This document shows, one piece after another, positions 1 to 64,000 of a stretch of DNA of 64,000 bases; within the stretch, counting starts at the first letter, position 1; each line of letters starts with the position of its first letter. The notes under the pieces were generated by a model. The model saw nothing but the letters and a program-made list of their open reading frames with translations. It had not been told where the DNA came from and searched no databases. The stretch comes from an uncultured Candidatus Actinomarina sp. (GTDB taxonomy: Bacteria > Actinomycetota > Acidimicrobiia > Actinomarinales > Actinomarinaceae). Both the position numbers and the translations under genes were made by a program. Location: positions 10,672-74,671 of the forward strand of contig CACOLU010000001.1 in assembly GCA_902628045.1 (NCBI GenBank), written 5' to 3'.

Positions 1-363
1 GCTGGTCTAGAAGAAGACCCATTTGGCAGTGGTTATCCGGCACTTAGTGAAGAGATGGTAATTGAATCTAACCCTGACTTTATAGTTGTTGGGCACTCAG
101 ATTACTTAAATAAGGACCTGTCCATTAGGGATGGTTGGGGTAACTTAACAGCAGTTCAGAATTCTAATGTTTATTTTCTTGATGACACATTGGCTAGCAA
201 CTGGGGTACTACCACTGTTCAGCTGGTCAGTTCGCTTGCAGGTGTGTTTGAAGAAAGTGCTCAAACCAACGTTTATTCAGATTATTTACTATTACTATCA
301 TTAATGGTTTTAGTAATAATGTTGTTTGTATTTACAAGAAAAACAACAAAAGAAAAAATTTAA
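1..363 (+). CDS. ABC-transporter substrate-binding protein (FecB/BtuF-like), C-terminal part; 5' end outside window
   Basis: Frame 1 is open from base 1 (AGLEEDPFGSGYPALSEE) into the listed ORF. NPDFIVVGHSDY...NVYFLDD resembles siderophore/cobalamin-type binding proteins. Ends in a hydrophobic stretch LLLLSLMVLVIMLFVF followed by RKTTKEK. Confidence 0.6.
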   Translation, partial: AGLEEDPFGSGYPALSEEMVIESNPDFIVVGHSDYLNKDLSIRDGWGNLTAVQNSNVYFLDDTLASNWGTTTVQLVSSLAGVFEESAQTNVYSDYLLLLSLMVLVIMLFVFTRKTTKEKI

Positions 364-372
364 AGGAGATTT

Positions 373-1281
373 ATGAAAGGATACTCAAGCGATTTATACA
401 TTCTTGCATTTGACCACAGAGGCACCTTAACCAAAGGACTTTTGGGCGTTGAGGGAAGAGCACCCAGTGGTGATGAGGTCGCAAGAGTATCCTCCATGAA
501 AGATATAATTTTTGATGGTTTTCTTGAAGCAAGAAATCAAGGCATCGAGGGTGGAGACCCGGCAATATTAGTTGACGAGGCATTTGGCATACAAGTACAA
601 GAAAAAGCAAAAGAAATGGGAATTAAATTTGCTGCTCCCGTGGAAAAGTCTGGACAAAAAGTGTTCGACTTCGAATACGGAGATGAGTTTGGTGAGAAAA
701 TAAAGGAAGTTAATGCAGACTTTGTAAAAATTTTAGTGCGTTGGAACCCAGATGATGATACAGACACAAGACAAATTCAAGGCGAAAGAATTAAAACATT
801 ATCTGACTGGCTTGATGAAAACGAACGAAAATTTCTTTTAGAGTTTTTAGTTCCTGCGTCTGAACAACAGTTAGAAAGTGTTGGTGGTGACCAGTCTAGA
901 TATGATTCAGAAATTAGACCAAGACTTGCTGTACAAGTAGTGGAGGAAATGCGGGAGCGAGGAGCTGATCCAGACATTTGGAAGATCGAAGGATTAGACA
1001 CCACTGATGATTGTGAAAATGTTTCAAAAGTAATCAAAGACGGTGGCAGAGAAGATGTCATAGCTGTTGTTCTTGGTAGGGGCGCTAATGATGAAAAGGT
1101 TAATGAATGGTTAAGAGCCGGATCATCAGTTGACGGATACAAAGGTTTTGCAATTGGTAGATCTATCTTCTGGAATTCTCTTAAAGGATGGCATGCTGGT
1201 GAGAAATCACGCGAGGAGGCTGTTTCAGAAATAGCAAACTCTTACCTAAGTTTTATATCTGTATATCAAAACGGGAGTTAA
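373..1281 (+). CDS. class I aldolase-like (beta/alpha)8 protein, DUF2090/Cgl0159-like (IolC C-terminal-domain-like)
   Basis: 302 aa; AGGAG RBS before the ATG. LAFDHRG...FVKILVRWNP...LEFLVP pattern recalls the LacD/DUF2090 aldolase fold. Confidence 0.55.
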   Translation: MKGYSSDLYILAFDHRGTLTKGLLGVEGRAPSGDEVARVSSMKDIIFDGFLEARNQGIEGGDPAILVDEAFGIQVQEKAKEMGIKFAAPVEKSGQKVFDFEYGDEFGEKIKEVNADFVKILVRWNPDDDTDTRQIQGERIKTLSDWLDENERKFLLEFLVPASEQQLESVGGDQSRYDSEIRPRLAVQVVEEMRERGADPDIWKIEGLDTTDDCENVSKVIKDGGREDVIAVVLGRGANDEKVNEWLRAGSSVDGYKGFAIGRSIFWNSLKGWHAGEKSREEAVSEIANSYLSFISVYQNGS

Positions 1282-1284
1282 AAA

Positions 1285-2487
1285 ATGCCACAAGGCAAAG
1301 CAGTAATTGGACAATCCGGCGGTCCAACAGCTGTTATAAATAAATCACTAGTTGGGTTTATTAAAGAGGCTACCAAATCAGATTTCGATGAAATTCTTGG
1401 TGCAAGACATGGGTTAGCGGGTATGCTCAGTGAAGATTTTGTTGATTTATCAGATTTATCTGAAACTCAGCTTTATGGAATTGGTAAAACCCCTGCTGCA
1501 GCGCTCGGTTCGGTAAGAAAAAAACCGACAGATTCTGATATAGAACAGCTTGTATCAACGTTTGAAAAACAAAATATTAGAAACTTCTTTTACATAGGGG
1601 GCAATGATTCTGCTGAAACAGCAAACTTAGTTTCTGAAGGAGCAAAATCTAAAGGATATGACATGAAAGCATTTCATATACCAAAAACTATTGATAATGA
1701 CCTACTTGAAACAGACCACTGCCCAGGTTACGGTTCAGCTGCTCGTTTTGTAGCTCACGCCTTTCAAGGTGATGACGCTGACAATAGAAGCCTAAAAGGA
1801 ATCAAGATAAATGTTTTAATGGGGAGACATGCCGGATGGCTTACTGCTGCAAGTACTTTAGGAAAATCTACTGAAGAAGACGGACCACATTTGGTATATG
1901 TGCCTGAAAAAGTTTTCAAAATTGATGAATTTTTAAAGGAAGTCAAAGATGTTTATGATTCACTTGGAAGATGTGTAGTCGCTGTCTCTGAGGGTATTCA
2001 TAACGAAAACGGTGAATACTTCTTGCAAACATACGCAAGCGAAACAGGATCTGGCCTAGCTGGAAAAAAAGATAGTCACGGAAACATTCAACTTTCAGGT
2101 TCAGGAGCACTTGGTGATACATTAACAAATATTGTTTCAGAACACATTGACGGAGCAAGAGTTAGAGCTGACACTTTTGGATATTTGCAAAGGTCTTTTC
2201 TTGCCGACGTCTCTGAGGTAGATGCTGAAGAAGCCGAGAGAGTTGGACAACACGCTGTAGTTGCTTCAAAGGAAATTCAAAGTGGTTCTGTAATTCTTAA
2301 AAGACAACTATCAGAAACATATAGCTGTGATGTTGATGTTGTAGATTTAAGCAAGGTTGCAAAGTACACAAAAGACATGCCACAAGAATTTTTAGATAAA
2401 AGTAAGCCATATGTTACAAATGAATTTTTTGAATATGCAATGCCTCTTACAGGAGGAATAGAACCAAAAACACAAATTTTTGTTTAG
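1285..2487 (+). CDS. pfp: 6-phosphofructokinase family, predicted pyrophosphate-dependent (PFP)
   Basis: QSGGPTAVIN, GGNDS and PKTIDND motifs. Asp at the E. coli Gly104-equivalent and Lys at the Gly124-equivalent are the known PPi-specificity determinants. Confidence 0.75.
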   Translation: MPQGKAVIGQSGGPTAVINKSLVGFIKEATKSDFDEILGARHGLAGMLSEDFVDLSDLSETQLYGIGKTPAAALGSVRKKPTDSDIEQLVSTFEKQNIRNFFYIGGNDSAETANLVSEGAKSKGYDMKAFHIPKTIDNDLLETDHCPGYGSAARFVAHAFQGDDADNRSLKGIKINVLMGRHAGWLTAASTLGKSTEEDGPHLVYVPEKVFKIDEFLKEVKDVYDSLGRCVVAVSEGIHNENGEYFLQTYASETGSGLAGKKDSHGNIQLSGSGALGDTLTNIVSEHIDGARVRADTFGYLQRSFLADVSEVDAEEAERVGQHAVVASKEIQSGSVILKRQLSETYSCDVDVVDLSKVAKYTKDMPQEFLDKSKPYVTNEFFEYAMPLTGGIEPKTQIFV

Positions 2488-2922
2488 ATGTCAAAAATAA
2501 CTTTATCCAGAGATGAATTTGAATCTTTTTGGGAAGCAACTGTTCGATATTATGAACTCGATCCTCAAGGGGTGATGCACAACGCTAACCATGTAGCATT
2601 TTTTGACCAGGCAATTACTGCCTATTTTAAGCATATAAATTACGATTACTTGAAGGAAATTCATGAAACAAAAAAAGATTTTCATACCGTACAGGTATTA
2701 GTCCAATACAACAAGCCTCTCTATTTTGATCAAGATATAGAAATCGGCGTCAAAGTGAAAGAAATAGGAAACTCAAGTATGACCTGGATTATGGGAATGT
2801 TTTTAAAAGAAACAGGGGAATTAGTAAGTTCTTGTGAGGCTGTTCATGTTTATACAGATCAAACAACCATGAAAGCTACACCAATAACTGAAGACCTCAA
2901 AGAAAAACTTCAGTTTAATTAA
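2488..2922 (+). CDS. acyl-CoA thioesterase, 4HBT/YbgC-like hotdog fold
   Basis: 144 aa. N-terminal VRYYELDPQGVMHNANHVAFFDQA matches the YbgC/4HBT catalytic-Asp region. Confidence 0.6.
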   Translation: MSKITLSRDEFESFWEATVRYYELDPQGVMHNANHVAFFDQAITAYFKHINYDYLKEIHETKKDFHTVQVLVQYNKPLYFDQDIEIGVKVKEIGNSSMTWIMGMFLKETGELVSSCEAVHVYTDQTTMKATPITEDLKEKLQFN

Positions 2923-2950
2923 TTGAAACCAAGACGTTAATATTGTTCAT

Positions 2951-4054
2951 ATGAACGAGAGAAGATACGACATTGACGCCTTGAGGTCAATAGCAATGTT
3001 TTTACTTATTTTTTATCATCTTGGAATTTCATTTACCTCACTCTCTCCATACATTCTTTTTGTTCAAAATAAAAGAATTTCTGATGGAATTTGGCCATTA
3101 CTCAACTTACTAAACACATGGAGGTTACCCCTAGTCTTTTTAATTGCTGGAATTGCTTTAAGGTTATCGTTTCAAAAAAGATCGCGTCCAGAAATCCTTA
3201 AAGAAAGAGTCAAGATTCTTGTAGTCCCATGGTTGTTTGGAACTATTACTTTTGCTACAGCTTCTCTCATAATTGCAGTTACATATTATGAGGGATGGTC
3301 TCCCGACTCACTATGGTTAATATTTTCTGCTTTTGAATTTAACGGTGTTCATTTATGGTTTCTTTTAAATATCTTAATTTACTGCATTCTGTTAGTTCCT
3401 GTATTAAATTTTATTTCTAATAAAAAGCAAAAATTAGGTATCTTTTCTTTTTTACTGCAAAAACCTGGAGGTATATTTATATTTTCAATACCTATTATTG
3501 CTGAAGGTTATTTTTTAAACCTTCTTAGATTTAACCCAGATTCCTATTATGGAGATTTTTACAATGGATACGCAAACACCGAGCACGGGCTTTTACTCGG
3601 TTTTCTATGGTTCTTAATTGGCATAGTATTAACTTCGCAAGGTGATATTTTTTGGGAATCTAATAAAAGAAATTGGCGTATCCACCTAGTTTTTGGAATT
3701 GTCTCTTATTTGTATAGATGGGAGAATAATTTTCAAAATGATTATGCGCTGGATAATAGACTAATAGCTTTCGAGTCTTTTAATTTTATTTTTGCGCTTC
3801 TGGGCCTTGCTGCAGTCTATTTAAACAAAGACTCACCACAATTAACCTATTACAAAACAGCTGTATATCCTGTGTACATTGTCCATCTACCCGTACAAAT
3901 GGCAGTAATGTATTTTTTTGCAGGTATAAATATTCATCCAATAATTAAATTTCCAATTGCTCTGTTCTTGATTTGCTTTCTTTCTTTAACGATTTATCAC
4001 GCAATAAAAAATATAAAGCCATTAAGGCCATTATTTGGTTTGAGAAATAAATAA
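2951..4054 (+). CDS. acyltransferase 3 family integral membrane protein
   Basis: 367 aa, about 10 TM. N-terminal RYDIDALRSIAMFLLIFYHL is typical of acyltransferase_3/OpgC-like proteins. Confidence 0.6.
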   Translation: MNERRYDIDALRSIAMFLLIFYHLGISFTSLSPYILFVQNKRISDGIWPLLNLLNTWRLPLVFLIAGIALRLSFQKRSRPEILKERVKILVVPWLFGTITFATASLIIAVTYYEGWSPDSLWLIFSAFEFNGVHLWFLLNILIYCILLVPVLNFISNKKQKLGIFSFLLQKPGGIFIFSIPIIAEGYFLNLLRFNPDSYYGDFYNGYANTEHGLLLGFLWFLIGIVLTSQGDIFWESNKRNWRIHLVFGIVSYLYRWENNFQNDYALDNRLIAFESFNFIFALLGLAAVYLNKDSPQLTYYKTAVYPVYIVHLPVQMAVMYFFAGINIHPIIKFPIALFLICFLSLTIYHAIKNIKPLRPLFGLRNK

Positions 4055-4056
4055 AA

Positions 4057-4548
4057 TTGAAAAAAACATATTTAATAATTTTTACTCTTCTCTTAAATTT
4101 ATGTTCTACTTCTAGTGATGAAGGAGTAGCTTCTCTATCAAATGAAACAACCACCACTTCGGTTATATCAGAAGAGGATTATCCAATTGTTTTAACTCAA
4201 TGCTTAAACGAAGAAATGGGGTATAACATAGCAACTCCATTTGATATACAAGATTTAAAAACTACAATTAGTCAGTTGAGCAACAGCAAAGATGAGGAGC
4301 TGAAGTTGAGGGAAGATGTTGATTACTGCATTAGCAAATATAATCTCTGGTCAGATTCATCTTCCTTGAATCCAGAAGAGCTTGCCAAAATATATGATGA
4401 AAATCTTGAATTGGCTAAGTGCTTAAGAGAAAAAGGGTTAAATGTTCCTGATCCAAGCCAACAAGAACCTAAGGTTGATTTAAGTGGGCTCAAGGAATCT
4501 AAAGATGATATTATGCCGTTGTTACAAGAATGTGGTTGGCAAAAATAA
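4057..4548 (+). CDS. acidic lipoprotein with two 2-Cys modules (paralogue A)
   Basis: TTG start; signal peptide plus lipobox LNLC(16)S. Modules LTQC..C and LAKCLREKGLNVPDP..C, with exactly 4 non-lipobox Cys. Confidence 0.75.
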   Translation: MKKTYLIIFTLLLNLCSTSSDEGVASLSNETTTTSVISEEDYPIVLTQCLNEEMGYNIATPFDIQDLKTTISQLSNSKDEELKLREDVDYCISKYNLWSDSSSLNPEELAKIYDENLELAKCLREKGLNVPDPSQQEPKVDLSGLKESKDDIMPLLQECGWQK

Positions 4549-4565
4549 GTATTAAATTAAGTCTT

Positions 4566-5156
4566 ATGAAAAAATATTTAACTATCTTCTCATTACTTAC
4601 ATTTGTTTTTATCTCTGCATGCTCTTCATCAGATGATTCGCAAGGAGTTGTTTCTACAACAGATTTATCAAGTGACACAACAGTTACAACGATTGTAGAG
4701 GAAGTTGCTGAAGAGTTAGTTTCAGTTGAAGATACACAACTTTTACTAGCTAAGTGCTTAAGAAAAAATGGATACGATATTACTGATCCTAAAAATGATC
4801 AGAGTTTACAAAGTGTTCTTCGACCAGTATTTTTAGCTGCTGATCAAAAAGGAAGAGAAGAACTTTTTGAGACAATTCAGACATGCGCTGATGAAAACAA
4901 TATTCCTCTGGGTGGCACCGCAGAATTCGAAAATCCCGAAGAAGTTGCAGATACATTAGATACTGAACTGGAATTTGCTCAATGTTTGCGAGGAAAAGGA
5001 ATAGAGGTTAAAGACCCGAATGCTGAAATACCTCTTAGATCTATTCTTATTAGCCTTGTACAATCTGGAGAATACATTGAAGATCAAATCAGAGAAGCTG
5101 CTGGAGAGTGCTTTGACGATCTTGGACTTGAACCACCACAACAAGGTGGAGGATAA
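4566..5156 (+). CDS. acidic lipoprotein with two 2-Cys modules (paralogue B)
   Basis: Start moved to the internal ATG giving MKKYLTIFSLLTFVFISAC (lipobox). Modules LAKCLRKNGYDITDP..C and FAQCLRGKGIEVKDP..C. Confidence 0.75.
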   Translation: MKKYLTIFSLLTFVFISACSSSDDSQGVVSTTDLSSDTTVTTIVEEVAEELVSVEDTQLLLAKCLRKNGYDITDPKNDQSLQSVLRPVFLAADQKGREELFETIQTCADENNIPLGGTAEFENPEEVADTLDTELEFAQCLRGKGIEVKDPNAEIPLRSILISLVQSGEYIEDQIREAAGECFDDLGLEPPQQGGG

Positions 5157-5181
5157 GACCAGGTTTCTTTATAATTTTTCT

Positions 5182-5781
5182 ATGTATAAAAAAGCTACAG
5201 CAATACTCATTCTTTTCACAGCATGTTCTTTTTTTCAACAAGATGAGCAATCTGTTGTCTCTGTTGCGGATACTGACAAAGGAAAAGAGGCAATGGCTTC
5301 TGGTGTGCAGCTTACAGACGAACGCGAAGAAATTTCAGACGAGGATGCACCTCTAGTGCTTGTTCAGTGTGTTAATGAATCAGGATATAAATTTAAAGAA
5401 CCAAAGAACTTTTTAGATCTTTACACCACAATTGCTTCATATTTTGAAACCATAACGGAACAAGAGGCTGAGGAGCTCTGGAACATAATCGAGGAATGTG
5501 CTTTGAAATATAATTTATGGGGGTTAGCAGATGAAAACCAATTTGAAGACCCAGCACAAGTATCAAAAGAAATTGATAGATCATTATTTATGGCGAAGTG
5601 TTTTAGAGAAAGTGGATATCCAAAAGTCCCAGATCCAGACTATTTCAACAGAGAAGTCAGATTAGATGCTTATATTGATGAAGACTGGGAGCTTAGAGAA
5701 GAAGATCCATTAGTACAGACATGGCAGGCATGTGAAGATAAATTACCAGAAGAGCTAAAAGATGAGGAGTGGGATGCATAA
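5182..5781 (+). CDS. acidic lipoprotein with two 2-Cys modules (paralogue C)
   Basis: Start moved to the ATG giving MYKKATAILILFTAC (lipobox). Modules LVQCVNESGYKFKEP..C and MAKCFRESGYPKVPDP..C. The first module ends C-x-x-KYNLW as in paralogue A. Confidence 0.75.
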   Translation: MYKKATAILILFTACSFFQQDEQSVVSVADTDKGKEAMASGVQLTDEREEISDEDAPLVLVQCVNESGYKFKEPKNFLDLYTTIASYFETITEQEAEELWNIIEECALKYNLWGLADENQFEDPAQVSKEIDRSLFMAKCFRESGYPKVPDPDYFNREVRLDAYIDEDWELREEDPLVQTWQACEDKLPEELKDEEWDA

Positions 5782-5847
5782 AAAACAAAGTAAAAAAATT
5801 TCTCAGAATACACACAGGTTTAATAAACTACTCTAACTGGAACAATA

Positions 5848-7428
5848 ATGAAAAATATATTTAAATTAAAAAACTTGTACATTCTAATAGCGGTGCTCGC
5901 ATTAGGTTATGGTGGTTATTATTTTGGCACTCAGAACACAGAATCGTCTACAAGCAACAAAACCCTAGAACTTACTACTGTTGCTATACAAAAAGGTGAC
6001 TTGGCAAAAAAGGAAGAATACAACGGAACCTTAAGACAGACTGACAGTAAAGTGCTCAACTCACCAATGTCAGGAGTTGTTACTTTTGTTCCTAAAGAGG
6101 GAACCATTATTAATTTCGGAGAAGTTTTATTTGCCGTCGACAACAAACCTGTAATTCTAGTCGAAGGAGTTACACCCTTTTATAGAACTTTAGATTTAAA
6201 CTCTGATGCTGGTCCTGATGTTTTACAACTTGAAGAAGCTCTTGTGTTCTTGGGTTATGCAGCAGAAGACTTTGTACCAGATGAAACTTTTGATGAAACT
6301 ACTTCGAATATGCTCAATGCACTATATATAGACTATAAGATTGACACAAAATCTGAAATAACTCCTTCCGAGCAAGTAACGATTAACTTAAAACAGACCG
6401 AAGTTGAAAGTATTGAAGACACAATATCAAATGGTGGAACAACATTAGCTGAAGTCAATAGCAAAAAGAAAACATTAGACGATGCTATAGAAAACTCAAC
6501 AAAAGAAAATGCTGCTTGGCAGGCAGCCAATAATTTAATTGAAGATTACTATCAACAAATCAATCTTTTAAAAGATCTCACAAATCCTAAAACCAATGCT
6601 AAATCACAAGAAACAAGAGATGAAGAAATAAAAAATTATGAAGATTTAATTGAAGAACAAAAAAGAATTAGAGAAATGGAAGAAGGGGAAGGATCTGTTG
6701 TTGACGGAGCAGAAGAATTAGCAATAGAGAATGCCCAAAAAGCATATGATGATGCATTAGAGAGTTACAATAAAGGTGTTGATCAGGAAGCAGAACTAGC
6801 TAAAGCAAAAGAAGAGCTTGAAGAGCTCAAATTAACAGCAAGATCTGAAACCTTTAGTCCTACAAATGCTTATGCTTCAAAAACACCGATAATTATAGGC
6901 TCCTATATTAACGATGTAGGGTCGGCGGTTGTGTTAAATTCTCCACTCTATAATATTTCTTCTATTGGAATTGAAGTTGTTTTCCAAGTTGATGCAACAG
7001 ACCAAGAAACAGTATCTCTTGGAGACAGTGTTGAGATAGAGCTTCCTACAGACGAAAGAGTACCAACTGTAATTACTTTCATAGACCAGGTTGTAACACA
7101 AACTCAAGCAGGAGAATTTATAGAGGTTACTTTAGAAGTTCTTAATCCAGAAGAAATTGAGGCTTATGATCAAGCTCCAGTAAAAGTTTTTGTCACTACA
7201 GAGATTTCCAAAAACGTTCTTTTTGTTCCGGTGAATGCACTTCTTGCTTTAGCAGAAGGAGGATATGCTTTAGAAGTTTACGACGGTGAGCTTGATACCG
7301 GAACATTTGAAGGAGAGTCTGGTGTAGATACTAGTTACGTTGCTGTTGAAATAGGTGTATTTACTGATGGCTTTGTTGAAGTAAAAGGAAATATCTCAGA
7401 GGGTCAAATAGTAGTTGTACCAAGATGA
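5848..7428 (+). CDS. HlyD/MacA-type periplasmic adaptor with peptidoglycan-binding domain and long coiled coil
   Basis: N-terminal TM helix. PG_binding_1-like GPDVLQLEEALVFLGYAAEDFVPDETFDETT. About 200 aa E/K/A-rich helical region, then a C-terminal beta-barrel-like VFVPVNALL...GQIVVVP. Confidence 0.75.
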   Translation: MKNIFKLKNLYILIAVLALGYGGYYFGTQNTESSTSNKTLELTTVAIQKGDLAKKEEYNGTLRQTDSKVLNSPMSGVVTFVPKEGTIINFGEVLFAVDNKPVILVEGVTPFYRTLDLNSDAGPDVLQLEEALVFLGYAAEDFVPDETFDETTSNMLNALYIDYKIDTKSEITPSEQVTINLKQTEVESIEDTISNGGTTLAEVNSKKKTLDDAIENSTKENAAWQAANNLIEDYYQQINLLKDLTNPKTNAKSQETRDEEIKNYEDLIEEQKRIREMEEGEGSVVDGAEELAIENAQKAYDDALESYNKGVDQEAELAKAKEELEELKLTARSETFSPTNAYASKTPIIIGSYINDVGSAVVLNSPLYNISSIGIEVVFQVDATDQETVSLGDSVEIELPTDERVPTVITFIDQVVTQTQAGEFIEVTLEVLNPEEIEAYDQAPVKVFVTTEISKNVLFVPVNALLALAEGGYALEVYDGELDTGTFEGESGVDTSYVAVEIGVFTDGFVEVKGNISEGQIVVVPR

Positions 7429-8105
7429 AAACCAGTACAAAAACTGTAATCACTATAAATAATATTTCAAAAGTTTACGAAGGCCCCCCACCTGTAAAAG
7501 CTTTAGACGGTGTCTCGCTTGAAATTAAAGAAGGAGATTTTGTCTCAATAGTTGGTCAATCAGGCAGTGGAAAATCAACATTTTTAAATATGATTGGCCT
7601 ACTAGACAGCATAACTGATGGTTCTATTGAAATTGAGGGAAAAGACGTCTCAGAACTTTCAGACAATGAGCTATCAAAGTTTAGAGGTGAGAAAATTGGG
7701 TTCATATTTCAAAGCTTTTTTCTACTGCCTGGATTAACTGCTCAGGAAAATGTCGCCGAAGGTCTTTTATACCAAGGAATTTCAAGATCAGAGAGATTAG
7801 AAAAGGCTAAGGAAGTTTTAGAACAAGTTGGTCTTGGAGATAGGCTGACTCATTTGCCAAAAGAATTGTCTGGGGGTCAGCAACAAAGAGTGGCGATTGC
7901 ACGAGCTCTTGTGCAGGATCCTGCATTCGTTCTAGCAGATGAACCAACAGGAAATTTAGATATGGAATCTGGCATAAATATACTTAATATTTTAAAAGAT
8001 TTAAACAATCAAGGTAAAACAGTAATAATGATCACTCACAACCAAGAGCATGCAAGCATGTTTAAAAAAGTTATTGAATTAGTTGACGGAAAAATAGTAA
8101 ATTAA
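7425..8105 (+). CDS. ABC transporter ATP-binding protein, MacB/LolD type
   Basis: Walker [10 protein letters not shown], signature [15 protein letters not shown], Walker [13 protein letters not shown] overlap with the adaptor gene. Confidence 0.9.
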
Positions 8106-9289
8106 TGAAAAGAAACAGACTAAAGATAAAAGACTTATTTTTTGTAGCTTTGTATGGGGTAAGAGCTAGAAAAGGCAGAGCAACACTTACATCAATAGGT
8201 ATTGGTATTGGAATCGCAGCAATCGTTGCAGTATCTGGAATTTCAGCTTCAGGCAGGGCAGATCTTCTTTCAACATTGGAGTCTCTTGGTACTAACTTAG
8301 TTAAAGCATCACCGCAAGCAGGTTTTTTCGGAACACAGGAAGAACTTCCAAAAGGAGTTTTGGGAATGGTTGAAAGGATAGGTCCAGTTCAAGAAGTTAC
8401 TTCTACAACCCAAACAGACCTTCTTGTAAGGAGAAGTAATTTTATTTCAGAATTTGAAGGTGGTGGTATTTCAACAATTGTTACTAGTGCTGAATTACTA
8501 GATGTTATAGGCGGTAATTTAATTGATGGTAGATTTATTGAGGATGGGCTCTCTGATATTCCAGTAACAGTTTTAGGCAATGTAACTGCTCAGCGATTAG
8601 GAATTAATAATTTAAACACGCCTACAAAGATATTGATAGAAAATGAATGGTTTGGAGTAGTTGGAATATTAGAAGAGCTTAAAATTCACCCAGACCTAGA
8701 TAGATCTGTGTTTATTGGATATGGTGTAGCAAAGACACTTTTTGATATTGACGAAGAGCCAACAACTATTTATTTAAGAGCTAACCCAACATTTATTGAG
8801 GATGTTGTTGAAGTACTTGCGCCATCAATGAATCCTGAAAACCCAGATCAAGTTGAAGTGACTCGCCCATCTGATGCACTCGAAGCACAACAAGCAGCTG
8901 AAGAAGCGTTTACCAATTTACTTTTAGGACTTGGTTCGGTTGCACTTCTTGTAGGTGGTGTAGCTATTGCAAATGTAATGGTTATGTCAGTTTTAGAGAG
9001 AAGAATGGAGATTGGAGTTAGAAGATCTATTGGCGCAACAAGGAGAGAAATACGATACCAGTTTTTACTAGAAAGTATTGTCTTATCTGGAATAGGTGGC
9101 CTTGTTGGGGTGCTTCTGGGAACAGCAATAACCCTGGGTTATACTAATTACACAAATATTGTATTCTCAATACCAGTATGGCAAATATTTGGAGCAGTGC
9201 TTTTAGCGTTATTAATCGGAGCTATTTCTGGTGTCTATCCAGCTATAAAGGCTTCAAAAATTCAACCAGCAGAGGCAGTTCGAAAATAA
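8105..9289 (+). CDS. ABC transporter permease, FtsX/MacB type with large extracytoplasmic domain
   Basis: 394 aa: TM1, about 200 aa loop, then 3 C-terminal TMs with the RRREIGVR-like motif (ERRMEIGVRRSIGATRREI). Ends YPAIKASKIQPAEAVR. Confidence 0.9.
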   Translation: MKRNRLKIKDLFFVALYGVRARKGRATLTSIGIGIGIAAIVAVSGISASGRADLLSTLESLGTNLVKASPQAGFFGTQEELPKGVLGMVERIGPVQEVTSTTQTDLLVRRSNFISEFEGGGISTIVTSAELLDVIGGNLIDGRFIEDGLSDIPVTVLGNVTAQRLGINNLNTPTKILIENEWFGVVGILEELKIHPDLDRSVFIGYGVAKTLFDIDEEPTTIYLRANPTFIEDVVEVLAPSMNPENPDQVEVTRPSDALEAQQAAEEAFTNLLLGLGSVALLVGGVAIANVMVMSVLERRMEIGVRRSIGATRREIRYQFLLESIVLSGIGGLVGVLLGTAITLGYTNYTNIVFSIPVWQIFGAVLLALLIGAISGVYPAIKASKIQPAEAVRK

Positions 9290-9303
9290 ATATTCTTATT
9301 TTT

Positions 9304-9807
9304 ATGTTGATTTTTTCTGCATGTACTATTGGCGGAGAAGAGTCTGAAGGGGTTGTAACTATTGAATCTACTACTGCTACAACAGTAGTAGTAGAGGAAG
9401 TTACTTTTGAAGAGGGTGTCCTTGATTTTGCACAGTGTATGAGAGAAGAAGGAATCAATTTTCCCGACCCAACATTTGATATCGACGGTAATCCTGAATT
9501 TGATAATTTAGAAATAGAAAATGAAGAGGAATTTGAAACTGCTTTTGAAAATTGTGAAGATATTTTGAGAAATGCTCTTCCAGAACAATTTGATTTAGAC
9601 CCAGAAGTAGAAGCAGCTTTAGTCGATGCTTCACTGGAGTTTTCCCAATGTATGCGAGAACAGGGAATAGATTTTCCAGACCCTAAACCTGGCGAATTTG
9701 GCTTTTTTGCATTTAGAGATGCTGATATAGACTTCAGTTCAGAGGCAGTACAAGATGCATTTGAAATCTGTCAACCGGAAAACCCTCTCGAAAACTTAGA
9801 CGATTAG
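9304..9807 (+). CDS. acidic lipoprotein with two 2-Cys modules (paralogue D)
   Basis: Lipobox FSAC. Modules FAQCMREEGINFPDP..C and FSQCMREQGIDFPDP..C. The ATG at 9304 leaves only 6 residues before the Cys, so the start is uncertain (see findings). Confidence 0.65.
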   Translation: MLIFSACTIGGEESEGVVTIESTTATTVVVEEVTFEEGVLDFAQCMREEGINFPDPTFDIDGNPEFDNLEIENEEEFETAFENCEDILRNALPEQFDLDPEVEAALVDASLEFSQCMREQGIDFPDPKPGEFGFFAFRDADIDFSSEAVQDAFEICQPENPLENLDD

Positions 9808-9813
9808 TAATTA

Positions 9814-9966
9814 ATGTTTTACGACGAAGGAAGCGACTGGATGATCATCAGTGTTGCTGTACTTTCATTAGGGGCTTTAGTATTTCAAATATGGACCAAG
9901 TACGATGAGAGGAAAAATCCTGATACGTATAGTTTTGATTGGAAATCAGCGCTTGAAGAGGAATAG
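9814..9966 (+). CDS. putative 50-aa single-pass membrane micro-protein
   Basis: My own translation: MFYDEGSDWMIISVAVLSLGALVFQIWTKYDERKNPDTYSFDWKSALEEE. Below the ORF-track size cutoff; C-terminus is shared with the 10780 ORF. Confidence 0.3.
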   Translation: MFYDEGSDWMIISVAVLSLGALVFQIWTKYDERKNPDTYSFDWKSALEEE

Positions 9967-9982
9967 TAAAGTTAATTAAATT

Positions 9983-10447
9983 TTAAATTCCAGAATCAAA
10001 AAATTCTGGCTGACTAACACTCGTAGTTCTCCAACATGGCTTGTCGTCACAAATTGTTTTTTCAAATACCCACGTTATTACAAAATAATTGTTACTTTCA
10101 GCTAACACTTTTATTTCGTATTGAATATTTTTTTCACTTTCAAAAGTGACTTCGTATGAATAATCTTTAAGATCAATTATTGCATCGTATGGTTGAGAAG
10201 TAAGCATCATTGAAAACCTTTCTATTGGTCCTGTTATTTCTTTATTTTTTTCATGTGCATACTTCCAAATAGTATTTACTGCATTACTAGGATTTTCAGA
10301 AAAAACTTTATAGATATCAAGTATCTCAACAAGAATTTCTTCAGATGATAAGGCTTGATTTACGACTGTTTGAGAAGATTCTGGTAAAACATCTGTTGTA
10401 GACGTGCAAGAAATTATAAGAAGAAAGAAAAGAAGTTTTCTAGCCAC
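9983..10447 (-). CDS. lipoprotein, unknown function
   Basis: GTG start; MARKLLFFLLIISC lipobox; 154 aa. Confidence 0.6.
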   Translation of the reverse strand: MARKLLFFLLIISCTSTTDVLPESSQTVVNQALSSEEILVEILDIYKVFSENPSNAVNTIWKYAHEKNKEITGPIERFSMMLTSQPYDAIIDLKDYSYEVTFESEKNIQYEIKVLAESNNYFVITWVFEKTICDDKPCWRTTSVSQPEFFDSGI

Positions 10448-10573
10448 CGATAAGTGAAACTACTAAATACAAATGCAAAAAGAAGGCTACAACTAAGAAG
10501 CCAAAAAAAGATTTCTTTTCAACTTTATTCACTATCAAATACTAGCAACAGTCTATTTTTTACGTAAACTGAG

Positions 10574-10729
10574 TTACTTATTTGCTTGTTCGTAAGCCTG
10601 GCTATAAAGAATAAGTGTTGGAGCCCAAAGTCCTACGTAAATCGCAAGTTGAGAATCATCTAATACAATATAAATGAGCACAGAAGCTATCACAGACACC
10701 ATGCTTGCATATAAACCTAGTTTTACCAT
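10574..10729 (-). CDS. putative 51-aa two-helix membrane micro-protein
   Basis: My own translation: MVKLGLYASMVSVIASVLIYIVLDDSQLAIYVGLWAPTLILYSQAYEQANK. Confidence 0.3.
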   Translation of the reverse strand: MVKLGLYASMVSVIASVLIYIVLDDSQLAIYVGLWAPTLILYSQAYEQANK

Positions 10730-10779
10730 ATTTCCTTTCTCGATTTAATTATACTATGTAAATTTGTTATGATAAAAAT

Positions 10780-10935
10780 ATGATAGAGACAATAACATCA
10801 TCGCCTTTGTTCTTAATTCTTTTATTTCCAGTAGGTACTCTTACCATATTCGTAATTGGTTTAATACGAGTAGATATTCGTGATTTAAGAGGAAAAGAAA
10901 CAGCTGGTCAAAAGCTTGCCTTAGAAGAAGAGTAG
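10780..10935 (+). CDS. putative 51-aa single-pass membrane micro-protein
   Basis: My own translation: MIETITSSPLFLILLFPVGTLTIFVIGLIRVDIRDLRGKETAGQKLALEEE. Same length class, topology, ALEEE C-terminus and TAG stop as the 9814 ORF. Confidence 0.3.
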   Translation: MIETITSSPLFLILLFPVGTLTIFVIGLIRVDIRDLRGKETAGQKLALEEE

Positions 10936-10962
10936 CAATTTGTCTCACCAAACTGTTTACAT

Positions 10963-11469
10963 GTGATTATGGACAGGGAAAATCTTGAAAATTTAGACGA
11001 GGAATCATTATTTAGGATTCAAAATACAATTTCTGAGATTATCAAAGAACGAAATTTTAAAAAAGGCGATATTGAAACAATAGTTGAAGACTCTTTCAAC
11101 ATTGCCTTTCCAAAGATAGACGGTTTAGGCTTAAACCCTTGGGTTGAAGGCTCTATGCTAGTTTGTCCAGGTGCAAGAATTGACAAATCGCAGACAAAAC
11201 ACATTTGTAAATTTGTTGCTGTTGGTGAAGACTGGTCGTGGGAATCAAGCAATATGATAAGTGATGTAATTAGAAGAGACCAATCATCAAAAAAATTTAG
11301 ACAACATTCAATAACACTTATTTCTCCTTACGAGGGGATGACTGTAGATGTGATTATGCAAAAATCACAAAATGGAAAACATTTAGTTGATAGTGTCGAG
11401 TCTTATATATTTTCAAACGGTTCTCTAGAAAAAACAATGTCTAAATCTTCTCGTTCAAGAGAACACTAA
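10963..11469 (+). CDS. hypothetical protein
   Basis: 168-aa ORF (GTG; ATG alternative at 10969) with no motif I recognise. Confidence 0.5.
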   Translation: MIMDRENLENLDEESLFRIQNTISEIIKERNFKKGDIETIVEDSFNIAFPKIDGLGLNPWVEGSMLVCPGARIDKSQTKHICKFVAVGEDWSWESSNMISDVIRRDQSSKKFRQHSITLISPYEGMTVDVIMQKSQNGKHLVDSVESYIFSNGSLEKTMSKSSRSREH

Positions 11470-11470
11470 A

Positions 11471-11962
11471 TTAAGAGAACCAACTATGTTTACCAAATTG
11501 ATTCTTTGGAACAGGGGTTCTCTCTTTTATATACCAATCAATTCCACTAAGCACTGAGAACAAGTACGACTTCAATTTTATATTTATATATAGAAAATAA
11601 GGCAAGAATGAAAACACCTTTGGCCATGAGCTTAACAAAAATGGATAAACGGTGATAGTAAGCTTTGCACCGTTACTTACTTTTTCCAAACTCCATTCAA
11701 CAAAAGACTGATTTTTATTATTATCACCTATCCACAAATCATATCCTTCAAATGTTTTCCAACTTACAAATCTTCTTATGTAAGTCATGTTATTTAAATA
11801 GACTATTTTGTCTTCATGTTTATCTTTGTCCCATTGAATAATTGAGTTATCACTACAAAATGGGTGAATATTGTTTAAGTAATTAGGAGATGAAATAATT
11901 TCCCACAAATCCTCAACAGAACATTTGTAATTCATACTGTTTGAGGTTTTAAATCTTTGCAT
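11471..11962 (-). CDS. SRPBCC (START/polyketide-cyclase-like) family protein
   Basis: 163 aa. N-terminal SVEDLWEIISSP..NIHPF pattern and size fit the SRPBCC fold. Confidence 0.45.
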   Translation of the reverse strand: MQRFKTSNSMNYKCSVEDLWEIISSPNYLNNIHPFCSDNSIIQWDKDKHEDKIVYLNNMTYIRRFVSWKTFEGYDLWIGDNNKNQSFVEWSLEKVSNGAKLTITVYPFLLSSWPKVFSFLPYFLYINIKLKSYLFSVLSGIDWYIKERTPVPKNQFGKHSWFS

Positions 11963-12083
11963 GAACTAAGAATAAATATAATAGGATATATAGTAAATCA
12001 GGCATAGGTCAACCACTTATGGAAGTGTGTTTGAGTGATTTTCAACGCATACACGTGATTGACCGATAATGTAAGTATAATTC

Positions 12084-12143
12084 TTATTTCACAACCCTGC
12101 AAGATTGTGATATTTATTTCACAATATATATATGTTTGTGAAA
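12084..12143. promoter_or_regulatory. array of alternating TTTCACAA / TTGTGA(AA) half-sites (operator-like)
   Basis: TTTCACAA at 12087 and 12117; TTGTGA at 12105; TTGTGAAA at 12136. TTATTTCACAA is repeated 30 bp apart. Confidence 0.45.
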
Positions 12144-12180
12144 AATTGTAATATGAAAGATTTTATTTACCAAACAAAGA

Positions 12181-13341
12181 TTAAAGAAGGTACAAAGCGA
12201 GCAACAAACACATTATCATTCCATATACAGCGATTGTTACTGAATAAAGCCTGTCGCTTTTTTCTAACTTAATTACACAAAAATTAGTAATTGCATAATA
12301 GATCAAAATAAAAAAGGAGCTTAGCTCTATAGATCTGACAACATCAAAACTATAAATACCTATGATCACGGATATAAACACAAAGCCTTCTGAGAAATAA
12401 GCAGAATTAAATTTTTTATGAATTTTTGAAAATACATTTGGAAGTATTTTGTCTCTTGAAAGAGCAACGTATATCCTGCTAATTCCAGGCATCAATGCAA
12501 GAAATACAGAAACCATAGCAATAGAAGAAGCAAAAACTATTAAAAATGAAAATTCTGAAAATCTACTGACATCCATAGCAACAAGAAGTGGTGTATTTGA
12601 GTTCATAATGAACTCCGGACTGATTATCGACAACGTTAACCAAGTAATTCCAAAATACAGGAAGATTGTTACTCCTAGACCAGTAAAAATTGCTGTTGGG
12701 ATAATTTCTCTAGGATTTTTTATTTCTTCTCCAAATGTAGCAAGTCTCGAATATCCCGTAAATGCAAAAAACCATATACTTGCAGATAACAATATATTAT
12801 CAACTGCAGAACTCTCAAAGATTGGAATACTTAAATTAACTTCTGGTGTTGAGATAATCGATACAGCATAAAATAAAAGTAACCCAAAAATTATCCAAAC
12901 AAACCATTTAGCAATTTCTGCGGTCTTGTGGATTCCAGAAAAGCTTAACAAAAATACCAAAAGACATAAAATAACACCAATTTCTTTTCCGTACACGGGT
13001 GAAATGTAGTTTCCTACTGTAAGCGCTATAGCAACACAACTTATAGTTTTGCCAATAATGAATACCGTACCAGCAGTAACTGCATAAGGTTTTCCTAATA
13101 CTTCATTTGCATACAAATATGTACCACCGGTTTTTGGGAAAAGTGATGAGAGTTGAGCTGATGAAGAAGCATTTGCTATTGCTAATGTTGAAGCTAAAAG
13201 TAGTCCCAGGATTGAACCATAAGAACTTATTTTTGCTGTAGGAGCTATATTATTGAAAAGGCCAGCACCGATCATTGAACTTAACCCAAGATATATTGAG
13301 CTTTTTAAAGTAAGTGTTCTGTTAAATTCATTATTTTTCAC
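12181..13341 (-). CDS. APC-family amino acid permease
   Basis: 386 aa, about 11-12 TM. GAGLF..., FPKTGGTYLYA and FTGYSRLATFGEEIKNP are typical APC motifs. Confidence 0.8.
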   Translation of the reverse strand: MKNNEFNRTLTLKSSIYLGLSSMIGAGLFNNIAPTAKISSYGSILGLLLASTLAIANASSSAQLSSLFPKTGGTYLYANEVLGKPYAVTAGTVFIIGKTISCVAIALTVGNYISPVYGKEIGVILCLLVFLLSFSGIHKTAEIAKWFVWIIFGLLLFYAVSIISTPEVNLSIPIFESSAVDNILLSASIWFFAFTGYSRLATFGEEIKNPREIIPTAIFTGLGVTIFLYFGITWLTLSIISPEFIMNSNTPLLVAMDVSRFSEFSFLIVFASSIAMVSVFLALMPGISRIYVALSRDKILPNVFSKIHKKFNSAYFSEGFVFISVIIGIYSFDVVRSIELSSFFILIYYAITNFCVIKLEKSDRLYSVTIAVYGMIMCLLLALYLL

Positions 13342-13409
13342 ATTTATATTTTATCTATACTGGTTAATTTTACTAAATACCCAATTAGCTTTAGGTTTAT
13401 AATATTTAT

Positions 13410-14387
13410 ATGTTCAATAAATTATCACCTGTAGCAATTACAGATGAAAGAGATAGAAACTTATTTATTATTGCAATGCTTTGGTTTTTTATTGGAGCAT
13501 GGATAGATTCAAGTGCACACACATATTTAATTGATGATATTGAAACATTTTTTACTCCTTGGCATGCTGTGTTGTATTCAGGGTATGCTTTCTCTGTTTT
13601 CGTTGCAATATATATCAAAAACAAAATAAAAGACTACAAATTTGACGTTGGGGTTTTAGGTGCGATTATTTTTGGAGTTGGTGGAGCATCAGATGCTGTT
13701 TGGCATACCTTACTTGGTATTGAAACAGGAGTTGAGCCACTAGTTTCTCCTTCGCATTTAATGTTATTCCTTGGCGCATTTCTAATGTTAGATTATGTAT
13801 TCACAACAAGACCCAGCAAAGATCAATTAGACACAGCTTCCGTTGTAGCAGTGTCAACAATCTATGCGTTGGTAATGTTTATAACGCAATTCCTTCACCC
13901 ATATTTGCAGTACGTAGTATTTTTTGGCTCTGACGATGCTTTTGCGGCTGGGACTTTATTTTTTCAATCAATGCTTGCAAGCATTGTTTATGTTTATGCA
14001 ATACGATTTAAAATGTCATCAAAACAAATGTTCTTGCTTTATTTTCTCTCTTTTGTGTATGTATCAGTGCATGCTTCTTTGGGGAACATAAGGTTAATGT
14101 TATTGATTATTAGCATAGGAGGCCTATTTAGTTTTGGAGTATTCAGAGTCACTAACTGGTATTACAACACCGATCACGATAGAAAAATACAAGTAAGTGC
14201 AGCCGCAACGGCATCATTATATGGATTATTTTTTGTTTTATACCTACTTATTCAACAATCTCAAAGTAATTATGAGCTTACTTGGAGATTTTATGGACTT
14301 GGTGGTTTAGTCACGACACCGCTCTTATTCGGATATATGATTGGCAATCTAGGTGTTAGCCCAAGTACTGGAGAAGTTGTAGGGTAA
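13410..14387 (+). CDS. polytopic membrane protein, unknown function
   Basis: 325 aa, about 8-9 hydrophobic helices, with His-containing loops (SSAHTY, TPWHAV, DAVWHT). Confidence 0.55.
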   Translation: MFNKLSPVAITDERDRNLFIIAMLWFFIGAWIDSSAHTYLIDDIETFFTPWHAVLYSGYAFSVFVAIYIKNKIKDYKFDVGVLGAIIFGVGGASDAVWHTLLGIETGVEPLVSPSHLMLFLGAFLMLDYVFTTRPSKDQLDTASVVAVSTIYALVMFITQFLHPYLQYVVFFGSDDAFAAGTLFFQSMLASIVYVYAIRFKMSSKQMFLLYFLSFVYVSVHASLGNIRLMLLIISIGGLFSFGVFRVTNWYYNTDHDRKIQVSAAATASLYGLFFVLYLLIQQSQSNYELTWRFYGLGGLVTTPLLFGYMIGNLGVSPSTGEVVG

Positions 14388-14389
14388 AA

Positions 14390-15241
14390 CTACTTATATT
14401 TTCTTAAGTAAATATACCTATTTAACTTTAAGGGAGCTTTTTTTCTTAAACTCTCTGATTTATAACGCAACTGTTCAATTGCGATATCGCTACTATCATT
14501 TAGCGTATTTACATTAACTGGCTTACCTATCGTTATTGAAATATTTTTTCCTCTTTTATTAAACAATTCGTTTAATTGAGAAACATCCCGTAATTGTTTA
14601 TTAACATATGAAGCAAAATAAAAGAACCATGAGTTCCTTCCCTCCACATACACTGGAATTAGAGGAAAGTTATATTTTTTTGCAAGCGCCACAGGAGTTT
14701 TTTCCCAAGGCCTATCCCATAAACCAAAGAAAGTAAGTTTAGAAAGACGACCAGAAGGGAAAAGGATACCTGGCCTCCCATCACCAAAAAAAACGCTAAG
14801 TCGTTCGAGTGTTATTTTGCTTGCTGAATGGGTTTCTTTTTCATTATTCCAAACAACAGGTGCTAATAGATCATTAAAAGCACCCAGCAGGTATACAAAA
14901 AGTTCATTTGCAAAAAAGAAAAGATCATTACGGACTGGATAAATTTTATAATACAGAGCTATTGCATCTGCAGCTCCCATAGGGTGATTTGATACAATTA
15001 AAAAATTTTCGTCTTTTGGTATATTTTCAATACCCTCAATAGAAGAGTTACTTGTATACTCACTGCCTATCCAATTAAAAGCCTCTTCACCATTCATGCT
15101 CTGGATATGATCTCCAACAAAAATAGTTTCTTCATATCTAAGATATTTTTTCAATAAGTTAAAGATAGTTCTAGACAGTAAGTTGTCTTTCAATAACCAT
15201 GGGTTTCTCTCTTTAATAAGTTGGTGTATTTTTTCTTCCAC
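14390..15241 (-). CDS. lysophospholipid acyltransferase (PlsC/LPLAT) family protein
   Basis: HX4D motif NHPMGAAD; FPSGR block. Confidence 0.65.
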   Translation of the reverse strand: MEEKIHQLIKERNPWLLKDNLLSRTIFNLLKKYLRYEETIFVGDHIQSMNGEEAFNWIGSEYTSNSSIEGIENIPKDENFLIVSNHPMGAADAIALYYKIYPVRNDLFFFANELFVYLLGAFNDLLAPVVWNNEKETHSASKITLERLSVFFGDGRPGILFPSGRLSKLTFFGLWDRPWEKTPVALAKKYNFPLIPVYVEGRNSWFFYFASYVNKQLRDVSQLNELFNKRGKNISITIGKPVNVNTLNDSSDIAIEQLRYKSESLRKKAPLKLNRYIYLRKYK

Positions 15242-15909
15242 TAAGCCTCAAACCTACTTTTTCTTCCCTTAATTCCGTCAAAACAGAAACGAAGTCTTTT
15301 AATGACTTCTTCCTCAGTACCATCAAGACATAAGCTATCTAAAAATTGTAAAATGCCATTTTCGTAATCGATTTGTACTGGCATTACTTCAGCACCCAGT
15401 TCTTTTGCTAGATATAAAAAACTACTTCTAAACCTAGTTGCGTCAAATCTACCCTCCGGAGTGATAATTAATAGAAAATTATCTCTTTTTAAAAGTTCTT
15501 GAACAACAGAGTCGTACTGTCCACTATTACTTTTTCTATCTACAGGGATGGCACCAAACTTTTTAAATATTATTTCTTGAAGCCAACCTAACGGCCACGG
15601 TATTCCTTGCTTATCAATATCTTTTGGGTTAATGAATGGATTTGGAATTCTTCGCATAGTCCATTTTGCAGAAAGGTAACATACATCTATATCCAAAGCT
15701 AAAATCATAAGAATCATCAAATATTCATCTTTACTAGATTGGTGAGGTACAGCAGTTACGATAACTCTCTTACTATCTAGAAAAGATCCTTTAGCTTTAA
15801 CTGTTTCAAACAAAAGTAGAAATCTCGCAAGATATTTTAAAAAGAATCTTCTTTTTCTAGGCGTAAGCTCGCTAATCGTTACCTCAGGTAAAACTCTTGT
15901 ATAAGGCAT
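15241..15909 (-). CDS. PlsC-like acyltransferase family protein (paralogue of 27276-27941)
   Basis: VPHQSSKDE (HX4D/E-like) and ITPEGRF block. Alignable along its length with the 27276 ORF (GIPWPLGW/GIPHPFGK, IDYENG/IDYKNR). Confidence 0.55.
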   Translation of the reverse strand: MPYTRVLPEVTISELTPRKRRFFLKYLARFLLLFETVKAKGSFLDSKRVIVTAVPHQSSKDEYLMILMILALDIDVCYLSAKWTMRRIPNPFINPKDIDKQGIPWPLGWLQEIIFKKFGAIPVDRKSNSGQYDSVVQELLKRDNFLLIITPEGRFDATRFRSSFLYLAKELGAEVMPVQIDYENGILQFLDSLCLDGTEEEVIKRLRFCFDGIKGRKSRFEA

Positions 15910-15933
15910 AATTTTTTTGTAGTCTAAATTATT

Positions 15934-16629
15934 TTAGTATGTTTGTTCTTCGTCACCATCAGTAAAAGATACATTATTGAACTCTTTAAGCCTAAAAAAG
16001 TGACCACCTGAAATCTGAGTAGATTTCAATGTTGTATGACCAGTGTGTCTTGGAAGAAATTTTCTCCATGTCCATGCATAAAGAGGCATATTTAAAAAAT
16101 AGGATAACAATACTGACATTGTTCCAGCATGAGAAATAATCATTAACTTTTCAATACTTGAATTGCGAAAGTCAAATCTTCTATCATACTCTGCATCTAA
16201 CGCAGCAATTCCTCTATTACTAAGTTCTATTTCTAAATTAGAAACTATGTTTTTACCAAATATTTCCATGTATTTTCCGTGATTAGCTTCATTCCACTCT
16301 TCAAAAGATTGGGAGTTTCTTTTAGCAAAAAAAGCCATTACTTCTTCAATACCCTTTCCATATAACGCCTCTTCCTCTTCATCTTGCATTTCTTGTAGCC
16401 AATCGTATACATAAGTAGCCTTGCCTATATTTTTTTCTTTAAATGGAATAAATGTTTCTTGAGCACGCTTAAGGGGTGAAACCCATATTTCATCAACACT
16501 ATTTTTTTCAAAAGCTGAAGAAGATTTTTCAGATTGTATTTTTCCTAGAGAAGTTAAGCCTGGATTTTTTGTATATACATCTCCTGGCATCCACTCTGGC
16601 TGACCGTGTCTAATCAATACAATTTCCAT
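15934..16629 (-). CDS. histidine phosphatase (phosphoglycerate-mutase-like) family protein
   Basis: N-terminal LIRHGQPEW catalytic RHG motif; downstream ISHAGT. Confidence 0.75.
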   Translation of the reverse strand: MEIVLIRHGQPEWMPGDVYTKNPGLTSLGKIQSEKSSSAFEKNSVDEIWVSPLKRAQETFIPFKEKNIGKATYVYDWLQEMQDEEEEALYGKGIEEVMAFFAKRNSQSFEEWNEANHGKYMEIFGKNIVSNLEIELSNRGIAALDAEYDRRFDFRNSSIEKLMIISHAGTMSVLLSYFLNMPLYAWTWRKFLPRHTGHTTLKSTQISGGHFFRLKEFNNVSFTDGDEEQTY

Positions 16630-16680
16630 ACAAAAACAATAGCTAAATTAGGTTATTCTGATAGCTTAAGAGAAAAATAT

Positions 16681-17130
16681 ATGAAGTTTTATCGTAATAG
16701 AAGTAGTTTATACCTTCCACTTTTCAGAGGAAGTGTTCTTACATATGTTGGAGTCGACAACATTATTACTGGTCCATTCAGACAGTTAATGATTAAATAC
16801 TTTAGGCTTGGAGAGTTTGGTTCAAACGCAAGAGAAGAATATTTATATTATTTACTATTATTTTTTGGTCTTTTACAACTTCTTATAACAATACAAAGTG
16901 CATTCCAACCAGTTGTTGAAATAATAGATGACAAAGTTATTCTTCGAACGAAAGAGAAAGCACTTTCTGTTATTAAAAACACTTTTGATATTACTAATTT
17001 GGAACTAGTAAAAGATAATTTCTTACAGTTTTCTTTTGGAGAAGAGGTGTTTAATGTTCAAGTTGACGATGTCTCCATCAAAGAGCTACAAGAAGCATTC
17101 AAATCTTTTAATTTTTATGAAGAGGAATAA
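16681..17130 (+). CDS. hypothetical protein with one hydrophobic helix
   Basis: ORF trimmed to the ATG at 16681, because the GTG at 16606 would overlap the divergent gene's start. Confidence 0.45.
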   Translation: MKFYRNRSSLYLPLFRGSVLTYVGVDNIITGPFRQLMIKYFRLGEFGSNAREEYLYYLLLFFGLLQLLITIQSAFQPVVEIIDDKVILRTKEKALSVIKNTFDITNLELVKDNFLQFSFGEEVFNVQVDDVSIKELQEAFKSFNFYEEE

Positions 17131-17168
17131 TATTCAAAAACCTCGCGAAAAATACATTAATGAATCTC

Positions 17169-17197
17169 TTGCATAAGAACAAAAACAAACGTATATT
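17169..17197 (+). promoter_or_regulatory. sigma-70-like promoter candidate for RNA unit A
   Basis: TTGCAT (17169-17174), 17-bp spacer, TATATT (17192-17197). This places a start near 17204, at the conserved ACACTAT. Confidence 0.4.
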
Positions 17198-17203
17198 TAT
17201 AGA

Positions 17204-17293
17204 ACACTATCTGAAAAGAAATCGCAAGATAGAAAATAAGATAGATTAGAAAATCCCGAAGGGTCGCAAGATCAATCGGGATTTTTGCTTTTT
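17204..17293 (+). ncRNA. candidate small structured RNA, unit A
   Basis: P1 CTATCT(17207-12)/AGATAG(17239-44) encloses hairpin AUC-GCAA-GAU (17221-30). A terminator-like hairpin AAAATCCCGA(17250-59)...GGUC-GCAA-GAUC...TCGGGATTTT(17276-85) follows, then TTTTTGCTTTTT. Confidence 0.4.
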
Positions 17294-17393
17294 ACTAAGA
17301 GATTGATAACTAAAAAGCTCCAAATTTATAAAATTTATGTATAAAAGTTCGCGAAAAAAACTAACCAAAAAATATTGCCAAAGTATCAAAAGT

Positions 17394-17510
17394 ACACTAT
17401 TTTTAGATAACTATTTGAAATGAAGTCGCAAGACCGAATTAAAAATAGTACGAAAATCCCGAAGGGTCGCAAGATCAATCGGGATTTTCACTTTATATAA
17501 CCCTTTTTTT
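17394..17510 (+). ncRNA. candidate small structured RNA, unit B (paralogue of unit A)
   Basis: P1 ACTATTTTTA(17396-405)/TAAAAATAGT(17440-49) encloses hairpin GUC-GCAA-GAC (17425-34). The 37-nt hairpin at 17452-88 is identical to that of unit A. Confidence 0.35.
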
Positions 17511-17669
17511 TACAAAAAATAGCAAAAAGACTCCCCGTGGCTGTAAATTTTTGTTTTATCGTCTTCAAAAGTGGCTCAAAGCACGAAAGGAAGTCTTACT
17601 TATATTTTAGTATCTAGAGGATTATTTTTATTATTTGGGCAAAAAATAGGATGATTTATACTTAAATTC

Positions 17670-18437
17670 ATGAATATAGGCGCACATATACCCTCAAAAA
17701 ATGCAATTGAAGAGATAAAACAGCGAAAAGGTGACACTTTTCAAATATTTATATCCAGTCCACAGATGTGGAAAAGCCCGAAACCTCGAGAAGATGTCGA
17801 TATTTTACAAGATTATGAAGGGCCGATTTATGTTCACGCCCCGTATTTAATTAATGTTGCAACGCCTAACAACAAAGTACGTCATCCAAGTAGAAAACTA
17901 CTCAAAGACACTTGTAAAGTTGCAGCAAGTTTTGGTGCAAAAGGAGTCATTGTTCATGGTGGATCGGTTGGAGAAGGTGGAGATATCGGAGTTGGGTATG
18001 ACAACTGGAGAAAAGCTATAGAACATGTGGAAGACACCGGCATGAGAGTGTTAGTAGAAAATACAGCTGGTGGGAAAAATTCAGTTGCAAGATATATGGA
18101 TTCTATTGAGAGACTCTGGGAAGTCATTGGTCATTTAAATGTTGGACTCTGTTTAGACACTTGCCATACATGGGCTGGTGGTATTCCAACAGAGAATGCA
18201 GTAAGAGGGTTTAAAAAACTAGTTAAAAAAATAGACTTAGTTCACTTTAATGACTCCAAAGATGGTTTTGAGAGCTCTAGAGATCGTCATGAAAATCTCG
18301 GTAAAGGCCAAATTCCTAAGGCAGAACTTGAGTATGTTATTAAAAACTGCAAAACAGATATTGTTGTTGAAACACCGGGAGGGCTTGAAGCGCAGAAGAA
18401 AGACATTGCTTGGATTAAACGTCGTTTAAAAAAATGA
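17670..18437 (+). CDS. nfo: deoxyribonuclease IV (endonuclease IV)
   Basis: 255 aa; GAHI, VHAPYLIN, LVENTAG, LDTCH and HFNDSK...RDRHENLGKG motifs of AP endonuclease family 2. Confidence 0.85.
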   Translation: MNIGAHIPSKNAIEEIKQRKGDTFQIFISSPQMWKSPKPREDVDILQDYEGPIYVHAPYLINVATPNNKVRHPSRKLLKDTCKVAASFGAKGVIVHGGSVGEGGDIGVGYDNWRKAIEHVEDTGMRVLVENTAGGKNSVARYMDSIERLWEVIGHLNVGLCLDTCHTWAGGIPTENAVRGFKKLVKKIDLVHFNDSKDGFESSRDRHENLGKGQIPKAELEYVIKNCKTDIVVETPGGLEAQKKDIAWIKRRLKK

Positions 18438-19702
18438 ATTATTTACCATCTAATCTCGAATTTAAAGATGGAGTAGCTTTTATAGGAGAGACTTCACTTC
18501 TTGATGTTGCTAAAGAGTATGGTACTCCCCTATATGTATATGACTGGGAACATTTAAGAGATAATATTGATCACTTTACGAATGCATTTGGTGAGGAGAC
18601 GTATTTTAGATATGCAGCAAAAGCTTTTATCTGTAAAGCCTTAGTCAAAGAGCTAGAAGAAAAGGGCTGGGGAGTAGATGTTGTCTCAGGTGGAGAAATG
18701 GCAACAGTACAAGCTGTTACTGGTACTTTAGAAAACTCATTATTTAATGGAACGTTTAAGCATAAAGATGAGATTGAGTTCTTTATGCAACATAATGGTG
18801 GCCATATCTCGGTAGATAATCGTTTTGAGATTCCAATGTTAGAACAGGTTGCAAGTAAATTAGACAGAAAACAACCAGTTATTATGCGTATAAATTTAGA
18901 TGTTGGAGCAGAAACGCATCCAATGGTATTAACTTCAGGATACGACCAACAGTTCGGTATCTCTATTGGCTTTGCTGAAGAGGCATTACAACAAATTTAT
19001 AACTCTCCTCATCTACTTTTTTCAGGAGTACATGTTCATATCGGAAGTCAGATTAAAGACCCAGATCGTTACAGAAAAGCAATGAGCGAGTGTGCAGATT
19101 TTGTCAATGCTCATCCTGCAAGTGTAGAGAGAGAAGTAGTTTTTGATGCAGGGGGTGGATTCTTTTCACCTTATGCAGGTGATGAAGTTGATCATGAATT
19201 AAAAGTATATGCTGATGCAATTCATGATGGGATTAAAGAACACTGGAGTGGGTCTTATAAAGTAATGATTGAACCAGGAAGAGCATTAGTAAATAATCCA
19301 GGAGTCATTTTATATACGGCTGGTGCCATTAAAGATGACCGGGGTGAGAAACCATATATTTTGGTGGATGGTGGTATGTCAGATAATCCAAGGCCAGCCC
19401 TATATGGAAGCGAGCACAAACTTTTTAATATCTCTGGTGGAAAAGTTGGAGAAGACGTTGTGCAAGCAGTCTCTGGTAGGCATTGTGAAAGTGGAGATTT
19501 ATTAGTGAAAGATGCGATGTTGCCAAGTGATACTATGTCAGGAGATATCTTAATGTCTACATCTACTGGAGCATATACCTTTGCAATGGCAAGTAACTAT
19601 AACCGAGTTCCTAAATCTGGAGTAGTTGCTATTACTAATAGTGGCGTTGTTGAGTTAGTAAATAGACAGAGCTTTCAAGATACGTTTATTAACGATTTAT
19701 AA
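18434..19702 (+). CDS. lysA: diaminopimelate decarboxylase
   Basis: 422 aa; PLYVYD, HVHIGSQ, EPGR and CESGD motifs. Confidence 0.9.
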   Translation: MNYLPSNLEFKDGVAFIGETSLLDVAKEYGTPLYVYDWEHLRDNIDHFTNAFGEETYFRYAAKAFICKALVKELEEKGWGVDVVSGGEMATVQAVTGTLENSLFNGTFKHKDEIEFFMQHNGGHISVDNRFEIPMLEQVASKLDRKQPVIMRINLDVGAETHPMVLTSGYDQQFGISIGFAEEALQQIYNSPHLLFSGVHVHIGSQIKDPDRYRKAMSECADFVNAHPASVEREVVFDAGGGFFSPYAGDEVDHELKVYADAIHDGIKEHWSGSYKVMIEPGRALVNNPGVILYTAGAIKDDRGEKPYILVDGGMSDNPRPALYGSEHKLFNISGGKVGEDVVQAVSGRHCESGDLLVKDAMLPSDTMSGDILMSTSTGAYTFAMASNYNRVPKSGVVAITNSGVVELVNRQSFQDTFINDL

Positions 19703-19737
19703 CTCAAAGATCTAAAAGACTATAATTAACAGAAGAG

Positions 19738-20484
19738 ATGGCTTTTAGAAAAAATAATACATATAAATACGAATCTGGAAAAACTTTTAAGTTAAGCAGA
19801 AGCGGAATAGACAGTTTTATAAAATGTCAGAGATGTTTTTACCTAAATAAAGTCGGAAACATTAAAGATATTGGTATGCCAGGATTTTCATTAAATTCAG
19901 CCCACGATGAATTAATGAAGAAAGAGTTAGATACGTATAGAGAAAAAGCTGAAGCACATCCTTATATGGAAAGTCTTAACAAGAATTTAATTCCTTTCCA
20001 ACATGAAAAAATGGAGGAGTGGAGAAACAACTTCAAAGGAATAGCTTATCATCATAAAAAAACAGATTTAATAATTACAGGAGCTATTGACGACGTATGG
20101 ATAGACACAGATACAAATGAGTTGGTAATTGTTGAATACAAATCGACATCTACACAAAGTGAAATTGATTTAAATGATGGTACTCCCTGGAAGGAGCAGT
20201 ACAAAAGACAAATAGATATTTATCAGTGGTTATTTAGAATGAATGGATTTGAAGTCTCTGATGACAGTGTATTTTTATACTCAAATGGTATTAAAACAGC
20301 GGAGAAATTTAATGATGTTATGAATTTTAAAACATATGTTTTGGAATATAAAGGATCAACAGATTGGGTAGAGCCAAAGATTATTGAAATTAAAAAAGTT
20401 TTAGACCAAACGTCTATACCTAGCCTTAATGAAGAATGTGAAACATGTTCATACGTGGAATCAGTACAGGCTTACAATTTATAA
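19738..20484 (+). CDS. PD-(D/E)XK nuclease, Cas4/RecB-like with four Cys
   Basis: D...IVEYK core, QIDIYQW (QxxxY) motif, and CQRC (N-terminal) plus CETC (C-terminal) cysteine pairs. Confidence 0.65.
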   Translation: MAFRKNNTYKYESGKTFKLSRSGIDSFIKCQRCFYLNKVGNIKDIGMPGFSLNSAHDELMKKELDTYREKAEAHPYMESLNKNLIPFQHEKMEEWRNNFKGIAYHHKKTDLIITGAIDDVWIDTDTNELVIVEYKSTSTQSEIDLNDGTPWKEQYKRQIDIYQWLFRMNGFEVSDDSVFLYSNGIKTAEKFNDVMNFKTYVLEYKGSTDWVEPKIIEIKKVLDQTSIPSLNEECETCSYVESVQAYNL

Positions 20485-20551
20485 ATCACATAAAAACATT
20501 TTTCTTAGATAAAAATTTCTCATATAAACGCATTTTTGTTTAAATAATTTC

Positions 20552-20959
20552 ATGAATGTAAAAATATTAAATACAAAGATTGACGATTTTGTGTCTTACA
20601 CAATGAGTTTCTTGAACAATATCCAAGTATTTCATTGGCAAACTCAATCTTATGCCGAACATCAAGCGTTAGGCGAATATTATGAAAGCCTTACAGACTT
20701 AAATGACAAGTTTGTAGAGTCTTGGCAGGGAAACCAGAACACCAGGCTCAGGTTCAGTGAAGGTCCTTATTCTTTGCAAAATTATTTTTCTAAAGAAGAG
20801 ACGAAGAATCTTATTAACGACTTCAAAGACCAAGTAACACAGTTATCTGGATTTGTAGCGGAATTAAACGAATCGAATTCTTTTGATGATATAGAGAATA
20901 TTCTTGAGGAAATATCAGAGGTAAACAGCAGAACTCTTTACTTGCTAAGTTTGAGTTAA
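20552..20959 (+). CDS. hypothetical helical protein, Dps/ferritin-like signature
   Basis: 135 aa. FHWQTQSYAEHQALGEYYESLTDLNDKFVE resembles a ferritin-like helix pair. Weak call. Confidence 0.4.
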   Translation: MNVKILNTKIDDFVSYTMSFLNNIQVFHWQTQSYAEHQALGEYYESLTDLNDKFVESWQGNQNTRLRFSEGPYSLQNYFSKEETKNLINDFKDQVTQLSGFVAELNESNSFDDIENILEEISEVNSRTLYLLSLS

Positions 20960-21348
20960 AGTTTAAAAAATGACCCCTCGGGGTATTTTTTCAAGATGTA
21001 TCTTGTAAATAGAAATAGCCACATTTCACCAATTAGCAATACGATTGAAATTGGATGAATCCCATCTTGCACAAAACTTATGACTCTTGCAATCATCACA
21101 AATCCTAGAGTGACAAAAAGAATCCTAATCCAAAAATTATCTTTTGTTCTAAGCCAGAGAAGTGGTGCAACGCCAACTAGAATCCAAAGACCTCCAAGAT
21201 CCGCCTTGATTTGATTTAATGCATAGTTTTCAGAGACAGTGATTCCAAGAAAATCAAAAAACTGATTATTGAATACGAGCAATGCAACTGCAACAGTAAA
21301 TCCAAATACTGAAGTACCAATTACATTGACTCGTATAAATATTTTCAT
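20956..21348 (-). CDS. small membrane protein (4 TM), unknown function
   Basis: 130 aa, hydrophobic throughout. Confidence 0.55.
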   Translation of the reverse strand: MKIFIRVNVIGTSVFGFTVAVALLVFNNQFFDFLGITVSENYALNQIKADLGGLWILVGVAPLLWLRTKDNFWIRILFVTLGFVMIARVISFVQDGIHPISIVLLIGEMWLFLFTRYILKKYPEGSFFKL

Positions 21349-21351
21349 ATA

Positions 21352-21705
21352 TTATTGATTTGTTAAATCAATATCCATTCCTTGCATGTTTATTTCTAGT
21401 AACTTTCCAGCTTCCCTGTCTTCAGCTGTTTTTCCAGTTTTTTCAAACATTTTTTCATCAAATTTAGCTGTTTCAGTGTCAACATCATAGTTTTCAACCC
21501 ATGCATCTCTTGATTCCTTTGAAGGGAATAAGTTGACTCCAATATAGTAAACACCATCTTCTTTTTCTTGATGGGCCCAGTAATATGTAACTCCTGTCGC
21601 ATCTGTAAACTCTTTTGAATATTCTGTCCACACTTCTTTTTGAGCTTGAAAAGTTTCCTCATCATGGCTCTCGAATTTTGTAAGCATAATCGTCATTTGT
21701 TCCAT
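21352..21705 (-). CDS. hypothetical cytoplasmic protein
   Basis: 117 aa, acidic. GGAGG RBS upstream on the minus strand. Confidence 0.55.
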   Translation of the reverse strand: MEQMTIMLTKFESHDEETFQAQKEVWTEYSKEFTDATGVTYYWAHQEKEDGVYYIGVNLFPSKESRDAWVENYDVDTETAKFDEKMFEKTGKTAEDREAGKLLEINMQGMDIDLTNQ

Positions 21706-21829
21706 TTTTCCTCCTTTTTAAATGTTCTTATTTAAATATACTAGAAACTAGAAAAGCCTGTTTTGATTGATTATAAAAGGCTTATTAACGAAAATTTAAC
21801 ACTTTAAATTACCGATAAATTTCAAAACT

Positions 21830-22033
21830 ATGTATTTTTATAGGACTATGAAAGATAAAGTAAATAAATTTCTTGAAGCAGAAGATAGGGTTTTTAGAGC
21901 GCCTTACAACTATCTAAAAGAAAAAGGCATTATCGATAAAGTAATTGAGTTAAAAGCCAGATTTATTGAAATCTACGACAAAGACGAACACATCCCTTAT
22001 GGTGGAAATCAAATGTTCTTTGGTGACGACTAA
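21830..22033 (+). CDS. hypothetical small protein
   Basis: 67-aa ORF filling an otherwise empty gap; no motif. Confidence 0.3.
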   Translation: MYFYRTMKDKVNKFLEAEDRVFRAPYNYLKEKGIIDKVIELKARFIEIYDKDEHIPYGGNQMFFGDD

Positions 22034-22034
22034 A

Positions 22035-22859
22035 TTATTTACTTATACAGTACGGACAGTATTCATTAATTTTAAAATCTGGAGAAGCTTTTTCCTCTGC
22101 CGATAATGGTTCTCTACATATAAAACAATAAATGTAATCTGTCTCATTTAATTCTGTATCTAAAGCTACACGTTCATCAAAAACAAAACAATCACCTTCC
22201 CAGTAAGCTCCACCAGTTTCTTTAAAGTAATCAAGAACTCCGCCCTCAAGTTGTTTTACATCTGTAAAACCAGCTTTCATCATTACTGCAGATGCTTTCT
22301 CACAACGAATACCACCTGTGCAGTACATGACGATTTGTTTATCTTTGTACTCTTCTGGAAGTGACTTAATTGCATTAGGGAAATGTCTAAAAGTATCTAA
22401 ATTTAGATCAATTGCATTTTCAAATTTGCCAACTCTAGTCTCGTATTCATTTCTTGTATCTAATACAAGAACTTCCTCTTTGCTATCAAGGAGTTGTTTT
22501 AAATCTTGTGGGGAAATTTTTTCACCTGATAGGTTTAAAGGATTTATATCTTTTCGGCCAAGAGAGATGATTTCTTTTTTAAGACGTACTTTCATTTTTC
22601 GAAATGGCTGTTCTTTGCTATAAGTTACCTTAAGTGGAATATTTAAAAACCTGATATCTTGTTCTAAAAAGAAAATAATTTTATCAATAGCTTGATTTGT
22701 TCCTGCGAGAGAGAAATTAATTCCATTTTTACTGATTAACATAGTACCTTTTAATTTAAGCTCATCGCACTTATTCTGATACAAAGAAATTAAATCAGCA
22801 GCATCCTCTAATGGCTGAAACTTATAACCAGCAATATTTACTGTGGTATTTTCATTCAC
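22035..22859 (-). CDS. trhO: rhodanese-domain tRNA uridine(34) hydroxylase (UPF0176/YceA)
   Basis: 274 aa; YKF..L N-terminal domain, rhodanese active loop YCTGGIRCEKAS, C-terminal Cys pairs. Confidence 0.75.
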   Translation of the reverse strand: MNENTTVNIAGYKFQPLEDAADLISLYQNKCDELKLKGTMLISKNGINFSLAGTNQAIDKIIFFLEQDIRFLNIPLKVTYSKEQPFRKMKVRLKKEIISLGRKDINPLNLSGEKISPQDLKQLLDSKEEVLVLDTRNEYETRVGKFENAIDLNLDTFRHFPNAIKSLPEEYKDKQIVMYCTGGIRCEKASAVMMKAGFTDVKQLEGGVLDYFKETGGAYWEGDCFVFDERVALDTELNETDYIYCFICREPLSAEEKASPDFKINEYCPYCISK

Positions 22860-22882
22860 AGCAATATTGTATATCTTGTTAT

Positions 22883-23875
22883 TTATATAATCAGGCCTCT
22901 TTTTTGAAAAAAAGAAACCATATCAAAAATAGTTTCTTCTAATGGTCTTGGGTTGTGTCCTAGTTCTTCACGCGCTAGAGTACTCGGAACTACCTTGTTA
23001 CCGCTTTTACCTGTATGGAGTGTGTCTACAGTTAATACTCTTGGTTTTCCTGTGATAAGAGATTTTATGTATTCGTAAGGTAAACCCAGGTAAGATACAA
23101 AATCTGGAATCGTAGATAATAGAACAGTTCTTCCAAGCTGTTGCTCCATCAACTTAGCAATATATGAATACAAATGATATTCTCCGCCAACTATATAATT
23201 TTGGCCAGTCCTACCTAGCTCAACTGCAGATATAGCAGTTAAGCATAAGTCTCTTACATCAACAAAGTTATATCCCCAGTTTGGAAGCAATTTCCTTTTT
23301 CCATTGGCAAGATTAACCATTTCTTGCATAGGTAGCCCAGGCTTAAAGTCATTTGGACCAACTATTGATGTTGGATGAATAATACTTGCATCCAGACCTT
23401 TTTCACAAAATTGTAATACTATCTTTTGACCATCTGCTTTTGATAAATCATATGGAACAGCATTTGGATCATCGATAAGTTTACGACTTTCTAGAAGGGG
23501 CTCTTCTATTGGGAACCTATAAAAAGCATCAACAGACGAAAAGTGGATTAATTTTTTCACACCAGCTTCTAAAGCTGCTTCACAAACATTTTTAGTTCCA
23601 TCAACATTAACTAGTCGTATTTGTTTTTCATATCTTCTATCTAAATTTATTAAAGCTGCTGTATGAAAGACAATATCTACATTTTTAAATATAGGTTCTA
23701 AAGATTCTTTGTTGGTAATGTCGCCTTTTATAACCTCAACTTCAAAACCTTCATAAGCTCTGTGATCACCATCAAAGTCAATACACCTGATTTTAAAACC
23801 TTGTTTGCTCAGTTCTCTAATAAAATTAGAACCTACGTGGCCAGAACTGCCAGTTATTAAAGCAGTAGACAACAC
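22883..23875 (-). CDS. NAD-dependent epimerase/dehydratase (extended SDR) family protein
   Basis: ITGSSGHVGSN Rossmann motif; YDLSK catalytic YxxxK. Confidence 0.8.
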   Translation of the reverse strand: MLSTALITGSSGHVGSNFIRELSKQGFKIRCIDFDGDHRAYEGFEVEVIKGDITNKESLEPIFKNVDIVFHTAALINLDRRYEKQIRLVNVDGTKNVCEAALEAGVKKLIHFSSVDAFYRFPIEEPLLESRKLIDDPNAVPYDLSKADGQKIVLQFCEKGLDASIIHPTSIVGPNDFKPGLPMQEMVNLANGKRKLLPNWGYNFVDVRDLCLTAISAVELGRTGQNYIVGGEYHLYSYIAKLMEQQLGRTVLLSTIPDFVSYLGLPYEYIKSLITGKPRVLTVDTLHTGKSGNKVVPSTLAREELGHNPRPLEETIFDMVSFFQKRGLII

Positions 23876-23883
23876 CCCTCCCT

Positions 23884-24843
23884 TTACGAGTTTTTAGGTA
23901 AATGTTTTTCTAAAAAATTACCTATCTGTTTAAAAGCTTCAATTGTCTCTGGCATGCTTACATCAATATGAAATACATGATACATACCTTCCCACTCATA
24001 ATATTCATGTACACAATTGTCTCTTTCGAGTAATTCTTTAAGAGATTGGGAATCTGAAAGTAAAAGCTCCTCTGTGCCAACCTGAATCATAATTGGTGGA
24101 GAGTTTTTATAGTCCCCACTAAGTGGAAACATAAACTCATTTTGTTTATCAACATCATCCTCATCAATATAAAAGTTGTATAACTCGTCATTATTTTTCC
24201 ACACCCTCTTCATTATTGGACCAAGAAGAATATCTCTATCTGCCATATCTTCTGTATAAGAATCTCCGGAACCAGATGGGTCAGCCCATGGAGAAAGTAA
24301 AGCAAGTGAGGATGGAAGAGCAATTTCAAGTTCTTTAAGTTTTAACATAGTAATTAAAGCCAAGTTACCACCGGCAGAATCACCCCCAATTGCAATTTGT
24401 TTAGGTGAATATCCAAAATCATTTATTAAAGACTCATATGTTTTTACTCCATCTTCTAACTGTGCAGGATATTTACTCTCGGGGCCCAATCTATAATCAG
24501 GTATATATACAGTTGTGTTAGTAATGTCAGCTAAGTAACTTACAAGAGAGTAGTGAGATTCAGGACTTCCCATAGCATAACCACCACCGTGATAATAAAG
24601 AAATATTCTTTCCGGGTCTGAATTAGGTGTTGTAACTTTTAAAGTTCTGATTCCCGCTAGAGAAACTTCCTCCTTAATTGTACCTTTAACTTTTGGACCT
24701 ATAACACCTTGTAAGTTTATAAACCACCTGAAAAAATTAACTCTCCAAGCTGTTATCTCACTAGGGGTTCTATAAAAAGAGCTAATGAAAGAAGCAAAGC
24801 CTTTATATCTTTTTATACTTTTTTGTGCTTCATTGCTTATCAT
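23884..24843 (-). CDS. alpha/beta hydrolase, hormone-sensitive-lipase-type esterase
   Basis: HGGGY oxyanion motif and GDSAGG nucleophile elbow. Confidence 0.8.
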   Translation of the reverse strand: MISNEAQKSIKRYKGFASFISSFYRTPSEITAWRVNFFRWFINLQGVIGPKVKGTIKEEVSLAGIRTLKVTTPNSDPERIFLYYHGGGYAMGSPESHYSLVSYLADITNTTVYIPDYRLGPESKYPAQLEDGVKTYESLINDFGYSPKQIAIGGDSAGGNLALITMLKLKELEIALPSSLALLSPWADPSGSGDSYTEDMADRDILLGPIMKRVWKNNDELYNFYIDEDDVDKQNEFMFPLSGDYKNSPPIMIQVGTEELLLSDSQSLKELLERDNCVHEYYEWEGMYHVFHIDVSMPETIEAFKQIGNFLEKHLPKNS

Positions 24844-24911
24844 TTTTATGTTCTATGTATAACTTATGATTAGTATTGTTAATTTTCAAATTAATCTTGC
24901 GTGTTTTATGA

Positions 24912-25931
24912 TTAAGAAAGTTTTTTTAGTGCTTTATTTTTCAGCTCAGGCTTAACAAATCCAGCTTCAATAGTATTTTTCGTAATACCAAGAATATCTT
25001 TTTCATCTAATCCAAACGATTCAACTACATTATTTACTTCTTCTGACATAGTTATATCACTCATAAGCCGATTATCTGTATTTATAGTCACATTAAATCC
25101 TGCATTAAACAATTCACCAAAAGAGTGTTCTGAAACATCGGAGTATGCTCCGCACTGTACATTTGAGGTAGGGCAAATTTCTAAAGCAATATTGTTGTCG
25201 AACACATACTGGGCTGCAGTATTTTGAAAAGTGACTTCACCATTGTTAAAAGCTATATCATTGATGATTTGAGATCCATGCCCAACTCTTTTTGCCTTTG
25301 AGTCTATAACAACTTCTTTAATACCTTCTGCAACTTCCCAGTCAGCATGGAGGGTAACGTTTATATTGTTCTCAACAGCCAAGGAGCAAGCTTCACTGTG
25401 ATTAAGTACAGAAAAACCAACTTCAGGTCCTGCAAGATCAAAACCAATGACATCGTTATGTTCGATGCATAAATTTACAACCTCAAGAGAGTTTTGTTCT
25501 TGTCGCATCGCACATAATATAACTCCAGCAACAATATCATATTTTTCCATCCCATCTTTTATGCCATTAACTACTGAATCTACTACCTCACCAGTTGTTA
25601 AACCCTTAAAGGTATGAACAAGTGGAGCAAATCTTAGTTCTGCGTAAACAACCCCATCATTTGATAAGTCCTCTAATGCTTCTGTAGTTACTCTGTAAAT
25701 TGAGTCCTTGTCCTGCATTACGCCAATCGTGTGTTCCCATGCTTCTAGATTGATCGCAAGTGATTTATCAGGTTTTGGTTGGATCCATTTTTTTAATTCA
25801 TCATGGTTGGTTGATGGAAGGTTTGGATAATTTTGTTCATTTGCCAATTCGATTAAAGTTTCAACTCTTAACCCTCCATCTAAATGGTCATGGAGAACTG
25901 CCTTTGGAACTGTTTTTATCCAATCATGCAT
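24912..25931 (-). CDS. add: adenosine deaminase
   Basis: PKAVLHDHLDGGLR, HA...E, RVGHG and NTDN motifs. Confidence 0.9.
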   Translation of the reverse strand: MHDWIKTVPKAVLHDHLDGGLRVETLIELANEQNYPNLPSTNHDELKKWIQPKPDKSLAINLEAWEHTIGVMQDKDSIYRVTTEALEDLSNDGVVYAELRFAPLVHTFKGLTTGEVVDSVVNGIKDGMEKYDIVAGVILCAMRQEQNSLEVVNLCIEHNDVIGFDLAGPEVGFSVLNHSEACSLAVENNINVTLHADWEVAEGIKEVVIDSKAKRVGHGSQIINDIAFNNGEVTFQNTAAQYVFDNNIALEICPTSNVQCGAYSDVSEHSFGELFNAGFNVTINTDNRLMSDITMSEEVNNVVESFGLDEKDILGITKNTIEAGFVKPELKNKALKKLS

Positions 25932-25987
25932 AGTAATCCTTAAAATTATTAGTTAAATATTTCTTATCTATATCATTATATTCTTAT

Positions 25988-27274
25988 ATGAGTAAAAAAG
26001 TTTACCTTCTCTGGTTTGGCCAAACTGTATCATGGACTGGATCTGCGATGTCTTTTTTTGCAATTGGTGTTTGGATATTTGAAACTACGGGAAAAGCAAG
26101 TGCTCTATCCACAATCTTATTTACAGTTGCTATAGTTGGAGTAATCACAGGACCTTTTGGTGGCGTTCTTGCAGATAGATTCCCAAGAAAAAAACTAATA
26201 ATTATTTTTGATTTGATAATTGCAGTACTGATGTGCATCATTTGTTACCTTGCATTAAATGGTATGTTGACTTTAACTCTTCTTATTCCATTTGCTTTAG
26301 CGTTTGGTATTTTTGAAATAGCACATTGGACAACGTGGAGTGCTTTTTTGGGTGATGTAGTTAAGAAAAATGAAGTGACTAAGATATCAGCTTTATTCGA
26401 AAGTGCAGAAGCCATATCTGTTCTTATTGGTCCAATAGGTGGTGCATTTATATACTCTTTTTTTGGATTAACAGGTGTAATACTTGTAGATATTGTGACT
26501 TGTTTGTTTGGCATCGCTACAATCACTTTTTTTAAAAGTAAAAAAGTGGAAACAAAAAGTAAGTTAAACTTCAAAAATGTTTATTTTGACCTAATTGAAG
26601 CTTATTACTGGCTAAAAAAACAAAAAGGCTTGCTTACTTTGGTGCTAATTTTTTCATTTGGTAATTTCTTATGGGGTTTTACTACCGTTTTGATTCCTCC
26701 AATGATTCTTAGTTTTACTGACGCAAGAGGCTTGGGCATTGTAGAGTCAAGTGTGGGATTTGCTTTTCTTTTAGGTTCAGTCATATCTTTGAAATTATCT
26801 GACTGGCTTCAAGGAAACCTAAAGATTGCAATATATTGCGGTCTTTTAGGAGGATTGAGTTTAATTTTTGGATCATTCAGACCAAGTATTTTACTTCTCT
26901 GTATTCACGGGATTATTGCCGGAGTAAGTGGCACTGTTCAATATACTATTTCGTCTGGTGCATGGTTAGCAATTACTAACGAGAGTATCAGAGGTAGGGC
27001 TTTGGCCTTGAGAGGGACAATTGCTCAGATGTTAAGACCACTCGGAGTTGTCATTGCAGGACCCTTGGGAGATTATTTAGAATTTTCTTATTACCCTGCT
27101 AATTCTGATTTTTTATCACTATTAGTTGGAAATGGTCCTGGAAGAGGTTATGCATTTTTATTTTTTATTGTAGGAGTTCTGTACATTTTTCTATGGGCTA
27201 TAAATTTTAATAATAAAAATTTATTAAGCCTTTCTGAGCAGGTAAGAGAAATCACAAGTAAGAATCATTTTTGA
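25988..27274 (+). CDS. MFS transporter
   Basis: 428 aa, 12 TM; GGVLADRFPRKK loop motif. Confidence 0.8.
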   Translation: MSKKVYLLWFGQTVSWTGSAMSFFAIGVWIFETTGKASALSTILFTVAIVGVITGPFGGVLADRFPRKKLIIIFDLIIAVLMCIICYLALNGMLTLTLLIPFALAFGIFEIAHWTTWSAFLGDVVKKNEVTKISALFESAEAISVLIGPIGGAFIYSFFGLTGVILVDIVTCLFGIATITFFKSKKVETKSKLNFKNVYFDLIEAYYWLKKQKGLLTLVLIFSFGNFLWGFTTVLIPPMILSFTDARGLGIVESSVGFAFLLGSVISLKLSDWLQGNLKIAIYCGLLGGLSLIFGSFRPSILLLCIHGIIAGVSGTVQYTISSGAWLAITNESIRGRALALRGTIAQMLRPLGVVIAGPLGDYLEFSYYPANSDFLSLLVGNGPGRGYAFLFFIVGVLYIFLWAINFNNKNLLSLSEQVREITSKNHF

Positions 27275-27275
27275 T

Positions 27276-27941
27276 ATGAAAGACATAATAATTACTCAAA
27301 ATCATCCCATTAAAAAAAGAAAAACTCTTGGTCCAATTGGTAGATTTCTTTTGAAAATCGTTAATTGGGATATAGTTGGTAATCTTCCCAATGAAAAAAA
27401 AATAATCATCGCTTCGGCACCACATTCATCAACTTTTGATGCAATTTATGCTTACTTGGTTTGTTTAGCCACTGATTTAAAATTTTACTTTCTTGGTTCA
27501 GTCTCAATGTTCACTCGTATTGTTATACCTTTACCTTTTAAGAAAAATCCAGACAAACTTGGTATACCTCACCCTTTTGGAAAAATTCAAAACCGAGCAC
27601 TACTTGAGTTTGGAGGAATACCTGTTTGGAGAACAAAATCAACTGGTGTTACACAACAAGTTATTGAACAGTTAAAAACAAAAGATAAATTCATTTTATA
27701 TTTAACAGTAGAGGGCGAAATGAAAACAAATCAAACTATTAAAAGCGGTTTTCATTATATCGGTAAAGCACTTGATGCTACAGTAGTTCCAACCAAGATA
27801 GATTACAAAAATCGAAGGTTTGAATTAATGGAAGTTTTGGAACTTACTGACTCAGTTGTGGCAGATAAGGAAGCATTAATGGATAGGTATCATTTAGTTC
27901 AGGGTAAAAACAAAACATTTTACAAGCCAGGTACAAAGTAA
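27276..27941 (+). CDS. PlsC-like acyltransferase family protein (paralogue of 15241-15909)
   Basis: APHSSTFD (HX4D) and TVEGE block; collinear similarity to the 15241 ORF. Confidence 0.55.
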   Translation: MKDIIITQNHPIKKRKTLGPIGRFLLKIVNWDIVGNLPNEKKIIIASAPHSSTFDAIYAYLVCLATDLKFYFLGSVSMFTRIVIPLPFKKNPDKLGIPHPFGKIQNRALLEFGGIPVWRTKSTGVTQQVIEQLKTKDKFILYLTVEGEMKTNQTIKSGFHYIGKALDATVVPTKIDYKNRRFELMEVLELTDSVVADKEALMDRYHLVQGKNKTFYKPGTK

Positions 27942-27942
27942 G

Positions 27943-28080
27943 ATGTTGGTTATATTTCTAACAATAATTGGATCGATCTCTCTTTTGTATCTATTTCCAA
28001 ACATCACAATGTTATTTTCTATAGGAGTAGTTATATTTGCTGTAAGGTGGCTTATATACAATAATAAATTTTACGAATGA
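27943..28080 (+). CDS. putative 45-aa membrane micro-protein
   Basis: My own translation: MLVIFLTIIGSISLLYLFPNITMLFSIGVVIFAVRWLIYNNKFYE. Starts 2 nt after the upstream stop. Confidence 0.25.
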   Translation: MLVIFLTIIGSISLLYLFPNITMLFSIGVVIFAVRWLIYNNKFYE

Positions 28081-28156
28081 AAAAATATTTAATAATTTTG
28101 TTAGTTTTTTCAATGTGTAGTGTGGGTTCAGAACAAACAGGTAGGCTTTATTATCC

Positions 28157-28378
28157 TTAGCGAAATTTATCGAAAAAACCTTTTCGCCAGGCATATCCAA
28201 TCACAACAGTCAGTAAAATACCTGCAAAAAAAGGCGGTATTCGGGACAGTAATAAAACAAACGTTACAAGAACTAAGGCATAATCCACATATGTCCAAAA
28301 TTTACTTGTCATTTTTGGAATCAAATTAAAGTATCTAAGAATAGAAACTGCAATAATTCCAGTTAATAAATAATACAT
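28157..28378 (-). CDS. small membrane protein
   Basis: 73 aa, 2-3 TM. Chosen over the overlapping 28012-28200(-) and 28120-28329(+) ORFs on hydrophobic periodicity and position divergent from the SDR gene. Confidence 0.45.
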   Translation of the reverse strand: MYYLLTGIIAVSILRYFNLIPKMTSKFWTYVDYALVLVTFVLLLSRIPPFFAGILLTVVIGYAWRKGFFDKFR

Positions 28379-28415
28379 TTCTTTAATTATACGTATTAAT
28401 AAACTAAATAAAATA

Positions 28416-29255
28416 ATGTCAAAAACTGCAATAATTACTGGTGCAAATAAAGGAATCGGCTTAGCTGTTGCAAAGGATTTAATCGCTAAAAACTATCAAG
28501 TTATTTTAGCTTGCAGGGATACGGCAAAAGGAAAAATGGCTGAAGAGTTTCTTGGGAGTAATGCAAAATTTTTGGAATTAGATTTATCAAAACCCTCAAG
28601 CATCAATCAATTTGTGAATCAAATTAATTCAAATTATTCAGAGATTGATGTTTTGTATAACAACGGAGGATTAATTTACAGAGATTTTGAATTAACGGAG
28701 GAAGGTTACGAATCAATGATTTCTGTAAACTACTTTGGTTCCTTTAGGTTAGCTTTGATGTTACTAGAAAATTTACATAGAAGGTCTGGTAGGATTGTTC
28801 AAGTCACAAGCCTCACTATGTATTTTGCAAGAACATTTAACTTAAGCAGACTTCACTCTAACGATTCATTTTCTTCGAGTAGTAGGTATAATTTTACAAA
28901 TTTGCTTAGATCAATGTTTGCAATTGAGTTAGAGAATAAACTTAAAAAAACATCAATATCAGTTTCTGTCACCCACCCAGGTTTTACAAATTCTAGACAA
29001 TCAAGACCATACAAAGTTAAAAAAATTAAAAAGCCTTTTTACACTTATTTCTCTACAAACATAAACACAGGTATTGCCCCAATTATTCGAGCAATTGAAG
29101 ATGAAAATGTAACAGCGGACTTAGTTTATTCGCCAAAACTAATTGGTATCTATGGTAAACCGACACTTATGCGTCACAACAAATTAGTTTACAATCAAAA
29201 GCTAAGAGATAAACTTTGGTCATATACAGTAAACGAGCTTAATTTAGATATATGA
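28416..29255 (+). CDS. short-chain dehydrogenase/reductase
   Basis: TGANKGIG, NNGG and SLT...Y motifs. Confidence 0.85.
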   Translation: MSKTAIITGANKGIGLAVAKDLIAKNYQVILACRDTAKGKMAEEFLGSNAKFLELDLSKPSSINQFVNQINSNYSEIDVLYNNGGLIYRDFELTEEGYESMISVNYFGSFRLALMLLENLHRRSGRIVQVTSLTMYFARTFNLSRLHSNDSFSSSSRYNFTNLLRSMFAIELENKLKKTSISVSVTHPGFTNSRQSRPYKVKKIKKPFYTYFSTNINTGIAPIIRAIEDENVTADLVYSPKLIGIYGKPTLMRHNKLVYNQKLRDKLWSYTVNELNLDI

Positions 29256-29557
29256 TAATAATTCAAACTACAGTAGATGAGCAAAAAAAAGCAAAAAACT
29301 TAATAAACCTACTACTTGAAACAAACAAGATTGCATGCGGAACTTTTCATGAAATTCAATCATCTTATAAGTGGAAGAATGAGTTAGTTGAGGATTCAGA
29401 ATTTGAAATTTCTTTATATACAAAAGAAACTTTGATGAGAGAAGTTGTTGACATTGTGAAGCAAAGACACTCTTATGAGCTTCCAAAAATTACAGTATTG
29501 GAACCTGTATTTACTTTACCTGAGTATGAAAACTGGGTGTCAGACTCAACTACTTAG
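29252..29557 (+). CDS. cutA: divalent-cation tolerance protein CutA
   Basis: 101 aa; LACG...SSYKW...E...E and HSYELP motifs. Confidence 0.8.
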   Translation: MIIIQTTVDEQKKAKNLINLLLETNKIACGTFHEIQSSYKWKNELVEDSEFEISLYTKETLMREVVDIVKQRHSYELPKITVLEPVFTLPEYENWVSDSTT

Positions 29558-30035
29558 TAGAGTTAACATAACTCCAAACGGAATAATTATCTAAGTTAAT
29601 AGATCTTTCATTGTTCTTATCTAAAGCAGCGATAATTTGAGCTCGATGCTCACCTGCATGAAAAATCAGTTGAGAAAGTATTTCAGAAACCGTACTTTTG
29701 CCTTCACCTTTTGATGTCATATAAGTTACCTCCTCATCCTCTCTATCAACATTTTTCATTAAACTTTGATCAATCCTGTTCAGTTCAATTAGTAATTCAT
29801 CAATAATTTCCGAATCATCAGTGCTTTTAAGTTCGAAGCGTGAAAAAGACTCACCATTTAATCGCTGACCATACAAATGTGATGCTCCTGCAATGTGGAT
29901 CATTATTGTTCGAACAGTCCATTCTGGGTCTATTACAAAATAATCAAGAACTTTTGTGTCTAGTTTTTTAATTTCTTTATATATTTCTTGATTGGCCCAT
30001 GCCATATGTTCCAGCATTAATTTAATACTTATCAA
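29550..30035 (-). CDS. DinB-family (DinB_2) protein
   Basis: 161 aa; HMAWAN...H.....H...HRAQ four-helix His pattern. Confidence 0.7.
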   Translation of the reverse strand: MISIKLMLEHMAWANQEIYKEIKKLDTKVLDYFVIDPEWTVRTIMIHIAGASHLYGQRLNGESFSRFELKSTDDSEIIDELLIELNRIDQSLMKNVDREDEEVTYMTSKGEGKSTVSEILSQLIFHAGEHRAQIIAALDKNNERSINLDNYSVWSYVNSTK

Positions 30036-30328
30036 TTTTCCTCCAATTTTGATAATCTCTCATCAATTTCATCCAATTTATTCATTACTATTTTTAAGTC
30101 ATCTTGATTTTGTGCACTTCTTATGTACCTCTCATTTTGCCAACGCATACCCCATTTTGTTAGAGGTAGGGAAATGATTGCTATAGGAAATAAAATTAAA
30201 CTTTCACTCCAAGAGCCTTGAAGAGAAATTAACAAAAACAACCCTGCAAACAATGTATACATAAAATACATTATCCACTTTTCCATTGCTTGGGTAAATT
30301 TACGCTCTTTGTTGGCCTGTGTATCCAT
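30032..30328 (-). CDS. small membrane protein, unknown function
   Basis: 98 aa, two TM helices plus a C-terminal amphipathic helix. 4-nt overlap with the dinB-like gene. Confidence 0.5.
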   Translation of the reverse strand: MDTQANKERKFTQAMEKWIMYFMYTLFAGLFLLISLQGSWSESLILFPIAIISLPLTKWGMRWQNERYIRSAQNQDDLKIVMNKLDEIDERLSKLEEN

Positions 30329-30362
30329 ACTATTATTCTAACTTTTCATTTAAACTGGGCTT

Positions 30363-30776
30363 ATGAAAGTCATTGTTATCTGTACCGGAAACTCTTGTAG
30401 ATCACAAATGGCAGAAGGGCTAATAAAAAATAAATACCCAAACTTTGAAGTAAGTTCAGCTGGATCTCATCCTGAAGAAAGTGTAAATCCATATGCTGTA
30501 AAGGTGATGCATGACATTGGTATTGACATAAGTCAAAATGTTCCAAAAAATGTAAATAAATTTGTCGATGATGAGTTTGATTATGTATTTACAGTATGTG
30601 ATTCTGCAGTGGAAATATGTCCAGTTTTTAATAATGCAAAAAATAAAGTACACAAGTCATTTGTTGATCCAAAACGAGACTCTTACGATTCTGAGGAGCA
30701 CGCTATAGAAATTTATACAGAAACTCGTAATTTAATAGAAGAGTGGATAAATGAATATGAAGACATTTGGAGTTAA
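30363..30776 (+). CDS. arsC: arsenate reductase / LMW protein-tyrosine-phosphatase family (thioredoxin-coupled ArsC type)
   Basis: CTGNSCRSQMAEG P-loop; downstream CDS..E.CP cysteines. Confidence 0.8.
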   Translation: MKVIVICTGNSCRSQMAEGLIKNKYPNFEVSSAGSHPEESVNPYAVKVMHDIGIDISQNVPKNVNKFVDDEFDYVFTVCDSAVEICPVFNNAKNKVHKSFVDPKRDSYDSEEHAIEIYTETRNLIEEWINEYEDIWS

Positions 30777-30785
30777 AAAATTTTA

Positions 30786-31346
30786 ATGAATGAAATAATT
30801 GAAAATATTAAAAATAGAAGAAACACAAAAAATTTTGAAAATAAAGATGTTTTAGATGAAGACATAAAAACTATCTTAGATGCAGGGACTTGGGCTCCAA
30901 ACCATAGAGACACACAGCCATGGAGATTTGTAGTAATAAAAAAAAATGATTCAATAAGGGAAAAAATAATTGATGGAATTATTGATCTAAAAGAAAAAGA
31001 CTCAGGCAATAATCAAACAGATGAGCAAATTACATCTATTAAAAATTCAGTAATGACTAAACCGGTATTAATTTTTGTTTATAGCTTGATAGATGATAAC
31101 CCAATTATTTCAGAAGAAAATTATGGAGCTGTATGTTGTGCTATCCAAAATATATCATTAGCTGCAACTTCTATAGGGTTGGCGACAGGTTGGTCTACAG
31201 GAAAAATTTCTCAAATAAATAATTTAGATAAGTTATTTGAGTTAGAAGAAAATTTAAAAATCGTTGGTGTATTAACTGTTGGATTTCCTAAGTCTCAACC
31301 TTCAAAAAAAAGAAAAAATGTAGAAGACGTAACTAAATGGATTTAA
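30786..31346 (+). CDS. nitroreductase family protein
   Basis: RRNTKNF, APNHRDTQPWRF and QN..LAA motifs. Confidence 0.8.
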   Translation: MNEIIENIKNRRNTKNFENKDVLDEDIKTILDAGTWAPNHRDTQPWRFVVIKKNDSIREKIIDGIIDLKEKDSGNNQTDEQITSIKNSVMTKPVLIFVYSLIDDNPIISEENYGAVCCAIQNISLAATSIGLATGWSTGKISQINNLDKLFELEENLKIVGVLTVGFPKSQPSKKRKNVEDVTKWI

Positions 31347-31399
31347 TTTTTAATTAGAAAGATTGTAAATAAAATAAGTATTTTTTTATACTTACAAAA

Positions 31400-32374
31400 C
31401 TACTTTTCATTGAATTGCTCTTTTCTGTAAAAGTTGAAAAAACAAAGAGTAGCAAAAGAACATAAGATATGCCATATCATATGTGCTTGTATCCAAGAAT
31501 CAGGATTACAAGATGGGTCTTCTGGAACTCCTGTAAGCCATATTGTATAGGCAGAATAAAATGAGAGAAAACCAACCCAAAACCAGGGACTGTAAGATCT
31601 TTTTACCGTAACATTTTTTTCTATATTTGGTGTGAATGCTGGAAGAAAATAAAAAAGAACATGCCAGTTATCTAAAGGGTTTTGAATTACATCAATTAAT
31701 CTATTACCAAATAATTCTTGGACAATCAAAACTACAAATCCAGCTGATAAACGACCATAAAAATTTGGAAAACGAACCAACACTTCAGTTGATAGCCATA
31801 ATCCGATGCTTACTTCAAAAATATCTAGACCGATACCAAGACCTGAACCAAAGTTCCAATAAGCAATTGCAAAATAAATTAATATAGATAGGTAGATATA
31901 ATAAAAAGTTTTTTGAGTAAAATTTGAAAGCCTTTTTAGGTTATAAATCCATAAAATTAGTATGTAAGTCACCATACTTACATTATCTAACCACGCTCCA
32001 AACTTAGTGTGGGTTCCGTGCATAGCCATTGAACCAGGACCTAAGAAAGTTGAAGCTGAAGCATACAACAAAGCAAGGCTAGAAGAAGAAAACATCATTA
32101 TTCCTTTAGATGTTGTCGCATCTTTGCTTAATTTATAGAACATATATAGGCCAGTAACAACAAAGCCTAAATTTCCTAATGTATTTACGGGCTCTCTAAA
32201 AAATCCTCCACTTACTCTCTCACACCATCTAGAGATTTCACCAATAGCTTGTTCATTTTGAGCTGCAGGACCCCATCCGTTGTATCCAAAAATTACGAAT
32301 AGTAATGCAGTAAAAAATACAGAATATAATGCATATGAAAAATAACTTCTCTGGAGATTATTTTTGTGCTTCAT
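31400..32374 (-). CDS. ceramidase-like 7-TM hydrolase (alkaline ceramidase/CREST superfamily)
   Basis: CE...EPVNTLGNLGF, MHGTH...D and HMIWH motifs matching the Zn-ligand pattern of alkaline ceramidases. Confidence 0.55.
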   Translation of the reverse strand: MKHKNNLQRSYFSYALYSVFFTALLFVIFGYNGWGPAAQNEQAIGEISRWCERVSGGFFREPVNTLGNLGFVVTGLYMFYKLSKDATTSKGIMMFSSSSLALLYASASTFLGPGSMAMHGTHTKFGAWLDNVSMVTYILILWIYNLKRLSNFTQKTFYYIYLSILIYFAIAYWNFGSGLGIGLDIFEVSIGLWLSTEVLVRFPNFYGRLSAGFVVLIVQELFGNRLIDVIQNPLDNWHVLFYFLPAFTPNIEKNVTVKRSYSPWFWVGFLSFYSAYTIWLTGVPEDPSCNPDSWIQAHMIWHILCSFATLCFFNFYRKEQFNEK

Positions 32375-33524
32375 TTAGGGCAGACTCCATGTCTTCAATT
32401 AAATCTTCAACATTTTCGAGTCCAACGGATATTCTAATTAAATCAATAGGTGCACTTGCTTCAGTATCTTGAGCATTGTCATGTGTCATTAAGTATGGAA
32501 GTTCAATCAGTGTTTCAACACCACCCAGACTGACAGCAAGTTTGTATAAATCTAGCGATTGCCAAAACTTCTCTTGATTTATGTTGTCTTCCAAATAGAA
32601 GCTCATCATTCCACCAAAGTAATCCATCTGCTTGACTGCTATTTCATGGTTATTAAAACTTTCTAAACCAGGGTACCTAATTTCTTTTATGTGTTCAGAG
32701 CTGTCTAGATATTCTGCTAATTTATGCGCATTTTCAGAGTGAAGTTTTATTCTTGGACCTAAAGTGTATAGGCCTCTTTGAACTAAATAAGAGTCAAAAG
32801 GAGACATAATTGCTCCACCTTGTCTCTGATAAAGCATTAAAGTTTCATGGAGTTCGGCATCTCTACACACTACGGCTCCACCAAGCGTATCGCTATGTCC
32901 TCCGATGTATTTTGTGGTTGAATGCATAATGATATCTACACCGTGTTCAAAGGGTCTTGTTATAAAAGGTGTTGAAAATGTACTATCTGCAACTAGTAGG
33001 GTTTCATGTTGATGAACAATATCTGCAATTTTTTGCAAATCATATAAATTCATTGATGGATTAGATGGTGATTCTATCCAAGCAAGCTTTGTTTTTTCAT
33101 TTAATAAATTGCCTAGTGCTTCATGGTCTGAGAAGTCACAAAAATTTACTTCGACTCCACGTTCTCTAATTATTCTTGAAAAATAGTTAGTAGTTCCACC
33201 GTATACATCTTTTGTTATTACTACATTGTCACCTGGCTTAGCTAGTTCAGCGATTATAGATACTGCAGACATTCCTGAAGCCATCGCAAAAGCATGCTGT
33301 TCTTCATAATTTTCTATACCTTCAAGGGAAGCTAAGGTTCTCTCAAACAACTCTCTAGTTGGATTGTTTATTCTTCCATAAAAATAGTCTGACTCACCAG
33401 GAACATCATTTTTGTAAGTTGTTGATAAATGAAGCGGTGGCATAATGTCTCCGCTAGCTGGATCAAATCGTTTATCTGTATGAAGCGCTTTTGTGTTCAT
33501 ACCGTATTTTTTAGATTTACCCAT
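32358..33524 (-). CDS. PLP-dependent Cys/Met metabolism enzyme (cystathionine gamma-synthase/beta-lyase family)
   Basis: 388 aa; SGM.A, DSTF.TP and HSTTKYIGGHSD (PLP Lys) motifs. Confidence 0.85.
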   Translation of the reverse strand: MGKSKKYGMNTKALHTDKRFDPASGDIMPPLHLSTTYKNDVPGESDYFYGRINNPTRELFERTLASLEGIENYEEQHAFAMASGMSAVSIIAELAKPGDNVVITKDVYGGTTNYFSRIIRERGVEVNFCDFSDHEALGNLLNEKTKLAWIESPSNPSMNLYDLQKIADIVHQHETLLVADSTFSTPFITRPFEHGVDIIMHSTTKYIGGHSDTLGGAVVCRDAELHETLMLYQRQGGAIMSPFDSYLVQRGLYTLGPRIKLHSENAHKLAEYLDSSEHIKEIRYPGLESFNNHEIAVKQMDYFGGMMSFYLEDNINQEKFWQSLDLYKLAVSLGGVETLIELPYLMTHDNAQDTEASAPIDLIRISVGLENVEDLIEDMESALNEAQK

Positions 33525-33583
33525 ATATGGAGTTTAAATCATTTAGTAGTACATTGGTTAAATAATTTTGCTATTTTAGTTTT

Positions 33584-34009
33584 ATGATTAAAAAAATTTA
33601 TATTGCAGGACCTCTATTTAACAGGCATGAACAAATGTATTTGGAAGAAATTGCAAAAGAGCTTGAAGGGAATGGGTATGATTGTTTTCTTCCTCATAGA
33701 GATGCAGCGATCGGTATTGAAGAGTCTGAATTAAAAGGTACGGACATGTCTCAGGAGACCAAAGACACAATATTTAATAATGATTTAAACGCATTAGATG
33801 CTGCTGACTTAACCGTAGCTCTTTTAACTGGTCAAGATATTGATTCTGGAACTTCAGCAGAGATAGGACATACATTTGCTAAGGAAAAGCCAGTAATTGC
33901 TATCAATGCTAATGAGAGAAGGTATAGAAACTTATTCGTTGAAGGAATGTTGACTGTAACTGTTAATAATATTGATCAGTTAATTCCTGAAATTAAAAAA
34001 CTAAACTGA
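33584..34009 (+). CDS. nucleoside 2-deoxyribosyltransferase family protein
   Basis: IYIAGPLF...D.....D.GTSAEIG pattern of PF05014. Confidence 0.7.
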   Translation: MIKKIYIAGPLFNRHEQMYLEEIAKELEGNGYDCFLPHRDAAIGIEESELKGTDMSQETKDTIFNNDLNALDAADLTVALLTGQDIDSGTSAEIGHTFAKEKPVIAINANERRYRNLFVEGMLTVTVNNIDQLIPEIKKLN

Positions 34010-35245
34010 AACTAAAAGATTTTTAAACCCTCTTATACCAAAAGCACCCGTTCTTGTTGGTTCTTCAATTAAATTAAATTCTTTATTAAGTATATGGTCA
34101 AAAGAGACACCTAATTCTAGCCTTGCTAAATGAGTACCAATGCAAAAGTGTATTCCACCACCCCAACTACTATGATCCTTCATTTCTCTTTTGAAGTTGA
34201 TATTATCAGGATTTTCAAAAGCTCTAGGGTCTCTGTTAGCTGAACCTAATAACATTGCTACTTTTGAGCCCTTTTTAATATTATGTCCACCTATTTCAAC
34301 ATCTTCCAAAGCGTATCGTTGAAAGAACTGCAAGGGACTGTCGAACCTAATTAACTCTTCTACTACATCATTAATTTTTTCGGTTTCATTTTTAATATCC
34401 TCGAATGGTTTTTTTAGAGTTAGTAAGGCATGAAGCCCATTTCCTAATGTGTTGACAGTAGCTTCATGTCCTGCATTAAGAAGTAAGATAACTGTACAAA
34501 TAATCTGGTCATCAGTTAAGTAATTGTTGTCTTGTGACACTTGAGATAATCTTGTTATCATATCATCTTCAGGATTCTGCCTTCGTTTATTAAGTAAATC
34601 TTGAGTGTATTCAATAAATTGTTTTGCTGCTTCTTCAGCTTTATTAGCATTTTGTTCTGTCACCTCAAAGTCGTACATTTTTACGATTTTATGTGACCAA
34701 TCTAAAAATTCTAAATGATCACTTTCAGGAACCCCCAAAAGTTTTCCAATAATACTTACAGAATAAGGCTGTGCATAATCTTTTAACATATCAAATTCTG
34801 AACCTTTAACACTATTAAATATTTCTTCTGATTTTTGTTCCATAAATGGAACTAATTGCTGTACTGATCTTGGGAGAAAAGCTTTAGCAACCAACCCCCT
34901 AAGCTCTTTATGTAACTGACCTTCTAAATTTAAAAGAGAAAACTCTTCAGATTTCCAAAAATACTCATACGATCCAAATTGATCAGATCTTTTGTAAGCA
35001 GTTGAAGTGATTGGTATTTCCTGATTTCCGATTGATTCTTCAAACCCATCTATATGATTAAAGGTTGTACCAAATGATTTTGTTGATTGGATGCTTCGAA
35101 CATCTTGATATCTAGTAAAGAAGAAAAGGTCATTAATTTCATCCCAGAAAACCGGTGTGCTTTCCCTAAACTCTCCCATTTTTTCATATGGATTTTTTAT
35201 AAACTCTTCGTTTTCCGTGGGTAGATGTAGTTCAGGAATATTCAT
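34001..35245 (-). CDS. cytochrome P450
   Basis: AGHEAT (I-helix), ELIR (ExxR) and the heme loop WGGGIHFCIGTHLA. Confidence 0.9.
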   Translation of the reverse strand: MNIPELHLPTENEEFIKNPYEKMGEFRESTPVFWDEINDLFFFTRYQDVRSIQSTKSFGTTFNHIDGFEESIGNQEIPITSTAYKRSDQFGSYEYFWKSEEFSLLNLEGQLHKELRGLVAKAFLPRSVQQLVPFMEQKSEEIFNSVKGSEFDMLKDYAQPYSVSIIGKLLGVPESDHLEFLDWSHKIVKMYDFEVTEQNANKAEEAAKQFIEYTQDLLNKRRQNPEDDMITRLSQVSQDNNYLTDDQIICTVILLLNAGHEATVNTLGNGLHALLTLKKPFEDIKNETEKINDVVEELIRFDSPLQFFQRYALEDVEIGGHNIKKGSKVAMLLGSANRDPRAFENPDNINFKREMKDHSSWGGGIHFCIGTHLARLELGVSFDHILNKEFNLIEEPTRTGAFGIRGFKNLLVSV

Positions 35246-35335
35246 ATCATTAAAATATCACTTTTAATAGCAATTTCTACAAATTTATAAAAAATTTTAG
35301 TGACCTTTTATAGATGATTTGATATCATCTCAACC

Positions 35336-36106
35336 ATGACAGAAAAAAAATCAATGCTTGATGGAGAAAAACAATACCATATTGGACTTGCGCCGGGGGA
35401 TGTCGCTGATTTTGTAATTTTACCGGGAGATCCAGGAAGAGTAGAGTTTATTGCAGGACATTTTGATGAGGCAAAAGAAGTAGCATTCAACAGAGAATAT
35501 AAAACATTCACGGGTACATACAAAGGTAGACCAGTAAGTGTTATGTCAACAGGAATGGGATGTCCCTCAACAGCAATAGGTATAGAAGAGTTAGCAAACA
35601 TTGGGGTAAAAACAATGGTTCGACTTGGAACTTCTGGAGCTATGCAGGAACACACAAGAGTTGGAGATTTAGTAATAGCTAATGGTGCCGTAAGACAAGA
35701 AGGTACATCGATTGAGTACATGCCAATTGAGTACCCTGCTGTTGGATCTGCTGACATGATATTTGCACTGGAGCAAGCTGCAAAAGAAAAAGGAAGCACT
35801 TATCATATCGGTGTCGTTCAAACAAAAGATTCTTTTTATGGACAACATGACCCAGACTCAATGCCAGTATCTTACGACTTAAATCAAAAATGGGAGGCTT
35901 GGGTTCGAGGTGGCGTATTATGTTCTGAAATGGAAGTCTCTGCCTTATTTGTAGTTGGAAGTTATAGAAGAGTAAGAACAGGAGCCTTACTTGTAATTTA
36001 TGGTGACCAATCTAGAAAAGAAGCTTTAAATAAAGATACATATTTAGACGCTGTAAGTAATGCAACAAATATTATCTTAGAATCAAGCTTAACTATCGAT
36101 CAGTAG
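35336..36106 (+). CDS. udp: uridine phosphorylase (PNP/UDP family 1)
   Basis: HIGL..GD....ILPGDPGR, STGMGCPS, R.GT.G and SEME motifs. Confidence 0.75.
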   Translation: MTEKKSMLDGEKQYHIGLAPGDVADFVILPGDPGRVEFIAGHFDEAKEVAFNREYKTFTGTYKGRPVSVMSTGMGCPSTAIGIEELANIGVKTMVRLGTSGAMQEHTRVGDLVIANGAVRQEGTSIEYMPIEYPAVGSADMIFALEQAAKEKGSTYHIGVVQTKDSFYGQHDPDSMPVSYDLNQKWEAWVRGGVLCSEMEVSALFVVGSYRRVRTGALLVIYGDQSRKEALNKDTYLDAVSNATNIILESSLTIDQ

Positions 36107-36123
36107 ATATTTCGACTAAAAGA

Positions 36124-36990
36124 TTAGCTATAAGAAGACTGAGTACCTTTTTTTGTTACTGACTGACTAGCTTTTTGTACTGCTTTTTCTATACAAGTTT
36201 CTGGTGAGTTTGATTCTGATAATTCATATGCAAATGTCCCGATAAACGAATCACCAGCTCCAGTGGTGTCTATTGCATCTACATAAGGAGCATCAAAATA
36301 ATGTGTTTTATTTTTATCAACCAAAACAGCCCCTTTTTCACCTAAAGTAACAATTAAATTACAAGGCACTTCTTCATTAAATTTTAAAAAGTTTTCATCA
36401 TTAGGCTCCATGCCACTTATTAACTCAAATTCATTTTCATTTGGGATTAGCCAGCTAACATGCTCTAAAAATTCTCTTTCAAGTTTTTTTGCAGGAGCTG
36501 GGTTAAAAATTGTTGTGATAGAGTTATTTTTTGCAAATTTGAAAACTTCATGATTGACTTCCATGGGAATTTCACACTGTCCAACTAGAACAGAAATATT
36601 TCCGATTTTTTCCATCGATGATATTGCTTTTTGTGCATCTATTTCATTATTTGCACCAGGAATAACAATTATTCTATTTTGGCCTGTTGAGTCAACCCAT
36701 ATTGGTGCTACACCACTTGCACCTTTGACTAATTGTATATGATCAGTATTTACATTATTTGCTTCGTAGTTATTTATTGTCATCTCTTTATAAACATCAT
36801 CACCTAAACACGTAATCATATATACATCAGCTCCAAGGAGCCCAGCCATAACAGCTTGATTAGCTCCTTTTCCTCCAAAACCCATTTGAAATGAATCACC
36901 AAATAAAGTCTCTCCATCAGCAGGAATATTTTGAGTGTATGCTATTTGATCAATATTGGAACTTCCAATTACGCAAATTTTTGAACTCAT
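36124..36990 (-). CDS. rbsK: ribokinase
   Basis: GSSNIDQ, GGKGANQAV and the DTTGAGDSF anion-hole motif. Confidence 0.85.
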   Translation of the reverse strand: MSSKICVIGSSNIDQIAYTQNIPADGETLFGDSFQMGFGGKGANQAVMAGLLGADVYMITCLGDDVYKEMTINNYEANNVNTDHIQLVKGASGVAPIWVDSTGQNRIIVIPGANNEIDAQKAISSMEKIGNISVLVGQCEIPMEVNHEVFKFAKNNSITTIFNPAPAKKLEREFLEHVSWLIPNENEFELISGMEPNDENFLKFNEEVPCNLIVTLGEKGAVLVDKNKTHYFDAPYVDAIDTTGAGDSFIGTFAYELSESNSPETCIEKAVQKASQSVTKKGTQSSYS

Positions 36991-37038
36991 AAAACTAGTA
37001 TAAATTTTTTTTTACTATTTTCTACTAAGATTCTTTAT

Positions 37039-38019
37039 GTGAAAATAAATTGGGACTCCGAAGTCTTAAGTACTGTATCAAAAGCTGTAGATCAACTTGA
37101 ACATCTCTCAATAAATAAAGATTCAATAGAATCTGTTGCTGATTGGCTCGCTTATGAGGAGTTTCCTTTTCCAAGTATTGTTGCTGCAAGAGATGATGCG
37201 GATGATTTTATTAGAGCAACAATGTTTATGAACACTTTAAATTTTGCTTTTACAGATTTTGATAAATCTATTAAATATGAAATAAACGAAGATGGAAAAA
37301 TTCTCTCTGACAGCGAAGCAATGTATTTTCAAGTAAACAATGCAATAAGTTCAGGGATTAAATTAACAGATGGAAATGAAATGGCAAGTATTTCATTGCA
37401 GCAGCTAAATAATATTTTTGTTGGAAATATTGAAATGCCTATGTTGAAAGAACGAGTTGAGATATTAAACGAAGTAGGGCAAAAACTTGTAGATAGTTAT
37501 GAAGGTGATTGGATAAATTTTATAAACAATGGGCCAAAAAAACTGTATTCAAATGGAGATGGACTAATAGAAAGATTAGTCGATGAATTTCCAAGATTTA
37601 ATGATTCAGCACAGTTTAAAGGGAGCAATGTTAAATTTTATAAATTAGCTCAACTAACATTTTGGGTAATTCATGCAGAACTCTCTGGATCCAATTATTT
37701 CAAAATAGAAGATATGAACTCCATGACAGCTTTTGCTGACTACATAATCCCAGTTGCTTTAAATTTAAAAAAAATTACTACTTACACTTCTCAATTAGAC
37801 CAAAAAATTAAAAGTGGAGTATTAATAGAGCGAGATTCTGATGAAGAAATTGAAATTAGGATAGCATCAATTTTCACAACAGCCCTTTTGACAGAAAGCA
37901 TAAACGAGAGGCGACCTGAGGACAAAGCAATCATAATACCTCAACTAGATTATCGATTATGGAAAAATTATCATGCCACACATTATCCACACCACTTGAC
38001 ATACACAACCATGTATTAA
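37039..38019 (+). CDS. qng1: queuosine 5'-phosphate N-glycosylase/hydrolase (Qng1, DUF2419)
   Basis: GTG start. Collinear blocks match human QNG1 as I remember it: NTLNFAF (DTLNFSF), MPMLKERVEILNEVG (MPLVEERHRILNETG), FYKLAQL (FYKRAQI), FADYIIP (FADYRLP), LDYRLW (LDYYLW). Confidence 0.8.
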   Translation: MKINWDSEVLSTVSKAVDQLEHLSINKDSIESVADWLAYEEFPFPSIVAARDDADDFIRATMFMNTLNFAFTDFDKSIKYEINEDGKILSDSEAMYFQVNNAISSGIKLTDGNEMASISLQQLNNIFVGNIEMPMLKERVEILNEVGQKLVDSYEGDWINFINNGPKKLYSNGDGLIERLVDEFPRFNDSAQFKGSNVKFYKLAQLTFWVIHAELSGSNYFKIEDMNSMTAFADYIIPVALNLKKITTYTSQLDQKIKSGVLIERDSDEEIEIRIASIFTTALLTESINERRPEDKAIIIPQLDYRLWKNYHATHYPHHLTYTTMY

Positions 38020-38020
38020 G

Positions 38021-38677
38021 ATGAAAAAACTAGCAATCCTTCTTTTGCTTTTATCTTTTTGTGGCGGAACTGCAGAAACTGACTTGGATTCCTTTGCCGA
38101 GGAAATGCTTGTTGCTAAAGATGTTATGTCTGAAGTACAACAAGAAAGCCAAAAGAAATACAAAGAATCATTACCTGAGAAAATAGATAACTGCCTTAAA
38201 TTAGCAGATGCTATTGAAGAAGTGTTTGACACTATACAAATTGAGGCATATGAAAGTGAAATATATAGAACATATTCTGGCTTAGATGCCACAAAGCTTG
38301 ACTATGTGTATGAGGCATTAAGAATTAATAAAATAGGAATGGATGGTTTAGAAAAAATTATTGCAGAATATGAAATCAATAATGATTACCTAGCTGGATT
38401 AATTGAGGGATTTTACAATAATTTTGAAGATTCAAGAGAAGCAAATCAAGCATTAGAAAATCACCTGATATCCATAGATAACCAGTGGACAATTCAAGAA
38501 GAAGTTGACTGGTGGGAAGAAAATCAACAATACAGCATTAAAAACTGGAGAGATTCAGAAGAATATCTGCAATTAATGTCAGATAAGTCGCAAAACACTT
38601 TAAACCCCGATCCAGATTTTGTGGTTAGCGACAGTTACCCAAAAAATGTATTACGAAAGCATTGTGATAGTTTATAA
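38021..38677 (+). CDS. helical lipoprotein, unknown function
   Basis: MKKLAILLLLLSFC lipobox. Starts 1 nt after the qng1 stop. Confidence 0.6.
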   Translation: MKKLAILLLLLSFCGGTAETDLDSFAEEMLVAKDVMSEVQQESQKKYKESLPEKIDNCLKLADAIEEVFDTIQIEAYESEIYRTYSGLDATKLDYVYEALRINKIGMDGLEKIIAEYEINNDYLAGLIEGFYNNFEDSREANQALENHLISIDNQWTIQEEVDWWEENQQYSIKNWRDSEEYLQLMSDKSQNTLNPDPDFVVSDSYPKNVLRKHCDSL

Positions 38678-38698
38678 AATATTTGATACTCTAGTTCT

Positions 38699-39667
38699 AT
38701 GACAAAACGAAAATTTTTTATTGATACAGATACCGCATCAGATGATGCTGTTGCATTATTGATGGCTCTTGAATATCCAGATGTAGAGGTAATAGGAGTG
38801 AGCATAGTTTCCGGAAACATGCCGGTTGAACAAGGAAGTATTAATGCTAGGTACACGATTGAGCTCTGTGAAAAAAACGTACCAGTATATGTTGGGAGTG
38901 ACAAACCAATGGTGAAAAAAAGAGAACACGCAGACTGGTTTCATGGACCGGATGGTATGGGAAATATGAACTATCCAGCTCCTAAACTTAATGAACACGA
39001 TTCTGATTACATGGAAGTTTTACAATCTTTAGTCGAACAGTATCCGAATGAGATAACCCTTGTAACTCTTGGGCCGTTAACTAATATTGGCTATTTTGTA
39101 AAAAAGTATCCAGAATCCTTCAATAAGATTAAAAACATAGTCATTATGGGTGGAGCGGCCACAACAGTTGGGAATGTCACACCTGCGGCTGAATACAATA
39201 TTTGGTGTGACCCTGAAGCTGCTGACATTGTATTTGAGTCTGGACACCCTGATATAACAATAGTTGGTTGGGAGCTTTGTCGAGGAGGTGCAAATTTAAC
39301 TGAAGATGAAATGGAATTTGTTTATAGTTTTGAGACAAAAAAAGGAGACTTCACAATAGATTGTAACAAACATGCTCTCGATTCAAGCCAGAATTGGTTG
39401 GGTGATCCAGGATTAGGATTACCAGACCCAGTAGCCATGGCAGTAGCTCTAAATGATGATGTTGTGTTAAAGCAAGATCGACATCATGTAAAAATTGTAG
39501 TGGATGGACCAGCTAGAGGTATGACAATTGTAGATGAGCTAAATGTTGGTGAAAGCGACCCTCATATAGATGAGTACTGGTCGCATACAACAAAAAATAT
39601 CAATGTTATTTGGGAAATTGACAATAACGAATGGAAAGAGACGCTCTACAAGACTTTAAAAAATTAG
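38699..39667 (+). CDS. ribonucleoside hydrolase (IunH/RihA family)
   Basis: N-terminal DTDTASDDAVAL (DXDXXXDD), plus NI..DP.AA and W motifs. Confidence 0.85.
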   Translation: MTKRKFFIDTDTASDDAVALLMALEYPDVEVIGVSIVSGNMPVEQGSINARYTIELCEKNVPVYVGSDKPMVKKREHADWFHGPDGMGNMNYPAPKLNEHDSDYMEVLQSLVEQYPNEITLVTLGPLTNIGYFVKKYPESFNKIKNIVIMGGAATTVGNVTPAAEYNIWCDPEAADIVFESGHPDITIVGWELCRGGANLTEDEMEFVYSFETKKGDFTIDCNKHALDSSQNWLGDPGLGLPDPVAMAVALNDDVVLKQDRHHVKIVVDGPARGMTIVDELNVGESDPHIDEYWSHTTKNINVIWEIDNNEWKETLYKTLKN

Positions 39668-40266
39668 TCTTCTTGCCAAGTTTTTTCTAGAAACCCTTTT
39701 CTTCCACTAGCTTGAGCGTACATTTTATAACGCATGCTTTGTTTTTTATAAAAATCTTGATGATACTCTTCAGCAATATAGAACTCTGGAGCAGCTGAAA
39801 TTGCAGTCACGATTGGTTTACTAAATTTTCCTGATTCATCTAGTTCAACTTTTGATTTCTCAGCTAAGTTCTTTTGTTCTTCGTCAACAGTAAAAATCTC
39901 AGTTCTGTATTGGGAACCAACATCTGCAAATTGATAATTTAATGCAGTTGGGTCTATGTTTCTCCAGAACACTTCTAACAATTCCTCATATGTTACTACT
40001 TCTGGGTCAAACAATATTTCTACAACTTCTGCATGACCTGTCTCCCCAGTCGTTACTTCTTCGTAAGTAGGATTTTCTACGGTACCACCCATATAACCAG
40101 AGGTAGCTCCAATAACTCCCTCAATAGCTTCAAATGGAGGTTCCATACACCAAAAACAACCACCAGCAAAATAAGCTTTTTGATATTTATCGTCCACTAT
40201 TTCTACACTTTCTATTGTTGTACATGAAACAAATAATAGTAATAATAAAACTTTTACTGTTTTCAT
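39664..40266 (-). CDS. msrA: peptide-methionine (S)-S-oxide reductase MsrA with lipoprotein signal peptide
   Basis: GGCFWCME catalytic motif, preceded by MKTVKVLLLLLFVSC lipobox. Confidence 0.9.
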   Translation of the reverse strand: MKTVKVLLLLLFVSCTTIESVEIVDDKYQKAYFAGGCFWCMEPPFEAIEGVIGATSGYMGGTVENPTYEEVTTGETGHAEVVEILFDPEVVTYEELLEVFWRNIDPTALNYQFADVGSQYRTEIFTVDEEQKNLAEKSKVELDESGKFSKPIVTAISAAPEFYIAEEYHQDFYKKQSMRYKMYAQASGRKGFLEKTWQED

Positions 40267-40328
40267 ATTTTAAATATTAAACGACGATGAAAAGATTAAT
40301 AAATTTTATCAACAAATTATATTATTTT

Positions 40329-40994
40329 TTAAAATTGACCTTCTAAAGTCCATTCAAGTTTTGGTCTAATTAAATATATTGCTGGCAAACTAACTAATGA
40401 GCTTATTAGTTTTATGCCAACCATAGATGCAAATATTGACCATACAACACTAATTGGTATTAACCCATAAAAGGCTATAAAAGAAAATACTAGTGAATCA
40501 ATAGGGGACGAAATAGCATTTGAGGACAAAACTCTTCCCCATTGATACTTATATTTAAATTTATTTACCCATCTTTGGTACACATAAGTATCTATTAACT
40601 CTGCAATTAACATAGCAATAATTGATGCAGTCACAATTCTCCATTGAGGCCCTAAAACTGTTGACCATTCTGTTTGTGGGCCAACCTCCATATCAGCAGG
40701 AGCTGTTGAGACCCACCAAAAATATACAACCATTAAAATATTTACTCCGGCTCCAGTAAAAATAGTAGCTCGTGCCGTTTTTGTTCCACCCACCTTGTGA
40801 ATGAGGTCTCTTAAAGTAAACGTAAGAGGGTAAATTAATGTACCAGCATCTATAGAAAATCCTGCAAAAATCACAATTCTAAGTGATGCGATATTTGCTA
40901 TTAAAGTACAAGCAAGATATAAACCAACAACAAAAACAAGCACACCCAACCATGCACTTGAATCTTTACTTGAGATAATATTGTCTTTATTCAC
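40329..40994 (-). CDS. yhhQ: queuosine-precursor transporter (YhhQ/DUF165, VUT family)
   Basis: YPLTFTLRDLIHKVGG and polytopic TM pattern. I prefer the GTG at 40994, preceded by GAGGAG, over the ATG at 41048. Confidence 0.75.
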   Translation of the reverse strand: MNKDNIISSKDSSAWLGVLVFVVGLYLACTLIANIASLRIVIFAGFSIDAGTLIYPLTFTLRDLIHKVGGTKTARATIFTGAGVNILMVVYFWWVSTAPADMEVGPQTEWSTVLGPQWRIVTASIIAMLIAELIDTYVYQRWVNKFKYKYQWGRVLSSNAISSPIDSLVFSFIAFYGLIPISVVWSIFASMVGIKLISSLVSLPAIYLIRPKLEWTLEGQF

Positions 40995-41140
40995 TACTTC
41001 TCCTCGTATCAATTGGTTTAATTTAAGTAAACATATATTACACTTCATATGAAATTTGAAAAAATTAAAAAAGCTTTTTAAAAAAATTTTTAAGTTTTAT
41101 AATTAAATTAATCCTTCGACTTTTAAAGCGGAGAGAGGAA

Positions 41141-42004
41141 ATGAAAAAAACAGTACCTTACATTACTAATTTAAAAAATAACCGTGTTATTTCTATGATG
41201 ACGGCGTATGATTACCCATCAGCAAAAGCTGTTTCTGAAGCTGAAATAGATATAATTTTGGTTGGTGACTCCTTAGCACAAGTTGTACTTGGTCACGATG
41301 ATACACTATCAGTTACCGTAGATGAAATGTTGCATCATGTTAAAGCTGTAACTAACGCAAAACCTTCAAGCTTAGTTGTTGCTGACATGCCTTATATGTC
41401 TTATCACATCAGTAAAGAAGATACGATAAAGAATGCTGGAAGATTTATTCAAGAAGGAAAAGCTGATGCTGTAAAAATTGAAGGCGGTAAAAAAAGAGAA
41501 GAAACAATTCAAGCCTTGTTGGAAGCAGAGATACCTGTTATGGGTCATCTTGGTTTGACTCCACAGTCAAAGAATCTTATGGGTGGATATAAAGTTCAAG
41601 GTAAAACTTTAGAGTTAGCTAGGCAATTATTTGAAGACGCCTTACTTCTTCAAGAGATTGGTTGTTTTTCAATGGTTTTAGAAGGAGTTCCAACGGTTGT
41701 TGCACAGTCAATTTCTGAGAATATCAATATCCCTACTATTGGTATAGGTGCTGGAAACTTAACAGATGGTCAAGTTCTTGTTTTACATGATTTACTAGGA
41801 ATGAAGTCAAAAGAATACATTGATGCAAAATTCGTTAAGAGATACGATCAGCAATACGAGACTACTTTAAAAGCATTAAAAACATATAAAGACGAAATAG
41901 AAAAAAGAGATTTTCCAACCGATGATTACTCATATGACATGGGTAATGACATAAATGACTCTCTTAAAGAGTGGAAAAAAGAAATTAAAAAAATTCTGTC
42001 ATAG
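41141..42004 (+). CDS. panB: 3-methyl-2-oxobutanoate hydroxymethyltransferase
   Basis: MTAYDY, LVGDSL..V..G, KIEGG, GHLGLTPQ and GIGAG motifs. Confidence 0.9.
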   Translation: MKKTVPYITNLKNNRVISMMTAYDYPSAKAVSEAEIDIILVGDSLAQVVLGHDDTLSVTVDEMLHHVKAVTNAKPSSLVVADMPYMSYHISKEDTIKNAGRFIQEGKADAVKIEGGKKREETIQALLEAEIPVMGHLGLTPQSKNLMGGYKVQGKTLELARQLFEDALLLQEIGCFSMVLEGVPTVVAQSISENINIPTIGIGAGNLTDGQVLVLHDLLGMKSKEYIDAKFVKRYDQQYETTLKALKTYKDEIEKRDFPTDDYSYDMGNDINDSLKEWKKEIKKILS

Positions 42005-42035
42005 TCTATTTCTAGTATTAAATTAATAGGTACCT

Positions 42036-42049
42036 GCTTCGAAAGAAGC
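42036..42049 (+). promoter_or_regulatory. GNRA-capped hairpin in the rpsF 5' leader
   Basis: GCUUC-GAAA-GAAGC lies 27 nt upstream of the rpsF ATG. No U-tract follows, so it is not a terminator. Confidence 0.3.
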
Positions 42050-42075
42050 CACGTAGTAGTGTCCATAGGAGAAAA

Positions 42076-42363
42076 ATGAATAAATATGATTTAGTCTCAA
42101 TAGTGAGACCAACAGCAGACGATACAGTCGTCGAAACAGTACACAAATCCATAACAGATGTTATTTCTAGTGGTGGAGGAAATGTCTCAGAACAAGGTGT
42201 ATGGCAAAAAAGAAAGCTTGCCTACGAAATAGATACTTTCAAAGAAGGCATCTATACAATCACAACTTTTGAAAGCCCTTCAGAAGTTCCTGCGGAACTC
42301 GATAGAGTGCTAAAAATATCTGATGATGTCATTAGACACAAAGTCTTAAAGATGGAAAGCTAG
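42076..42363 (+). CDS. rpsF: 30S ribosomal protein S6
   Basis: YDLVSIVRP...W.KRKLAYEI...G.Y. Confidence 0.9.
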   Translation: MNKYDLVSIVRPTADDTVVETVHKSITDVISSGGGNVSEQGVWQKRKLAYEIDTFKEGIYTITTFESPSEVPAELDRVLKISDDVIRHKVLKMES

Positions 42364-42375
42364 AGGTAGATAAAA

Positions 42376-42801
42376 ATGGTAGACAATACAGTAACAATAG
42401 TTGGAAACTTAACTGCTGATCCAGAAATCAGAGTGACCGATGGTGGTGCAACATTAGCAGAAATAAGGATTGCACAAAATAAAAATAAAAGAACTGCGGA
42501 TGGATCATGGGAACCAGGAGATCCAATGTTTTTTCAAGGGACTGTTTGGAATGACATGGCAGAAAATGCTGCAGCTTCTCTTCAAAAAGGCATGAGAGTC
42601 ATTGTGGTAGGTAAATTGAACTACAGATCTTGGGAAACACAAGATGGACAAAATAGGTCAGTAGTAGATATCTCAATTGATGAAATTGCACCAAGCTTAA
42701 GATGGGCCAAAGCAAGTGTCGAAAGAGCCTCTGGTGGAATGCCTTCTAGCCAAGAGCCTGTAGCTAGAGAAAATTATGAAGAAGACGAAGCACCGTTTTA
42801 G
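42376..42801 (+). CDS. ssb: single-stranded DNA-binding protein
   Basis: N.V.IVGNLT.DPE OB fold; acidic C-terminal tip EEDEAPF. Confidence 0.9.
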   Translation: MVDNTVTIVGNLTADPEIRVTDGGATLAEIRIAQNKNKRTADGSWEPGDPMFFQGTVWNDMAENAAASLQKGMRVIVVGKLNYRSWETQDGQNRSVVDISIDEIAPSLRWAKASVERASGGMPSSQEPVARENYEEDEAPF

Positions 42802-42813
42802 GGAGATTTAAAA

Positions 42814-43095
42814 ATGGCAAATACAAAAAGAAATACTGGTAGAAGATCTTCAAAATACGAAGCTCCTAAACCAAGAAGAATTACAAAAAAACAGATCGAA
42901 AATGCAACCTACAAAGATGTAAAACTTTTAGAAAAGTTTATTTCTGATCGTGGAAAAATTAGATCCAGCTTAATTACTGGTATTACAAAACAAGAACAGG
43001 CAAAGGTAGCTAGATTAATAAAAGTTGCAAGAGAGCTAGCTCTTTTACCTTATGTAACAACAAGTTCATACAAGCAAAGCTACAACAGAAGATGA
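42814..43095 (+). CDS. rpsR: 30S ribosomal protein S18
   Basis: YKDV.LL.KFIS.RGKI......GIT...Q......IK.AR..ALLPY. Confidence 0.9.
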
Positions 43096-43544
43096 AGTTA
43101 ATCTTAAACTCAGATGTTCAGTCATTAGGACGAAAAGGTGATGTTGTTGATGTTGCAAAAGGGTATGCAAGGAACTATCTTTTGCCTAAAAAATTAGCAA
43201 TAGTTGCAACAGCAAACAATCTTGAGTTCGCCCAAAAACTACAAGAGAAAAGACAAGAACAAGCTCAAATCAATTCCGAACTTGCAGAGTCGATTAAGAC
43301 AGCACTCGCTGATGCACATATTGTAATTTCTCAAACATCTACAGATGAAGGAACTTTATATGCAGCAATCAGCAACGACCAGATTGCTCAAGCAGTTGAG
43401 ACATTTTCAGGATATAAACTAGAAGAAAACCAAATCAATGTCGAAAATCAGGTAAAAGAAATTGGCTTACACACTGTAAAAGTAGTTTTAGGACCTGATA
43501 CAAGCTTCGATATTACTTTAGAGATAGTTCCAGATACAAAATAA
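43092..43544 (+). CDS. rplI: 50S ribosomal protein L9
   Basis: MKLIL...V..LG.KGDVV.VA.GYARNYL.P. Confidence 0.9.
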
Positions 43545-44902
43545 TGGTTGGTCCTGAGGCACTTTCATCCAGAGATAACCAAACTTTAGGTAAGGTTCCT
43601 CCACATAGTTTAGAAGCAGAAGAAGCTCTTCTAGGTAGCGCATTGCTATCAAGAGATGCTGTAACAAGGCTTATGGAAGAAGTAAAGCCAGCAGATTTTT
43701 ATAGTCCTTCAAATCAAAGTGTATATGAAGCAATGAAAGGACTTTTTGATACAGGTAATCCCATAGACACTGTAACTGTATCTGAACTAATTTTTAAAGA
43801 TACAAAAAACTCATCTGTAAACGCTTCTTATATTGCAAGGCTTGTTGAAAATGTTCCTAGTTCTGCAAATTTTGAGAGATATATTGAGATTGTTTTAGAA
43901 CACTCGCACAGAAGAAAACTTTTAAAAGCTAGCGGAAGAATTGAGCTACTTGCCATGGCTATGGATAAAGAAATTCACAGTGTTTTAGATGAAGCAGAAC
44001 AAACAATATTTACAGCCTCTGATGATGCAATTGGTGATGGATTAGTTGGAGTAAATGATGTTCTTGAATCTGCAATAGAGAGAATTGAAGAAATTGAAAA
44101 TAGGGGTACTGGATTGTCAGGGCTTCCAACTTATTTTTCAGATTTAGATTATTACCTTTCAGGCCTACAAGAAGGAAACTTAGCGGTTCTTGCTTCAAGG
44201 CCAAGTATGGGTAAATCTTCATTAGCTTTAAATATTGCAACTAATGCAGCAAAAGATGGAAAGATAGCAGCATTTTTCTCTCTTGAAATGACAAAAGAGG
44301 AGTTAGTTCAAAGAGTCTTATTTTCTGAAGCAAAAGTTACTTCTGGAGATGCAAGAAAAGGTCAATTAGGACCAGAAAAATGGTCAAGAGTTGTAGAGGC
44401 AGCTTCGAAAGTTAATAGCCTTCCTTTGTATTTTGATGATGCTCCTGTGATTACAGTTACAGATATACGCGCAAAATCAAGAAGGTTAAAGTCCTCCAAA
44501 GGTCTAGATTTAATACTTGTTGACTACCTACAGCTAATGCAAAGTTCTTCAGGTGATAATAGACAGCAGGAAATTGCTGAAATAAGTAGAAATTTAAAAA
44601 ATTTAGCAAGAGAACTTAAAGTTCCGATATTTGCTCTTTCACAATTAAACAGAGCTGCAGAGGCTAGGGAAGACAAAAGACCTCGTTTGGGAGATTTAAG
44701 AGAATCCGGAGCAATTGAACAAGATGCAGACATAGTTATGATGCTTTATAGAGATGACTATTATAATCCTGGCACCGAGAGACCAGGTGTTGCGGAAGTA
44801 AATATTGTAAAAAACAGATCTGGACAAACTGGAAAAGTAGATCTTTTCTTTAGTAAAGAATATACACAATTTAGTAATTACGCTAAACAAGACCAACAAT
44901 AA
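43544..44902 (+). CDS. dnaB: replicative DNA helicase
   Basis: PPHSLEAEEALLGS, Walker A SRPSMGKSS, LILVDYLQLM and SQLNR motifs. 452 aa, no intein-sized insertion. Confidence 0.95.
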   Translation: MVGPEALSSRDNQTLGKVPPHSLEAEEALLGSALLSRDAVTRLMEEVKPADFYSPSNQSVYEAMKGLFDTGNPIDTVTVSELIFKDTKNSSVNASYIARLVENVPSSANFERYIEIVLEHSHRRKLLKASGRIELLAMAMDKEIHSVLDEAEQTIFTASDDAIGDGLVGVNDVLESAIERIEEIENRGTGLSGLPTYFSDLDYYLSGLQEGNLAVLASRPSMGKSSLALNIATNAAKDGKIAAFFSLEMTKEELVQRVLFSEAKVTSGDARKGQLGPEKWSRVVEAASKVNSLPLYFDDAPVITVTDIRAKSRRLKSSKGLDLILVDYLQLMQSSSGDNRQQEIAEISRNLKNLARELKVPIFALSQLNRAAEAREDKRPRLGDLRESGAIEQDADIVMMLYRDDYYNPGTERPGVAEVNIVKNRSGQTGKVDLFFSKEYTQFSNYAKQDQQ

Positions 44903-44904
44903 GT

Positions 44905-45759
44905 TTGAATAAAAAACTTAGGGCTTATCTCCTTATTAGCTTATTAGCAATTTGCTGGGGATCTATTCCCTTAATAATTAGAACATCTGATGTTAGCTCT
45001 ATGTCTTTGGTAGGAATAAGAACTTTTCTTGGGACTATTTTCCTGTTAATTTTTGTTCTTAAGAAAAAGCAGATTACAAAAGATTTATTTTATTCTGGAA
45101 TTTTTTTAGGCCCTTTACTAGCCATACATTGGTCAACAATGTTCAAATCTATAGAGTTGAATACAGTAGCTGTTGGAATTGGATTAGTTTTCTCATATCC
45201 AATATTTATTTTGATAATTGAATTCTTTCGAGGAAAAAATATCAAACTACTACAAGTGGCACTAATATTTACTGGTTTTTTTGGCTTATATCTTCTTTTA
45301 GATTTCTCTACAATCTCATCAGCTTCAGGAGTAGTTTATGGACTAGTTAGTGCGATTTCTTTGGCGATCTTAATAATTTATGGATCTTCAAAATCAGTCC
45401 AATTTGGAGGGTTAAATGTTGCATTTGTACAGGTCTTTTTTGCAGCAATAATTTTATCTCCATTTACGTATGAAGGGTTTTCTTGGATGATAGATAATTT
45501 ATTAGTTAGCGTGTTCCTTGGATTTTTTTTGACAGGGGTTGGATTAACAACTTATTGGTATGTAATTAAATTTATACCACCTGTATCTATTGGAACAATA
45601 ACTTATCTTGAACCTGTAACAGGAGTAATTATTGGAGCAATGATTTTAAATGAATCGTTAAGAATATCTCAGTATGTTGGTTTTGTTATTGTGATACTTA
45701 TTGGAATTACTCAAGTTATTTTCGATACTAAGAATCAAGTTCAATCTCCTGAAAATTAG
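44905..45759 (+). CDS. EamA/DMT-family transporter
   Basis: TTG start; 284 aa, 10 TM in two repeats. Confidence 0.7.
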   Translation: MNKKLRAYLLISLLAICWGSIPLIIRTSDVSSMSLVGIRTFLGTIFLLIFVLKKKQITKDLFYSGIFLGPLLAIHWSTMFKSIELNTVAVGIGLVFSYPIFILIIEFFRGKNIKLLQVALIFTGFFGLYLLLDFSTISSASGVVYGLVSAISLAILIIYGSSKSVQFGGLNVAFVQVFFAAIILSPFTYEGFSWMIDNLLVSVFLGFFLTGVGLTTYWYVIKFIPPVSIGTITYLEPVTGVIIGAMILNESLRISQYVGFVIVILIGITQVIFDTKNQVQSPEN

Positions 45760-46132
45760 AATTTTCTAAAAATAAACTGAGTTCAAATTGTAGACCAGAA
45801 TCTTTTAAATAGTTTTTTAGATATTCAGACTGAACAAAAATTGGAAAAGAAATTTTTCTAAAATTTTCACGACTTAAGTGGTCTATGATTTTATTGTCTT
45901 CTAATTCTTTTAATGCACTAGATACTTTTTCAAAACTGATTACAACTTTATTATCTTTGAGAAGTTCAATCACGTTTGAATAAAAAGGGTTAGCGCTTTT
46001 AACTTCATTGGTTGAAATCAGTGAATAATCTGCTTTGAGATGATCTAAATTCTCTTGGTTTAATTGCAAAAAGGTTTCATTTTTCTTGATAGACAATTTG
46101 TTGTCTTCGAGCAATAAAAAATTATATTCCAT
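45728..46132 (-). CDS. hypothetical cytoplasmic protein
   Basis: 134-aa ORF with no motif. Its 3' end overlaps the EamA gene by 32 nt. Confidence 0.45.
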   Translation of the reverse strand: MEYNFLLLEDNKLSIKKNETFLQLNQENLDHLKADYSLISTNEVKSANPFYSNVIELLKDNKVVISFEKVSSALKELEDNKIIDHLSRENFRKISFPIFVQSEYLKNYLKDSGLQFELSLFLENSNFQEIELDS

Positions 46133-46142
46133 ATTTTGAACA

Positions 46143-46189
46143 TTAATTAATTAATAAAATTACAACTATTGCAATAATTAATTAATTAA
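46143..46189. repeat. two copies of the palindromic 12-mer TTAATTAATTAA
   Basis: Copies at 46143-46154 and 46178-46189, in the divergent intergenic region upstream of ptsI. Confidence 0.6.
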
Positions 46190-46202
46190 CTAACTTTATT
46201 CT

Positions 46203-47822
46203 ATGAGAGTTTTACAAGGCACTGGAGTATCGCCTGGAGTTAATGTTGGAAAGCCAATTAATATAGAACGTGAGCTGGACTTTTCTATCGAAGCAGTTAT
46301 CTCATTAGATGAAGGAGTAAAAGAATTAACTGCAAAATATAAAAGAATTATTGAGAAATACAATTCATCATCTCGAGAAATAGAAGCTGAAGTTTTAGAA
46401 GCATATATCTTAATTCTTAATGATCCCGAATTAATAGATAGTTTATCTGAATTGAATGAAGCAAACTTAAAACAGATTTATGACCTATTTTTGCAACAAT
46501 CTGAAGTATTTAAACAAATGGATGATGAGTATTTTCAGCAAAGATCTGAGGATATTGAAGCAATAGGAAAAGAATTAATATTTACCCTCCAAGATATATC
46601 TATACAGTTTGATGCAGATGTTCCTCAAGTTATATTTGCAAACGAGCTAACACCAAATGAAACATCATCGATGAATCTAAATCTTGTCCAAGGTTTTGTT
46701 GTAAAAGAAGGAGGTCCAACTTCTCATGCTGTAATTGTGGCAAAGAATTACGGCATTCCATGTATTTTAGGGATTAGTGTTGCTGACTTTGACATAGACA
46801 ATGCTGTAGAAGTTATTATCAATGGTTCAACTGGGGAATTAACAATTAATCCTGACGAAAGCTCATTAAAAATTGTTGAAGAGTATAAAGCAACTACAAC
46901 CAAACAGCTTGAAAACTACACAGAAGAAAACTTGAATAAATTGGGCGTTGAACTTAGGGCAAACATCGGCTCAACGGACGAGATTAGAAGTTTTGATGAT
47001 TCATTAATTAAATCAATAGGTTTGTTTCGTTCAGAATTTCTTTATATAGAAGAATCAACAGAACCTGAATTAGATAGCTTAATTAATTCAAACAACCTAC
47101 TTAATGAAAAGTTTGAGGAAACTATTGTTTATAGAACATTAGATATAGGAGGAGACAAACAAGTTGATTATTTAAACTTACCTCAAGAAGAAAATCCATT
47201 TTTAGGAGTTAGGGGGGTAAGGCTTACTTTAGAAAACAGACAACTTTTTGAAACTCAAATTACTTCAATTTTAAACTCGAATATTTATGAAAAAGTAAAA
47301 ATAATGTTTCCTATGGTCGCAACTCTTGAAGACTTTCAAGAAGCAAAAGAAGTGGTGGTTTCTGTAGCAGACAAATTAGATGCCAAAATTCCCAAAATAG
47401 GGATTATGGTAGAAACACCGTCAGTTGCTATATCCCCAGAAATATATATAGATGAGGTAGATTTTTTCTCAATTGGAACAAATGATCTACTCCAGTATTC
47501 ATTTGCAGCTGATAGAGGTATTACATCTTTAAAAAAATATCATGATGTACTAAATCCTTCTTTTTTAAAGCTATTACACAACATAATAAATACTGCTTCC
47601 CAAAATGATATTGAAGTATCAGTCTGTGGTGATATGGCCTCTGACACAGAAGGAGCTTACATGCTTTATCTTTTGGGTTTAAGAATATTTAGCCTAGCTC
47701 CATCACAGGCTCCATCAATAGTTTCATCCCTGCTCAATGCTCAAGAAGCTTTGAAAAATATAGACATAGAAGAAATACTATCTCAAAAAAATTCACAAAG
47801 TGTACGAAAGTTCATAATATAG
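46203..47822 (+). CDS. ptsI: phosphoenolpyruvate-protein phosphotransferase (PTS enzyme I)
   Basis: 539 aa; GGPTSHAVIVAK (active His), LGIGTNDL-like FSIGTNDLLQY, and CGDMA. Confidence 0.9.
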   Translation: MRVLQGTGVSPGVNVGKPINIERELDFSIEAVISLDEGVKELTAKYKRIIEKYNSSSREIEAEVLEAYILILNDPELIDSLSELNEANLKQIYDLFLQQSEVFKQMDDEYFQQRSEDIEAIGKELIFTLQDISIQFDADVPQVIFANELTPNETSSMNLNLVQGFVVKEGGPTSHAVIVAKNYGIPCILGISVADFDIDNAVEVIINGSTGELTINPDESSLKIVEEYKATTTKQLENYTEENLNKLGVELRANIGSTDEIRSFDDSLIKSIGLFRSEFLYIEESTEPELDSLINSNNLLNEKFEETIVYRTLDIGGDKQVDYLNLPQEENPFLGVRGVRLTLENRQLFETQITSILNSNIYEKVKIMFPMVATLEDFQEAKEVVVSVADKLDAKIPKIGIMVETPSVAISPEIYIDEVDFFSIGTNDLLQYSFAADRGITSLKKYHDVLNPSFLKLLHNIINTASQNDIEVSVCGDMASDTEGAYMLYLLGLRIFSLAPSQAPSIVSSLLNAQEALKNIDIEEILSQKNSQSVRKFII

Positions 47823-47829
47823 TTTTATA

Positions 47830-48498
47830 TTGAAAACTTATGGCGTAATACTTGCAGCAGGTGACAGCACTCGCTTTGATGAGGAAGTAAACAAGCTTTT
47901 TTATAAAGTAAATGGTAAAGAGCTTGTCTTATATCCTGTTGAAACTTTTTTAGACAATAATGAAATTGATGAAGTATTGTTAGTTTCTTCTAAATCTAAC
48001 AAGTCAGCATTTGAAAAACTTTTGAAGAAATATCAAAGTGTTTCAATCATACTCGGTGGAGATTCGAGACAAGAAAGCGAGTATTGTGCACTTCAGTATT
48101 TACAAGATAAAGCTACAGATAATTGCTTTATAGTAATACATGATGCCGCTCGTTCTTTTTTGTCTTCTGAACTTTTAACAAGCTTGGTAAAAACAGCGGA
48201 AGAACATGGATCCGCAGCGCCTTATTTAGACAACAGTAAATTTTATGATATACAAAATGATGAAATTGTTACTCAAAAAAAAATTGTAGATATTCAGACA
48301 CCTCAAGTTTATAAATATAAAGAATTGTTTGAGTGTTATTCGTTCCTATCAAAAAATAATATTACTGGTATGGTTGACACAACAGAAAGCATGTTTAACT
48401 TTAACAAATATGAAACCCAAGTAATAAGAGGTGAAGAGAATAACTTAAAAATTACTTATAAAAGTGATTTAGAAATTATTGAGAAAGCCATTATTTAA
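47830..48498 (+). CDS. IspD/TarI-family cytidylyltransferase
   Basis: TTG start; ILAAGDSTRF, GGDSRQES and IHDAARSF motifs. Confidence 0.65.
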   Translation: MKTYGVILAAGDSTRFDEEVNKLFYKVNGKELVLYPVETFLDNNEIDEVLLVSSKSNKSAFEKLLKKYQSVSIILGGDSRQESEYCALQYLQDKATDNCFIVIHDAARSFLSSELLTSLVKTAEEHGSAAPYLDNSKFYDIQNDEIVTQKKIVDIQTPQVYKYKELFECYSFLSKNNITGMVDTTESMFNFNKYETQVIRGEENNLKITYKSDLEIIEKAII

Positions 48499-48500
48499 AA

Positions 48501-49730
48501 ATGAACCAAATAGATAAATTTAAAAATTTTATAGAAGATCGAAATGAAAATATTAAAGTGGGACTTGTTGGAGCAGGTCAAATGGGACAAGGTATTGTGT
48601 CCCAAGTCTCAAAAATGCACGGAGTTGATCTTGTGTGTATTATTGATAGAAATCAAAAACAACTTGATATCGCTTCTGATAGGTATAAAAAACAAAAAGA
48701 AAATACGATTCTTTTATCTGATAGCATTGCAGCTCTAGATAATGTTGAATTAGACATTGTAATTGAGGCAACAGGAACACCTGCTGCGGGGGCTAATGTT
48801 GCAAAGAATGTTTTAAATCGAGGTATTAATTTAATTTTATTAAATGTGGAAACAGAGGCAACTATCGGCTTAGCTCTAAGAAAAGAAGCAGAAAAAAATA
48901 ATGCCATAGTGACAGTTGCTGATGGTGATGAACCTGTAGCTGCTCTTGACTTATACAACTTTGCTACAGAACTTTCTTTTGAAGTTATATCAATTGGAAA
49001 AGGTAAAAATAATCCATTTAATACATTTGCTACTCCTAGTTCATTAACAAAAGAAGCCTCTTTAAAAAAAATGAATCCAAAAATGTTAACAAGTTTTGTT
49101 GATGGAACTAAAACAATGGTTGAGATGGCTGCACTTGCTAACTATTTAGATTTCAATATAGATGTTGATGGCATGCATGGAATAGATGCAACATATGACA
49201 ATATAAACCAGTTTTATATTCCAAAAAAAGATGGAGGATTATTAAACGAATCGCAAGTTGTTGATTTTGCTTTTGGAATTGCACCAGGTGTTTTTGCTGT
49301 AATCTATTCTGAGGATGATTATGTAAATTATGAAATGGAATATCTCAAAATGGGGGAAGGTCCATATTGGACTTTGGCTAGGCCTTACCATTTAACAAGT
49401 CTTGAAATACCAAGAACAATAAGACATATTATGTTAGAAAAATATTCAAAGTTGAGTGCACAAAGTTGGAATGTTGAAGTTGTTGCTTATGCTAAACAAG
49501 ACATTGAACCAGGTACAAATCTTGGTTCGATTGGCGGAGATTATATATATGGAAAAGCACAGAAATTACAATCATCAAAGGGCTTCCTTCCAATTGGTAT
49601 TGCAGAAGACAATATTGCCACAAATGCGATATCAAAAGGAAATCCTATTGCAATTGGAGATGTAGATGCACAAGATAATGAGTTATGTGAATATTGGAAT
49701 TATCAAAATCAATTATTAGATAGTGATTAA
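48501..49730 (+). CDS. NAD(P)-binding oxidoreductase, homoserine-dehydrogenase-like with C-terminal SAF-like domain (COG4091-like)
   Basis: VGLVGAGQMGQG Rossmann motif; about 409 aa; C-terminal G..L...G...G region. Confidence 0.5.
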   Translation: MNQIDKFKNFIEDRNENIKVGLVGAGQMGQGIVSQVSKMHGVDLVCIIDRNQKQLDIASDRYKKQKENTILLSDSIAALDNVELDIVIEATGTPAAGANVAKNVLNRGINLILLNVETEATIGLALRKEAEKNNAIVTVADGDEPVAALDLYNFATELSFEVISIGKGKNNPFNTFATPSSLTKEASLKKMNPKMLTSFVDGTKTMVEMAALANYLDFNIDVDGMHGIDATYDNINQFYIPKKDGGLLNESQVVDFAFGIAPGVFAVIYSEDDYVNYEMEYLKMGEGPYWTLARPYHLTSLEIPRTIRHIMLEKYSKLSAQSWNVEVVAYAKQDIEPGTNLGSIGGDYIYGKAQKLQSSKGFLPIGIAEDNIATNAISKGNPIAIGDVDAQDNELCEYWNYQNQLLDSD

Positions 49731-49763
49731 TTTTACAAAGAGTTATTATGAAACTTGATACTG

Positions 49764-50288
49764 ATGAAAAATAATAAACAAAGAACCGGAGCTCAAGAAC
49801 TCGATTTTGAGTTAGTTGACCTTTACAAATCAGATAGCAACAAATCATCTACTATTGCTCTTCATTTTGACACTCAAGAAACAAATCAATTTTGTGATTT
49901 CACTGAAGCTGTTTTAGAAATTATTGCAAAGAGTGGTATTAAGCACGGCTCTGTTTCACTTTTCACACCGCACACAACCACAGCAGTAGTTATAAATGAA
50001 TCTGAAACAGGTTACATTAATGACTTTAAGAAAAAGATTGAAGAACTTGTACCTTCTGATTCTTATTACGAACATGATGATTGGGATCTTAGAACTGAAA
50101 ATATGCAGGAAGATGAGAATATTAATGGCAGGTCACACGTAAGAGGAACAATAATTGGTTCTTCTGGCGTAACTTTACCAATAATTAATTCTGAATTAAT
50201 TATTGGAAGATGGCAAAGACTTTTCTTTGTTGAACTAGATTGTGCTCGTTCTAGAAGACTTTTTGTTCAAACCCAAGATTTAAATTAA
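49764..50288 (+). CDS. yjbQ: YjbQ/UPF0047 family protein (secondary thiamine-phosphate synthase-like)
   Basis: FTPHTTTAVVINESE, ...HD...N...H... and GRWQ..FF.E motifs. ATG at 49764 preferred over the TTG at 49755. Confidence 0.7.
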   Translation: MKNNKQRTGAQELDFELVDLYKSDSNKSSTIALHFDTQETNQFCDFTEAVLEIIAKSGIKHGSVSLFTPHTTTAVVINESETGYINDFKKKIEELVPSDSYYEHDDWDLRTENMQEDENINGRSHVRGTIIGSSGVTLPIINSELIIGRWQRLFFVELDCARSRRLFVQTQDLN

Positions 50289-50878
50289 CCTTTAACTTCT
50301 AAAAAATAATCAGGTTCTTCATCTATTTTCCATTTGATATTACATCCCATACTTGGATATTGAGGAGATATAATCTCATTAGAGTTCAAGTAGGATTCCA
50401 CTGCTTGAGCTAAACTCTCTCCTGTCACAGGTTTATCATTACCTGGTCTAGAGAAGTCAAACTGCCCTCTGTAAATAAGTTCGGAGTCACTATTAAAGAG
50501 AAAAAAATCGGGTGTACATTGAGCTGTAAAATTCTTGGCAACAGTCTGATCTTCATCAACTACATAAGGAAAGTTATACCCTAACTCCGCTGCATACTCT
50601 TTCATCTTTTCAATACTATCTTCTGCATATTTTTCTTGAGAGCTATCGTTTGAGTTAACGCCAATAACACCGATATTTTTAGCAATTAAATCGTTTGTAA
50701 AGTCAACTAATTCTTTATTGATATGTTTAACAAAGGGACAGTGATTGCAAATAAACATTACTAAAAGACCATTATTTTCGGAAAAATCACTATTTTTATG
50801 ATATTTTTCGTCAATTCCCCTCAGATTAAATTCAGGCAATTTAGTACCTAAAGGTAACATTGTTGATTCTACATCCAT
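50285..50878 (-). CDS. thioredoxin-fold (AhpC/TSA-like) protein
   Basis: LVMFICNHCPFV redox motif; 197 aa. Confidence 0.7.
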   Translation of the reverse strand: MDVESTMLPLGTKLPEFNLRGIDEKYHKNSDFSENNGLLVMFICNHCPFVKHINKELVDFTNDLIAKNIGVIGVNSNDSSQEKYAEDSIEKMKEYAAELGYNFPYVVDEDQTVAKNFTAQCTPDFFLFNSDSELIYRGQFDFSRPGNDKPVTGESLAQAVESYLNSNEIISPQYPSMGCNIKWKIDEEPDYFLEVKG

Positions 50879-51078
50879 TTTTCCTCACTTTTTTATTTAA
50901 TATTTCACAAGTATACAAAGTACTTGGGCTAATGAGACCTGAGTATGTTTCCAGAGTTACATAAAATGTAAAATTTTCGTTCAAATTAGCTGAATCCTGA
51001 GAAAAACTTTCATATACTTAGAGGGATTATTTTATAAATTAATCAATATAAAAATCAATCGTTAGGGGGATTGTAAAT

Positions 51079-52140
51079 ATGAAAGAATCCATACAACGCG
51101 TTGGCGGTGCTATGTCAGGAATGGTTATTCCTAACATCGGCGCATTCATCGCTTGGGGTTTGATTACAGCACTCTATATTCCAACTGGTTGGACGCCAAA
51201 TGAAGATTTGTCATCCATGGTTGGACCTATGATTCTAACCCTCCTTCCACTTTTGTTAGGTTACACAGGTGGAAAGATGGTACACGGTCATAGAGGTGGT
51301 GTGATCGGTGCAGTTGTTACAACAGCTATTATTGTTGCAACTTCTTCACCTCAGTTCCTAGGCGCTATGGTCATGGGACCAGCAGCAGCTTGGGTAATGA
51401 AACAAGTTGACGACAGATTACAAGACAGCATTCCTGAAGGCTTTGAGATGTTATATGATAACTTCTCACTTGGTATTTTGGGTTGGGGTCTTTCTGTCAT
51501 AGCTTATAATGTTATAAGTCCAGTACTTGACGCAATCACACAAGCTTTAGGAGATGGTGCAGCTGCACTTGTCGACAGTGGATTAGTTCCACTAGCAGAC
51601 ATTCCTATTGAGGTCGCTAAAGTATTGTTCTTGAATAATGCTGTAAACCAAGGTGTATTAACACCTCTAGGTGCAGCTGAGTCAGCAGAAGCTGGCCAAT
51701 CAATTTATTTCTTGTTAGAAACTAACCCAGGTCCTGGACTTGGATTGCTTCTAGCTTATTGGTTTGCTGGAACTGGTATGTGGAAAGAATCCGCACCTGG
51801 CTCAATCATTATTCATTTCTTTGGAGGAATCCATGAAATTTACTTCCCATATGTCCTTGGTCATCCAATTATGATCATCGCTATGTGGGCTGGTGGAATT
51901 TCAGCTGACCTCTGGTTCGTAGCAACTGGAGCTGGTTTAGTTGGACCTCCTTCACCGGGAAGTATTTTCGCATACATTGCTATGCTTCCTAGAGGTGGGG
52001 CGTTCCCAGTGTTAGCTGGTGTAGCGATAGCAACAGCAGCATCAGCAGTAGTTGGTGTTATCTTGTTAAGAGCACGTCCTATTAAAGAAACAGACGCAGG
52101 AGTAGATACAGTAATCGAGAGTAATATACCTGGTGTCTAA
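51079..52140 (+). CDS. mtlA: PTS mannitol-specific EIIC component
   Basis: MVIPNIGAFIAWGLITALYIPTGW and LLGYTGGKMV closely follow the E. coli MtlA N-terminus. Confidence 0.9.
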   Translation: MKESIQRVGGAMSGMVIPNIGAFIAWGLITALYIPTGWTPNEDLSSMVGPMILTLLPLLLGYTGGKMVHGHRGGVIGAVVTTAIIVATSSPQFLGAMVMGPAAAWVMKQVDDRLQDSIPEGFEMLYDNFSLGILGWGLSVIAYNVISPVLDAITQALGDGAAALVDSGLVPLADIPIEVAKVLFLNNAVNQGVLTPLGAAESAEAGQSIYFLLETNPGPGLGLLLAYWFAGTGMWKESAPGSIIIHFFGGIHEIYFPYVLGHPIMIIAMWAGGISADLWFVATGAGLVGPPSPGSIFAYIAMLPRGGAFPVLAGVAIATAASAVVGVILLRARPIKETDAGVDTVIESNIPGV

Positions 52141-52160
52141 ATAAAACTATTAAGTTATAA

Positions 52161-52198
52161 TTGACTTGGGAAGTAAAATTCCCAAGTCAATTTTTTTT
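52161..52198 (+). terminator. intrinsic terminator/attenuator between the EIIC and EIIB genes
   Basis: Perfect 12-bp stem TTGACTTGGGAA / TTCCCAAGTCAA, 6-nt loop, then T8. Confidence 0.7.
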
Positions 52199-52208
52199 GG
52201 AGGAAATT

Positions 52209-52529
52209 ATGAGTTCAATTAAAGGTTCAGAAGTTAAAAAAATATGTCTTGCTTGTGAGGCTGGAGCAGGGTCAAGCTTAATGGTTAAAAATGGTTTAAT
52301 CAAGAAAGCTAAGAAAGCAGGACTGGATGTTGAAATTGTTCATGCTCCTGCAACTCAAATACCTGATGATGCAGACGTAGTAGTTTGTCATACTGGACTA
52401 GCTGGAGCAGCAAGAAACGCAGCTCCGGAAGGCTCTGTTTTAATACAATTTACTATGTTTATGAATGATCCAAATTTAAAGAAGTTAATTACAGATATAT
52501 CTGAGGATAATGAGATAACTTCTTCATGA
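52209..52529 (+). CDS. PTS mannitol-type EIIB component
   Basis: GGAGGA RBS plus ATG at 52209. ACEAGAGSSLM matches the MtlA EIIB phospho-Cys loop (ACDAGMGSS). Confidence 0.8.
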   Translation: MSSIKGSEVKKICLACEAGAGSSLMVKNGLIKKAKKAGLDVEIVHAPATQIPDDADVVVCHTGLAGAARNAAPEGSVLIQFTMFMNDPNLKKLITDISEDNEITSS

Positions 52530-52969
52530 ATCAAATAAATGTATTGATAAAAGAATCAATACAGACAAATAAGTCATTTACAGACAATAAAGAGGCAACA
52601 GTAGCTGCTGGAAAGATATTATTTGAAAATGGCTATGTTCAAGAAGAGTATATAGACTCAATGCTTGAAAAACTTGAGACACAATCTTTTGCAACTTATA
52701 TAGGAAATGGTGTTGCAATACCACACGGTATGGCTGAGGGCTCAAAATATGTTAAGAATACAGGAATTTCAATTATTCAGGTTCCTAATGGTGTCGAGTG
52801 GAATGAAGAAAGAGCATATATTGTGGTTGGAATTGCGGCTAATTCTGATGATCATATGAATGTTCTAGCCTCATTAGCAGATGCTATTGAAGATCCGGAT
52901 GAAGCAAAAAAACTTTGGAGTGAGTCTTCAGTTGACAGAATATTCGATCTTTTATCTAAAAATCTATGA
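52526..52969 (+). CDS. mtlF: PTS EIIA component, mannitol/fructose type
   Basis: GNGVAIPHG active-His motif; 147 aa. Confidence 0.85.
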   Translation: MNQINVLIKESIQTNKSFTDNKEATVAAGKILFENGYVQEEYIDSMLEKLETQSFATYIGNGVAIPHGMAEGSKYVKNTGISIIQVPNGVEWNEERAYIVVGIAANSDDHMNVLASLADAIEDPDEAKKLWSESSVDRIFDLLSKNL

Positions 52970-54039
52970 AGTTAGCCATCCACTTTGGGGCTGGAAATAT
53001 AGGTAGAGGATTTATTGCTCCTATTCTCCAAGAAAATAATTATGAAGTTGTATTTGTAGATGTAAACAAAGAATTGATTGAACAGATTAATTTATTTCAG
53101 GGTTATAAAGTAAGCTCTATTAGCTTAAATTCGTCTTCAGATATTTTTGTAAAAAATATTAGCGGCTTAATTTTAGATGATAAAGAGCTTGTTTATGAGA
53201 AATTAGCACAAGCTGATCTGATCACCACATCAGTTGGGCCTAGGTTTGTAAAAGATATTTTTAACTTAATATCCAGAACCAAAACTGAAAAAACACAAGC
53301 ATTTATTGCTTTTGAAAATATGTATAGAGCATCATCAACTAATTCAATTGACAGCAGTCTGAGCAAACTTATTTTAATTGATGCTGTAGTTGATAAAATT
53401 ATTCCACCTCAGAATAAAACTTCATTAGACGTAATAGTCGAAGAATACGGATCAATCATATTAGATAAAAATATTGAGATAAAACCATTAAATGAATCAA
53501 AAATTGTATCATACAGAGATTATGAGCATGAGTTTTATAAGAAGCTGTGGCTTCTTAATGGCTTGCATTTAAAACTAGCTTATTTTGGTCTATCAAGAAA
53601 TTTCAAATATATTCATGAAATTTTAAATAATCAGGAAGGAATAGAGTTTGCAGAGAAAGCTCTAGATTCACTTTCAAAAGCTTATAATTTATTTTCAAAG
53701 AGTACTGAAGATTTAAAAGATTTTAAACAAACTATATTAACAAGGTTTTCATTACCCGAAATTCAAGATGAAGTAATTAGAATTGCTAGAAATCCAGAGA
53801 TTAAATTTTCAAAAGACGAAAGATTTGAAAGACCACTAAGGCTTTTAATTTCAGTAAATGAAGGTGTAGAGACATTTAAAGAAATAATAGATATTATTTT
53901 TGAAAATGAATTTGAACAAGTAGATGGATTTCGTGATTTTAAAAATAGTCAACTTTCTTATGATAAAAATTATTTTTATAATGAATTTTGGAATGTTGAT
54001 AATTATAGTGAGAAATACATTCAAGCATTAGGAAATTAA
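52966..54039 (+). CDS. mtlD: mannitol-1-phosphate 5-dehydrogenase
   Basis: N-terminal HFGAGNIGRGFI and VDKI.P motif. Confidence 0.85.
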   Translation: MKLAIHFGAGNIGRGFIAPILQENNYEVVFVDVNKELIEQINLFQGYKVSSISLNSSSDIFVKNISGLILDDKELVYEKLAQADLITTSVGPRFVKDIFNLISRTKTEKTQAFIAFENMYRASSTNSIDSSLSKLILIDAVVDKIIPPQNKTSLDVIVEEYGSIILDKNIEIKPLNESKIVSYRDYEHEFYKKLWLLNGLHLKLAYFGLSRNFKYIHEILNNQEGIEFAEKALDSLSKAYNLFSKSTEDLKDFKQTILTRFSLPEIQDEVIRIARNPEIKFSKDERFERPLRLLISVNEGVETFKEIIDIIFENEFEQVDGFRDFKNSQLSYDKNYFYNEFWNVDNYSEKYIQALGN

Positions 54040-54324
54040 ATGATAGAAAAAATATTGTCTGTTAAGGATAAAGTGGGTTTACATGCTAGGCCAGCCAGTC
54101 TATTTGTGAAATTAGCACAAGAATTTGATGGATCGGTTTTAGTTAAATTTAATAAAGTCAATAAAGATACAGGTGAAGAAGAATTAGTTGAAAAAGACGG
54201 AAAGAGTATGATTGGTATTCTAAGCCTAGGTATTGCTAAGGATAAACCATTTACACTTGTTCTGGATGGAAAAGATGAAGAAGCTTACATGTTAAAATTC
54301 GAGGATTTAATCGAAAATGAGTGA
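54040..54324 (+). CDS. ptsH: phosphocarrier protein HPr
   Basis: GLHARPAS (His15) and GKSMIGILSLG (Ser46 region). Carries an extra acidic insertion NKDTGEEELVEKD. Confidence 0.85.
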   Translation: MIEKILSVKDKVGLHARPASLFVKLAQEFDGSVLVKFNKVNKDTGEEELVEKDGKSMIGILSLGIAKDKPFTLVLDGKDEEAYMLKFEDLIENE

Positions 54325-54595
54325 CGAACTTAAAAACTTACTTTTGCAATCAAATAAAGTTAATGATTCAGAAATGTGGGATGCAGAGTATGATTCCCTT
54401 CCTGTCGTAATTGCAGATTCAACTGCGACTTTGGATAGTGCATTATTAAAATTAGATGAAGTAGGTGGATATGGTTACATTGCAACTTGGAGAAAAAATT
54501 TATTTGCATTTAATACTAAATTACTATCCAAACGATGTGGATTGATTGATGAAAATGGCAATTTGCTAAAAGCTGCAAGAGTACCTAAAAATTAA
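54317..54595 (+). CDS. hypothetical protein, last gene of the mtl/ptsH operon
   Basis: 92-aa ORF overlapping the ptsH stop by 8 nt; no motif. Confidence 0.5.
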   Translation: MSDELKNLLLQSNKVNDSEMWDAEYDSLPVVIADSTATLDSALLKLDEVGGYGYIATWRKNLFAFNTKLLSKRCGLIDENGNLLKAARVPKN

Positions 54596-54873
54596 ATATT
54601 ATTTCTAAAATTGTATATTTGTAATCTAATTATCTGAATTGTATTCATAGCGACAATAGTGACACCTATTTTGATAATTTCTCTCATCCACCATAGGTTT
54701 TGTGGGATATCCATATTATTTCCAATAGAGCCACCGATCAATCCACCAACTAAACCTGATGATATAAGTAGTAAGTAATCACGACTGCTCGCTCTTTTAA
54801 GAAATAAAGAAGCAATTAAACCGTATACAAGCCAACCACCAAGTAGGGGGACTAATGCGTAAATTACTTCCAT
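54592..54873 (-). CDS. GlsB/YeaQ/YmgE-like small membrane protein
   Basis: 93 aa with Gly-zipper helices (GLVGGLIGGSIG). Confidence 0.5.
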   Translation of the reverse strand: MEVIYALVPLLGGWLVYGLIASLFLKRASSRDYLLLISSGLVGGLIGGSIGNNMDIPQNLWWMREIIKIGVTIVAMNTIQIIRLQIYNFRNNI

Positions 54874-54900
54874 GGAATAATATTAGTTGATTTGTTTCAA

Positions 54901-56148
54901 CTATTTCTTTGCTATTTTTTTTACTATAAAAGATTCTATTCTTCTATTGTCCAGTTCGGTTACTGTTATTTCTAGTCCATCAATAGTAATTTTCTCACCT
55001 TCTGCGGGAAGTTGTTCTGAGTGACTCAAAAACAATCCACCAACTGTAGCAATGTCTTTATCACTTTCCTCTAAACCAAAAAATTCTTCAAAATCATCAA
55101 TATCTGTTTTACCGTCTACTCTCCATTGGCCAGGACCTATTCTTCTAATTCCAAGGAATCTTTGATCATGTTCATCAGGTAAGTCACCAACGAATTCTGA
55201 AAGAACGTCCTTAATTGTTATTACACCTTCTATACCACCATTTTCATCAATAACACAGGCAAAACTTGATTTGTTTTCTCTTAGGATATTTAGCGCTGAT
55301 AAAACTGTTGTGTATTCGGGAAGGTATATGACATCTTTTACAAGGTTTTCAATTTCAACTGAATCTGAAGCAGTCTTCAAATTAAACAAATCTTTTACAT
55401 ATACAATACCAAATGTACCGTCAAGTGATTCTGATTTTGATACAGGCATTCTTGAAATTCTTTTTTCATTAACCAACTGTTTGACTTCAGCAATATTAAT
55501 AGGCAAAGATAAAAATAAAACATCAACTCTTGGAGTCATAATTTCTTTTATTGGCCTGTCTGAAAAGTCAAGCAATGAGTCAATGATCTCTCTTTCGGCT
55601 GGTAGTATTTGTCCTTCTATTTCCCCCAATGCTGTTAAAGCTTGAATATCAGCTTCAGTTACTTCTGCATCATCTTTGTCGGTTGATCTAACAAACTTCA
55701 TGATTATTTTTGTTATACCATCAGTAAAGGGTGCAAAAATTTTTGATAAAATCTCAACCAAAAAAGTAGTTCTAGACAGAAATGAAATAGGTAGTTTTGT
55801 AGCAAGCGTTTTAGGGGTGATATCTCCAAAAATTAACACAATTACAGTTGTGAATACAGTAGCTAGTGCACTTCCTGCGCTTTCTCCAAATCGTCTTACA
55901 AAAATCAAAGTTGCAACTGATGCCATTAAAATATTAACAAAGTTGTTACCAACTAGTATCCCACCAATTGTTTTCTCTATATTATCTTTAGCTCTTTTAA
56001 TCCTGTTATTCTTCCTATTTTCTTCTAGTTGATGAACTTTTTGAATAGGAATAGATGTTATGGCTGTTTCTGAACCAGATAACATTCCTGACAGCACTAA
56101 GCAGACAAAGAACACTATATATAAAACGATGTCAAAGTTGATACTCAA
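54901..56148 (-). CDS. CNNM/CorC-type hemolysin-family protein (DUF21 + CBS pair + CorC_HlyC)
   Basis: 415 aa: N-terminal 4 TM, IMTPR CBS region, C-terminal GG....G..P..G. Confidence 0.85.
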   Translation of the reverse strand: MSINFDIVLYIVFFVCLVLSGMLSGSETAITSIPIQKVHQLEENRKNNRIKRAKDNIEKTIGGILVGNNFVNILMASVATLIFVRRFGESAGSALATVFTTVIVLIFGDITPKTLATKLPISFLSRTTFLVEILSKIFAPFTDGITKIIMKFVRSTDKDDAEVTEADIQALTALGEIEGQILPAEREIIDSLLDFSDRPIKEIMTPRVDVLFLSLPINIAEVKQLVNEKRISRMPVSKSESLDGTFGIVYVKDLFNLKTASDSVEIENLVKDVIYLPEYTTVLSALNILRENKSSFACVIDENGGIEGVITIKDVLSEFVGDLPDEHDQRFLGIRRIGPGQWRVDGKTDIDDFEEFFGLEESDKDIATVGGLFLSHSEQLPAEGEKITIDGLEITVTELDNRRIESFIVKKIAKK

Positions 56149-56179
56149 TTTGTATTATTGATTTTAGATAATATTTGAT

Positions 56180-56503
56180 TTAAGTAAAAAGGTTTTTTAA
56201 TTTAGTTTTTTCAAGAGGTTTAAGTAAATAACTATCTGCTCCTACTCGTTTTGCTTGAAAACTATCCGCTTCCCTATCAATTAAGAGAACAATAGTTGAA
56301 TCAATAACTAACTCACTTCTTTTAAGCTCTCTTACCATGGAGGGTCCACCGTTATTGTTTACTTGCATGTCTATAAAAATAAAATCGTATGAAATAATCA
56401 CATCTTTTGCATCATTTAAATGAGTAAAATTACACTCAAAATCAATTAATTTTATGAGTGAATCTTTTACCCATGAGTTGTCGGTTATCAAGCAAATTTT
56501 CAC
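56180..56503 (-). CDS. stand-alone response-regulator receiver domain
   Basis: GTG start; 107 aa; FIDMQ (acceptor Asp), LLID and YLLKP blocks. The N-terminal acidic pair is incomplete (ITDN). Confidence 0.55.
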   Translation of the reverse strand: MKICLITDNSWVKDSLIKLIDFECNFTHLNDAKDVIISYDFIFIDMQVNNNGGPSMVRELKRSELVIDSTIVLLIDREADSFQAKRVGADSYLLKPLEKTKLKNLFT

Positions 56504-56544
56504 AGTTTTTAAAGAATACTATCCTATATATTTAAGTATATAAA

Positions 56545-57705
56545 ATGTTAAAACTATTACCTATATTATTTATGGCAGCACTAAACACTGTGAATGTCAA
56601 TATATTTGAAATCGAAGGTATTTTTTCAAGTGGACATATAAATGCTATTGAAAGATACATTGAAGATAACAGCAAGGGAGAAGAAAACTTCTTTGTTGTT
56701 CAGTACAATGCTTCAGACGTAAATTTAAATTCTATAGATGAACTTCATAATATTTTAAAAAATATGGATGCTCCAAAAGCAATTTGGGTAGGACCAAACA
56801 AAAGAGAAGTTGATTTGAGTCTTTTACGAAATTTTGATTTTGTAGGTTTGTCTCCTGGAACAATCATTACAAATAATGAAGGTCAAGGTTTATTTGAAAC
56901 TATTTGCGACACAAATACTTGTACCAACAATGATGTTTTAATTACAGCTGAGGAAGGTATCTACAAGGATTATTTAATTGTAGGCTCTATGGGCGCATTT
57001 GTGGAAAACATAGGAAGTCAAGAGATACCGTCAAGAATCAGGCAAATATCTTTAAGTTTCGATTTAAGCTCTGAAGAAATCAATCAAATTAGATTTATAA
57101 AACCCTCGCTTTTTGAAAGATTTTATATAGCAATATCAAATCCAGTATTCACATACTTATTTTTTGCTCTTGGTTTTGCATTAATAGGTTTAGAATTGTT
57201 TGCAATAGGACCTGGCTTAATGGCATTTAATGGGGCATTGTTAATAGCATTTTCTTCAATGACATTTCAAGAATACAACTTAAACTATATGGGTTTACTA
57301 ATTTTCTTGGTATCGTTTTTAATGTTTATAAAAGTTCTCTCTAGAGGCTTTTTTGGCCCACTTGGTGTAACAGCGCTGATAGTGATGCATAGTTCTTCAC
57401 TAATCATGTTTTCAGATTATTTACTTAGAATTAATCATTTTCTCTTATTTGGCTCTTCATCAATAATTGCCTTCTTTTACTTTATTGCAATACCTACAGT
57501 GATTAGATCTCGACTTACTACTGATACAAGTGCGATGTCATCATTGGTTAACTCTAAAGTTATTTTGGTGGAGTTAATCAACAATAATCAAGCATTAGTA
57601 AGGTTAAATGGAAAAAAAATTGTTGTTGATAGAATTGAAAACAATTCTTATACCATAAAAAATGAGTACAAACTTGTTGAAGAAGATGGAAAACTCATAA
57701 TTTAG
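56545..57705 (+). CDS. NfeD-like membrane protein (ClpP-like N-domain, TM bundle, C-terminal OB domain)
   Basis: Architecture: I.G.I...I.R.I, then 4-5 TM, then C-terminal VILVE...ALVRLNGKKIVV. No Ser-nucleophile motif where long NfeD proteases have A-S-A-G. Confidence 0.45.
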   Translation: MLKLLPILFMAALNTVNVNIFEIEGIFSSGHINAIERYIEDNSKGEENFFVVQYNASDVNLNSIDELHNILKNMDAPKAIWVGPNKREVDLSLLRNFDFVGLSPGTIITNNEGQGLFETICDTNTCTNNDVLITAEEGIYKDYLIVGSMGAFVENIGSQEIPSRIRQISLSFDLSSEEINQIRFIKPSLFERFYIAISNPVFTYLFFALGFALIGLELFAIGPGLMAFNGALLIAFSSMTFQEYNLNYMGLLIFLVSFLMFIKVLSRGFFGPLGVTALIVMHSSSLIMFSDYLLRINHFLLFGSSSIIAFFYFIAIPTVIRSRLTTDTSAMSSLVNSKVILVELINNNQALVRLNGKKIVVDRIENNSYTIKNEYKLVEEDGKLII

Positions 57706-57764
57706 AGGCTTACTTCGCGAAAAAAATCTTTTTACAGATTATTTTCAACGTTTACTGTTTTAAT

Positions 57765-58019
57765 ATGCTTCAAATTAAGGTTTCAACTTGGCAGTACGAT
57801 GCTCTTTGTAGACAACACAGCAGTAACTTATTCTTTCCACCTGCCACTTTTGAAAAAAAAGAAGACCGTGAAAAAAGAGAGGCAAAAGCAAAATCTGTTT
57901 GTAGTGGATGTCCGGTAAAGATTGAATGCCTTGAAGAAGCAAATGAAATTTCCGAACCTTTCGGTGTTTGGGGTGGCCTCAATGAGGTAGAACGAAAAAG
58001 AGAAACTATTTACAATTAA
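57765..58019 (+). CDS. whiB: WhiB-family transcriptional regulator
   Basis: W...ALC......FFP...C..CPVKIEC...GVWGG four-Cys plus G[VI]WGG pattern. Confidence 0.9.
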   Translation: MLQIKVSTWQYDALCRQHSSNLFFPPATFEKKEDREKREAKAKSVCSGCPVKIECLEEANEISEPFGVWGGLNEVERKRETIYN

Positions 58020-59695
58020 TTTATTTTCATTCTTAAACCGCTACTATCTATTTTTTTTGTTATTAACTCTCTATCTAAAAATTCCAGATATGGAATAGCA
58101 TATTTTCTTGAAAGAGACGATTTTTCTTTAAAATCTGATACTGAAAAGTTTTTTGGCAAAATGTCAATAATTTTAATTAATTGACTTCTTTGCTCTTCTG
58201 ATATAACTATTTTTTTTGAAACTCTATACAAACAATTATTTATAAATAGAGATTTAATCGCTTCTGTCTCATATTTTTTTAAGTCAATTTCATTAACATT
58301 CAATGTATCACCCAAATTAGATTTAATTTCTGTAAGAAGCTGGGTATCTATATCTAATATTTTATTTTCTATAATTTGATCTTTTTGAATATTTATAGAT
58401 TCAAAGTCAACGAAAAGCTTTTTTAATTCTTCTTCCTCTATATAAAAGTTTTTATAAAAATAATTATTAACACCAAATTTGTTAATTTTGTATATATTGG
58501 TTTTAATGTTTTCCTCTAAATATTTCAATTCATTATTTTTTATATAGAAATTTTCAATTTTTTTGTAATCGTCATAGTTACTTTCTAATAGATTTTCTGG
58601 AATCAAAGTAAATATATCTTTTGAAGTTATATTATTTTTCATCCGAGATTCTTTGATTATTTTTTTTATCAAGTAATTATTATTTGTTGAGTACAGAACA
58701 CTTCCTCCACTAAAAGTATTTTTAGATAAGTTATGTATTAATATTTTTTGAAAATCTAGGACAGGAATACTTTTTTCCAGATGCACAAGCACTATTGTTT
58801 TGTTATTAATTTTGATAGTTTTAAAATTTTTTATTGTCTGGGTTTTTGTACCAACATAAATTCTTAAAGTTCCTTTTTCCGAGAATAATCTGGTATCAGT
58901 ATTTGGTTTAACAAATAAGAAAGTTTTCTCTTTCAATAATTGGTTAGTTAACAAACTGCCTTTTTTTGCTTTACTTTTATTATTTTTTAAAGATAATGCA
59001 ATTCTTGATGAAGATAAGATTGAAGAAGTCAATTTTTGACCTAAACTCTCGATTTCCCGTATATCTAATTGATTGTGCTGATCATCTACAAAAACATTTT
59101 TAAAATCCATATTCTTACTTGCAGTTCCAGTAATTACTTTTCCAATTCCCTCAATGGAAAAAACCCTATCAACCCATAAAGAAGGTGGATTGATATTTAT
59201 TTCAGATTTGCTGAAGAATTCATAAATATTTTTTTTTACTATTTTTTTGTCACTATTTATCGAACTAAACTCAATCACCCCAAAATTAATTTCTTTAAAG
59301 TCAATCAATTTATTTTTTAAATCATTTTTACTAAATACAATTTCTTTTTTATCTATTTTTGTTAGAAAAAAGAGAAGATTATTAACACCTAGATTTAAGA
59401 GTGACAAAAAATGTTCTTCTGATTGTTGAGACCAGCCCTGAGTTGAGTCAATACAGAACAAAACACCATCAACGTTGGAAAAACCACTAACAGTATTTTT
59501 AAAATAATCTGAATGACCTGGCACATCAACAATTGAAAATCGTTTTTCTTCAAAGTCAAAATACGTATAACCAAGATTAATGGTGAGGCCTCTTTGTTTT
59601 TCTTCTTTTAAACGATCAGTTTCTTGTCCAGTTAAGAAATTTACTAATGTAGATTTACCATGATCAACATGGCCAGCTGTCGCCAATACGGTCAT
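58016..59695 (-). CDS. selB: selenocysteine-specific elongation factor
   Basis: TAGHVDHGKSTL, DRL.EEK.RG.TI.LG and VDVPGH motifs. 559 aa with a long N/K/I-rich C-terminal half. ATGA overlap with selA. Confidence 0.8.
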   Translation of the reverse strand: MTVLATAGHVDHGKSTLVNFLTGQETDRLKEEKQRGLTINLGYTYFDFEEKRFSIVDVPGHSDYFKNTVSGFSNVDGVLFCIDSTQGWSQQSEEHFLSLLNLGVNNLLFFLTKIDKKEIVFSKNDLKNKLIDFKEINFGVIEFSSINSDKKIVKKNIYEFFSKSEININPPSLWVDRVFSIEGIGKVITGTASKNMDFKNVFVDDQHNQLDIREIESLGQKLTSSILSSSRIALSLKNNKSKAKKGSLLTNQLLKEKTFLFVKPNTDTRLFSEKGTLRIYVGTKTQTIKNFKTIKINNKTIVLVHLEKSIPVLDFQKILIHNLSKNTFSGGSVLYSTNNNYLIKKIIKESRMKNNITSKDIFTLIPENLLESNYDDYKKIENFYIKNNELKYLEENIKTNIYKINKFGVNNYFYKNFYIEEEELKKLFVDFESINIQKDQIIENKILDIDTQLLTEIKSNLGDTLNVNEIDLKKYETEAIKSLFINNCLYRVSKKIVISEEQRSQLIKIIDILPKNFSVSDFKEKSSLSRKYAIPYLEFLDRELITKKIDSSGLRMKIN

Positions 59696-60987
59696 ATTGA
59701 ATTCAGAAATTTTGCAATTTCATTATCTTGACTTTCGAATACACTTCTCAAATCAATGTTGATTTTTCCATTAACTACCCTAGGAATAATTGGATATTCG
59801 TTACTTACTAATTTCTCTAAAACTTTTTCTGATTCATCAATATCTAGAACTATTACAGGTGAACTTAGAGTAATGTTTGGGAGCGTTCCACCACCAATTA
59901 AGCTTTCACCATTAATAATTTTATATTCTAAGTTACTTTTCTTAATAATTTTTTGAATTCTATTCTCTAGCTGCGAATATGTGTTTTTTAAAAGGTTCCA
60001 AAACGGAATATTTTCTTCATTTTTTTGAATATATAATTCTGTAGTTTTTTGAAGTTCATACAAAACTATATCTGAGCATCTGTATGTTCTGAAGATACTG
60101 AAACTTTTTATTGATTCTATTAGTTTGTACTTTCCTGCAATAATTCCAGACTGTACAGAGCCAAATAACTTATCTCCAGAGAACATCACAATATCGACAC
60201 CATCTTTTATCGATTGTTGAACTCTAGGCTCTTTTTTAAATATGGATAGACTGTGTTTCTCAAGAAAAGATTCCTCAACCACTAAACCGCTACCAAGATC
60301 ATGGAGAAGTAATGTTTCATATTTGTTTTTTAAATCAACTAGTTCACTGAGGCTAACTTCTTCAGTGAAACCACTAATTGAAAAATTACTTCTGTGAACT
60401 TTTAATACCACAGAGTTGGGATGTTCTTTTAGGGCTTTTTCATAGTCACCCAAACGAGTTTTATTTGTTGTGCCAACTTCAATTAAATTCATACCTGTTT
60501 CAGAAATGATGTCTGGAAGCCTGTACGAGCCTCCAATTTCAATAATTTCACCTCGAGAAACTATGACAGTGTCTTTGTTATGTATTTTTGTTAAGCACAG
60601 TAATGAAAGATAAAGAGAAGAGGCATTATTGTTAACAAAAGCTACATTTTCAACATTTAATAAAATCTTCATAGATTCTGTTAAGTATTCATTGCGATTG
60701 CCCCTTGACGCAGTTGTTAAGTCATACTCTATATTTGTATACATTCCTGAAAAAGATATATTTACTGGAGATCTACCTAAATTTGTGTGAAGTACAGTAC
60801 CAGTGGCATTTATAATTTCTTTTTGTTTTTTCAAACTAAGCTTATTGATTAATTGTTCAAACTCTTTTTTTGCATCTTCAGGATCTTTATTTACCGAAAG
60901 TATATTTTTTGCAAATTCGACTTTTATATCTCTTGGAAGGTTGGAATTCGTTGACTCAACTAGTTTATTTACGGAAATATTTTCCAT
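59692..60987 (-). CDS. selA: L-seryl-tRNA(Sec) selenium transferase
   Basis: INATGTVLHTNLGRS and FSGDKLFGSVQSGIIAGK (PLP Lys) motifs. Confidence 0.9.
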   Translation of the reverse strand: MENISVNKLVESTNSNLPRDIKVEFAKNILSVNKDPEDAKKEFEQLINKLSLKKQKEIINATGTVLHTNLGRSPVNISFSGMYTNIEYDLTTASRGNRNEYLTESMKILLNVENVAFVNNNASSLYLSLLCLTKIHNKDTVIVSRGEIIEIGGSYRLPDIISETGMNLIEVGTTNKTRLGDYEKALKEHPNSVVLKVHRSNFSISGFTEEVSLSELVDLKNKYETLLLHDLGSGLVVEESFLEKHSLSIFKKEPRVQQSIKDGVDIVMFSGDKLFGSVQSGIIAGKYKLIESIKSFSIFRTYRCSDIVLYELQKTTELYIQKNEENIPFWNLLKNTYSQLENRIQKIIKKSNLEYKIINGESLIGGGTLPNITLSSPVIVLDIDESEKVLEKLVSNEYPIIPRVVNGKINIDLRSVFESQDNEIAKFLNSI

Positions 60988-62114
60988 TATTTTGAAAGCT
61001 CTTCAAAAACCTTTGCTAAACGGCCAGTACAGGTTTCATCAACTATTGGAGGTAGCTTATTAGCTATTACAGAAATGAGTTTTTCAATTTCTATTTTAGT
61101 TGGAGTGTTTTTTTCTTGAAGAATTAAAGGCGTACCATCATCAGCAATATCATTTGTATCTTCACTAATAGGAATTCTACCCAGTATTGGAAGTGAGAAT
61201 TTTTCTGCTAGCGCATCTCCTCCTCCTTTGCCAAATATATTAAACTTATCACCGCTACTTGTTTCAAAATATGACATATTTTCAATAACACCTAAAAGAG
61301 GTATAAAACTTCTTTTTGCCATATCAGCAACTCTAGTCGCAACTTTTTGTGCCATAAGCTGAGGAGTTGTGACGACAATGAGTTCTGCTTGAGGAAGTAA
61401 TCTACTTAATGCCATTTGAATATCACCAGTACCAGGTGGTAGATCGATAATTAGATAATCAAGATCTCCCCAGTCGACATTTGTCAGAAACTGTTCCAAT
61501 GCTTTACTTAACATTAATCCACGCCACATAAGCGCAGTGTCTTCGTCGCTAGTAATTAACCCTGTTGAAATGACTTTTAGATTTTCATAATCATATGGAA
61601 TCATCAGTTTCTCATCGTTCGCTTCAATTCTTCCATTAATTCCTAAAAGTCGAGGAATAGAAAATCCCCAAATGTCAGCATCCAGAAGACCAGTTTGGAA
61701 TCCTTTTTTTGATAAACCAAGTGCAATATTTGTTGATAGAGTTGACTTTCCAACTCCACCTTTTCCACTACCTATTGCAATAACTCTAGTTCTTGGATCA
61801 ACTTTTGTTGGTTGGGCATTCTCTCTTGATTTCTTTCTTGCTTTTTCCATAACTGCTGTTCTATCCTCTTGATCCATAGCAACAACATTAATTTCAACTG
61901 TTTCAACATTTTCAAGTAAAGACAGTTTTCTAGTGATTTCCTTTTCAATTTGATTTCTCATTGGACAGTCAGCAATTGTTAAAGCAAGGTCTATTTTGAC
62001 AGTTGATCCTTCATGATCAACTGCTTTAACCATTCCAAGCTCTACAATATTTGCCCCTAATTCAGGATCAAACACTGTAGATAGGTGTTTGAGCAATATA
62101 TCACTTTGTGTCAT
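60987..62114 (-). CDS. apbC: Mrp/ApbC Fe-S cluster carrier ATPase with N-terminal DUF59 domain
   Basis: DPELG.NIVELGMV (DUF59), GSGKGGVGKST, D.PPGTGD and a CPxC-like region. Confidence 0.9.
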   Translation of the reverse strand: MTQSDILLKHLSTVFDPELGANIVELGMVKAVDHEGSTVKIDLALTIADCPMRNQIEKEITRKLSLLENVETVEINVVAMDQEDRTAVMEKARKKSRENAQPTKVDPRTRVIAIGSGKGGVGKSTLSTNIALGLSKKGFQTGLLDADIWGFSIPRLLGINGRIEANDEKLMIPYDYENLKVISTGLITSDEDTALMWRGLMLSKALEQFLTNVDWGDLDYLIIDLPPGTGDIQMALSRLLPQAELIVVTTPQLMAQKVATRVADMAKRSFIPLLGVIENMSYFETSSGDKFNIFGKGGGDALAEKFSLPILGRIPISEDTNDIADDGTPLILQEKNTPTKIEIEKLISVIANKLPPIVDETCTGRLAKVFEELSK

Positions 62115-62191
62115 ATAGGTATTCTAAGTACATTTGTGAAAGATGTAATTATTAATTTATTGAATATGTGTTTTCTTGTTATAATTACCTC

Positions 62192-62539
62192 ATGGATATA
62201 CAAATTAAATCATCAAGAGCAGTGTTGGCAACAGACAGTGCTGTAAAAAAGCTTGTAGAACTTAAATCTGAAGAGACAGCAAAGGATAGCTTTCTAAGAA
62301 TGGGTGTAAAACCTGGGGGTTGTTCTGGCTACTCTTACGAAATGTTCTTCGATACAGATAAATTTGATGGTGACATAATTGAAGAGTACGATGGTGTCAA
62401 TATTGTTGTTGACGGACAGAGCCTAGAGCATATTAAAGGTGCAACTCTAGATTATAAAGAGGGCTTAATGGAAACAGGTTTTTCTATTGATAATCCAAAT
62501 GTATCTAGAACATGTGGTTGCGGTAATAGCTTTAGTTAA
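62192..62539 (+). CDS. erpA: HesB/IscA/ErpA-type iron-sulfur cluster insertion protein
   Basis: GGCSGY and C-terminal CGCG.SF motifs. Start set to the ATG at 62192. Confidence 0.85.
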   Translation: MDIQIKSSRAVLATDSAVKKLVELKSEETAKDSFLRMGVKPGGCSGYSYEMFFDTDKFDGDIIEEYDGVNIVVDGQSLEHIKGATLDYKEGLMETGFSIDNPNVSRTCGCGNSFS

Positions 62540-63161
62540 ATTTATAGCCGACTGAGTGTACTGTTTTAATCCAATCATTTCTTTGGTCACCAAGTTTTGC
62601 TCTTAGTCTTCTAACATGAACATCGACTGTTCTTGCACCACCAAAATAGTCATATCCCCAAACTTTTTCTAAGAGTTGCTCTCTAGACCAAACATTCTCT
62701 TGATTAACAACAAAAAACTTTAGTAACTCGTATTCCATAAATGTTAAATCAAGCAATGTATCGCCAGCTTTTGCTTCATACGTTTTTAAATTAATATTCA
62801 GATCTTTAAATTCAAGTATTTCTGAATTGCTATCTCCAACAAGTGCATGAACTCTAGCACCAACTTCCTCTAATTTGCTATTACTTGAAATTAATTCGAT
62901 TTGAGGGTTTTGAATTAGGTCAACTGTTTGTTCAAAATCTACATCATTAACAATAATTAATGTTGGAAATGGTTTATTTGAAGATTCTAAATCTGACAAA
63001 TTTTTCTTAGTTTCTCCATATTTAGAAAGAGATGTTACAACTAAATTAATTTGCTTTGGGTTTTTTATATTCTTGATGACGAGTTTTTTAATACCAGAAG
63101 CCTTTAATAAATCTTCTAAGTTTTTATGTTCTTTATCTATGTTTATATATGTGTCTATCAT
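62532..63161 (-). CDS. OmpR-family regulator with atypical receiver domain (GlnR-like)
   Basis: C-terminal winged helix LT..EY.LL.FF......SREQLL..VWGYDYFGG.RTVDVHV.RLR.KL.....I.TV...GYKF. The N-domain lacks a recognisable acidic pocket. Start set to Met at 63161, because the longer ORF would overlap glnII. Confidence 0.6.
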   Translation of the reverse strand: MIDTYINIDKEHKNLEDLLKASGIKKLVIKNIKNPKQINLVVTSLSKYGETKKNLSDLESSNKPFPTLIIVNDVDFEQTVDLIQNPQIELISSNSKLEEVGARVHALVGDSNSEILEFKDLNINLKTYEAKAGDTLLDLTFMEYELLKFFVVNQENVWSREQLLEKVWGYDYFGGARTVDVHVRRLRAKLGDQRNDWIKTVHSVGYKFN

Positions 63162-63224
63162 CTTGAAACAATTATTTAATAATTCTGTAACAACATTGCT
63201 TGAAATATATATTACATTATTTTC

Positions 63225-64000
63225 ATGAAGATAAAAGCAGAATATATATGGATTGACGGTCAAACTCCAACCGCAAAATTAAGGAGTAAAACAAAAATAA
63301 TCGATCAAGGAACAGAACCTCCTATTTGGGGTTTCGATGGGTCTAGTACTCAACAAGCAACGGGTGACCAATCTGATTGTGTGTTAAAGCCAGTTTCACA
63401 ATTTCCTGATCCAATCAGAGGTGGAGAAAATATTTTGGTGATGTGTGAAGTAATGAATGTAGACATGACTCCTCATGCATCAAATACCAGAGCTGCATTA
63501 GTAGAGTCAGCTGAAAATTTCGGTGAATTTGAACCTTGGTTTGGAATGGAACAAGAGTATACATTTTACGAGCAGTCTTATGACTCACTTAAATATGGTC
63601 AACCTTTAGGATTTCCTCCATCAGGATATCCAGCTCCTCAGGGTGGTTATTACTGTGGTGTTGGTGCTGACGAAGTTTATGGAAGAGAAATCTCTGAAGC
63701 TCATGCAACTGCTTGCATGGACGCTGGGTTAGGTATTTCAGGGACAAATGCTGAAGTTATGCCTGGTCAGTGGGAGTTTCAAATTGGACCCGTAGGAGCA
63801 CCAGATATTGGTGACCAAATTTGGGTTGCAAGATGGTTACTATACAGAATTGCTGAAGATTGGAATATATCTGCAACACTAGATCCAAAACCGGTAAAAG
63901 GTGATTGGAATGGTGCTGGTATGCATACCAACTTTTCAACTAAACAAATGAGGGAAGATGGTGGATATGATGCCATAGTTGCAGGTTGTGAAGCTCTTGG
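63225..64000 (+). CDS. glnII: glutamine synthetase type II, N-terminal approx. 258 aa (3' end outside window)
   Basis: My own translation: MKIKAEYIWIDGQTPTAKLRSKTK...WGFDGSST...MPGQWEFQIGP...GDWNGAGMHTNFST. Open to the window end, hence absent from the ORF track. Confidence 0.9.
   Translation, partial: MKIKAEYIWIDGQTPTAKLRSKTKIIDQGTEPPIWGFDGSSTQQATGDQSDCVLKPVSQFPDPIRGGENILVMCEVMNVDMTPHASNTRAALVESAENFGEFEPWFGMEQEYTFYEQSYDSLKYGQPLGFPPSGYPAPQGGYYCGVGADEVYGREISEAHATACMDAGLGISGTNAEVMPGQWEFQIGPVGAPDIGDQIWVARWLLYRIAEDWNISATLDPKPVKGDWNGAGMHTNFSTKQMREDGGYDAIVAGCEAL

Follow-up and report, generated by a model that had tools for sequence, protein, structure and literature searches.

The region at 4057-9807 of the window, i.e. 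of the whole 64,000-nt stretch of DNA analysed here, contains seven genes oriented in one direction (Table 1). Three tandem lipoprotein-like genes come first, followed by those for the adaptor, the ABC ATPase and the MacB-type permease, and another paralog of the lipoprotein-like genes, the fourth, closes the series. This order, together with the overlaps joining the adaptor and ATPase genes (ATGA, 7425-7428) and the ATPase and permease genes (TAATG, 8103-8107), had been proposed in a first-pass annotation made from the sequence alone and was recovered from the ORF list and the sequence. It is also kept in Actinomarina relatives with 77-87% DNA identity.

Table 1. Coordinates of the genes and duplicated modules in the window.
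Feature	Position	Strand	Description and evidence
Lp1	4057..4548	+	163 aa, TTG start, lipobox L-N-L-C16; ORF, translation, module profile matches
Lp1 modules	about 4165-4347 and 4384-4545	+	module profile
Lp2	4566..5156	+	196 aa, lipobox I-S-A-C19; ORF, module profile matches
Lp2 modules	about 4719-4904 and 4947-5123	+	module profile
Lp3	5182..5781	+	199 aa, lipobox F-T-A-C15; ORF, module profile matches
Lp3 modules	about 5332-5517 and 5566-5745	+	module profile
Membrane-fusion (HlyD/MFP-type) adaptor	5848..7428	+	526 aa; homology to PG_binding_1 + HlyD_3 proteins
ABC ATPase, MacB/LolD/FtsE/DarD type	7425..8105	+	226 aa; ABC_tran match
MacB-type (type VII ABC) permease	8105..9289	+	394 aa; MacB_PCD, FtsX, PDB matches
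Lp4	9178..9807	+	209-aa ORF from ATG 9178 (likely start); lipobox F-S-A-C, Cys codon 9322-9324
Lp4 modules	about 9400-9567 and 9616-9789	+	module profile

The TTG start of Lp1 also occurs in its ortholog from one relative (L001), the length of Lp2 is that of the gene as called in relatives L002 and L003, and the Lp3 orthologs (P0060, "Candidatus Actinomarina sp.") have the same length as Lp3. For Lp4, no canonical start codon was found in the sequence beside the signal peptide, and ATG 9304 puts only 6 residues ahead of the lipobox Cys. Translation is likely to begin at ATG 9178, which gives Lp4 a 112-nt overlap with the permease gene and the 209-aa form chosen by the gene callers in L001 and L003, the alternative being a non-canonical start near 9286-9304.

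In each paralog, a signal peptide with its lipobox Cys precedes an acidic/Ser-Thr linker, which is followed by two homologous helical modules of ca. 55 aa. All eight modules can be aligned over an invariant C, G, P and C, the two Cys of each module being presumably disulfide-bonded. All eight motif strings of the first-pass annotation were found in the translations, and its count of exactly four Cys per mature protein holds for all four proteins once the lipobox Cys is set aside. Paralogy is supported by pairwise phmmer comparisons (E 1e-7 to 1e-19) and the internal duplication, also part of the initial description, by a profile of the four "a" modules that retrieves all four "b" modules (E 1e-6 to 1e-8) and by hhalign of module a against module b (probability 97.5%, E 8.7e-12). 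The proteins are predicted to be lipidated; the shared lipobox Cys is indeed present in all four, although the Lp1 version is atypical (L-N-L-C), and lipidation may therefore not extend to every paralog. Their net charge per 100 aa lies between -9 and -25, whereas the median for the window is -3.4. Lp4 exceeds the other three in acidity and in constraint and lies nearest to the family consensus; its AF2 model is confident and helical (pLDDT 80.9, 93-97 in the core), with four helices bearing one Cys each.

In silico searches further show that the four genes encode members of a large, so far unnamed family, chiefly found in Actinomycetota. With the module profile, at least 3275 clusters (50% identity) were retrieved at E<=1e-3, of which 545 also reach E<=1e-10; they come mainly from Actinomycetota, with some from Chloroflexota. 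Among the matches listed, nearly all have two matched stretches and most are ca. 170-230 aa long. With Lp4 as a query, phmmer detected 121 of the 123 related loci. Exactly 5 Cys are present in 101 of 149 representatives and a lipobox-like motif in 119, while a few members have a TM helix in place of the lipobox. A 60-sequence alignment contains four invariant Cys plus C-x-R, G and D-P, the loops past the P-D-P motif have many D, N and G residues, and the median mature net charge of the family is -21. An x-V-A-S-L motif occurs 6-8 residues past the lipid-anchor Cys in 69 of 125 members. Members carry the database label "hypothetical protein" and, as had been anticipated, the module matched no named family in Pfam, NCBIfam or PDB sequences, nor did Foldseek of the predicted fold return a significant match to any PDB chain. 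Two candidates were rejected: sub-threshold Pfam matches to CHCH/COX17 in some members, far under the cut-offs and covering ca. 13 residues, and LpqN (NCBIfam), found in only 4 of 60 members with a best E of 2.3e-4 and attributed to the signal-peptide/lipobox region.

The ATPase matches Pfam ABC_tran (2.9e-35) and, at 1e-67 to 1e-70 and always under the equivalog cut-offs, the NCBIfam models DarD, MacB and LolD, which agrees with its earlier designation as MacB/LolD-type. That of the permease as FtsX/MacB-type was confirmed by matches to Pfam MacB_PCD (6.1e-15) and FtsX (2.2e-21) and, in the PDB, to MacB (1.7e-26), Spr0695-like (2e-21) and YtrF (2e-10) proteins, with LolC/LolF reaching only ~1e-6; in NCBIfam, MacB scores 86.7 bits versus 41.9 bits for LolC/E. 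It has four TM helices, the extracytoplasmic core domain being located between TM1 and TM2. The window adaptor has no match in Pfam, HlyD included, and a weak one to the CzcB family in NCBIfam (1e-4). Its HlyD-type label stands by homology to proteins with PG_binding_1 and HlyD_3 domains (E 1e-15 to 1e-46) but not by a direct Pfam HlyD match. Alignment A4 shows it to have a TM helix at its N-terminus, a PG_binding_1-like segment that is degenerate and a beta-barrel/membrane-proximal region at its C-terminus, as well as a coiled-coil insertion of some 160 aa that is specific to the lineage; as a profile, A4 matches the MexJ adaptor (2e-7) and PG-binding domains in the PDB.

A dedicated partnership of the lipoproteins with the pump, as suggested in the first-pass annotation, was examined by a conserved-linkage test across genomes. 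In a family-anchored sample, biased because the loci were selected by a DNA pattern encoding the CMRxxG[IV][DN]xPDP motif, an adaptor homolog is found immediately downstream on the same strand in 75 of 88 loci, and the adaptor, ATPase and permease are all present in 34 of the 44 with enough sequence. The adjacent adaptor is absent from the other 13 of the 88, and pairing with the pump is therefore not obligatory. Reciprocally, in a sample biased towards the best 80 loci, those closest to a Nonomuraea adaptor, the lipoprotein gene is directly upstream of the adaptor in 74 of 78 cases and within ~2 kb upstream in the remaining 4. The lipoprotein gene heads the operon in most lineages, and the annotation of S. 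clavuligerus pSCL4 has an identical gene order. The outcome of the test favours the suggested partnership: at the level of genes, the family adjoins a MacB-type pump across Actinomycetota.

Purifying selection acts on all four window paralogs, with dN/dS values of 0.08-0.09 for Lp1, 0.13 for Lp2, 0.06 for Lp3 and 0.03 for Lp4. The latter is the value of the permease and of the ATPase (0.03), and Lp1-3 (0.06-0.13) are comparable to the adaptor (0.09).

Other neighbours differ between lineages. A divergent histidine kinase/response regulator (HK/RR) pair lies beside most high-GC operons: HK-type ORFs occur within 2.5 kb upstream in 52 of 67 loci and RR-type ORFs in 44 of 67, mostly divergent. 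The nearest NCBIfam relatives of the pair, under cut-offs, are VanRS-O-type cell-wall-antibiotic sensors, and the kinase of one locus (L004) has HAMP, HisKA and HATPase domains with an outside loop that, as read from its sequence, measures only ~45 residues. No HK or RR homolog was found in the 64-kb window or in the ~8 kb upstream flank of three Actinomarina relatives. Finally, one subfamily is located directly upstream of MMPL (RND) transporter genes, an association verified at two loci (L034 and L080), a third ending before the downstream region.

We propose, with moderate confidence, that the family serves a MacAB-like pump anchored to peptidoglycan as a dedicated accessory subunit, tethered to the membrane on its extracytoplasmic side, with a probable role in substrate capture or specificity, and that it is probably an overlooked extra component of this pump. 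We infer both this biochemical role and physical contact with the pump. The pump would be a MacAB-like (type VII, mechanotransmission) ABC transporter whose adaptor is anchored to peptidoglycan and not docked to an outer-membrane duct. The lipid anchor and the membrane-proximal motif would keep the lipoprotein beside the permease/adaptor ring, with a flexible acidic/Ser-Thr linker carrying two tandem helix-loop-helix modules outside the cytoplasmic membrane, and the acidic, disulfide-stabilised head would capture or present the pump substrate, thereby setting specificity. Such substrates are most plausibly cationic or amphipathic envelope-active compounds. In most high-GC lineages, the divergent HK/RR pair would turn the module on; in Ca. 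Actinomarina, a tiny marine actinobacterium whose locus lacks the pair, the partner gene would have been expanded to four divergent, individually conserved paralogs, which around one pump may be likened to several binding proteins sharing one transporter.

Linkage and co-conservation would also be seen if the protein were a cargo or were co-regulated with the pump. In the Lol-like cargo reading, the pump would extract the lipoproteins from the outer leaflet and then push or release them, by way of the adaptor ring, into the wall or beyond it. The permease does belong to the same superfamily as LolC/E, and the leading position of the lipoprotein gene in most lineages, the short motif conserved beside the lipid anchor, as a recognition signal would be, and the presence of several paralogs at one pump, like several cargo genes beside one exporter, fit an analogy with the action of LolCDE on lipoproteins or with the export of small disulfide-bonded peptides by MacAB. 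Known protein substrates of the MacB family are also Sec-exported and disulfide-bonded (PMC5985334). Against this, the permease is far better matched by MacB than by LolC/E in both the NCBIfam and PDB comparisons, an MFP adaptor is a trait of MacB and not of Lol, and no LolA/LolB-like acceptor gene was seen within the operon. The balance leans towards an accessory subunit because one subfamily goes with MMPL/RND transporters, which are not known to transport lipoproteins, because some members seem TM-anchored and because Lp4 is constrained as strongly as the pump core, all of which makes cargo distinctly unlikely.

A mainly signalling function, in which the lipoprotein, alone or pump-bound, perceives a stimulus for the neighbouring kinase as in BceAB-BceS or HbpS-SenS, is compatible with the accessory-subunit explanation and does not exclude it. 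It would fit the HK/RR pair beside most high-GC operons and the below-cut-off resemblance of this pair to VanRS-O-type cell-wall-antibiotic sensors, and the small outside loop of the L004 kinase suggests dependence on an accessory sensor. This reading is nevertheless unlikely, as the lipoprotein gene is contiguous and co-directional with the pump genes and not with the kinase genes, and as Ca. Actinomarina retains four copies at a locus devoid of the pair. We consider very unlikely an independent envelope function that is merely co-regulated with the pump, such as Ca2+/Mg2+ or polycation buffering or a thiol/redox role of the Cys. The extreme family-wide acidity, the D/N/G-rich loops, the four invariant Cys and the weak CHCH/COX17 matches would fit such a function, but CxxC and Cx9C spacings are absent, the CHCH/COX17 matches are too short and weak, the acidic loop departs from the canonical DxDxDG spacing and Foldseek against the PDB gave no EF-hand or thioredoxin fold match. 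Moreover, adjacency to a single pump type is near-obligate in both directions and holds across classes, which is tighter than mere co-regulation predicts.

Compared with the MacAB-like pumps YknXYZ of B. subtilis/amyloliquefaciens, Spr0693-0694-0695 of S. pneumoniae and MacAB-TolC of E. coli, the locus has in common an adaptor with an N-terminal TM, a separate or fused ATPase and a four-TM MacB_PCD permease, and it shares with the Gram-positive pumps the lack of an outer-membrane duct. In its relatives, the adaptor carries a PG_binding_1 domain at the site of the MacA alpha-hairpin, while the window adaptor differs from MacA by a degenerate copy of this domain plus the coiled-coil insertion. 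The operon adds to these pumps a conserved lipoprotein gene and, in most lineages, a divergent two-component system. Among Gram-positive MacAB-like pumps, the YknWXYZ system has an extra co-transcribed envelope protein as its fourth member, YknW, a proposed modulator of the adaptor (PMC5985334). The present proteins likewise accompany such a pump as an extra envelope component, yet no relationship to YknW was found by sequence or fold (Pfam, Foldseek against the PDB). YknW is a polytopic Yip1-type membrane protein, whereas they are lipid-anchored, soluble-headed, helical and 4-Cys.

A module that unites a lipoprotein with an ABC transporter and with a two-component regulator recalls the functional logic of Lan immunity systems, in which the surface lipoprotein LanI (NisI/SpaI) binds the toxic peptide, the LanFEG ABC transporter expels it and LanRK regulates. 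LanFEG transporters are not MacB-type, however, and LanI has no homology to the present family, which is helical and disulfide-stapled and has no significant Foldseek match in the PDB. LolCDE has a permease of the same type VII ABC superfamily and a lipoprotein as client, but the present permease is MacB-like, has an MFP adaptor and no LolA/LolB-type carrier, and occurs in mostly monoderm hosts. The BceRS-BceAB modules, which sense and detoxify antimicrobial peptides, join a two-component system to a co-evolved FtsX-domain ABC transporter that acts from the outer face of the membrane (PMC5985334). The same pairing of regulator and transporter is seen here, except that the window has neither kinase nor regulator. 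BceB, with ten TM helices, has neither adaptor nor lipoprotein, in contrast to the four-TM, adaptor-linked permease described here. Mycobacterial MmpL transporters, with MmpS or LpqN/LprG-type lipoproteins, also have a small membrane-tethered accessory protein encoded beside the exporter; these proteins have no sequence relationship to the present family, most members of which pair with MacB-type and not RND-type pumps, but the likeness extends to the one subfamily that is itself encoded directly upstream of MMPL genes.

The seven genes at 4057-9807 are co-directional and, in the ORF list, follow one another in the order read by the first-pass annotation: three lipoprotein genes (Lp1 to Lp3), an adaptor, an ATPase, a permease and a fourth lipoprotein gene (Lp4); the ATGA and TAATG gene overlaps that it described were confirmed in the junction sequence. 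Candidatus Actinomarina single-cell and metagenome assemblies, which share 77-87% DNA identity with the window, have kept the gene order together with all four paralogs. Purifying selection acts on all four window paralogs, and the selective constraint on the lipoproteins is like that on the pump itself (see dN/dS values in the table). A promoter and terminator scan of positions 2800-10600 gave nothing above shuffled expectation.

Features of the lipoprotein-pump locus and its surroundings in the window, with dN/dS against Candidatus Actinomarina relatives
Feature	Positions	Strand	dN/dS	Remarks
Peripla_BP_2, DUF2090, PFK and 4HBT thioesterase genes	1-2922			
Acyl_transf_3 membrane acyltransferase gene	2951-4054	+		
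Lp1	4057-4548	+	0.08-0.09	TTG start
Lp1 signal peptide	4057-4104			
Lp2	4566-5156	+	0.13	
Lp3	5182-5781	+	0.06	
Adaptor-like protein	5848-7428	+	0.09	526 aa
Insertion in the adaptor	ca. 6430-6910			ca. 160 aa
ABC ATPase	7425-8105	+	0.02	
Permease	8105-9289	+	0.03	stop codon 9287-9289
Lp4 ORF	9178-9807	+	0.03	
Insertion relative to L001	9792-9982			ca. 50-aa ORF
Convergent ORF	9983-10447	-		154 aa

Several further features were observed around these genes. The Acyl_transf_3 gene, whose end is separated by 2 nt from the TTG start codon of Lp1 and which also precedes Lp1 in three related Candidatus Actinomarina loci (L001-L003), may be co-transcribed with the lipoprotein-pump operon. In L002 and L003 a 146-aa gene (6940-7380 in both) lies between Lp1 and Lp2 and is absent from the window; it was rejected as a fifth paralog because it encodes a polytopic membrane protein. 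The insertion relative to L001 contains, immediately behind Lp4, a short ORF with a single TM helix, and the convergent ORF next to it has its own lipobox (I-I-S-C), no Pfam match and a place outside the 4-Cys family; at its position, L001-L003 have a called ORF of similar size (152 aa). In these three loci, gyrA and DUF3566 lie a few kb upstream of the operon, with Peripla_BP_2, DUF2090, PFK and 4HBT thioesterase genes in between. The window starts after gyrA/DUF3566 and has the same intervening genes; the setting of the operon is thus conserved and probably origin-proximal.

The eight module motif strings quoted by the first-pass annotation are all present in the translations, and its view of Lp1-Lp4 as four paralogs, each with one lipobox Cys, exactly four other Cys and a duplicated module, is borne out: pairwise phmmer values range from 1e-7 to 1e-19, the four Cys positions are conserved in the alignment, and the first ("a") and second ("b") module copies are homologous (hhalign probability 97.5%, E 8.7e-12). 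Aligning the eight modules leaves C, G, P and C invariant; within a module of the window proteins, 32-44 residues separate the two Cys. Net charge per 100 aa is -9 to -25 in Lp1-Lp4 versus a median of -3.4 for the window. A lipobox had been assigned to all four proteins; when this is taken as a signal peptide ending in [LVI][ASTVI][GAS]C, the assignment stands for Lp2 (I-S-A-C), Lp3 (F-T-A-C) and Lp4 (F-S-A-C) but not for Lp1, whose L-N-L-C misfits at position -1 and is replaced by L-S-L-C or G-F-C in Lp1 orthologs. Since the residue at this position is large instead of G, A or S, Lp1 may be processed unlike Lp2-4.

At 9148-9324, where the 3' end of the permease gene meets the 5' end of Lp4, the start of Lp4 is a particular case. 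In the window and in three sequenced Actinomarina relatives, no ATG, GTG or TTG occurs from the permease stop to the hydrophobic core of the Lp4 signal peptide, and ATG 9304 is only six residues ahead of the lipobox Cys. Upstream, inside the permease gene, the frame of Lp4 runs on without a stop for 45 codons (at least 66 codons in the sequence of one relative, P0122), gene callers place the start in two relatives at the equivalent of ATG 9178, and the permease gene ends in a conserved A-AAR-TAA. Translation of Lp4 may begin at ATG 9178, with a non-canonical start near 9286 as a further candidate; alternatively, slippage by -1 at the permease stop would join Lp4 to the permease, and the Lp4 signal peptide would then serve as a fifth TM helix.

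The pump is of a type that is already known. The permease carries a C-terminal FtsX four-helix TM domain (PF02687, 2.2e-21, residues 277-388) and, between TM1 and TM2, a MacB_PCD extracytoplasmic core (PF12704, 6.1e-15, residues 27-229); it aligns over its full length with the MacB structures 5GKO/5LIL (1e-23 to 1e-26, best 1.7e-26) and also with a MacB-like permease of S. pneumoniae (2e-21) and with YtrF. The ATPase (ABC_tran, 2.9e-35) belongs with the cognate subunits of the MacB/LolD/FtsE clade, its best NCBIfam models being DarD, MacB, LolD and FtsE, every one under its equivalog cut-off. As for the HlyD-type adaptor proposed by the first-pass annotation, the window protein itself gives no Pfam HlyD match but is homologous to adaptors that have PG_binding_1 and HlyD_3, the proteins linked to the lipoprotein family elsewhere being recovered at E 1e-15 to 1e-46. 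HlyD_3 was above cut-off in two of the four adaptor homologs tested, together with PG_binding_1, which is present singly or, in Acidimicrobiia, in duplicate; the adaptor alignment profile matches the RND adaptor MexJ (2e-7) as well as several peptidoglycan-binding domains of the PDB. In the alignment, the peptidoglycan-binding domain is placed between the N-terminal region and a C-terminal beta-barrel region, and from this arrangement it is read as standing where MacA carries its alpha-hairpin. Of the conserved residues of the PG_binding_1-like domain, only the first half is retained in the Actinomarina adaptor, and this half-degenerate segment is followed by a charged, coiled-coil-like insertion absent from the seven relatives of other lineages in the alignment of adaptor homologs, among them one protein from Chloroflexia and one from Limnocylindrales. 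Taken together, the evidence on permease, ATPase and adaptor points to a MacAB-like pump with a wall-tied adaptor.

The module, which the first-pass annotation could not place in a named family, has none: queries made from the window proteins, the eight modules, ten high-GC members and an alignment of 60 members gave nothing at threshold in Pfam or NCBIfam, and neither did the module profile against PDB sequences (best E 0.1). Matches to LpqN, LppU, CHCH, COX17 and H-NS were rejected as sub-threshold and mostly low-information. A search with the eight-module profile retrieved 3275 clusters, built at 50% identity, with E<=1e-3, of which 545 reach E<=1e-10; among the matches listed, almost all have two matched stretches and most are ca. 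170-230 aa long. The names borne by cluster members are only "hypothetical protein", as for the RefSeq member of S. clavuligerus, or evident mis-annotations. Exactly five Cys occur in 101 of 149 family representatives and a lipobox-like motif in 119; in a few members a TM helix takes the place of the lipobox. Of 125 members, 69 have a short x-V-A-S-L motif 6-8 residues past the lipobox Cys. Four Cys are invariant in the 60-member alignment, which also displays C-x-R...G...P-D-P in both modules and a Gly/Pro-rich tail. The median net charge of the mature family proteins is -21, so that acidity characterises the family as a whole rather than reflecting adaptation to the sea. Single-module members, examined for disulfide pairing, proved uninformative: the majority are either fragmentary or frameshifted calls from metagenomes.

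An AlphaFold2 model of Lp4 built from the 60-member alignment (mean pLDDT 80.9, core blocks 93-97) has four main helices, each bearing one Cys, and a short hairpin in the first loop. Foldseek against the PDB gave a best E of 3.5 for this model and of 3.9 for a weaker first model (Lp1, 4 sequences, pLDDT 68.7); judging by these predicted structures, either the fold has no solved relative or it may be too small and simple to match. Homology to LanI-type proteins (NisI/SpaI) was rejected, with no Pfam or NCBIfam family at threshold and nothing below E 3.5 in Foldseek, and so was a CHCH/COX17 twin-Cx9C hairpin, because the spacing of the intramodule Cys leaves no Cx9C (or Cx3C) motif and the Pfam CHCH, CX9C and COX17 matches reach 11-16 bits versus cut-offs of 25-27 over ca. 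13 residues. An EF-hand or DxDxDG calcium loop was also discarded: the loop past D-P reads x-F-[DG]-x-[GD]-G, off the canonical D-x-[DN]-x-[DN]-G spacing, with no EF-hand match in Pfam or by fold. Overall, the architecture comprises a membrane-tethering signal, a conserved membrane-proximal motif, a flexible acidic linker and two putatively stapled helical modules.

Linkage to the pump was followed across genomes from both partners. A DNA scan with a degenerate pattern encoding C-M-R-x-x-G-[IV]-[DN]-x-P-D-P gave at least 120 8-kb tiles from at least 119 genomes; among the tiles listed, a tally of record titles counts ca. 112 Actinomycetota (including about a dozen each of Acidimicrobiia and Thermoleophilia), six Chloroflexota, one "Ca. 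Angelobacter" MAG and one "Burkholderiales" MAG, and all 120 encode a module protein. In this sample, which is biased by the motif, an adaptor homolog occurs directly downstream on the same strand at 75 of the 88 family-anchored loci (listed tiles with at least 1.5 kb downstream), and adaptor, ATPase and permease occur together at 34 of 44 (listed tiles with at least 4.5 kb). Conversely, among the best 80 loci found with a conserved adaptor peptide, a sample biased to Streptosporangiales and Micromonosporales, 78 have enough upstream sequence, and a lipoprotein gene is directly upstream of the adaptor in 74 of these and ca. 2 kb upstream in the remaining four. Both directions agree on the conserved linkage to a MacB-type pump on which the first-pass annotation had made its suggested partnership depend, and adjacency to the wall-anchored pump is near-obligate and reciprocal.

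Exceptions without an adjacent adaptor were found at 13 of the family-anchored loci listed. Pairing with a different exporter class is occasional: in a subfamily from Acidimicrobiia-like MAGs, an MMPL/RND transporter gene lies directly downstream (L034 2048-5022, L080 2671-5700 and probably L113 905-1639), with no MacB-type pump in that position. Upstream, among the 67 listed loci with at least 2.5 kb, a histidine-kinase-type ORF is present within 2.5 kb in 52 and a response-regulator-type ORF in 44, mostly divergent. Pfam confirmed a HAMP histidine kinase and an OmpR-type regulator in the examples examined (L004 364-2192, L204 3674-5508), and the RefSeq annotation of pSCL4 of S. clavuligerus, where the operon is BB341_RS33850-RS29860, also shows such a pair. 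Most high-GC lineages have a divergent pair of this kind next to the lipoprotein-pump operon. The nearest NCBIfam models are VanRS-O, with the best similarity, and heavy-metal sensors, both below cut-offs; tracing the VanRS-O similarity into a glycopeptide-resistance survey gave no lead. No kinase or regulator homolog was detected in the 64-kb window.

While the partnership between lipoproteins and pump is well supported, their biochemical role is put forward here as a hypothesis. The lipoprotein may be an accessory subunit beside the permease/adaptor ring, a reading to which, as a whole, we give an even chance; that it would capture or present substrate, or tune specificity, is a detail held with less confidence. 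Four divergent, individually conserved paralogs on one pump would fit, by analogy, several binding proteins serving one transporter. In kinase-bearing lineages the lipoprotein may also feed into sensing, and a co-sensor for the kinase is compatible with the accessory-subunit model; it is an unlikely reading and cannot account for everything, since at this locus Actinomarina lacks both kinase and regulator genes.

It is unlikely, too, that the lipoproteins are cargo, extracted by the pump from the membrane surface and threaded through the wall in a Lol-like manner, with the x-V-A-S-L motif by the lipid anchor as recognition signal. The superfamily link of the permease to Lol and the conservation of that motif speak for such a process, which would amount to Lol-like relocation or shedding of lipoproteins in bacteria without a classical outer membrane, whereas a permease closer to MacB than to Lol, the presence of an MFP adaptor, the subfamily linked to MMPL genes and the variants anchored by a TM helix argue against it. 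An independent cation or redox role is improbable given that neither CxxC or Cx9C spacing, nor DxDxDG spacing, nor a fold match is found. The accessory-subunit model is the preferred reading.

The variant of the adaptor that is anchored to the wall, the conserved lipoprotein partner with its four Cys and the four-copy expansion of this partner in Ca. Actinomarina appear to be undescribed; in full-text searches of the literature, neither the family nor any lipoprotein acting as partner to MacB-type pumps of actinobacteria was found described. Pumps of the MacB type work from the outer side of the membrane, and resistance to antibiotics and peptides, the sorting of lipoproteins and the control of cell-wall hydrolases depend on them. 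An unnamed family of thousands is linked both ways to a peptidoglycan-anchored version of this pump across Actinomycetota, including Streptomyces and other antibiotic producers, and reaches into Chloroflexota. It offers a candidate for a missing fourth pump component that is accessible in species amenable to genetics, a factor that may determine substrate specificity or sensing in a widespread resistance module of two-component system plus pump, and a predicted new small disulfide-stabilised fold. The genome of Ca. Actinomarina, of ca. 1 Mb, is among the smallest of free-living organisms; that one pump and four constrained partner paralogs are kept in it speaks for a partnership of importance in the surface ocean as well. 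The role of the adaptor in Gram-positive bacteria and extra small partners are open questions in a review of MacB (PMC5985334).

As a machine, the window pump resembles the Gram-positive MacAB-like pumps YknXYZ and Spr0693-0695 in both permease and ATPase, the MFP adaptor being recognisable at the level of the family while the window protein itself has no HlyD match. It differs from LolCDE: the window permease scores 41.9 bits with TIGR02212 (lolCE) versus a cut-off of 362 and 25-26 bits with the LolC and LolE models, and its matches to LolC/LolF in the PDB reach ca. 1e-6 only and are limited to the TM region. The lipoprotein component, which has no sequence or fold relation to any family or solved structure searched, finds functional analogies in YknW, LanI with LanFEG/LanRK, BceRS-AB, and MmpS/LpqN with MmpL.

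Follow-up and report, generated by a model that had tools for sequence, protein, structure and literature searches.

A Candidate Family of Small Structured RNAs in the Streamlined Genomes of Candidatus Actinomarina

The Locus

The stretch of DNA analyzed here (hereafter, the window) is 64,000 nucleotides long and comes from an uncultured Candidatus Actinomarina sp. It is compact, with 33.4% G+C, approximately 96% of its length coding, and a median gap between genes of 5 nt. Candidatus Actinomarina as a group has approximately 1.1 Mb of DNA, a coding density of approximately 97%, a median spacer of 2–3 bp, and two sigma factors (PMC7771536; bioRxiv 10.64898/2026.04.03.716425). The gap of 539 nt at 17131–17669, just upstream of the endonuclease IV gene nfo, is the longest noncoding stretch of the window, as stated in the original prediction made on this DNA, and it houses the two units, A and B, that are the subject of this report. 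The second-longest apparent gap (10448–10962, 515 nt) contains small open reading frames of approximately 50 amino acids on both strands, which fall under the length cut-off used for open reading frames; a further unit or upstream box was looked for there and none is present. A search of the whole window for tRNA and tmRNA genes found none.

Units A and B lie in tandem on the plus strand, to which all coordinates below refer. They share a 37-mer, GAAAATCCCGAAGGGTCGCAAGATCAATCGGGATTTT, in two exact copies (17249–17285 and 17452–17488), for which the chance expectation is none; this identity, noted in the original prediction, is confirmed. Unit A opens with a box, CTCGCGAAAAA (17142–17152), whose TCGCGA palindrome is centered approximately at −58.5 from the inferred start. 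The putative promoter that follows (17169–17197) comprises TTGCAT (17169–17174), a 17-nt spacer, and TATATT (17192–17197), and it puts the predicted +1 near A17204 within ACACTAT; promoter and 5′ end are those previously proposed. A sigma-70 scan left this promoter out of its list because TTGCAT fits TTGACA at just three of six positions. RNA A, with an AUC-GCAA-GAU tip (type I, see below), is predicted to occupy 17204–17293 and is matched by the covariance model described below at 17203–17295 with 112.5 bits. Its first hairpin (H1) has an outer stem that pairs 17207–17212 with 17239–17244 and an inner hairpin at 17221–17230; according to both fold and covariance model, the second hairpin (H2) takes up 17249–17285 and runs into UUUUUGCUUUUU.

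Unit B has the same layout. Its box, TTCGCGAAAAA (17348–17358), was recognized by pattern match and by conservation in the family, and its putative promoter (17375–17403; TTGCCA, 17-nt spacer, TATTTT) has 9 of 12 matches and is conserved among type II units. RNA B, with a GUC-GCAA-GAC tip (type II), is predicted at 17409–17495 (covariance-model match 17407–17498, 100.7 bits). The outer stem of its H1 pairs 17410–17416 with 17443–17449 around an inner hairpin at 17425–17434, and its H2 (17452–17488), again supported by fold and model, is followed by a weaker tail, UUUUCACUUUAUAU.

The predicted folding energies are −26.8 kcal/mol for unit A (17204–17295; z = −5.3) and −31.5 kcal/mol for unit B (17394–17500; z = −5.9), and in neither case was any of 200 shuffled sequences as good. 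Both folds contain an outer stem, a 3-bp hairpin capped by GCAA, and a hairpin composed of 11 bp, a 2×2 loop, and a GGUC-GCAA-GAUC tip, which reproduces the architecture originally described. Two details of that description require correction. Alignment of A with B and with other genomes places the homologous 5′ end of unit B at ATAACTAT (17407–17414); the heptamer ACACTAT, which had been taken to be common to both units, is at its position in B (17394–17400) the −10 region and, in comparison with other genomes, is not homologous to that of A. Likewise, the 10-bp outer stem earlier assigned to B is not homologous to the outer stem of A, whose counterpart is the 17410–17416/17443–17449 pairing. 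The RNAs are small, as had been proposed, with the upper end of the proposed range (approximately 90–115 nt) now abandoned: because B has its homologous 5′ end at 17407–17414, and not at 17394, both RNAs would measure approximately 85–90 nt.

Anatomy and Conservation of the Module

Comparison with other genomes defines a conserved module of approximately 150–160 nt that extends from the box to the U tract, the RNA itself accounting for approximately 85–90 nt. Its parts come in the order (C/T)TCGCGAAAAA box, TTGC −35 element, TAtaTT −10 element, H1, and H2 terminator. Across at least 231 distinct units among the matches listed, conservation of the box is 90% or higher, and of 231 such units 226 have the −35 element at the same offset of 26 nt from it. 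Box, −35, and −10 at constant spacing point to a promoter of the unit's own directly upstream of the RNA.

H1 starts 1–3 nt from the inferred 5′ end and consists of a 5–7-bp stem, a purine-rich internal loop of approximately 9×9 nt, and a 3–4-bp tip closed by a GNRA loop. A linker of 3–4 nt leads to H2, which has an 11-bp stem, a 2×2 purine loop (AG/AA, AA/AG, or AA/AA), and a 4-bp GNRA tip, followed by the U tract. Two types can be distinguished. Type I, with an AUC-GNAA-GAU tip and the internal-loop strands GGAAAAGAA and AGAAAAGAA, has two locations, the main locus and a site upstream of a 5′-3′ exonuclease gene. Type II, with a GUC-GCAA-GAC tip and different loops, forms the second unit of the main locus, usually with a further conserved block (element 2, below) adjacent to it. 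The window holds one unit of each type, A and B, in tandem. H2 stem and tip followed by UUUUUGCUUUUU constitute a predicted intrinsic terminator; the U tract of type II (UUUUCAC) is weak, weaker than the tail of type I. A simple terminator scan missed H2, probably through the hairpin's internal loop.

The predicted structure is maintained across the family. In an alignment of 93 distinct sequences from genomes, which are close relatives recording few independent events and were fitted to the model, 93.2% of the cells are paired and seven pairs have changed on both sides; none of 500 shuffles reached the observed percentage paired, the pairs or the cells changed on both sides, or the covariation score. 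A similarly fitted alignment of 85 distinct metagenome sequences among the matches listed has six pairs changed on both sides, a count reached by 5 of 500 shuffles, with 0 of 500 reaching the other three measures. Controls in which the structure was slid along the two alignments gave 29%–52% pairing. H2 is paired in 100% of cells in the 93 genome sequences and in the 85 metagenome sequences among the matches listed, and its changes include A-U to G-C, G-C to A-U, and U-A to C-G. The outer stem of H1 shifts in both sequence and register (CUAUC/GAUAG, CUAUU/AAUAG, ACUAA/UUAGU, ACUUA/UAAGU). Both hairpin loops are GNRA throughout, in five variants (GCAA, GAAA, GUAA, GGAA, and GAGA). The covariation of the stems that had been seen between A and B alone is thus borne out by the wider family, GNRA loops included.

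One pair of H2 is G·U in all 93 distinct genome sequences, where the other DNA strand would carry an A·C mismatch; this fixes the functional strand and counts against a DNA palindrome. Conserved G·U pairs together with GNRA loops suggest selection on one strand, as RNA.

Conservation goes beyond what pairing would demand. The RNA is 86%–95% identical where adjacent genes are 44%–62% identical at third codon positions and 74%–84% at positions 1 and 2, in loci picked by an exact match to a 28-mer of H2, which inflates the figure for H2 conservation; a scan blind to H2 still turned up only a handful of H2 changes. That the RNA varies less than codon positions 1 and 2 of the genes beside it implies an important function. 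The U-A and C-G pairs that close the tips are invariant in H1 and nearly so in H2, at positions where the fold alone would tolerate any Watson-Crick pair. We considered gene conversion as the source of H2 identity and judge it unlikely, since H1, no more than 50 nt away from H2, remains type-specific across species.

Distribution and Copy Number

We scanned one genome per species with the exact 28-nt core of H2 as query and obtained 54 loci, nearly all of them labeled Candidatus Actinomarina, OCS155, or Actinomarinales. A second scan, in which the query was limited to the box, ACTAT, and the H1 tip and H2 thus played no part, added 24 loci in the same group and one chance match in a Bacteroidales genome, which the covariance model did not confirm. 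The covariance model, built from 59 sequences, recognized 119 units in genome loci, at least 110 in metagenome loci, and only two in the window. All of these matches (at least 229) are full length except where cut by a contig end, and all have the promoter, on the same strand; this search of relatives and metagenomes had been suggested with the original prediction. At least 231 distinct promoter-plus-RNA stretches were collected, all from Actinomarina genomes and marine metagenomes. Matches of the covariance model to the reverse strand score 20–34 bits, as opposed to 90–115 bits for the forward strand.

Tallied by assembly, the loci amount to approximately three copies per genome (range, approximately 2–5). 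Orphan H2 hairpins were sought with the covariance model and the scans in genome and metagenome loci, and none was found: the 37-mer never occurs apart from H1 and promoter, and it is restricted to a few conserved loci, on the promoter's strand. A dispersed REP-like repeat in both orientations and devoid of conserved upstream structure, the pattern that would have contradicted the original prediction, is thus not what the copies display. Viral contigs (by pattern search) and phage genomes (by blastn) contained no copy of the unit, and a phage or viral origin was rejected.

The metagenome scan covered marine contigs, those among the matches listed all being at least 1 kb long. Many of the contigs among these matches end inside a unit, as is expected where a repeat breaks assemblies, and the units thereby explain the contig breaks at this spot. 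A study of complete genomes found approximately two short internal repeats in most Actinomarina genomes, the longest repeat having a median length of 152 bp (bioRxiv 10.64898/2026.04.03.716425). The units described here may be the source of these repeats.

A Box Shared with a WhiB-Like Gene

The box also occurs away from the RNAs. The version found in unit B, TTCGCGAAAAA, is present at 57714–57724 (+), upstream of a WhiB-like gene at 57765–58019 (Pfam Whib, E = 3e-21). In the units, TCGCGAAAA occurs 118 times; outside them, in 661 kb of Actinomarina sequence (the window and loci L001–L078), its only occurrences are one truncated unit at the end of a locus and the WhiB site. We fetched the WhiB-like gene from 51 genomes, 49 of which gave usable loci, and in 48 of the 49 ACTTCGCGAAAAAAA stands 50 nt before the ATG, in a spacer that otherwise varies. 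The palindrome lies upstream of the −35 element by 13.5 bp in the WhiB promoter and by 23.5 bp in the RNA units; this difference of one helical turn is consistent with a DNA-binding regulator common to both. We therefore infer that the same regulator may control the RNAs and the WhiB-like gene through the box; the box could instead be an element that sets promoter strength. Literature searches for TTCGCGAA as a known binding site returned primers and unrelated uses only. The shared box would tie regulation by small RNAs (sRNAs) to a gene of the WhiB family.

Proposed Function of the RNAs

From these comparisons we consider it reasonably probable that units A and B are two members of a small, seemingly Actinomarina-specific family of independently transcribed, structured sRNAs of approximately 85–90 nt. 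The proposal that the gap contains two sRNA genes accordingly gains support on comparative grounds, from the conserved promoter and from full-length units that covary. Each RNA would be driven by a sigma-A-type promoter (TTGC, 17 nt, TAtaTT), with the TCGCGA(AAAA) box approximately 58 bp upstream of the start presumably serving as the site of a DNA-binding regulator, and the U tract after H2 would end transcription. The RNAs would then be made as discrete transcripts that act in trans. We propose that they would work mainly through their fold, by protein binding or titration, the internal loop of H1 being the type-specific part. Such a mode of action is favored because UC-GNRA-GA is kept in both tips, the hairpin loops are GNRA and the internal loops rich in purines, H2 is near-invariant, and there is no long single-stranded seed; these features favor trans-acting RNAs that would be recognized by way of the invariant UC-GNRA-GA tips.

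A bolder form of this hypothesis, which we offer as speculation and think unlikely, is that the RNAs represent an abundant riboregulator of a new class that depends on its fold (one that titrates a protein with its two UC-GNRA-GA tips, for instance), co-regulated with the WhiB-like gene through the TCGCGA box in a central Actinomarina circuit, and that element 2 is a further new RNA tied to the locus. If so, a WhiB-like factor (Fe-S, redox- or NO-sensing type) and the RNAs would together form a central circuit of a highly abundant, gene-poor ocean bacterium.

The main rival is that the units encode sibling sRNAs that act by base pairing: the purine-rich H1 would pair with pyrimidine-rich sites in mRNAs, H2 would be a terminator and stabilizer, and types I and II would differ in their targets. 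Families that share a regulator box are well known in other bacteria, and the modular build of the RNAs, whose 5′ domain varies while the terminator hairpin at the 3′ end stays constant, would suit such a role, as would H1 loops that are type-specific yet conserved between species. However, the apical GNRA tetraloops are too small for a seed, and apart from them only the A-rich internal loops are unpaired, with a specificity that would be low at 33% GC. When we scanned H1 of A and B against the starts of the 79 genes of the window, the best duplexes were no better than those of shuffled RNA, and the invariance of the H2 sequence exceeds what a terminator needs. We regard pairing of this kind as a distinctly weaker candidate than the fold-based RNAs favored above; a cis-acting attenuator and a DNA-level repeat, taken up with the neighboring genes, are less likely still.

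Whatever their mode of action, it is of interest that an ultra-streamlined genome keeps a noncoding module of approximately 150–160 nt in three or more copies, and the family offers a handle on regulation in an uncultured, globally abundant bacterium of this kind.

Neighboring Genes

The stop codon of the gene upstream of a unit directly adjoins the box, so that read-in from that gene is possible. Downstream, the genes appear to have promoters of their own. Those for the cytochrome P450, the 5′-3′ exonuclease, nfo, and a lipoprotein each have a TAnnnT hexamer that ends approximately 6–10 nt before the ATG, often preceded by TTGnnn 16–17 nt upstream, which indicates leaderless genes with their own promoters. 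This layout is common in Actinobacteria. In the window, the predicted leaderless promoter of nfo (17635–17669, +) consists of TTGGGC (17635–17640), a 16-nt spacer, and TATACT (17657–17662), with 7 nt to the ATG at 17670, and it is conserved at the nfo loci of other genomes. The WhiB-like gene likewise has TAnnnT approximately 6–10 nt before its ATG, and around the unit loci mRNAs seem as a rule to lack leaders.

The gene that follows a unit is not constant. In many genomes a cytochrome P450 gene (422–424 amino acids, with its own leaderless promoter) lies exactly between the two units of the main locus, at a spacing of approximately 1468–1472 nt (L010, 3475–5094; L003, 4162–5780; and similar loci). 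In other genomes a reversed GNAT gene is found between the units or, as in the window (17131–17520), nothing. The spacer between the units appears from these comparisons to be a site of gene gain and loss at which both units are kept intact. Several DNA-repair enzymes are encoded beside units, namely endonuclease IV (nfo), the 5′-3′ exonuclease, a DNA alkylation repair enzyme, and a PD-(D/E)XK nuclease (19738–20484 in the window); this may be coincidence.

These neighbors bear on the possibility that the unit is a cis-acting leader or attenuator, in which transcription of the downstream gene starts at the unit's promoter, H2 terminates it conditionally, and read-through is controlled by a ligand or protein that H1 senses. 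Promoter, structured RNA, terminator, and gene make up the classic riboswitch layout; units share the orientation of the downstream gene in approximately 70 of 79 cases, H2 ends approximately 40–45 nt before the ATG at the P450 and 5′-3′ exonuclease loci, and the U tract of type II is weak. Yet with a −10 element of their own approximately 6–10 nt before the ATG, the downstream genes would yield mRNAs that lack the unit. At one locus it is a convergent GNAT acetyltransferase gene that follows a unit, and in the window unit A is followed not by a gene but by unit B. The downstream genes have no shared function, H2 is kept in sequence beyond mere pairing, and the folds of A and B show no antiterminator pairing that could replace H2; neither the 5′ UTR placement nor the mutually exclusive terminator and antiterminator folds of a riboswitch or attenuator were found. 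We thus consider this reading improbable: the downstream promoters, the convergent gene, and the tandem units favor separate transcription units. Some read-through beyond a unit is possible, especially for type II with its weak U tract.

Very improbable, finally, is a DNA-level or selfish repeat, that is, a REP- or MITE-like dispersed palindrome or a recombination site marking the borders of gene cassettes, for although the unit is multicopy in a genome nearly free of repeats, breaks many metagenome contigs (among the matches listed), and flanks variable content at the main locus (P450, GNAT, or none), complete copies (approximately three per genome) recur in many genomes at the same small set of loci in constant orientation and always with the promoter, on its strand, no terminal inverted repeats were seen when the sequences of the units were read by eye, the conserved G·U pairs and GNRA loops indicate selection on one RNA strand, and phage and viral collections hold no copies.

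Comparison with Known RNAs

The independently transcribed RNAs proposed here have no counterpart in Rfam. A search of the whole window with Rfam 15 at the gathering threshold gave no match, and for 17000–17750 at E ≤ 10 it returned chance-level matches only, of 9–19 bits against thresholds of 40–249; running this check confirms the initial impression that the RNAs belong to no recognized family. Our search of the literature on Actinomarina, Actinomarinales, and OCS155 found no such RNA, nor any other regulatory RNA described for Actinomarina, and searches with the exact sequence strings retrieved no paper. The putative GNRA-tipped sRNA family, though conserved, is so far undescribed.

Its organization recalls several known systems. 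The CiaR-dependent csRNAs of Streptococcus, LhrC1–5 of Listeria, and Qrr1–5 of Vibrio are sibling sRNAs with a shared regulator box; like the Actinomarina units, they comprise several paralogs of approximately 90 nt per genome, some in tandem, with a common box and their own promoter and terminator. In those RNAs the exposed seed loops are rich in C and U and pair with ribosome-binding sites, whereas the Actinomarina RNAs have GNRA tetraloops and purine-rich internal loops, and many genes nearby are leaderless; there is no sequence or Rfam relationship between the two. The 6C RNA (RF01066), a widespread two-hairpin sRNA of Actinobacteria, resembles the Actinomarina RNAs in its actinobacterial origin, its two hairpins followed by a terminator, and its similar length. 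Its loops are C-rich, with six or more cytosines, whereas those of the Actinomarina RNAs are GNRA in every copy, and cmscan gave no match to RF01066 at E ≤ 10. With the protein-titrating sRNAs of the CsrB/RsmZ type the Actinomarina RNAs share a short hairpin-tip motif that recurs both inside a single RNA and from one gene copy to the next, which is the basis of our proposal of protein titration; they differ in having only two copies of the motif per RNA, and in the motif being UC-GNRA-GA rather than GGA. We know of no CsrA-type partner in Actinobacteria. The Yfr2 family and Yfr103 of marine picocyanobacteria are likewise paralogous, highly conserved, structured sRNAs in the small genomes of abundant ocean bacteria, and the seven paralogs of Yfr103 are the most abundant transcripts in situ (PMC5069720). 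They belong to another phylum and differ in structure and size (290–328 nt for Yfr103), with no homology to the predicted Actinomarina RNAs. The specificity of the units would also make them a marker for Actinomarina activity in metatranscriptomes.

Element 2

A second conserved noncoding block, element 2, follows unit B at 17529–17595 (+; flanks approximately 17520–17612) and reads GACUCC ... GUGGCUGU ... UUUUUGUUUUAUC ... GUGGCUCAAAGCACGAAAGGAAGUC. The fetched loci contain 100 instances (80 distinct), each either 17–36 nt beyond a type II unit or downstream of a gene that has been inserted behind such a unit; none follows a type I unit. The listed blocks are invariant, and there is a closing stem, GACUCC/GGAAGUC. 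Element 2 has no Rfam match and no promoter of its own. We rejected a small open reading frame, as reading frames are unconserved in the alignment; a stable fold, with z approximately 0; and a leader of one particular gene, as the gene that follows is either nfo or the lipoprotein gene. The U-rich block of element 2 paired with the A-rich H1 loops no better than shuffled sequences did, and cofolding gained less than 1 kcal/mol. Element 2 may be a product of read-through.

Units Under Unrelated Taxa

Three public metagenome-assembled genomes assigned to unrelated taxa, a Methanosarcinales (L034), a Gammaproteobacteria (L204), and an Alphaproteobacteria (L243), contain a unit or an Actinomarina WhiB gene (81%–95% identity). 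These are probably Actinomarina contigs that were mis-binned.

Follow-up and report, generated by a model that had tools for sequence, protein, structure and literature searches.

The window, a stretch of 64,000 nucleotides, originates from a Candidatus Actinomarina single-cell genome (SAG) that is ~70% complete and has 33% GC. A sequence-only reading had described a nucleoside and queuosine salvage island within it, in an actinobacterial context; the context was right despite the GC content, the locus matching 'uncultured Candidatus Actinomarina sp. AH-287-A16' at 100% identity, and every gene named in that reading was recovered at the position given. The features are as follows:

33584-34009, + strand: nucleoside 2-deoxyribosyltransferase-family gene (ndt; Nuc_deoxyrib_tr), 141 aa; PF05014, 79 bits
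34001-35245, - strand: cytochrome P450; PF00067, 98 bits
35336-36106, + strand: uridine phosphorylase (udp); TIGR01718, 289 bits (cut-off 280)
36124-36990, - strand: ribokinase (PfkB, rbsK), divergent from qng1; TIGR02152, 305 bits (cut-off 300)
37039-38019, + strand: qng1 (DUF2419/Q_salvage), 326 aa; PF10343, 177 bits (cut-off 25)
38021-38677, + strand: lipoprotein ORF, 218 aa, lipobox LLSFC; no Pfam or NCBIfam match
38699-39667, + strand: nucleoside hydrolase (NH; IU_nuc_hydro), 322 aa; PF01156, 283 bits
39664-40266, - strand: MsrA; PF01625, 215 bits
40329-41048, - strand: YhhQ (Vut_1), co-oriented with msrA; PF02592, 132.6 bits (cut-off 27.2); TIGR00697, 102.3 bits (cut-off 50.95)
24912-25931, - strand: adenosine deaminase; PF00962, 245 bits
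25988-27274: MFS transporter, divergent from adenosine deaminase; MFS_1, 94 bits

The proposed tight operon was borne out: the lipoprotein gene follows qng1 after 1 nt and is itself followed by the hydrolase gene after 21 nt. Adenosine deaminase, expected near 24.9 kb and located there, serves purine nucleoside salvage in general and is not part of the island. The span also holds P450 and MsrA, neither of which had been mentioned.

When genomes of the genus were compared, the site showed a fixed backbone, P450-udp-rbsK-[ ]-msrA-[ ]-panB, with optional inserts consisting of qng1 alone, of qng1-lipoprotein-NH plus yhhQ, or of qng1-NH-MFS-lipoprotein-EamA-NH. In Qng1-negative genomes rbsK abuts msrA across an 11-bp gap, udp occupies the same place, and P450 was found in 9 of 13. 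MsrA is a backbone gene and bounds the variable site on the right; P450 is likewise part of the backbone and not linked to Qng1. The comparison upheld qng1-lipoprotein-NH (plus yhhQ) as one accessory cassette, but not the inclusion of udp, rbsK and ndt in a queuosine island: the first two are backbone genes also carried by Qng1-negative genomes, and the NDT family occurs in 33 of 36 genus genomes and is therefore not Qng1-specific. Two clades, that of the window and the L015-type clade, have the ndt-family gene inserted here; its product has NDTs as best solved relatives and keeps the D-S-G-T-S-A-E-I-G motif. NDT-like genes also abut qng1 in Chloroflexia and Nanopelagicales.

Of 34 Actinomarinales-like loci, 32 had a ribokinase-like PfkB gene no more than 400 bp from qng1, as did 15 of 46 loci of other lineages; the enzyme would recycle ribose set free by the hydrolases. 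This most constant of qng1 partners favours generic nucleoside catabolism, in which ribose, ribose 5-phosphate and bases are harvested, Qng1 clears queuosine nucleotides that ordinary enzymes cannot cleave, queuine is not reused, and tRNA Q stems only from imported preQ1. Genomes have udp, rbsK, NDT-family genes and further NH copies whether or not they carry Qng1, which points the same way, as do adenosine deaminase and a second NH-BmpABC operon, which show broad nucleoside use. We nevertheless regard generic catabolism as rather unlikely; an accessory enzyme clearing a mere trace nucleotide would be hard to justify in a genome of ~1.2 Mb.

A tgt gene (401 bits), on which the sequence-only reading had made its proposal depend, was found in this genome with queA directly upstream; QueC, QueD and QueF were not found in the ~70% complete SAG. 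Among 36 genus genomes, tgt was present in 33, a QueG-like gene in 32, QueF in one and QueC in none. Since QueC and QueF are missing across the genus, Actinomarina is interpreted as a salvage-only Q auxotroph, which answers the earlier question of salvage versus de novo synthesis. The gene complement, without queC, queD or queF and with queA and tgt as an operon here and QueG-like genes in the genus, is that of preQ1 salvage-only organisms, and predicts a cell unable to make preQ0 or preQ1 that has kept the tRNA end of the pathway. As for queG, a contig of G000 was matched to a close relative in the genus (G004), at 95% DNA identity in the stretch that aligned; the match stops 3 nt short of where queG lies in G004, and on this alignment the absence of queG from the SAG is an assembly break at the contig end. 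A search for a preQ1 riboswitch found none. Nor was the locus lineage-atypical, as had been suggested; tgt occurs in 12 of 22 other sampled genera of the class, and Acidimicrobiia, Nanopelagicales and Nitriliruptoraceae commonly carry close relatives of this Qng1.

Qng1 covered positions 9-284 of the 285 in PF10343, and a profile search aligned it end to end (residues 9-326, E = 2e-58) with the S. thermophilus (St) Qng1 structures 7u07 and 7uk3. The DUF2419 catalytic residues, singled out beforehand as a point on which the proposal could fail, were all intact on alignment: the HhH-motif pair D234 (St D231) and K202 (St K199) was kept, along with residues for deazaguanine recognition (D304, W308 and L206; St D298, W302 and I203) and ribose binding (F71, Y235, E270 and H319; St F75, Y232, E267 and H316) and the C-terminal Y326 (St Y323). 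K202, L206, D234, Y235, E270, D304, W308, H319 and Y326 were invariant in 82 relatives. With its catalytic, ribose- and deazaguanine-binding residues in place, Qng1 looks functional, and is predicted to be an HhH-type N-glycosidase releasing the 7-deazaguanine base from queuosine 5'-phosphate.

The aromatic cyclopentenediol pocket of the St enzyme (W48, H53, Y93, W94 and W299) was not matched on alignment. Y93-W94 of the St and human proteins (Y[DS]GYW) aligned without gaps to E93-A94 here, and the position is E/D/L-A/G in all 82 subfamily members; no counterpart of the W48...H53 element was found in the subfamily alignment, F-x-F-W has become F-A-F-T, and W299 corresponds to Y305, as in human. 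Four of the six pocket residues of the solved Qng1 are thus not conserved in the subfamily, in a comparison made by sequence alignment only, whose N-terminal register is less certain. Qng1 appears to belong to a widespread subfamily with a remodelled 7-substituent pocket, found in many Acidimicrobiia, Nanopelagicales, Chloroflexia and Acidobacteriota. In 15 diverse genomes with this subfamily, QueC was absent from all, which marks these carriers as auxotrophs, and tgt was present in 14, a pattern that generic nucleoside catabolism does not predict. In Chloroflexia the subfamily occurs together with a TGT of queuine type (GGLAG), queA being absent, and for this reason the product of Qng1 is probably queuine; Nanopelagicales carrying it have a non-canonical TGT, also without queA.

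The implied route from Qng1 through queuine to TGT conflicted with the TGT itself. All 19 Actinomarina TGTs examined, from Qng1-positive and Qng1-negative genomes alike, have the pocket GGLAIGE and an adjacent queA, and the known queuine-type signature GG[LS][AS]G is absent from these 19. According to the published pocket signature, the GGLAIGE type predicts preQ1, not queuine, as substrate (PMC11570991); judged by this motif, the Actinomarina TGT looks preQ1-type and would use a precursor other than the queuine released by Qng1. A TGT of preQ1 type, not co-adapted to Qng1, is also what generic catabolism would lead one to expect. There is no radical-SAM enzyme among the island genes, and no gene for conversion of queuine to preQ1 was found there. 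A 2025 publication described the same hydrolase/TGT paradox for QueK of streptococci (PMC12632869).

A further explanation is that the Qng1 subfamily acts not on queuosine but on another 7-deazaguanine nucleotide, for instance (deoxy)ribonucleotides of preQ1 or preQ0 derived from tRNA or phage DNA, and releases the base that a preQ1-type TGT needs. The replacement of Y93-W94 in 82 of 82 members, the missing W48...H53 and the change to F-A-F-T agree with it, as do the Val/Ile-retaining TGT and queA of most carriers, the Acidobacteriota transporter encoded beside qng1, which moves preQ0/preQ1 and not Q (PMC11130926), and the NDT-family genes, enzymes acting on deoxynucleosides, that abut qng1 in three lineages. 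We consider this explanation quite improbable, however: the Chloroflexia and Nanopelagicales, with their TGTs and without queA, fit queuine as the product, preQ0 would be useless because Actinomarina lacks QueF, preQ1 nucleotides have no established abundant source in the environment, and the pocket argument comes from alignment.

The cassette NH falls below every Rih/UriH equivalog cut-off, has generic IunH, NRH and RihA enzymes as its best solved relatives, and carries the DxDxxxDD Ca-binding motif as DTDTASDD (residues 9-16). Its paralogue class (272-287 bits) was confined to Qng1-positive genomes and, apart from one case (G002, with fragmentary contigs), to contigs that also bear Qng1; in a tree of context-labelled NHs it makes up a clade of its own (100/100). 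Other NH copies were present in 36 of 36 genus genomes. The cassette NH is a lineage-specific, cytoplasmic paralogue, which we propose cleaves queuosine nucleoside. No queT-family transporter lies beside it, its neighbours being qng1, the lipoprotein gene, msrA and yhhQ.

The lipoprotein family is restricted to Actinomarina, with a lipobox in 9 of 9 homologues, invariant C58 and C215, and a mature domain that is 65-89% identical among them. Its AlphaFold model is all-helical (pLDDT 66), and no fold match was found for the model; the protein is possibly an extracytoplasmic capture or binding component. YhhQ scored only 32.5 bits against the E. coli-type equivalog NF008406 (cut-off 252), was found in only 5 of 36 further genomes of the genus, each of them with Qng1, and has a 50%-identical homologue in a PfkB-NH-YhhQ-BmpABC operon of another family (G042). 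By family membership it is a putative queuosine-precursor transporter (YhhQ/QPTR); the published separation of QPTR substrate classes was made by similarity networks and complementation (PMC11570991). The co-variation of the cassette with this family of Q-precursor transporters argues against generic catabolism.

We favour the interpretation, at a probability of roughly 60%, that the locus is a variable chromosomal site, occupied here by an accessory cassette with which compounds of the queuosine family are scavenged. YhhQ would import free 7-deazaguanine base (preQ1 and/or queuine; the direction of transport is presumed), the surface lipoprotein may help to capture substrate, and queuosine nucleoside may enter through the Bmp-type ABC importer of the genome. 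Inside the cell, Qng1 would cleave queuosine 5'-phosphate to queuine and ribose 5-phosphate, and the cassette NH queuosine nucleoside to queuine and ribose, the presumed substrate in each case; the released ribose would be phosphorylated by the neighbouring ribokinase. The base would then reach tRNA through TGT, with QueA and QueG finishing any inserted preQ1. Use of queuine would call either for an enzyme converting it to preQ1 (a QueL analogue) or for inefficient acceptance by TGT, as has been reported of Bartonella henselae.

Several observations count against this interpretation. No neighbour of qng1 is more conserved than ribokinase, which would fit simple ribose harvesting just as well; the preQ1-type TGT pocket, the loss of pocket residues in Qng1, the absent preQ1 riboswitch and the ~70% completeness of the SAG weigh on the same side.

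Related arrangements recur in other lineages: Acidimicrobiia have ABC(Bmp)-qng1-MFS-NH, Nanopelagicales ABC-qng1-ndt-MFS-NH, Acidobacteriota NH..qng1..NH, and G042 PfkB-NH-YhhQ-ABC. The NHs of these arrangements fall in separate clades and were therefore recruited independently. MFS_1, EamA and HlyIII are published Q-precursor transporter candidates clustering with tgt, qng1 or queK (PMC11130926).

The closest characterised enzymes, StQng1 and human QNG1 (Hung et al. 2023, PMC9881137), belong to the same Pfam family, align end to end, share the HhH Asp/Lys, deazaguanine Asp/Trp, ribose Phe/Tyr and C-terminal Tyr, and come from hosts without de novo Q synthesis. In contrast to them, the Actinomarina protein has W48, H53, Y93 and W94 of the cyclopentenediol pocket replaced, and its gene shares an operon with those of a lipoprotein and an NH, beside ribokinase. 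The TGT of direct queuine users accepts queuine, whereas Actinomarina pairs Qng1 with a preQ1-type TGT, queA and queG; the GGLAIGE pocket, adjacent queA and QueG-like genes in 32 of 36 genus genomes do not correspond to direct queuine salvage of the Chlamydia type, which combines a GG[LS][AS]G pocket with the lack of queA, queG and queH.

Indirect salvage in Clostridioides difficile combines the QueK hydrolase, the QueL queuine lyase and a canonical TGT (Yuan et al. 2019, summarised in PMC11130926 and PMC12632869). Actinomarina resembles it in a clustered NH-family hydrolase and transporter, a genome without queDECF, and a canonical TGT with QueA alongside a predicted queuine-releasing hydrolase, so that queuine would need conversion to preQ1. 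It differs in that its transporter is YhhQ (MFS/EamA in sister lineages), not QueT, that Qng1 is an addition, and that QueL is not among the island genes; the QueK cluster typically lies beside a queT-family transporter (PMC12632869), and orthology of the lineage-specific NH to QueK is not supported. Because Actinomarina is an aerobic marine oligotroph, an oxygen-sensitive radical-SAM lyase would be a less obvious solution. Bartonella henselae, a salvage-only organism with a GGLAVG-type TGT and a YhhQ/QPTR that prefers preQ1 but at high concentration can also process queuine, is a precedent for inefficient direct use (PMC11570991); it lacks queA, queG, Qng1 and the NH cassette, whereas Actinomarina keeps queA and queG and has Ile, not Val, in the TGT pocket.

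The streptococcal QueK paradox (bioRxiv 10.1101/2025.10.13.681863, PMC12632869) likewise joins a queuine-releasing hydrolase and an ever-present QueA to a preQ1-type TGT without QueL. There, QueK is next to QueT in host-associated Firmicutes, whereas here it is free-living marine Actinomycetota that have Qng1 and an NH, accompanied by YhhQ, MFS or EamA, and the pairing of a preQ1-type TGT with predicted queuine release extends to Acidimicrobiia and Acidobacteriota.

Profile searches located, at the positions listed here, every gene that the sequence-only reading had placed in a nucleoside and queuosine (Q) salvage island, together with two genes inside the span that it had not mentioned, encoding a cytochrome P450 and MsrA. 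The window (GC 30-39%) matches, at 100% identity, one contig of the single-cell genome 'uncultured Candidatus Actinomarina sp. AH-287-A16', an assembly of 33 contigs and 882 kb with a completeness of 70.5%.

24912-25931, adenosine deaminase
33584-34009, protein of the nucleoside 2-deoxyribosyltransferase (NDT) family (profile search)
34001-35245, cytochrome P450
35336-36106, uridine phosphorylase (udp), exceeding the equivalog cut-off
36124-36990, ribokinase (rbsK), exceeding the equivalog cut-off
37039-38019, Qng1 (profile search)
38021-38677, lipoprotein of 218 aa, no family assigned
38699-39667, IU-type nucleoside hydrolase (NH; iunH) (profile search)
39664-40266, minus strand, MsrA
40329-41048, minus strand, YhhQ/QPTR (profile search)

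The msrA and yhhQ genes share an orientation and are separated by 62 bp, and iunH and msrA are convergent with a 4-nt overlap. The N-terminus of MsrA is a lipoprotein-like signal (MKTVKVLLLLLFVSC), which suggests export of this methionine sulfoxide reductase. The adenosine deaminase gene forms a divergent pair with that of an MFS_1 transporter (25988-27274, plus strand), possibly an importer of nucleosides or bases. The island lipoprotein shows strong conservation, including two cysteines that never vary; structure comparison of its fold, a moderate-confidence helical model, gave no match below E = 1. No preQ1 or other riboswitch was found near yhhQ or qng1, and a promoter/terminator scan did no better than with shuffled sequence.

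Qng1, the putative queuine-releasing enzyme, could be aligned from end to end with the S. thermophilus enzyme of known structure (StQng1), and the DUF2419 catalytic residues on which the sequence-only reading relied were all kept. Against the catalytic and substrate-binding residues published in PMC9881137, the window residues correspond as follows (StQng1 residue in brackets): F71 (F75), K202 (K199), L206 (I203), D234 (D231), Y235 (Y232), E270 (E267), D304 (D298), W308 (W302), H319 (H316) and the C-terminal Y326 (Y323). These positions were invariant in 82 relatives, save for F71 (81/82) and for one sequence with a C-terminal gap. A Y-[DS]-G-Y-W motif common to S. thermophilus and human QNG1, which includes Y93 and W94 of the cyclopentenediol pocket, aligned without gaps to L-S-D-S-E-A in the window Qng1; in all 82 relatives, column 93 was E, D or L and column 94 was A or G. 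The W48...H53 element of StQng1 had no counterpart, and F-x-F-W was replaced by F-A-F-T. Judged by sequence, these pocket-remodelled Qng1s define an uncharacterised subfamily, in which the effect could be an altered substrate or only an altered binding mode.

Absence of tgt, like loss of the catalytic Qng1 residues, would have refuted the sequence-only reading; neither was seen, and tgt is present in the window genome (401 bits, cut-off 307) with queA directly upstream, an arrangement seen in 21 of 21 loci examined. QueC, QueD, QueF, QueG and QueH were not found in the window genome; since this single-cell assembly is incomplete, the survey was widened to 36 genomes from the genus and 24 from the class. 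Within the genus, tgt was matched in 33/36 genomes and a full-length QueG-like protein (160-189 bits) in 32/36; QueC was found in 0/36, and QueF in a single genome, the most contaminated bin. Qng1 was present in 23/36 and YhhQ in 5/36, every one of the latter Qng1-positive. The missing QueG of the window genome is attributable to an assembly break, as the contig match stops 3 nt short of the queG position of G004, a close relative of the same genus with 95% identity over matched DNA. With tgt, QueA and QueG-like proteins kept and QueC and QueF wanting across the genus, Actinomarina is therefore a Q-precursor auxotroph that retains TGT, QueA and QueG.

When the window proteins were compared with related loci by tblastn, a fixed backbone emerged, o324-o388-P450-udp-rbsK-(site 1)-msrA-(site 2)-panB. 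In Qng1-negative genomes rbsK adjoins msrA with a gap of 11 bp, and in many genomes site 1 is occupied by qng1 only. In the window's clade, qng1-lipoprotein-NH fills site 1 and yhhQ site 2, with ndt next to the P450 gene; the clade of loci L015 and L026 carries qng1-NH2-MFS-lipoprotein-EamA-NH and no yhhQ. Since the backbone also occurs in Qng1-negative genomes and the inserts differ by clade, udp, rbsK and the P450 gene are backbone genes, and qng1, the lipoprotein gene, NH and yhhQ are a graded accessory cassette. A place for udp and rbsK in a Q island was not supported, and the NDT family, found in 33 of the 36 genus genomes, is not specific to Qng1.

Three yhhQ-less Actinomarina loci (L020:5016-6363, L021:5099-6400 and L017:7613-8949) hold a conserved pair of Pfam-less ORFs in the msrA-panB gap, encoding a 211-aa soluble protein and a 205-aa multi-pass membrane protein, the latter in the exact position and orientation of the window's yhhQ. 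The membrane ORF was considered as a divergent YhhQ and rejected, there being no detectable similarity (E = 0.058). A 324-aa 7-TM protein (31400-32374, minus strand; weak matches to Ceramidase, 33.5 bits, and HlyIII, 20.7 bits) is encoded by a backbone gene across the genus. Because a PF03006 member of Bifidobacterium breve was shown to transport preQ0/preQ1 (PMC11130926), the 324-aa protein is, by analogy, a candidate preQ1 importer for the 31/36 genus genomes that lack YhhQ and for which the importer is otherwise missing. The bin G032, a comparison genome, held three Qng1 copies and three locus-P450 copies, spread over different contigs; although its contamination is estimated at 2%, it probably mixes several strains.

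All 36 genus genomes encode NH-family proteins, and the window-type paralogue is confined to Qng1-positive genomes, lying on a Qng1-bearing contig in all but one case. The second NH of the window genome (G000:C4:30853-31740) adjoins a Bmp-type nucleoside ABC importer, with a Bmp/PnrA-type substrate-binding protein and then an ABC ATPase downstream (L142:4845-8583), likely a general nucleoside uptake and hydrolysis operon. In the hydrolase tree, the NHs linked to qng1 in Actinomarina, Acidimicrobiia, Nanopelagicales and Acidobacteriota fell into separate clades, ruling out one orthologous clade; NHs were therefore recruited independently to qng1 loci. A comparable grouping of salvage genes recurs in G042, a genome without Qng1, as a PfkB-NH-YhhQ-BmpABC operon.

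A profile scan recovered 583 stretches with a gene for a Qng1 relative, and the best 80 came from Actinomarina, many Acidimicrobiia (including sponge symbionts), Nanopelagicales, Nitriliruptoraceae, Chloroflexia and Acidobacteriota, so that the description of the locus as lineage-atypical does not hold. Five short contigs (L012, L057, L060, L067 and L111) with the Actinomarina rbsK-qng1-NH-msrA synteny and Qng1 51-77% identical to the window's come from MAGs labelled Flavobacteriales, Crocinitomicaceae, Gammaproteobacteria, Rickettsiales and Chitinophagales; mis-binning of Actinomarina contigs probably explains them. Neighbours were counted at 46 loci whose Qng1 is <50% identical to the window's; these loci are mutually related and the counts are not independent.

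Neighbours of qng1 at the 46 loci (within 5 kb; within 400 bp)
Ribokinase-like PfkB: 20/46; 15/46
Nucleoside hydrolase: 16/46; 0/46
Bmp/PnrA ABC importer: 14/46; 0/46
MFS: 13/46; 9/46
NDT-like: 7/46; 7/46

PMC11130926 counts MFS_1, EamA and HlyIII among its candidate families of Q-precursor transporters; PfkB and NH neighbours appear in its supplementary tables, with no mention in the main text searched. The qng1-adjacent PfkB was considered as the missing queuosine kinase and found no support: the copies examined all scored best as ribokinase (TIGR02152, 263-334 bits), and the gene stands on the backbone even in Qng1-negative genomes. The P450, considered as an oxidative queuine-to-preQ1 enzyme, was rejected as a gene linked to Qng1, being present in 9/13 Qng1-negative genus genomes and in only 1/46 non-Actinomarina qng1 loci; a single proximity in the comparison genome G055 is probably due to chance.

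Taken together, the most plausible reading of the locus is a cassette for salvaging queuosine-family compounds, carried by an organism restricted to salvage; as an accessory trait, this Q salvage kit varies from strain to strain. Actinomarina are among the most abundant and most streamlined marine actinobacteria, and from their auxotrophy it follows that they depend on dissolved 7-deazaguanines from other microbes, compounds that thus pass between marine microbes much as a cross-fed vitamin does. The analysis further brought out a Qng1 subfamily of wide occurrence whose specificity pocket is altered, as well as a repeated association of qng1 with genes for ribokinase, nucleoside hydrolases and importers; the subfamily and the ribokinase association are new leads, although some contexts may already be in Yuan 2019 and Zallot 2014.

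A simple route from Qng1 through queuine to TGT, however, conflicts with the TGT type. Pockets of preQ1-type TGTs read GGLAVG and those of queuine-type TGTs GG[LS][AS]G (PMC11570991); that of the window genome reads GGLAIGE, as did 19/19 Actinomarina TGTs examined, whether Qng1 was present or not. In a second panel of 15 diverse genomes carrying the window's Qng1 subfamily, QueC was found in 0/15. Nine combined queA with a Val-retaining pocket (Acidimicrobiia, Acidobacteriota and one MAG labelled Gammaproteobacteria), and one Nitriliruptoraceae MAG gave only a partial queA match and no tgt match. Three Nanopelagicales genomes lacked queA and had a non-canonical GGALD pocket; freshwater Nanopelagicales TGTs (L131, L132, L134) have the unusual pocket G-M-G-G-A-L-D-K, neither GGLAVG nor GG[LS][AS]G, and their genomes carry an ABC-qng1-ndt-MFS-NH-udp cluster. 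Two Chloroflexia genomes had GGLAG without queA, which argues that the product of the subfamily would be queuine.

We reasoned that where a queuine-releasing Qng1 accompanies a strictly preQ1-type TGT-QueA-QueG set, as in Actinomarina, many Acidimicrobiia and Acidobacteriota, there may be a step yet to be discovered: either queuine is converted to preQ1 by an aerobic enzyme outside the radical-SAM class (an analogue of the queuine lyase QueL), or a remodelled Qng1 releases a base other than queuine. We put this at roughly one chance in three. If true, comparison of close single-cell genomes, which carry the cassette in full, in part or not at all, would offer a direct handle for finding the step. 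Queuine reuse by bacteria with a preQ1-only TGT is an acknowledged open question in which the QueL analogue is missing. For streptococcal QueK, a queuine-releasing hydrolase, a 2025 study described the combination with a canonical TGT and QueA and no QueL, and its authors suggest a replacement for QueL, so far undiscovered, as a possibility (PMC12632869). Actinomarina presents the same paradox, predicted queuine release beside a canonical TGT and QueA, which makes the locus an independent, aerobic, Qng1-based instance of this recognised problem.
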